The position numbers were made by a program, and so were the translations under genes. A stretch of DNA of 64,000 nt from Paraspadella gotoi (lineage: Eukaryota > Animalia > Chaetognatha): positions 12,432,790 to 12,496,789 of the forward strand of contig CM119269.1 in the NCBI GenBank assembly GCA_051294375.1, in the 5' to 3' direction. Below the pieces are notes generated by a model. The model was not told the DNA's origin. It saw nothing but the letters and a program-made list of their open reading frames with translations, and ran no database searches. Shown here in pieces: positions 1 through 64,000 of this stretch (position 1 is the first letter of the stretch; each line of letters opens with the position of its first letter).

Positions 1-698
1 GAGAGAGACAGAGAAAGAGAGAGAGTCCAAGCCCGGAGTCAAATACAGGAAGGAAAAAAATATCCCCACAGGAAGTCAGATCCAACGAAATCGAGCCTGG
101 AAGGATATCACGTAACCAAACACGTCACGTGACCAAACAAGCTCATGATAAAACAGTTTCACCAGGGAAAGGCTGATTAAAAGGGAGTACTTTCGGGCTA
201 CGGGCCAAGTTAATAATAATTCTATGATGCAATGGCTTCAATAAAGACAGTTCTTTTAAGCCACGGCTGCCTTAAAGACAGATTTACGATTAAACAACGA
301 AATGAAAGAATCAACAACTGAGTTAAAGATAGTTTCATGAAGTAATAGCGAAAGCTAAGTTAAGGATAGTTCCATTATGTAACAGCTAAGTTAAAGACAG
401 TTCAAGGAAGCGACAGCTAAGTTAAAGACGGTTCCTTTAAACGACGGCTCTGTAAAAGTCAGTTCTATAAGATGATATATAATGCTTGATAGATACAATA
501 AATTATTAAAAACAAATAAAGAATTAAACGAGTTTTAAGATAATTTTTTTTTGTTGCGCCTTTTGTTTTTCATCCCATTTTTTTCCTTTCGTAATTATTA
601 TCGTTCTAACGTTCGTCGTCGTCGTCATCGTCGTCTTCGTCATCGTCGTCGTCTCTTTCGTCGCCTTCGAAAAAAGCTTCGTCGCTAAAAGAAGCTGA
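1..698. repeat. Duplicate of 2318-3020, next to an N gap (699-709); includes a ~30-bp minisatellite (gctaagttaaagacagttc-like, ~240-460)
   Basis: Near-identical sequence at 2318-3020 differing mostly by single-base indels; the duplicate ends at the scaffold gap, so probably an assembly overlap. Confidence 0.85.
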
Positions 699-2247
699 AN
701 NNNNNNNNNAATCGGATCATCGACACGGGCTCATTGGTCCATTCCGATGGTGACTCATCCAATCAGCGGTTGATTTCGTCCGTTTTTGGTTCCGATTCCA
801 TCTCCGATGTGTTCAAAAGTCTTTAATTCATCCACGAGATTCGCTCCTACAAATATGTATATCTTTAAAAATCCATTATAACACAATCATTTCACAGAAA
901 TCGTCTTTCACGGTATTTTTTTTTCAATTTCTTTTTTTTTCTCCTCTCATTAACGTCTGATTATTTATGAAGTCGATAATTCGTAATAGGGAAAGAAAAA
1001 TGAGGACATTTATCGCCTTGTATCATGGCTTAGGTTTAATGCTGGGACTTATTCGTAAGAGATGAGAATATGAATGATAATTTAGGTGTTATGGTATTTC
1101 TTTTAGCTGACGGGCTGATTGGTATATTATTGTCTACTATACACTTCTAGGAAATTAAATATATATATTCACTTAATTATCTCCCGATTCATTTATTGAC
1201 ATGGGGAATCATTAATTCATTTATTGATTATTTTAATCCTTTGTTAGTTAATTTATTTACTACTTAATATTTCTACCTATTCACTATTCATTTACCTCAC
1301 GATCAAATTATTTATTCATTCATTTAACTATTCATATATTCATCCATTCATTTATTCGCCAAAACTTTTGACAAAAGCGGTCCTCTACGGTGATTCGCAC
1401 GTACATCGCACGTACATCGCACACAGTTGTAGACATCGTCGGTCGCGTGCGATCGCGCGTAAACAAAACTCGGTTTCTCTCCGAGTGAAAGCACGAGCTC
1501 TGGTTTGGGCACCGCAAGGATGGCGCGTAGTATGCGAACAACCATCCGTGAATGAGAGAGAGAGAGACGCAGAGAGAGAGAGGAGTGAGAGATAGTCGAG
1601 AGAGAGAGCAGGAAGGAGAGAGAGATGAGAGAGAGAGAGAGAGAGAGCCGAGAGAGATGAGAGAAGAGAGAGAGCAGACTGAGAGAGAGAGAGAGAGAGA
1701 GGAAAATAAACGATGATGATAAATGGAGAATAAAACGGGATCGTGAAGATGCAATGAGTTGCAGCGAGAATCTACGTATTGTTTTCTTTATCTAAAATAA
1801 ATTTAAACAAAATAAAAATAAAATCACTTATCATTTATTTCATTTCATGAAATTGGTACAAACATTACAAGCATAAGTGTAAACTGTAAAGTTGTGTACA
1901 ATTTTTTTTTTGGTACCAGTAATTTAAAACTTCAAATGAAATAAACCAGCAGAATAAATATTAATTAATGAGCGTTCTAGTTTATTTATTAAAGTGCTTT
2001 TTCAAAGAACAAGAACAACAGTTTAGCTATCGATTGATTTGAAAATAAAAATATTTTCGTAAATATAAAAAAGCAATATAAACATGAATCAATAAATAAA
2101 AGTGTCGCAGTGCAGAGACTGAGAGAGTAAAAAGGCGCATAAGAATAAAAAAAATTGAAAATCAATAACATCTCCAAGCAAAAGGGACAAATAAAACCCG
2201 GACATGGTGTCTGCTGACGACGTCAGAGAGCGAGGGGGAGAAGAGAG

Positions 2248-2321
<74 letters not shown>

Positions 2322-3087
2322 GAGAAAGAGAGAGAGTCCCAAGCCCGGAGTCAAATACAGGAAGGAAAAATATCCCCACAGGAAGTCAGATCCAACGAAA
2401 TCGAGCCCGGAAGGATATCACGTAACCAAACACGTCACGTGACCAAACAAGGCTCATGATAAAAACAGTTTCACCAGGGAAAAGGCTGATTAAAAGGGAG
2501 TCTTTCGGGCTAACGGGCCCAATGTTAAATAATAATTTATGATGCAAATGGCTTCAATAAAGACAGTTCTTATTTAAGCCACGGCTGCCTTAAAGACAGA
2601 TTTACGATTAAACACCGAAATGAAGAATCACAACTGAGTTAAAGATAGTATTCATGAAGTAATAGCGAAAGCTAAGTTAAGGATAGTTCCATTATGTAAC
2701 AGCTAAGTTAAAGACAGTTCAATGGAAGCGACAGAGCTAAGTTAAAGACGACGGATTCTTTAAAGACGGCTCTGTAAAAGTCAGTTCTATAAGATGATAT
2801 ATAATGCTTGATAGTACAATTAAATTATTAAAACAAATAAAGAATTAAACGAGTTTTAAGATAATTTTTTTTTGTTGCGCCTTTTGTTTTTTCATCCATT
2901 TTTTTCCTTTCGTAATTATTATCGTTCTAACGTTCGTCGTCAGTCGTGCATCGTCGTCTTAGTCATCGTCGTCGTCTCTTTCGTCGCCTTCGAAAAAAGC
3001 TTCGTCGCTAAAAGAAGCTGAAAGGCTCTGGAGACGCTTGTCCCATAACCTCTTCTTCTCTTCTCTCTCTCTCTCTCTCTCGTCTCT

Positions 3088-3130
<43 letters not shown>

Positions 3131-3392
3131 TTTTCTTCTCTCTCTATCTCTCCTCACTTTTCTTCTCTCTCTCTCTCTACCGTGTCTCACTTTACTTTCT
3201 CCTCTCTCACTCCGCTCTCTCTCTCTCTTCATCTCTCTCTCTCCTCTCTACTATCTAGTCTTTGCTCTCTCTCTCTCACTTTATCTTTCTTTCTCTCTCT
3301 CTGTCTCTCTCTCTCTCTCTCTCTCATTCTCTCTTCTCTCTCTCTCTCTCATCTTATATCTTTCTCTCTCTCTCTCCCTCACTTTATATATA

Positions 3393-3423
<31 letters not shown>

Positions 3424-3508
3424 CTCTTTCTCTATGTCACTTTCTCTCTGTCGCCGCGGCGCAACTCTGGCGGGGGTCAACGCCAAACAATTTCTTGAAT
3501 GCTCTATC

Positions 3509-3562
<54 letters not shown>

Positions 3563-3842
3563 AGAGAGAAGAGAGAGAGAGAGAAAGAAAGAGAGAGAGA
3601 GAGAGAGAGCCTTTTTCTTTTAACCTTTTCGATTGCACCAAATTTTTTTGGCATTAGTTTGTTACGCTTCTTCTTTGTCCCCTCCTCCTCTTTCTCCTCC
3701 TCCTCCTCTTCCTCTTCCTCCTCCTATTCCATTTTTTCCCTTTTTTTCCTTTAAATTTATCGCGTAGTTTTGCTTTATTTCTCGACGTCCATTTTATACT
3801 AAAATACTTTGTATTTTTCCTCTCTTTTCGTTGCGAGTTTGA

Positions 3843-3994
3843 ATTTAAGAAAATATTTTTAATTGCAAAGACAACGATTTTTTATTGTTATTAAAACAAT
3901 GCTGATGAAGGCTCGAATTAAAGAGCCGAAACATGTACTGTTTTAATAACAATAAAAAATAGTTGTCCTTGCAATTAAAAATATTTTCTTAAAT
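3843..3994 (+). ncRNA. Penelope-type minimal hammerhead ribozyme motif inside a ~55-bp inverted repeat
   Basis: ctgatgaa-ggctc..gagcc-gaaa-catg-ta core at ~3902-3937, flanked by long inverted arms; 14-bp direct repeat atactaaaatactt at 3796-3809 and 3993-4006. Confidence 0.65.
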
Positions 3995-4297
3995 ACTAAA
4001 ATACTTCTGCAAATTTCTTTTTTAAATTAAAGAACTCTTGTTGAATGAGACATTTTTGTCACAAAAAAGCTTAAAATGAAATCTTGAAGATATGACGTAA
4101 TTACCTTTCCTTTCTTTTCTATTATCCCTTTCCCTATCTTTTCGTTTTCTTCCTCTTCCTTTTCCCCCCTTTTTTTCTTTTCCTTTTTCTTTCCAAAATT
4201 TTTGTCTGGGCCAACGAATTTCCCGCGAGGAACAAAAGAAGCCACTTAGGATTTAGACCCCCGAGGCAGAAATCAGTGACATTCAATTCTATCTCTT

Positions 4298-4342
<45 letters not shown>

Positions 4343-4962
4343 CTTTTTTTTTCTTTGTTTCTTTTTTTCTTTCATTTTTTTTCTATTTATTTTTCTCTCT
4401 CTCTCTCTTTCTCTCTTTCTCTCTTTCTCCCTCACACTCTCTCCGTCTCTCCCTCTCACTCTCCCTCTCTCTCTCTGTCTCTCCCTCTCACTCTCCCTCT
4501 CTCTCTCTGTCTCTCCCTCTCACTCTCCCTCTCTCTATCTGTCTCTCTTTGAAAAAGTCGGTCTTTATTTCAACGTTCCGGAGGAGGCGGACTTTGGCGC
4601 GTCTCTCGCCGTCCCTTTCCTCTGAAGGAAATTCCTCGTTTGTCATCGGTTGTTTGAAGACTGACTGACCGACTGCCTGACTGACCTACTGAATGAAGAA
4701 GGAAAAAGGAAATAGGAGGAATGAGAGAGAAGAGGGAGAGAGGAGAGAGAGAGAGAGAGGAGAGAGAGAGAAGAGAGAGAGAGAGAAGAGAAGAGAGAGG
4801 AGAAAAACAGGAGGGAGAAAGAGGAAAGACATTAGACATACATATTAACGGAAGACAGAGGGTGCTATATGAAATTGCGTACAACAATATAAAAATTATC
4901 CATCCATTCCACAAAATAAGCTATCCCGCCCCCGACCCCGGACAGAGATACAGAGATAGATT

Positions 4963-5000
<38 letters not shown>

Positions 5001-5281
5001 CGGATAGACAGGGTATCACTGATAGAGAGAGAGAAAGAGAGAGTGCACTAGATGTGAACCTAAGTGTCGACTGACGACCGACCGACCAGTCCTTCACGCG
5101 GGCGACGTCGCCATTAAATCGTAATTAGAATTAAACTTTACATCAGAGAAACAAAAAACGATAGAGAGCGAGAAACAAATGAAGGAGACGGAGTCGATCT
5201 AAAGCCTTACCTTTTTCTCCCCCCCCCCCTCCGTCCCCCTACCTTCTACCCACCCAACCCCCGACCACCTCCATCTCTCAG

Positions 5282-34988
<29,707 letters not shown>

Positions 34989-37539
34989 TTCCATCTTTTT
35001 TTAGGAGGTTCCATCCTTAGGGAATATTTTAATCGATCGGAAACTAAATTTAAAAAAAAATTGTTATTTGAATGAATTTTTCCGTAGTTTCATTAAATCG
35101 TGTAGTGCATATGTATGTGTTTATAAAAACTTTATTAGAAGCTAATTAATAAATTATGAAATTATACTGCATGGTCTTTAAAAGGTACAAATTAGAGAAC
35201 GCTATCAAAACTATTCTCTCTGCTGGACTAGGGAGAAGGCATTTTAGTTGAAAAAGTGTGCGCGCATTACGTACATCAGTAATTTGGTTTTATTTACTTA
35301 CTTATTTACTTTACAGTCAACAACTCTGTTTAAAAATTTGCAATGCAAACTTTCAATAGCTCAATAGCTCATTAAGATCTGGCCTATTTCAAGTTTCTGA
35401 GCTCGCGAAAAATAATGACACCTCGTCAAATGTCGCTCTTTTACACTTCCTCATTGTCATTCGCTCTCAAATAGAAATTTAAACAATCAGCCATTCATTC
35501 CATTGCAGTATTACGGCATTCATCACAGGCATACTGGAGCTAGAGAGTATAAAGGATGATTCTTAAATCTTTATTTTATTACTTTTTTAAATTCTAGACT
35601 TTTACAGTAATTTCATTCAACTAGTAATGAAAAATACCTTTTTCTACATTCTTTATTTTAAGTTCCTATTGAAATAAATTACTTGATAGTCCTGACAGAA
35701 AATTGACATCATTCGTGTCACCCACATTGATGGAGCGAAATTTTTTGTTGAGCTGAAATACTAAATGTTCAATTGTTTATGCTCTGAATGAATTTAGCAT
35801 AGCTTCATGTTTTTAACATTTTTTGATCGTACTATTTTAATTGTTAAATAACGAAAATTGATGACAAAAAATTATTTTCCTAAATCGAAAGTTTTATAAT
35901 TTTTTTACATAAATTGAAGTAATTGTATCATCTTGAGATGACTTTACTGTTGAATTCTATGTATTAGTGATACATGAATAATCCGTATTATGCGATTAAA
36001 AAGTTGTTTGCTTGCCTTTAATTATGAATTAAAACATCGTTGTCCTTTCAAATCAATTTTTTAAATGCAGATATAGAATCAAGAGACATAAAAGAGATCA
36101 TACCACGCATATATATTTATACAGTCTTGTGCAAAAAAAAGAAAACACTGTTAAATTTTGAATTACGAGCGTTTTAAGCATGTATTTAAAAAAAAAATTA
36201 AATGTTAAATTTAGATTTTTTAAAGGGGAATCTATATGTAAATATATGTATGTGTAAATATAATACCAATTTCATAAAACAAAATCGGCCAAGTCATTCA
36301 AGAGAGACAAGTGGTCAAAATCAATATGGGGAAAAAAACATTTTTGAAGATTTGCAGAAAACCGAAGATGCCATTCAGCCTTAATTTTTGGGCGTTGCAA
36401 TCATCTATCCAAAAAGTTAAAAAAATAAAAATGGGAAATATTGATTTTTGAAAGAGAAATCAATACGTGTCAATTAAATAAAGTCGGTTCAGACATTCAA
36501 GGTTAAAAATGCGTCAATTTTCTTCTTCTCTAACTCTGTGTAGTTATTTTTTTTAAATAATTGCTTACAAAGGGATGACTGAATTTTAACCAAATTTTCA
36601 CTAATAATTCATTTTTCTATGAACATTATTGATTTATAATAAAGGAATAAAAGAATGTTGTCCTCAACAAAACAAATATACCATTTCAGGTGGGGAAAAA
36701 TTGGTCAATTGAAATTATGGATAAATGATAAACTGTAGTGGATTATATGACTTATGGATAGTTTTTTACCTTGTTATTAATAATCTTACAGCATTTTAAA
36801 TTTAATGCAAAGAATATCTTGCATATATTTTATTGTACTCGCCCCCTTAGTTCATTTTATTTAATACCAATTATCGGTTGATACACAGCTGAGATTACGC
36901 AGACTTAAGGCATGGTACTCTTTCATAGCAACCGAGACGCACGAGGGAGGATGAAAGGAAAATGCGGACCTCAGTGAAGCCTAAGTAGGACAAGAGAAAG
37001 AAAAAGATAAACGAAAAAATGAATAGATGAGAAACCAAAACTGGAGAGAAAGTATTCGTTTGAAACACGACTCATTTTTCATGGTCAGTCAGCGGCTCCT
37101 TGTCTTTCGCTTCCTTCATCTATCGCTCGCTTCCAACAGAAGATTTGACCTTCCAAAGTTAATGATCGGAATTGAGGAAATACTTCTAAAAGTTTTTAGA
37201 TTATTTTAATATTGATATGGTTTATAAATAAAAACATTTTAAAATTATCTAGTCAGAAAAATATATAGATCAAGAAAAATTTACAACCCTTCAAAAAGCA
37301 AATTTTAATTCTCTTTAATATAACTTAATGGAAGCATGCGCAAAAACAAGTTATAAAAATGTTTATATTCTGTTTTCTACGAATTATAAATAGATAAAAA
37401 ATATATGTCACGCTGTCAATACATGCAATGCTACTCTATCAAATTTCCTGAATAATTATGAGACTAATTGCATTCAACTTACTTGTTTTACTGTCCTCAT
37501 TCTAATTCGATATACTAACAACTGGGCAAAAATACTCGC

Positions 37540-37830
37540 ACATGTGAAATGCGTTGTTTTTTTGTCGAACCGAACCTCTTCCAACAAAGCGACATCTGTG
37601 GCCGATTCGAAGAGGCCGTAAACGATGTCGCTGTCTTCTCTCTTTCCGACGGGCGACGCATGCGCCGCCGTCGAAGCGGTTCGCCTCGCCTCGCCTCGCC
37701 TCTGCCGCCGTGACACGTGTGTGCCCAAAGAATGAGACACGCCGGTGACTCGAGTCACTCTCTCTTCGCGCCTCTTTATAACCAAAGCATTTTCCTTCGC
37801 TTAAAGTTTTTTCTCGATTCCATCAACAAA
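37540..37830 (+). promoter_or_regulatory. Putative promoter of the housekeeping-gene cluster
   Basis: CpG-rich patch, perfect palindrome gtgactcgagtcac (37745-37758), TATAA at 37777, pyrimidine tract ~30 nt downstream; probable 5' UTR intron 37978-38086 (gtatgt..ttacag). Confidence 0.45.
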
Positions 37831-38182
37831 ATATTTGGTTTCTTTTTTATTTTCCTTTTCTCGGGGCGTTTCTCCATCGAAAAAAAGTCGGCATATGGCT
37901 GGCTGACTGCCTCTCACGTGTTGAAAATTTTTGCAACCTAACCGACAGCCTTAAGCCATTTTTTTTCTTTTTTGGTCGTATGTTTCTTCGTTTCGCAATC
38001 GGACATTGTCTATATCATTTGCGTTTCATGTGAATGTGTTCACACGCGGGTTTTTTTTCCTAACTGTTCTCGTTCTTTTCTTACAGGGCGTGAAGATCTC
38101 TTTAAGTTCGTTCCGCTCTTTAATTAAAACTTTGCTAATACTCCAAAGATTTTGCGTATTTAAAATCGCTTAAACCCAAAAA

Positions 38183-41100
38183 ATGCCGAAAGAAAAGGTT
38201 CACATCAACATCGTCGTCATCGGCCATGTCGACTCCGGGAAATCCACCACGACTGGTCATCTGATCTACAAATGCGGTGGCATTGACAAACGTGTCATCG
38301 AGAAGTTCGAGAAGGAAGCCCAGGAGGTGAGTCTACTTCTGAAGATGTTCTAATTTGTATCCAGTTTTTTTTATATGATTATATTTCATTATTATATATC
38401 AGATGGGCAAAGGTTCCTTCAAGTATGCTTGGGTTTTGGACAAGCTAAAGGCCGAGCGTGAGCGTGGTATCACCATTGACATCGCCCTGTGGAAGTTCCA
38501 GACCGATAACTTTTACATCACCATTATTGACGCTCCGGGTCACAGGTAGTTTCCTTATTTTCTAACTGACTTGAAATTTTTTTAACTGCAGTTAAAGAGC
38601 ATTTAGGTTTTATTCCTATTTCTTTTTCCTAGGGATTTCATCAAAAACATGATTACCGGTACCTCTCAAGCCGATTGCGCTGTTCTGATTGTTGCTGCCG
38701 GAACTGGTGCGTATTTAATCAGTTGCTAAATATATCATTTTATGGCTAATCTTTCTTCTACTTAACCATTTTTTTCTTCAGGCGAGTTTGAGGCTGGCAT
38801 CTCTAAAGAAGGTCAGACGCGCGAGCACGCTCTTCTCGCTTACACCCTGGGAGTTAAACAACTCATCGTTGGCGTTAACAAGATGGACACGACGGCTCCC
38901 AAGCCTTACAGCGAAGAGCGTTTCTTGGAAATCCGTAAGGAGGTTCAAAATTACATCAAGAAGATCGGTTACAATCCCAAGGAGGTCATATTTTGCCCCA
39001 TTTCTGGCTGGCATGGAGATAACATGCTGGAAAAGTCTGAGAAGATGACGTGGTGGGCTAGTGTAAGTTCAAAACACTATTTGTATTGGATTAGTACTTG
39101 TCTGTTGGCGCTCTTTTCAATTACATTATTACTTGGCCTTTAGGGTTATGGTGATGGCAAGAAAGAGAAGGGCTGGGCCAAGGAAACTAAGGAAGGTGGT
39201 GCCAAGTCTGGCATGACCCTCATTGATGCTCTGGACTCAATCAACCCACCCAAGCGTCCCACTGACAAGCCTCTTCGTCTCCTCTGCAAGATGTTTACAA
39301 AATTGGTGGAATTGGCACAGTGCCTGTTGGTGAGGCTCTTTAAAACTAAATTCCTGATGCAGACTAGAAGCTGTTAACTTTTGACAGTTTCTCTATTAAG
39401 TCAGGAATATCAAAATTAAGCTTATCGCGTGATCTATGGCATACTTATTGCAATGATAGGTTACCCCGTGGCTTACTCACAATAAAATGGCTTCTCTGGT
39501 ACCATCTTTTATTTCCTAATCTTTTTTCTTATTTCTAGGCCGTGTTGAAACTGGCAAACTCAAACCCGGCATGGTGGTTAATTTTGCTCCAGCCAATGTT
39601 ACCACTGAGGTTAGTAAAAATATTTTCTTAGATTTTTTTTCCCTTAGACACGATCAGTTAAGGGTTTACCTGCCCACTGATCAGCGAGAAGGGGCCCGGA
39701 ATAATAATGAAGAGATGCCCACCTCGCAGTGTCTTAAATCAATGCCTTCATTCTTTTGAATGATCTAGTATATTCCATAATGTTCCTTGAGCTCTATGGG
39801 CTATAACATGGGACATTGTCCATACTAGCAACAACCATTAATTAATTTTTACAGTGATGAGGTATTTAAATATCAAATTAATTATGTTAAAAAATTAATT
39901 TTAGGTAGCCATTTCTGATGAAATTTATATGCTATGTATACAGTATTAAAATAATTATGAGCATGGCTTATGGTATCAAAAATGCTTTTTTCTAAAGGTA
40001 CTAGCTTAATTAAAATTATATTACTATATAAAGATAGAAAAAAAAATTTAAATCTTACCTTTTTTTTATAGATTCTGATAAAGCATAAAAAGTTAAATAA
40101 AAAATATTAGTTTTTAAAATTTTTTGTTTTTTAAGTGATAATGTAAAAAAATTATGGTCTTCTTATTTTTGACTCGCTTATCATAAAAATATTTCCAGAA
40201 TTATACTTTGTGTAGACAACTTTTTATGAGCCATCTGGATTTAAAATTTCCAAAAAGGTATTTTGGCCTTTATCTACAAAAAAATATTAATAAATTAATT
40301 ACTTGGTATAGAGCCATGTAAGCATTTTTTTCCCCATTGAAAGTATACTTAAAAATGTATAAATTTTTATATGAGCCAGTACTTGCTCTCAATTTTTGAC
40401 TCACCCCATTGTGGCTACCCCTATTTCAGGTCAAGTCTGTGGAAATGCACCACGAGTCTTTGCCGAGGCTCTACCCGGAGACAACGTCGGTTTCAACGTA
40501 AAGAACGTCTCCGTTAAGGAGATCCGTCGTGGAAATGTCGCTTCTGACTCGAAGAACGACCCCGCCAAGGAGTGCAAGAACTTCATGGCTCAGGTAAATA
40601 GTTAACACATGTAATAATCAATATCTACAGAAATATTTAGTTGATTATAAACTACTGAGTAACCATTAATTCATTAACCGGTATTTTATTTAAGACAGGT
40701 TTTTATTTTTTTAATTTTTTTCATTCTCTTTTAGGTGATCGTTCTCAACCATCCTGGTCAGATTAAAAACGGGTATGCCCCTGTCATGGATTGCCACACC
40801 GCTCACATTGCTGTCAAGTTTGAAGAGATTCTTAAGCGGTAAGATTATAATCACTTAATGACCTTAAGCATCTCGTTAATTCGTATTTTAATTTTATAAT
40901 TTAGTTGTGATCGCCGTTCCGGCAAGGAGTTGGAGGCCTTCCCCAAAACAATCAAGAACGGTGACGCCGCCATCGTTGAAATGATTCCCTCAAAGCCAAT
41001 GGCGGTTTGAGGCCTTCCTCGGACTACCCCGCGCACTTCGAACGCACCCGATTCGCCGTTCGTGACATGAGGCAGACCGTCGCCGTCGGCGTCATCAAGC

Positions 41101-41253
41101 AGGTCAGTTCCGCTTTTCTATTCTTTGCCTTTTTTTTTCTTTTTACCTATTTGCCAACCGTTCACTTTTACCCTTTAACAACAGGTGACGAAGAAGGAAG
41201 CGGCGGGTGGCAAAGTGACAAAGGCCGCCGAAAAGGCGCAAAAGAAGAAGTGA
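38183..41253 (+). CDS. EEF1A: Elongation factor 1-alpha, copy 1 (10 exons; apparent frameshifts)
   Basis: [43 protein letters not shown]. Relative to copy 2, indels at ~39280, ~40465 and ~41005-41050 (assembly error or pseudogenisation). Confidence 0.9.
39351..39484 (+). ncRNA. Intronic H/ACA snoRNA
   Basis: Hairpin ttcctga/tcaggaa, H box ATATCA, hairpin taagc/gctta, ACA+3 nt; ~134 nt. Confidence 0.65.
39644..39836 (+). ncRNA. U17/SNORA73/snR30-like H/ACA snoRNA, copy 1
   Basis: Multibranch 5' domain closed by agacac/gtgtct, H box AAATCA, small internal hairpin, 3' hairpin ctagtat/atactag carrying ATATTCC (m1-like) and CCAT (m2-like), then ACA; nearly identical in the paralogous intron of EF1A copy 2. 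Confidence 0.75.
39904..40421. mobile_element. MITE with ggtagcc termini, inserted near the 3' end of an EF1A intron
   Basis: Ends ggtagcca..tggctacc flanked by TA; absent from the paralogous intron (56599-56891); relatives at ~54058-54668 and ~54840-55360. Confidence 0.65.
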
Positions 41254-41754
41254 CCAGTCGTGGGCGTGGCTGCCGATGCCGGCGCCGCCCGACACCCGAC
41301 GACGCGAAAACCGCGCAGACGTTCTCGCATCAAAGATACTTTTCGGCATATTTTTCCCTTTAAAAGAAAAGACTTTAATAGTATATTCGCGAAGCAAAAT
41401 AACTATTACTACAGTAGAAGTAAACGCCAAAAGGACTCGGCGGTGGCGAGGTCTTTTCATTCTCGAGTCTCCGCCATTTTGTTCTCAGTTCGATCTATGG
41501 ATAAGTTTTTGGCGCCCTCTTTGTTTAAGGTTAAGAGTCACAGAACTGAGGAATTTAGGATAGCAGAAAGTAATTTGTTTCGAATGTAACCCTTGAGATT
41601 GTTTTTTTTTTTTTTTTGGCTGCAGACGTAGCGTTTAAAGTTTGGTCTAAGCTTGATCGATTACATACCTTCGAGATTAACGATTATTATTCGCATTCCC
41701 TTTATTTAATTTTTCTTCGCGCTTAAACTTTTTCAAAATTTTCTTCAGATTTAA

Positions 41755-45067
<3,313 letters not shown>

Positions 45068-45375
45068 TCAGGTCCTAGGTCTCGCCACTCGCGCATTTAT
45101 TGACAATCTCCAAATGCTCGTTAAAAAGCTGTAACTTTTGATTATCAGCAACTATTTTAAACGCAATTTTACATATACTCATTCTTTTTTTAATTTTATA
45201 CTCAACCGTAACAACCTCCTTGCCATAATTGATTCTTCTTCAGTGCATTGTTATTTTTCAAATTATATGTTATATTGTTATTTTTAAAAACCGCGTTAAC
45301 TTATTTTTCCTAATCATGAAGAGTTAACGATTGAACTTTTTTTCACAGATTAATAAATTGAGGTTAATATTTAAA

Positions 45376-48157
45376 ATGTCACACCGCAAATTTTCTGCCC
45401 CTCGTCACGGCAACTTAGGCTTCCTGCCGAAAAAGAGGTGCAAGAACCACAAGGGGCGGATCAAGAGCTTTCCAAAGGATGATCCCAAAAAGCCGGTTCA
45501 CCTAACCGCCTTTACAGGTTACAAGGTGACGTACCATTTTAAGTTTTTCTCATTAAATTAGTTTTCGTACTCTGATGAAAAAGTATTCATTGACACGAAC
45601 CATGAAAATTATTTCGAGCTTTTTAACCCTGACTTATCTGACCATAACCAAACGTTTCTTCTATTATTTCTTAATTTAATTGGCTTTTTTTTTTTTTTTA
45701 ATTTTTAATCTTAGGCGGGAATGACCCATGTGTGCCGACTCGTTGACCGCCCGGGGTCAAAGGTCAACAAGAAAGAAGTTGTGGAACCCGTGACGATCAT
45801 TGAGACTCCGCCTATTATGGTGGTGGGCGTGGTCGGGTACATCGAGACGCCTCACGGAATGCGGACCTTTAAAACCGTTTGGGCGGAACATTTGTCGGAC
45901 GAATGCAGGAGAAGATTCTACAAAAACTGGTTAGCGGGGACTCGGGGTTCGATGAGAAAAATTGGCATAAACGCTTTGCCTTCGTCCATCGTTGGCCCGG
46001 AGGTCGGAACAATATGCCGAAATAAAAGCCAAGTCTCGATGTCGCTTTGAAGATCGATTCCCTTTTATGGTCTTCAATTGAACCATCCCGACACATTTCT
46101 CGTACTAAGTTAATGTTACGATTTTAGGTACAAATCAAAGAAAAAGGCTTTTACCAAATACACGAAAAAATGGTCGGCGGAAGACGGAAAGAAGGAAATC
46201 GAAAAAGATTTTGCCAAAATGAAGAAATACTGCACCGTCATCCGAGTCATCACTCATACTCAGGTTAGTTATCTATGATTTCATGTCTTTCTTTCCCTTA
46301 TTTGTTTCGTGATGAAAAGTGGAATCGTGCTTCTAAAAATATTTATGTTGAACATCAATTCCACCCATGCTGCCTTCCTTCTGATTTCTACTCTCCTTAA
46401 TTTTGAGTGAACTTTAAATTTTTGTCGTTTTTCTAAAATTAATTATTTGTTGTGCAGATTAAACTCCTCCATAAGCGTCAGAAGAAGGCTCACGTTCACG
46501 AAATTCAGCTCAATGGCGGAACTATTCCAGAAAAGGTAACAATTTTCGGCTCGATTTTCCTGACCAAGTCTTAATTTTATATAATATTAAAATTAATTTC
46601 CGATTAGGTGGACTATGCCCGCGGACTTATGGAAAAGACTGTACCAATAAAAGATGTCTTTAGTAAAGACGAGATGGTTGACATTATAGGAGTTACCAAA
46701 GGTCACGGCGTTAAAGGTAAAAATTTAGGATGTGGCTTAATTTTTAATTTTCCTGCTGGGTGTGATGATAATCAATCCCACAGCGATCATAGCTTCCTTG
46801 ATGATATTTTAAAATTCTGATCCCTTGTTTTTTGTTTGGTTTTTTTTTTTTTTTTTTGTTTTTTAATTTTCATTTATCGGATTACCTCTTTTTTTATAGG
46901 TGTTGTTGGACGTTGGCACGTGAAGAAACTTCCTCGGAAGACGCATAAGGGTCTTCGAAAGGTAAATTAGCTCGTGTCGAGGTTACTGTTTTGATAATTC
47001 ATAAGTTTTCAAATGTATTAGCGGAATCTTTCATTTGTATTTTGAAGGTGGCGTGCATTGGTGCGTGGCATCCCTCTCGCGTCGCCTATTCGGTCGCTCG
47101 AGTCGGACAGAAAGGTTTGTAAAAGCAATAATTAAAAAACTTTTCCTAAGAACTCCATGATTGATCGGTTTTACTTTTTTTTTCCCCCCTCAGGGTATCA
47201 CCATCGCACGGAGATAAACAAGAAAATTTACCGCATTGGTGATGGTTTTCATACTAAAGACGGCAAGGTGTGTTGACTTTCGATTAAGCTAAAAGTAGAT
47301 TTGCAAGTTACCAGCGGTGTCAGTTCTTTTTTACCCGAACTGCCTTCTCCTTAGACACTTGCAAGAATAAATTCCGTCCGTTTGAGGCAGTCTTTGAGAC
47401 ATTTTCTCTACTGCTATAGAAATGGCGGTACACCTTTTTGAGCAATTAATAATATGAAAATTGTTGATAAGCGGGTGATTTAATCTTTACATGCCTGTAA
47501 AATGAAAATTTAATTTATAAAACCAAATTCTCAAACTTTTTTGAATTTTTTGTTATTACTGGTATTTAAAGAACCAATCTGCTTATCAACTTAATCCGAA
47601 TTTGTTTTTAATAATCTTAATCCTTAGTCTTATCATAATATCATCTTTATTTTTCTTCAGATGATTCAAAACAATGCTACAACGGAACAAGACATAACTG
47701 AAAAATCCATCAACCCCATGGGTGGTTTTCCTCATTACGGGATGGTCAAGCAGGATTACGTTATGTTGAAAGGCTCCTGTATCGGGATTCGAAAAAGAGT
47801 TTTGAATATCCGCAAATCTCTTATTCCCCAAACTAAGAGGGTCGCAACTGAGCAGGTCAGTACGTCTACTTGGTACTTTATTATAACAGGTAACTTTTAT
47901 CATATGATGAAAGAGGAATTACCGTTTGAATCTTTATGTAACCGAATTCCTGGCTGCTTTTTTCTGACTAATACTATTTTTTACTTCAAATGTCCAAGTA
48001 ATTTCTAGCGTAAGTTAACTATGCTTTTTCCATTTACCAGATAAATCTGACTCTGATCGATACCACATCGAAGTTTGGTCACGGAAGGTTCCAAACCCAT
48101 GAAGAAAAGAAAAACTTTATGGGTCACATGAAAAAAGATGGCAACAACGCATCTTAA
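45376..48157 (+). CDS. RPL3: 60S ribosomal protein L3 (uL3), 10 coding exons
   Basis: [56 protein letters not shown]. Confidence 0.97.
45572..45632 (+). ncRNA. C/D snoRNA, SNORD36/snR47-like (SSU Am619 equivalent)
   Basis: Box C (c)TGATGA, D CTGA; guide cgagctttttaac complements SSU GUUAAAAAGCUCG; D+5 falls on A of GUUA. Confidence 0.85.
45962..46098 (+). ncRNA. H/ACA snoRNA; 3' pocket fits LSU psi2826 equivalent (snR34/U65-like)
   Basis: Hairpin ttggcata/tatgccga, H box AAATAA, ACA+3; pocket gtcgc + tgaac matches GUUCA-U-A-GCGAC. Confidence 0.75.
46309..46384 (+). ncRNA. C/D snoRNA (SSU Am420 equivalent, snR52-like)
   Basis: GTGATGA..CTGA; guide tgctgccttcctt complements SSU AAGGAAGGCAGCA. 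Confidence 0.85.
46762..46820 (+). ncRNA. C/D snoRNA, possibly SNORD48-like
   Basis: GTGATGA, C' TTGATGA, CTGA, terminal ggg/ccc stem; guide atcccacagcg complements LSU CGCUG(U/C)GGGAU; D' box degenerate. Confidence 0.65.
47301..47435 (+). ncRNA. H/ACA snoRNA; 5' pocket fits LSU psi960 equivalent (snR8/SNORA56-like)
   Basis: Hairpin ttgcaagt/acttgcaa, H box AGAATA, hairpin ccgtc/ggcgg, ACA+3; pocket accagc + ttaga matches UCUAG-U-A-GCUGGU. Confidence 0.75.
47904..47967 (+). ncRNA. C/D snoRNA, SNORD65/snR77-like (SSU Um578 equivalent), copy 1
   Basis: ATGATGA, D' TTGA, CTGA; guide ggaattaccg complements SSU CGGUAAUUCC. Confidence 0.85.
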
Positions 48158-48456
48158 TTGGTAAGATTAAACTAAATGATTATCAGCTTTATGTAATAGT
48201 CCATACTCATGAGTACATAAACTAAAATTAAGACTAATCATTAAAATTGCTTTGCTTTTCAATCTTAATTTTAAAAAATTTAAAATTTCCTGTTGACTAT
48301 AAAAAAATATTTATTAATAATTCTAATCAATTCATTCTATCTTTGCAGTAATTTTTAAAATATAATTATTAATTATAGTTATAATATTTTATATTATTGA
48401 TAATGATTTAATATTATTTTAGACATCGTTTTCCTTTCGTTTCGTTGTTTGGATTG

Positions 48457-48661
48457 TTTAGATTGTTTAAACAACGATTTTATTATTATAAGACAAACAT
48501 GTTTCGGCTTTAATTATACAATCCTTCATCGGCGTCAAAGATATTTGTGCAAACTCTTTTTAGAAATTCACAAATATCTTTGACGCCGATGAAGGCTTGT
48601 ATGATTAAAGCCGAAACATGTCCGTCTTATAATAATAAAATCGTTGTTTAAACAATCTAAA
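48457..48661. repeat. Palindromic pair of Penelope-type hammerhead-bearing repeats (CCGATGA variant core)
   Basis: ccgatgaa-ggctt..aagcc-gaaa-catg-tc at 48586-48622, with an inverted copy at ~48495-48535; arms ~90 bp. Confidence 0.65.
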
Positions 48662-49755
48662 ACGTCTTCTATAATATTTTAATATTTATTATTATAATAG
48701 GGTGGAGTTATGAACAGATTAAGAATTATTTTTATGCTGTTTACGGACATGTAATTAACGAATTTTTAAAAAATTTTAGCATAACAGTATAGTAAATTTA
48801 ATTGTTTAATTATTTAATCATTAAAATTCTTAATATTTTTAAATTTTAAAGATTTTGATTCGCCGCAGAAAAACTAAACTATTATAAAATGTTATCTTAT
48901 GTCGTGGCGCGAGGTACCTTACTAAATGGCCTAAGGGTTGCGGACCCTCGGTGACCGCTTCCTGTCATTAGCATGTTTAGACCGGCTCCGTCATATTTAA
49001 AGCAGAACCGGGATACCTGAGGATTCAACCCGGGACGTACGGTTGTAACGAAATGATTTAGCCTGCCCCGCCATTGAGACGAGGCTGAGGACACAGCAAT
49101 GAGGCAGCTTTAGGTCTTTTAATGAAATTGGTACAACCAATATAAAATTATCCATTCATTTAATAAATAAGCTATCTTGCCCCTGACTTTGGACAGGCTT
49201 TGGTGGTTTAAGGCCTCCATCACTCTTACAAGATAATTACATAGCAGGTCCCTGCAAGCTTTCAATCAAGACTCGCTCACTGTCCCGTTTATTCACTCCC
49301 AGAGTACCTGGCTTCCCTATCAATGAAGTGGAAAATATTTCAAAGAATATTATCATAAAAAATGAATAAAATATTTTAATATGTTTTACGCGCTGATGAA
49401 GCCTCAATTTAGTAAAAACATGTCCCTTTTTTTAATAAAAACCGTTATTTGTAAACACTTTTTTCTTATTACAGAAAATTTTTTTTTAAAAATTTTTGTT
49501 TTAAATGCTGAGGATGATTGAATTTTTGATAATGTTTTATATTTTTGATTCATTTTTTGTGAAAAATCTGAATCTTCAATTTGAAAAAAAGTTTTGTTTA
49601 AACTTTGTTTGTTGTTTGTGATTATTAAATGACAAAACAATATAAATGAAATAATGATAACTAATTATACAATTTTTAAGTTTATTGTATGTAATATGAA
49701 ATTTAAGCAAGCAAGATATTTTTTTATTTTATGCCTAGTTGTCCGTAATCAATTA

Positions 49756-50410
49756 CAGAAGGCTTCATATTATAAAATGTAGTACCCCTTTTTTGTGACC
49801 AGAATCTGTTCCCACCAAACTACCCAATCGAATTTAATGATATTTTACATTTAGTGCTAATGACTATATAAATAGAACTATCGAGGCGAATTTTGATATT
49901 CAACCCCTGACAAGAGATACAGGGCCCTAGGGGTGGACCCCTGGGGGGCCAAAAAATGCTAAAAAATTTTTTTCTATTTTTTTTAGTAGTATCAGGTGCA
50001 TTGACGTTTTAAACATAAGAAAAAAACATTTTAGAACTAAAATTGATAAATTTGCAATAATTAAGCATGGTTGAAAATGCATGGTTCATCGTTTTACTTC
50101 CAATTTTCCCAAATTATTCCAAATGTGACTTTAGCTGCTGATGTTCATGAAGCTAAAAATTAAGGTAAATGAATATTTTTAAGGTAATAAATACGTTTTT
50201 GTGGAAGAGTAAACGTCTGTGCAACTTATTAAAACAAATATAATAAAAAAATTTGAGGGGTGGAATGTAAAAATTCGCTTAGATAGTTCCATTTGTATCA
50301 CTACTGGTACTCGGCATGCAAAATTTCATTAAATTCTATTCAGTAGTTTTCTCGGAACATGTTCTGGTCACAAAAAAGGGGTACCACATTTTATAATATG
50401 AAGCCTTCTG
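49756..50410. mobile_element. MITE with ~55-bp terminal inverted repeats and TA duplication
   Basis: cagaaggcttcatattataaaatgtagtaccccttttttgtgaccagaa / ttctggtcacaaaaaaggggtaccacattttataatatgaagccttctg, TA on both flanks. Confidence 0.85.
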
Positions 50411-50803
50411 TATATCGTTTGTTGAAATAAAACTTTTTGCTTTGTAAACAAATATTTAACACCTAAATCTGTTTGAATTAATTTTGTCATATTTTTAGTA
50501 TAAACACTATGTAAACTATTTATATTTATAAAATTACATGCTAAAAAACCGTTTTATTTTTAACATTACTATAATAAAACTTATAAATTTACGCCAATAA
50601 AATCATTATCTGACAAATTTGATCGTAAGCTAATTTGCTTAATTTATCAGCCAGATAAAAACCGATCAGGATCTCTCACCTTTAGAATTTCAAGTCAAAA
50701 GTTTTTTAAATTAAATATACATTTGTGATCACTTATGACGTTTACATAACTTATGTAAACGTATGTAAACTTATGTAAACGTTTTTGGAAATCTGAATCC
50801 ATC

Positions 50804-50867
50804 ATGATGAAAGAGGAATTACCGTTTGAATCTTTATGTAACCGAATTCCTGGCTGCTTTTTTCTGA
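50804..50867 (+). ncRNA. C/D snoRNA, SNORD65/snR77-like, copy 2
   Basis: Identical to 47904-47967 from box C to box D. Confidence 0.85.
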
Positions 50868-50938
50868 TTATTACTTTATTTTTTTAAATGTCCAAGTGAT
50901 TACTAGTGTAAGTTCATTAAGCTTTTCCCATTTACCAG

Positions 50939-50995
50939 ATAAATCGGACTGATTGATACCACATCGAAAAAGACAGCAAAAACGCATCTTAATTG
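50939..50995 (+). pseudogene. Decayed duplicate of the RPL3 last exon, probably a non-coding exon
   Basis: Aligns to 48041-48160 with an internal deletion but keeps the acceptor ttaccag and donor gtaag. Confidence 0.7.
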
Positions 50996-51232
50996 GTAAG
51001 GTGAAGGAGTTGTAGTCTTTCTTTCAAGATCAAACTAAAACTTGATTTCTTTTTCCAGGTCTCCTCAAGGCGTTGACTGAAAGACCTCCAATCTAAAATC
51101 CGGATGTTTAAAATCCTTTTTCTTAGTCATAAATGCGTTCAATGTTTTTCCGGCCTTTCAAATTGCCATACTTTTTGCTTTACACACCACCAGTCGCTCT
51201 CATCATACAAAATACTCTAAAAAGACTCTAAT

Positions 51233-51684
51233 ATGCAGAACGAATCCGGCGAATACGTTGACCTTTACGTGCCTCGAAAATGCTCTGCCTCAAATAGAAT
51301 CATCGGTGCTGGGGATCATGCATCCATTCAAGTACGTTGTTAAACCGAAATTCCTGATTAATGCTTTTTTTTTTGGATCATGATGACTTAGTTATCCCTG
51401 TCTAAGTCGCTGTATGCTAGACAAATCTTCCTTGGATGTCTGAGATTCTTAACTTTTTGTTTAAACGTTTGTTTTTCCGTCTTAAATTTAATATTTTCAC
51501 AAATCCTTACGATTTTTTTTACCAAATCAAGATGAACCTTGTTGACGTTAACGCCTCAACCGGTATCATGACCGATTCACATAAAACCTACGCCCTCTGC
51601 GGCAAGATTCGCGGGATGGGCGAGTCTGACGATGCCATCCTCCGCCTTTCGAAGCGGGATGGATTGGTGAGCCAAGACTCCTGA
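51233..51684 (+). CDS. RPS21: 40S ribosomal protein S21 (eS21), 2 coding exons
   Basis: [33 protein letters not shown]|[20 protein letters not shown]. Confidence 0.96.
51380..51443 (+). ncRNA. Dual-guide C/D snoRNA: U14 domain-B guide (SSU Cm414 equivalent) plus SNORD31/snR67-type guide (LSU Gm2619 equivalent)
   Basis: ATGATGA; agttatccctgt-CTAA complements LSU ACAGGGAUAACU; cttccttggatgt-CTGA complements SSU ACAUCCAAGGAAG; terminal stem ggatc/gattc. Confidence 0.85.
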
Positions 51685-51731
51685 CGTTTCCGTTGTCTTC
51701 CCCGGAGGTAAGGCTATTAATTGTATGGCGG

Positions 51732-51864
51732 TTTCTGTCGTGGGCAGTAGTCTGATACATCCCATGGTCAGCTTCTCTATAATCTCGACAGAAAAATTGA
51801 TGTGGAGTCTAAAACTTTCGATGCGTCCTTTTATCGCCTCGATTACGCTAAATTCCAAACAATA
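51732..51864 (+). ncRNA. H/ACA snoRNA in a post-stop non-coding intron
   Basis: Hairpin ttctgtcg/cgacagaa, H box AGAAAA, hairpin tggagt/attcca, ACA+3; pocket tgggca + aatc may fit LSU GAUU-U-C-UGCCCA. Confidence 0.7.
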
Positions 51865-51976
51865 TTTTATTGATCAATAGTATTAGTATTTATAATAATA
51901 TTTTTTTCTTTATTTTTGTCAGAACGTTTCACGAACGCGTTTTCTTCAAAGGTAAGCATTCTCATACTTTTTTATA

Positions 51977-52109
51977 TTTGTCCATAAAGCATTGTGCCCT
52001 TTTATTTGTAGATGGTATATGCTGAAATGGACAAAAAGAAAATAGGATTGCTCAATTAAAACCCATGGCTGTCTATTTCAGGCTGTGGATCCTGTCTTGG
52101 GCAACAATT
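51977..52109 (+). ncRNA. H/ACA snoRNA in an intercistronic intron; 3' pocket fits LSU psi2975 equivalent
   Basis: Hairpin tttgtccat/atggacaaa, H box AGAAAA, hairpin tgctcaa/ttgggca, ACA+3; pocket taaaac + cctgtc matches GACAGGU-U-A-GUUUUA. Confidence 0.72.
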
Positions 52110-52362
52110 AATCATTAAATATTCTTAATTATCCTAATGGGTATTTTATATTTTTGTTACATCTTGTCGACCCTCTCGGTCGTGTTATAATTACAAATTG
52201 AACGTCATTCAACCCAGTACTTCTCCTTTAGGCTCGTTTTGTGACAGCAGCAATTTTCGCCAAGATTCTCTCCCTGTTTAAGTAAGTTAATTAAAGTTCA
52301 TTTTGATAAGAGCATAGCATTAATGCGTATTATTTTTTCCTGCAAAAGACTTCGCGTTTAAG

Positions 52363-52428
52363 GTGATGAAGTTTTAAGACTTGCCCTATCTTAATCCGAT
52401 TGTGTTGATTATTTTTTACGCTTCCTGA
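52363..52428 (+). ncRNA. C/D snoRNA in an intercistronic intron (human SSU Gm601 equivalent, SNORD103-like)
   Basis: GTGATGA..CTGA; guide agacttgccct complements SSU AGGGCAAGUCU; D' CTTA. Confidence 0.75.
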
Positions 52429-52775
52429 TTCGTTCCTCAAATTCTTTACTTCGGTATTAATTAGGTTCAAGTATTGATTAATTTAATTTATTCTCAGGCT
52501 CGGAAGAAGGAACGGCTTGGAACATCGACATCCGTAAACTTTTTAAATTTTCATGCACGTTCTTACTTTGCAACAAATCTTCAAAGAATGATTGATACCA
52601 ATCCGCTCTTTCTTTTCTTTCCATCGAGAAATCTCGTTTTAGAATGTATTTTGTATTGATGTTCATTTTTTTGTCATTTTTCATAAAATATTTTGTATTA
52701 TGTTTTGAATTTTTGAAAACTTCATAGGAAGCATTTATTATTTAAATACTAAACTAAAATCCAAAAACTAACAAA

Positions 52776-55700
52776 ATGCCTAAGGAAAAGATCCACATCA
52801 ACATCGTGGTCATCGGCCACGTCGACTCTGGAAAATCGACCACCACCGGTCACTTGATCTACAAATGCGGTGGCATCGACAAGCGTGTCATCGAGAAGTT
52901 CGAGAAGGAAGCCCAGGAGGTAAGTCCAAAAATTGGACTAAATTTCCAAAGTTTTTTATCTCGCCGGAAAGCCCGACTTGGGGCGAGATTTTAATTCGTT
53001 TCTGCTTCTTTAACCGTAGTCATTGTCGTGCTGTTTTACCATTGGAAATAGCTCAAGTGTATAACCATAGGAAGCTAAAAATTTAGATATGGTTCCTCAT
53101 CATTTAGGTCTTTTAAATTGTTTCATATTGCTACACGTATTTGTTTGTTTTATTTTCCAAACAATTTATATATATATAAACGAGTTCAGATCTGCAGCGG
53201 TTGTCCAGTTTTTGTTTTTTATCGTCGCAATCGCTAAGCGTAACGCTTTTGCGCATAAGTGTCGTCGGCGTTCCAAATTATAGATCGCCTTTTTTATGAT
53301 TAAATTTGAATGTATGAAGCTGAAAATTTATATACAGCTTCTCATCATCGATGTGCTTAAAATTGAGTCTGGCCAGTTATTAAATGTTTTGTTTACATTT
53401 TATCAAAACAAACAAATTTTTTCTTTAATTTTTTTTTCTTTTAATTACATGTCTTTCTCCCTCCCTTTTCCCCGAGTCACTGATTCATAAGGGAAAAAAA
53501 AACTAGTCTGCTGCTGGTTCTGCAGGGGTTTGTTCTTTCTCTTTTCTCTCTCTCTCTGCGTTTTTATTTAAAAAAAAATTGAAATAGGATAGAACTCGTA
53601 CAAATGCGATACCTAATTTTACTTATTTTGCTATCGCAACATCGTTTTTATTTCGGTTTTTTTTTCTCAGAGGCTGCGTCTGCTGATTAGTTTCTTTTTT
53701 GACAATAATTTTTTTTCAGAAACTAACTTTAATTTATAATTTATAAAATATATTTTTTTTCTGTTTATAAATTAATTTTCTTTTCTTAAATTTTTTTTTT
53801 ATAAAAATTTGTCATCAATCCAGATTTTTCTTATGCGATTGCGACGATCCTTATGCTTTTAAGATTTTTTTATTATAAATTTTTATAATAAAAACTGAAA
53901 CTTTTTAAAATTAAATCTTTCATTTATAAATTTGGGAAAAATTTTTTTTTATAGGTTTTTTAAATAAATTTAGGTGAGCTGATTATATAAAATTTTTAAA
54001 CTATTTTCGCAAATAATTATAAAAAAGATCATATGGTCAAAACTAGCTTAATTTAAATAGCCATAGCCGATGAAATTTAAATGCTAATGTATACAGCGTT
54101 AAAATAATCTATCATGACCATATATTATGGTATAAAAATATTTTTTGTCAAAAATGCTTTCTTCTGAGGGTACTTGCCTAATTAAAAATATTATATTACT
54201 ATATAGAGCAAAAATTTTTTTTTTTAAATCTTAAAATTTTTTGATGGATTCTGATAGAGCATAAAAGGTTAAACAAGAATTATAATTACAGCTTTTAAAA
54301 ATTCTTACGTTTTCTCAGTGAAAATATAAAAAAACTGATAAAATCATCGAAAGATGACGATAATGATGATTTTCTACAGTTTCTTATTTTTGACACACTT
54401 ATCGTAAAAATATTTAAAAAAGAATCATACTTTGTGTAGACAACTTTTTATGAGCTATCTGAATCTGGTCTTAAAATTTAAAGATTCAAAAAAAAAATTT
54501 TGGCTTTTCCTATCTATAAATAAATATTAAAAAATTAATTACTAGGGTATAGAGCCATATTAGAAATTTTTTGTTCTTTGAAAGAATTCTTAAAAATGTC
54601 TAAATATTCGTTTGAGCTTGTACTCGCTCTAAATTTTTGACTCGCCCCATTGAGTGCGGCTATCCCTAATTTAAAGGATCAATTCAGCTTTTTACCCTCC
54701 CAGGTCACTTAATCCCCTTAAGCTCTGCAGCAGCTGTCCAACTTCTTTCTCTTCTTTTTCTCTCTCTCATACACTCGTACACGCATTTGTTTTATTTACG
54801 ACGAATGACTATTATTGCGTCCATGAATGATTATTATTAGCGGTAGCCGACCAAATTTAAATTTTAATGGGAACAGCATTAAACTAATCCATTATTGGTA
54901 TTAATTATTGTATTAAAATATTTTTTTGCAAAAGTGTTCCGAACCATGAGTAATTCGCTAATTAATATTATTATATTGCTATATAATGTTAAAAATTTTT
55001 TTTGATATTTTAAGTTTTTTTAATTGATTCAGATAGAGCTTAAAAAGTTAAACAAAAAATATAATTACAACTTTTTAAAATTTTGATGTTTTATTACTTA
55101 AAAAACTGCTAAAATAATCGGATGATGATGATAATGATTTTTTAAGGTTTTTCCTAGTTTTGACCCACTTATCATCAAAATATTGAAAAAAGAATTATAC
55201 TTTGTCTAGATAACTTTTTATAAGCTATCTGAATCTGATTTTAAAAATACAAAATTTTTTAAAAAAATTTTGACATTTCCTATCTATAAATAAATATTAA
55301 AAAATTAATTACTAATGCTTCTAGCCATTTTAGAAAAATCAAACTTCTGACCCACCCTATTGACAAAGTTTGGCTCTATTATTATTGCGTCAATCCTTTG
55401 GTTATCATCACATCAATCAAACAGTTACATTATAATTACATTACAATTACTCAATCATTCGGGGTTTTTTTTCGGATTTTTCATTAAGAAATCGCTATAC
55501 TTTTAAGATTTTTTCATTTGTATTTTTTTTTTTTTTTTTTTTTACAGATGGGTAAAGGCTCCTTCAAGTACGCTTGGGTGTTGGACAAGCTCAAGGCTGA
55601 GCGTGAACGCGGTATCACCATCGACATTGCCCTATGGAAGTTTCAAACAGAAAACTTTTACATCACCATCATCGATGCGCCTGGTCACAGGGATTTCATC

Positions 55701-58700
55701 AAGAACATGATCACCGGCACCTCTCAGGCCGATTGCGCGGTCCTCATTGTTGCTGCTGGAACAGGTAAACTAGTGTGAATTAAATTTCAGGAGAACATGA
55801 AGAATTCTTCATGATTGAATTGCTTTAATAAGGCATTTCTTTAATTTGTTGCTGCATTTTCAGGTGAATTCGAAGCCGGCATCTCCAAGGAAGGTCAAAC
55901 ACGTGAGCATGCCCTGCTCGCTTACACCCTGGGTGTGAAGCAGCTCATTGTTGGAGTTAACAAGATGGACACCACTGCACCCAAGCCATACAGTGAAGAG
56001 CGTTTCTTGGAAATTCGCAAGGAGGTCCAAAATTACATCAAGAAGATCGGTTACAATCCCAAGGAAGTCATCTTTTGCCCCATTTCTGGATGGCATGGAG
56101 ATAACATGCTGGAGAAGTCGGAGAAGATGACGTGGTGGTCTGGTGTAAGTATTGATTAATTGGTCATTGCAACTTCCTTTTATAAAAGTCATTTCTGCTT
56201 AGCGATTTATTTTATTGATGATTTTTGCATTAATATTACATTCATTTTAAGGGATATGGCGAGGGCAAGAAAGAGAAGGGTTGGGCCAAGGAAACCAAAG
56301 AGGGTGGAGCCAAGTCTGGCATGACCCTCATCGATGCTCTGGACTCCATCAACCCACCCAAGCGTCCCACTGACAAGCCTCTTCGTCTGCCTCTGCAAGA
56401 TGTCTACAAGATTGGTGGAATTGGCACAGTGCCTGTTGGTAAGTTTTGTGTCAAGATTGGCTAAACTGAGACCTTGATTCTTAATTTGTATAGCAAAAAC
56501 TTAAGCAAAATATAATTTTGTATTCAGGTCGTGTTGAAACTGGCAAACTCAAGCCTGGAATGGTTGTCAATTTTGCTCCAGCCAATGTTACCACTGAGGT
56601 TAGTAAAAATATTTTCTTAGATTTTTTCCCTTAGACACGATCAGTTAAGGGTTTACCTGCCCACTGATCAGCAAGAAGGGGCCCGGAATAATAATGAAGA
56701 GATGCCCTCCTTGCAGTGTCTTAAATCAATGCCTTCATTCTTTTGAATGATCTAGTATATTCCATAATGTTCCTTGAGCTCTATGGGCTATAACATGGGA
56801 CATTGTCCATACTAGCAACAACCATTAATTAATTTGTACATTGATGAGGTATTTAAATATCAAATTAATTACATTAAAAAAATAATTTTAGGTCAAGTCT
56901 GTGGAAATGCACCATGAGTCTTTGCCTGAGGCTCTACCCGGAGACAACGTTGGTTTCAACGTGAAGAATGTTTCCGTTAAGGAGATCCGTCGTGGAAATG
57001 TCGCTTCTGACTCGAAGAACGACCCTGCCAAGGAGTGCAAGAACTTCATGGCCCAGGTTTGTATTTTACTCGAATACTTTAATTTTTTTAAGAATAATTT
57101 GGTCATTAAAATTAATGTCTTCTTTTAGGTTATCGTTCTTAACCACCCGGGAACAATCAAGAATGGATACGCACCCGTTATGGATTGCCATACTGCCCAC
57201 ATTGCTGTCAAGTTTGAAGAGATTCTCAAGCGGTAATTAATTGTAGAAAATGTTATTTTCTATGCCTCGAGGGTCGCACGTTTGATTCGTCGGCTTTAAC
57301 ATGGAGCAAGGTTTTCTAACTCTCAAATGACATAAATGACGAATAAATCGTGAAGTTTGTTTATTGTAGAGGTAAATAAATGGCAAAATTAATGTAGTAC
57401 AATAAGTTCATGTAGAAAATCCTTGGATTCCGTAAAAACTACGGTTTCATACAGCCGATCTTTTCCAGAGAAACGATTATGATCGAATGACAAGTGACGA
57501 GATTTTCGGCTAAAAAGTTACAAGAAAGCGACTAGAACGGTGAAAAGACCAGGGAAAAATGACTGAACGCGAGGTCACAATCTTTTCTTCAAAATTCATT
57601 ACTTTTTAAGCGTTATTTTATGCAAAGTATATAATTTGGCTGTTTTAATCCAGGTTATGAACATTAGTCATATGAAAAGAATAAAATTTTAGAAAATTAA
57701 AATATAGCATATAAAACTTAAAAATAAAAACCAATATAAATACTTAAGTAAATTTATTTTTTAATTTTATACATTAGTGGGCACCAGTAAGCTATATTTA
57801 AATTTTAAGATCGGATTTGGATTCCTTGCAAAAAGTTGATATATGAAAGTATAATTCTTTTTTAAAAATTATTTCATTAAGTTGGTTAAAAATGTAAAAA
57901 ACTATATTTAAGACGTTGATTTTTAATTTTGAACTTAAAAATATAGTTTTTTATAATTTTAACCTATTTAAAACAAAATATAAATCTTTCTCAAAAATTA
58001 TATCATTATCAACTTTTAACGACGAATCTGATTCTGTTCTCAGCATTTAAAAAAAATATTTTAAAATTTTGACAATATATAAGGGTAGTAGTATATACAA
58101 AATAAGCTGACTGGGCTACTATATTTGTAAAAAAAGATAAATAATTACAGATTAGTATTCACAAATATGATAGTTTCAAGATATAACTGCTAAATTTTGA
58201 TTCCAAACTTTCACTTTACCCTAATGAACATAAATATCAGTAATTAATCTACTTTCATTACCTTTGCCCGTGGGTAATGTTCTAATTTACTAATGTACTT
58301 TCTTTCTATTTCCAGATGCGATCGCCGTTCGGGTAAAGAGCTAGAAGCTTTCCCGAAGACCATCAAGAATGGTGACGCCGCCATCGTTGAGATGATTCCC
58401 TCGAAGCCAATGGCGGTTGAGGCCTTCTCGGACTACCCGCCACTCGGCCGATTCGCTGTTCGTGACATGAGGCAGACCGTCGCCGTTGGCGTCATCAAGC
58501 AGGTATTGTTGACACGATTTGACTCAATTTATTATAATTTTATGATTTTGTTATTACTGGTCTAATTTTTTATCACTAATAACCAAACACTACTGTATAG
58601 TATATTACTTCCTTAATCTAATTTGCTATAATCGACATATTTTTAGTATCAATAGTTTTTTATCATTAAAGTAAATTTTGAGAAATGATTTTTACTCTTA

Positions 58701-58789
58701 ATAATTTAACTCCTATCCAGGTGGTGAAGAAAGAAGCGGCTGGCGGTAAAGTGACGAAGGCCGCTGAGAAGGCGCAGAAGAAGAAGTGA
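52776..58789 (+). CDS. EEF1A: Elongation factor 1-alpha, copy 2 (9 exons, intact)
   Basis: [51 protein letters not shown]. Confidence 0.97.
56631..56823 (+). ncRNA. U17/SNORA73/snR30-like H/ACA snoRNA, copy 2
   Basis: Near-identical to 39644-39836 with a compensatory change gcgag/ctcgc to gcaag/cttgc. Confidence 0.75.
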
Positions 58790-59332
58790 CACGCGGGCGT
58801 CTCCTTTCGCCTCACGATCGCCACCCAAATCCAAAGAGCGATTCGCAAAATACGGACCTTCTGTCCTTCGATAACGATTGATATTACGAATTTTCCGCGC
58901 TTTAGTGGTATTATTTGCCATCGAACCGAAGTCTTTAGGATATGATTACTCTGTTATTATTAGGATTCGAAAGCTTGACCTTTGGAGATTAACCATCATA
59001 CTCAAAATTCGCTTAATTATTTACGCTACGACCAAAATGTTTTCCTAGTTCTAATTTTTCTTTTTTTTTTATTTACGTGGTCCGATTCCTACTACACCGT
59101 GGAGATTTCGTTGTTTGTATTCTTTAACTTAATGATTCGTTTATTATTAAGGATAGAATGCTTCTTTTTGTCAAGTTGTACACTTGGATATGCATGTACC
59201 ATGTTTGTATGTGCAATCCTTAAAATAATTAGCGCTAAATTAAAACATGTACGAAAATTTTTGATACATGTCTTTTTTATTTTGAAACTTCAGATTTGAT
59301 GTAAATATTTGTTAAAAAAAAAAAGATTAAAA

Positions 59333-60452
59333 ATGGCGTTGGTGGTGCCGGAAAAGTTTCAGCACATTCTTCGTGTGATGAACACCAACATCGACGGCCG
59401 CCGTAAGATTATGTTCGCTATGACGAGCATCAAAGGTGAGAGGCTCTTAAACTAAATATATGCGGCATGGTGTTTATGAAAAAATATAAGTGAAACTTAA
59501 TTAAAATTATTTTTTTAAATCGACATAATATTTAAATTATTTTGTTAAAAAACTTACTAGGAAGGAGTATATTTATTTATTTTGTATTACGAAAGTTTTA
59601 TTTAATTTTAAATACGTTTACAAATTTTACTAATTATAAATATACAATAAGTTATCCTTTAGCAAAATTCATGTAAACCCCTTTTTAAATTAGACTTAAA
59701 CATAAAATTCGTTTTCTTACGCCTTGCTAAATTCATACGCCGCTAGTATTGCCATGTTATGGTCAGACGCAGTAACGAGTTGGTCATCTCTTAAATAAAA
59801 GTCAGTCAGGCAGGGTTTTTCCAAATACTACTGTCGATTGTAAATGATTTAGCTCCACGCGATGAGTATTTGATCTGGATCCGCCGCTGACTACGAGTCT
59901 ATTCGTCTTCGTATTCTCGATTTGGTTTCTCCCAATCGGATAAACTGAGATGACCATCTCGCTGCTGCGTCCGCCCTTTTTCGCCTGAAATCGATTCCGT
60001 CCTTCTCTTCTTAAGGTTGCGGTCGTCGCTTTTCCAACATCGTCTGCAAAAAGGCTGACGTGGATATGACTAAGAGGGCTGGCGAGTTGTCCGAGGAGGA
60101 GGTAACCATTAGTGTACACTTCTTAATTATTGTCCCATTTATTACCAAAGCTTCCAATTCTTCCCTCGATTCAAAGGTGGAGCGGATCGTGACGATCATG
60201 AACAACCCCCGCCAGTACAAGATCCCCGACTGGTTCCTTAATAGACAGAAGGACGTCAAGGACGGCAAGTTCAGTCAGGTCCTCTCCAACGGCCTCGACA
60301 ACAAGTTGCGCGAAGACCTGGAGCGACTAAAGAAGATCCGGGCCCACCGAGGACTCCGTCATTACTGGGGCCTCCGCGTTCGAGGTCAACACACCAAGAC
60401 GACCGGACGTCGCGGCCGCACTGTCGGTGTCTCCAAGAAGAAGGGCGGCTAA
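59333..60452 (+). CDS. RPS18: 40S ribosomal protein S18 (uS13), 3 exons
   Basis: [57 protein letters not shown]. Confidence 0.97.
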
Positions 60453-60718
60453 ACCTCTTGGGGTCGAAGGCCTCGTTTCTCTATTCGAGGAATTCTTGAC
60501 CCGGATGTTTTCCCTTTTAGTCCCCAAAATCTGTGGAAATATTCCAGATCTTTCTTCGATCGTGGGAACCGAGACTCGGAGACCTCTTCAATTTAATATT
60601 AAAGCCACTGAAACTTTTCTGCGCTCCCCATTGTCTCCCGAATGTTAAAATACTTATCGTATCCAGTTAGTTATTCAACTTTACTTATGAAGTTAATGTT
60701 ACCATTTAAAATTTGTAA

Positions 60719-61872
<1,154 letters not shown>

Positions 61873-62178
61873 TCGACGCCGAGCGATTCTGGACCAAGGA
61901 TTGGGAGATTCCTTTTCTATGGTTTTAAATTTAATTTTTTAGTCTAAAAACTGTAGATTACGAAAACAAAGTTATCGAACAATTTACAGATTGTTCTTTG
62001 CTAATTTCGGTAACATCCTGTTTAAAATTTTCAAGTTTTAAGGGAAAAAAAATTTCAGCCGCATTTTGGTTTTAGTCTTTTAGTATTTTATGCCATTTTT
62101 CGCGCCATAACATCGAACTTGCGAATTTACAGTGATAGATATCGTTTATTTATCTTCGAGTTGATAAAGTAATAAAAA

Positions 62179-63092
62179 ATGGGAGAGAAAAAAGGACTTC
62201 AAGCTGTGCAGGTTTTCGGGCGGAAGAAGACGGCAACCGCCGTCGCTCACTGCAAGAGAGGAAACGGGCTCTTGAAGGTAAGTCGCGATTATCTTTTGCG
62301 CGACTTTTGACTTGTAATTAAAAATATTAATACGTTTATTGATTAAAAAGGTTAATGGTCGACCTCTTCATCTCGTCGAACCCACAACTTTGAGATCCAA
62401 ACTCGAAGAACCCGTCTTGTTGCTGGGAAAGGATAGGTAATTGCGTTCGGCTTAGCCAGTTGGATGTATTTTCAATCTTTATTCTCACATTTCATGTCGT
62501 TTCAGATTCGCGGCCGTTGACATCAAAGTTCGCGTCAAGGGAGGTGGTCACGTCGCCCAGGTTTACGGTAAGTTCTCATTCTACTCGTTCCCTTTCCTTT
62601 TCTGGTCAAGGTACCTGGATGATCTCGTTCAAATGATCTTCTCGGCATTTAGACCAGATAAATAAAACCGACCCGAAAACCCTGCTCGGCGGAGATTTTC
62701 GTATCGCCGAGTTTCATTTATCGTTAGGGTTACAAATATTTTCTCATATTGACGTAGCATTATTATTATTTAGTCATTAAATAATACTACCTCATTTATA
62801 TCTCGCTTTCCCTCACTTCAGCCATCCGCCAGGCGATTTCCAAATCCCTCGTCGCCTATTATCAAAAATACGTGGACGAGGCGTCAAAGAAGGAGATTAA
62901 AGACATCCTCATCTCTTATGACCGATCTCTTCTCGTCGCCGACCCGAGGTCACTCCGTCACATCAAATTCTTTTTATTTATTTTTAATCTATTCTAATAT
63001 TTTTTTTATTTTTTTGTTCTTTTAGGCGAAACGAACCGAAGAAATTCGGTGGTCCCGGCGCTCGCGCTCGTTACCAAAAGTCCTACCGTTAA
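62179..63092 (+). CDS. RPS16: 40S ribosomal protein S16 (uS9), 5 exons
   Basis: [56 protein letters not shown]. Confidence 0.97.
62601..62737 (+). ncRNA. Intronic H/ACA snoRNA
   Basis: Hairpin tctggtc/gaccaga, H box AGATAA, hairpin accc..ctcggcg/cgccgag..gggt, ACA+3. Confidence 0.7.
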
Positions 63093-63622
63093 CTCTTTCA
63101 TTTTTGTTTAGTTGCTACTTCATTTCCCAAGTTTGACCCTTTTGACGAATTTACATTGAAACGTTCTTCCGTTTTTCATCTAGAACCTTTCATTTTCTTC
63201 CAATAACCTCAGATACCCCAATCCCAAATTTTCTGGATTTAAAAACTGGACAAATTGCCAGAAATCCTAAGTCACCGACTCGCTTTAGATTAAATTGGGA
63301 GAAAGAAACTTGTTTCGCTCGAATATTTCTCTCTCCTGCTAAAAATGTTTGAAAAGTATTAGATTCCATTGATAGCATTGTTTAGAATACTTTCCTCTTG
63401 ATCATTGTTCCATTTTGTATCCTTTTATAATTCAATATAGTTTTAAAGAGAACACCCGAGCGATTCCACCAATTGGCGTTTTGTTCCTCATCGAGCGAAT
63501 CGGAGTCCGTAACTCATTTAAAACCCCGCCGCTCTTTGATTTTACTACTACAAAGGTTCGCAAAGACTTCATAGTATTTTTCTAAAATGATATTTGTTAA
63601 TAAGTTAATCTTTTTAGACAAG

Positions 63623-64000
63623 ATGTCCGGTGGCCTCGAAGTTCTCGCGTTGAAGGAGGAGGACGTGGTCAAGTTCCTGGCTTGCTCCGCTCACCTGGGA
63701 GCCAACCAGAGCGACTTTCAGGTAAGTTCATTCATTTCTCATTTAATATATTGGTTTTAAAATGCTATGTTTCTTTTTAACGTAGATGGAACAGTATTGT
63801 TACAAACGAAAAGCGGACGGACAATACATCATCAACCTGAAGAAGCTTTGGGAGAAGCTGCTTCTTGCTGCCAGAGCGATTGCTGCCATTGAAAATCCCG
63901 GTGAGAAATTTACAAATACCATTAATCCCTAGCTCATTGTTTTGCTCGGTGCATTCGGACTTTTCCACCGTTTCTTTTTAGCTGACGTCTGCGTCATCTC
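63623..64000 (+). CDS. RPSA: 40S ribosomal protein SA (uS2/p40), 5' part; continues beyond the window
   Basis: [33 protein letters not shown]|[38 protein letters not shown]|ADVCVIS. Confidence 0.96.

Follow-up and report, generated by a model that had tools for sequence, protein, structure and literature searches.

RPS21 is transcribed and cis-spliced beyond its stop codon: a chain with three further introns lies between this stop and EF1A-2. Our preferred reading, which we consider probable, is that the exons of this chain form a spliced RPS21 3' UTR, and that the introns act as additional slots for rRNA-guide snoRNAs in a chaetognath operon resolved by a spliced leader. The window, which is the whole stretch of 64,000 nucleotides analyzed here, contains nine plus-strand genes from position 38183 to its end: EF1A-1, alpha-tubulin, RPL3, RPS21, EF1A-2, RPS18, RPL10, RPS16 and RPSA. 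In a single-exon Pfam search 8 of 9 pieces gave matches (tubulin, L3, S21e with two exons, EF-Tu/EF1A, S13/S18 and L16/L10e). The S9/S16 score of the RPS16 exon was below the cut-off, and the short first exon of RPSA matched no Pfam family, so that the name RPSA was given by eye. The RPS21 reading frame is full length and intact according to Pfam. Since the S21e profile is reached to position 78/79 four residues before the stop, the TGA at 51682-51684 represents the true end of the protein.

The splicing pattern was assessed with Logan contigs from four runs (X1 to X4) belonging to two studies (P1 and P2), which were aligned to positions 50400-52780 at a likeness setting of 85. That these runs are RNA is a guess, none of them being on record as such. 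The resulting gene structure is as follows.

51233..51331, + strand: RPS21 coding exon 1, matching positions 1-33 of Pfam profile PF01249 (E 5e-17) and covered by X1 record 3
51332..51531, + strand: RPS21 coding intron, a 200-nt GT..AG skip in X1, with a U14/snoR38-like C/D RNA inside
51532..51707, + strand: RPS21 last coding exon, Pfam profile positions 34-78/79, with TGA at 51682-51684 followed by 23 nt of 3' UTR
51708..51922, + strand: 3' UTR intron 1, 215 nt, GAG/GTAAGG...TTTTTGTCAG, skipped in X1, X2 and X3
51923..51951, + strand: non-coding exon A, 29 nt, present in spliced contigs of X1, X2 and X3
51952..52231, + strand: 3' UTR intron 2, 280 nt, AAG/GTAAGC...CTCCTTTAG, skipped in X1, X2 and X3
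52232..52281, + strand: non-coding exon B, 50 nt, present in spliced contigs of all four runs
52282..52497, + strand: 3' UTR intron 3, 216 nt, TAA/GTAAGT...TTCTCAG, skipped in all four runs
52498..52727, + strand: RPS21 3' UTR terminal exon (exon C), present in spliced contigs and extending into the intercistronic stretch
52726..52775, + strand: unpaired acceptor AG (52726-52727), a predicted spliced-leader acceptor, and the EF1A-2 leader region starting GAAGCATT
52776..52919, + strand: EF1A-2 first coding exon, Pfam GTP_EFTU

The sequence-only reading had proposed these three introns and the 29- and 50-nt exons between them from donor/acceptor pairs, and its coordinates proved to be exact, with GT-AG borders in the sequence. 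The contigs bear out its junctions: skips of 215 nt (intron 1) and 280 nt (intron 2) were each found in three of the four runs and the 216-nt skip (intron 3) in all four, all of them being of the GT..AG type. At intron 2, the fourth run has a loose end of 11 letters that equals the end of the 29-nt exon A. The contigs that carry these joints differ from the window by 0-1 letters, and some joint sides comprise just 27-29 letters because exon A is itself 29 nt long. Two single contigs, X2 record 7 (51592-52639) and X3 record 8 (51603-52629), unite the RPS21 coding sequence with exons A, B and C. Transcription and cis-splicing thus continue past the stop codon, as had been anticipated. The same two contigs speak against the earlier idea that a GAS5/SNHG-like host segment had become fused in between the cistrons, because the exons are joined to the RPS21 coding sequence itself. 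Intron 2 is kept in one low-depth X1 contig (51923-52259). Intron 1 is covered by no contig, which taken by itself is not evidence. A processed DNA copy is an unlikely source of the joints, given five exact GT..AG skips, their occurrence in two studies and the partly spliced form with intron 2. It should be noted that contigs omit rare variants and that their depth is unusable for ranking.

The spacer itself has the structure of a spliced UTR. Over the 1043 nt from the RPS21 stop to 52727, the only GTRAG sites are the three intron donors. Six of the eight cluster spacers are free of such sites, which occur only between RPL3 and RPS21 and between RPS21 and EF1A-2. The stop-to-acceptor distance of 1043 nt is explained by the fact that the 3' UTR is split by introns. 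With the first donor only 23 nt past the stop, RPS21 could have an earlier 3' end only if intron 1 were retained. The terminal exon contains a CATAAA (52682-52687) 46 nt upstream of the acceptor and is U-rich at 52660-52700; contigs end in this exon at 52639 (X2), 52629 (X3) and 52667 (X4), which is a weak hint of a 3' end that comes from one study. We rejected the possibility that the spliced segment is translated by read-through or conceals an ORF, as all ATG frames there have at most 27 codons and RPS21 ends at profile position 78/79.

Each post-stop intron contains one snoRNA candidate, all three on the sense strand, although no Rfam family was found at its cut-off in these introns.

51722..51864, + strand: candidate H/ACA snoRNA in intron 1, H-like box 51788-51795, ACA 51859-51861
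51977..52109, + strand: SNORA26-like H/ACA snoRNA in intron 2, a predicted 28S guide, H-like box ANANNA 52034-52042, ACA 52104-52106
52363..52428, + strand: box C/D snoRNA candidate in intron 3, C box 52363-52369, D box 52425-52428, 18S antisense 52377-52387

Targets were searched on unrelated eukaryotic rDNA stand-ins (L053, L015 and L030) rather than on chaetognath rRNA; these are eukaryotic contigs inside bacterial genome records and probably come from a non-animal source. A scan of viral contigs for the 18S motif found nothing. The intron 2 RNA is the most clearly defined of the two H/ACA candidates. Its two-hairpin, pocketed fold has a z-score of −3.62 and was equalled in none of 200 shuffles, the single hairpins having z-scores of −4.46 and −2.05. 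Rfam SNORA26 (RF00568) matched with 33 bits (E 0.0021), short of the gathering cut-off of 40, and both strands of the 3' pocket agree with the SNORA26 consensus. This pocket can form 13 bp with 28S rRNA around GACAGG[TTA]GTTTTA with 3 bases unpaired (0/200 and 4/500 shuffles). It was also the best pocket site in a strict search with a 2-base gap (3/30 shuffles), in which no pocket stood clearly above shuffles. For the 5' pocket no rRNA target was found, 15-18 of 30 shuffles doing as well in the strict search. The consensus match of the pocket strands gives good support to the view that this well-formed, predicted H/ACA RNA works like SNORA26.

For C/D RNAs we looked for the boxes C (RUGAUGA, close to the 5' end) and D (CUGA, close to the 3' end) and for an antisense stretch of 10-21 nt directly before D or D'. 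In intron 3, boxes C and D together were reached in 14 of 20000 shuffles, and the two boxes together with an 11-nt antisense to 18S AGGGCAAGTCT in none of 20000. Taken alone, the 11-nt antisense is matched by 97 of 500 shuffles of the whole intron and 23 of 500 shuffles of the C-to-D segment. The nearest D'-like word, CTTA, is non-canonical and lies two bases past the antisense. As a rule, intronic C/D RNAs lie some 70 nt upstream of the 3' splice site. In intron 3 the distance from D box to acceptor amounts to 69 nt. The cluster has 13 listed C-D pairs from position 37000 onward; besides the pair of intron 3, six intronic candidates lie 71-88 nt before an acceptor of a hand-made list, and six pairs are far from one. 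Rfam gave chance-level matches only. Boxes, antisense and acceptor spacing together support a candidate C/D RNA in intron 3.

The evidence for intron 1 is partial. The 3' hairpin of the candidate has a z-score of −2.55 (1/200 shuffles), the 5' hairpin one of −0.86 (34/200) and the whole fold one of −1.23, with 23 of 200 shuffles as good; Rfam returned no family match for this intron. On stand-in L015 the 3' pocket pairs over 7+6 bp (13 in total) at 18S TAGCGTA[TATT]AAAGTT (5/500 shuffles), and on L053 over 11 bp (32/200); L015, the better 18S stand-in, was chosen second, after the result on the first was known. The 18S variant needed for the 13-bp pairing is present in 13 of 37 retrieved 18S pieces. 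The predicted pairing lies beside a U of 18S and leaves 4 target bases unpaired instead of 2, and the strict 2-base-gap search did not place it above shuffles (27-29/30). H/ACA typing of intron 1 is therefore backed by the 3' hairpin and the ACA but not by the 5' hairpin. The earlier assignment of one snoRNA per intron (H/ACA, H/ACA, C/D) is accordingly well supported for intron 2, supported for intron 3, and supported in intron 1 for the 3' hairpin with its ACA. The predicted 18S sites of introns 3 and 1 presumably correspond to the human Gm601 (SNORD103) and Psi649/651 (SNORA46/SNORA20), respectively. Altogether, the three post-stop introns likely serve the release of predicted rRNA-guide snoRNAs.

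Ordinary coding introns of the cluster also contain snoRNAs. Rfam found SNORD36 at its cut-off, and SNORA73, SNORA9, U83 and a U14-like RNA below theirs. The C/D RNA of the RPS21 coding intron (C box at 51380, D box ending at 51443) was matched by SNORD14 with 34.5 bits and by snoR38 with 28.6 bits, in each case below the cut-off, and carries a 13-nt antisense to 18S and a 12-nt antisense to 28S.

The neighbouring RPL3 gene also has an intron behind its stop codon, and here the possible origin of a non-coding host exon is visible.

48161..50938, + strand: post-stop intron of RPL3, whose donor follows the TAA (48155-48157) by 3 nt, supported by loose ends in X1 and X2
50939..50995, + strand: RPL3 non-coding exon, 57 nt, joined by splicing to 51059 in contigs of X1 and X2

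The loose ends in X1 and X2 correspond to 48130-48159, in the last RPL3 exon, joined at 50938. The intron contains a second snoR77-like C/D RNA (50804-50867) that is identical from C to D box with the one at 47904-47967. Alignment of exon 50939..50995 with the last RPL3 coding exon gave a score of 52, which none of 2000 shuffles reached, and by this likeness the exon is a decayed copy of that coding exon. RPL3 thus likely displays a duplication of the unit 'snoRNA intron + last exon' behind a stop codon, a route by which non-coding host exons could originate. For RPS21, such an origin is only hinted at, the demonstration by alignment being confined to RPL3. Exon A has a weak likeness to RPS21 exon 2 (53/2000 shuffles); exons B (317/2000) and C (1772/2000) gave no support for being copies of it. 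The three RPS21 snoRNAs are unlike each other, so that under a duplication origin they would need to have arrived separately. As a tentative and rather doubtful generalization, chaetognath translation operons might acquire additional snoRNAs through duplication of such 'snoRNA intron + last exon' units behind stop codons. Essential ribosomal-protein messages, those of two neighbouring genes in this cluster, would thereby obtain intron-split 3' UTRs. These might be tolerated because junction-dependent nonsense-mediated decay (NMD) is weak or absent in the lineage, or might be used for coupling ribosomal-protein output to snoRNA production.

The start of the EF1A-2 message bears on where the RPS21 message ends. 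The EF1A exon has relatives with up to 97% identity that share a common insertion motif. A homologue search with RPS21 exon 2 yielded no candidate, and the one metagenome scan was run with the EF1A motif. It retrieved 7 contigs in which 78-87 residues are identical over 92-94; five of them begin with a full or partial SL2.0, one begins with a form-3-like leader, and one lacks the 5' end. The leader is the chaetognath SL2.0 of Table 3 in PMC2481426, and the variant resembles form 3 of the same paper. By this leader the window likely comes from a chaetognath. In L001 and L006, the leader is joined to GAAGCATT, the very letters that follow the unpaired acceptor catag at 52727 in the window, and L002 and L004 match the acceptor and 3' region of EF1A-1. 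L006 continues from EF1A into RPS18 across a spacer like that between EF1A-2 and RPS18 in the window (score 90, 0/200 shuffles), which identifies it as the EF1A-2 counterpart; its RPS18 agrees with that of the window at 87 of 91 residues. The spliced leader sequence is absent within the 64-kb window. Among the contigs of the window's own species on 50400-52780 none bears a leader, such contigs being unable to reveal starts. The leader at the matching EF1A start in relatives, together with its absence from the window, indicates that EF1A-2 likely starts at 52728 by leader trans-splicing. Exons A to C would then belong to the RPS21 3' UTR and are probably outside the mature EF1A-2 message. Whether these exons join RPS21, EF1A-2 or both, as the sequence-only reading had asked, is answered for RPS21 by the X2 and X3 contigs, and for EF1A-2 a start by leader is likely. 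Unpaired acceptors also precede the downstream start codons of the other co-oriented cluster genes. PMC2481426 places the poly(A) site of the chaetognath RPS14-PCNA operon (Spadella) 3 bases from the next acceptor, PMC12460157 assigns 18% of Paraspadella genes to operons, the longest having nine genes including ribosomal proteins, and PMC2566580 documents spliced leaders on ribosomal-protein messages.

A spliced 3' UTR raises the question of NMD. Measured from the stop, the RPS21 junctions are at 23, 52 and 102 nt, the latter two falling under the 50-nt rule, and those of RPL3 at 3 and 60 nt. According to PMC6173133, junctions at least 50 nt downstream of a stop are able to elicit NMD; in flies, junction-dependent NMD was at first excluded and subsequently observed, and many lineages have yet to be characterised. 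PMC4233243 and PMC13736004 report that human multi-snoRNA hosts are enriched among NMD targets. The geometry of the RPS21 message makes it a possible NMD target, as had been suggested; its intact frame, and the fact that even shallow runs yielded its spliced form, are no more than mild arguments against decay of most of the message. Essential and heavily used messages are expected to avoid introns far past the stop because such introns can trigger NMD, yet two adjacent ribosomal-protein genes have them. The late introns of RPS21 and RPL3 therefore represent a natural reporter for junction-dependent NMD in a little-studied animal lineage.

These observations can be combined into the following mechanism. 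One promoter upstream of EF1A-1 (at about 37780) would drive a precursor that runs from EF1A-1 to RPSA and spans nine cistrons. From it the spliceosome takes out the three post-stop introns, every acceptor having its own donor, as is seen in the contigs. By the known biogenesis of intronic snoRNAs, the lariats would be opened by debranching and then processed to the predicted 18S/28S guides, one of them a C/D RNA and two of them H/ACA RNAs. The acceptor at 52727, which is without a consensus donor, would receive the spliced leader to give the EF1A-2 message, an event seen in relatives only, and RPS21 would be polyadenylated just upstream of 52727. The slots may have been born when a unit of 'snoRNA intron + last exon' was duplicated in tandem and the copied exon then decayed, as at RPL3. 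The RPS21 message would likely escape or tolerate junction-triggered NMD to an extent sufficient for RPS21 production.

An alternative that we consider improbable is that the RPS21 message is mainly a by-product, degraded by NMD through the junctions at 52 and 102 nt, in which case the chain would act as a GAS5-type host and S21 would come from a paralogue or be limited by decay. The capacity of junctions at least 50 nt past a stop to cause NMD (PMC6173133), the NMD enrichment of human multi-snoRNA hosts (PMC4233243) and the retention of duplicated genes in chaetognaths (PMC2481426) fit this idea. It is, however, hard to reconcile with a full-length, intact RPS21 frame and with a fully spliced form that was assembled even in the three shallow runs of the second study. 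Even less likely is a stable, cis-spliced multi-cistron mRNA of RPL3, RPS21 and EF1A-2, in which the exons would serve as linkers and the downstream cistrons would be translated by reinitiation or internal entry. X1 record 3 indeed extends without interruption from RPL3 codons across RPS21 to exon A, X1 record 5 begins in exon B and includes the EF1A-2 ATG, and the contigs show no leader loose end at the start of RPS21 or EF1A-2. The two X1 records are compatible with precursors as well as with such a stable RNA. Nevertheless, a contig that crosses two genes, as those of X1 and L006 do at cistron borders, does not imply a single transcript or molecule, and rare variants and starts are lost from contigs. 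The relatives carry the leader at the matching EF1A start, and L006 is leader-bearing and yet crosses from EF1A into RPS18. The X2-X4 contigs end at 52629-52667, a weak hint from one study, and where poly(A) site and following acceptor are separated by as little as 3 bases, as in the operon of PMC2481426, this closeness would by itself be sufficient to bridge contigs.

The least probable of the alternatives, to which we give very little weight, accepts the introns as real and holds that at least one of them, above all intron 1, is without a working snoRNA, or that the RNAs have promoters of their own, the introns being incidental. The absence of any Rfam match and the whole-fold z-score of −1.23 for intron 1, the chance-level Rfam matches for intron 3 and the dependence of the target match on the 18S stand-in would be consistent with it. 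It is opposed by the fit of both fold and pocket strands of intron 2 to SNORA26, by the boxes and antisense of intron 3 (0/20000 shuffles) with an acceptor spacing like that of its neighbours, and by the single sense-strand candidate in each intron. We therefore retain the spliced RPS21 3' UTR with its extra snoRNA slots as the best explanation.

Our search of the open-access literature found no description of an animal operon with leader splicing in which introns of a 3' UTR host snoRNAs, and related arrangements differ in several respects. In mammals, the 3' extension of SNURF-SNRPN hosts SNORD115/116, with non-coding exons after the coding cistrons and introns that release snoRNAs; this locus is imprinted and very long, and its snoRNAs are orphans. 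The RPS21 chain, in contrast, is short, contains predicted rRNA guides and is bounded by a predicted trans-splice acceptor. Plasmodium, with PFS9 in the RPL7a 3' UTR as an example (PMC2656528), likewise has rRNA-guide snoRNAs after ribosomal-protein stops, but these are reported within the UTR rather than one per spliced intron, are of the C/D type only, and are not part of a leader-spliced operon. With the intronic snoRNAs of ribosomal-protein and translation-factor genes, as presented in PMC4233243 and PMC13736004, the RPS21 introns share one RNA per intron, sense orientation, release by splicing and a host gene for translation. Unlike ordinary intronic snoRNAs, here the three host introns lie behind the stop, between exons of 29 and 50 nt, and two junctions are beyond the 50-nt NMD limit. 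As in the GAS5/SNHG hosts described in PMC4233243, short non-coding exons flank the snoRNA introns; unlike in those hosts, the chain is spliced to a full-length reading frame and no promoter of its own was seen. The RPS21 chain thus works like a GAS5-type host, yet its splicing onto a coding frame places it outside that class.

The described chaetognath spliced-leader operons, such as RPS14-PCNA (PMC2481426; PMC12460157), share with the present cluster co-oriented housekeeping genes and unpaired acceptors before start codons, and with PMC2481426 the same leader on related EF1A contigs and a predicted poly(A) signal near the next acceptor. They differ in that the main texts of PMC2481426 and PMC12460157 do not contain the word snoRNA, and in that RPS21 and EF1A-2 are 1043 nt apart from stop to acceptor; in three supplementary PDFs of PMC12460157, RS21, EF1A, RL3 and RS18 had no match. 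For genome annotation, this means that operon calls by gene distance (<250 bp in PMC12460157) will miss such links unless spliced UTRs are modelled. Intronic snoRNAs in translation genes, non-coding snoRNA hosts and chaetognath operons are all known, and what is unusual about this locus is the placement of the introns behind the stop codon. The locus brings a cis-spliced acceptor and a predicted trans-spliced acceptor within 230 nt of each other in one precursor, and it displays a visible route for the birth of non-coding host exons.

The C/D RNA at 51349-51447, which lies in the RPS21 coding intron (51332-51531), carries a U14-like 13-nt antisense to 18S rRNA before the D box and a snoR38-like 12-nt antisense to 28S rRNA, and a second 13-nt match to 18S lies at 51351. 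From these pairings, this RNA is possibly a two-target or chimeric guide. The rDNA loci that serve as stand-ins for the rRNA targets come from bacterial genome records; eukaryotic rDNA contigs are present in many bacterial reference genomes and MAGs (L008-L056, at least 49 loci), and eukaryotic rRNA was verified by Rfam in 8 of 10 such loci tested. The gene cluster also contains the following Rfam-like RNAs and one weaker ribozyme-like match.

39645-39836, SNORA73 (U17)-like RNA in EF1A-1 (56.5 bits, cut-off 74)
43430, SNORA38-like RNA
45567, SNORD36
46306, U83-like RNA
47301, SNORA9-like RNA
49182-49224, minus strand, weak match resembling the Twister-P5 ribozyme (E 0.14; 25.8 bits against a cut-off of 37.6), within the 2.8-kb intron that follows the RPL3 stop
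56632-56823, SNORA73 (U17)-like RNA in EF1A-2 (53.6 bits, cut-off 74)

Like RPS21, RPL3 has introns after its stop codon (two, within 48161-51058). Its spliced 3' UTR includes a decayed copy of the last RPL3 exon, and the second copy of a duplicated snoR77-like RNA lies in the post-stop region. The Twister-P5-like match is probably due to chance or a mobile-element remnant.

The SNORA73-like RNAs of the two EF1A copies are near-identical and occupy the corresponding intron. Relative to EF1A-2, two apparent frameshifts were seen by eye in EF1A-1 (39270-39300 and 41000-41050), which appear to reflect assembly error or decay. The long 3' regions of EF1A-1 (41254-41784) and EF1A-2 (58790-59332) are conserved copy by copy in the clade contigs L002, L004 and L006 (0 of 200 shuffles each), which suggests that the UTRs of both copies contain regulatory elements.

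Elsewhere in the window, by-eye inspection of translations revealed a retroelement integrase-like remnant (9611-10588, minus strand) and a long intronless ORF with BTB-like, ubiquitin-like and CCCH-like parts (13764-16286, plus strand).

At least nine translation and cytoskeleton genes, all co-oriented, span the 26 kb from 37775 to 64000, and the cluster continues past the window end. By eye, the stretch near 37775-37800 shows a TATA-like word together with a pyrimidine start, and each ATG in the cluster is shortly preceded by an AG acceptor. With its nine or more genes, the cluster equals in length the longest published chaetognath operon, which comprises nine genes (PMC12460157).
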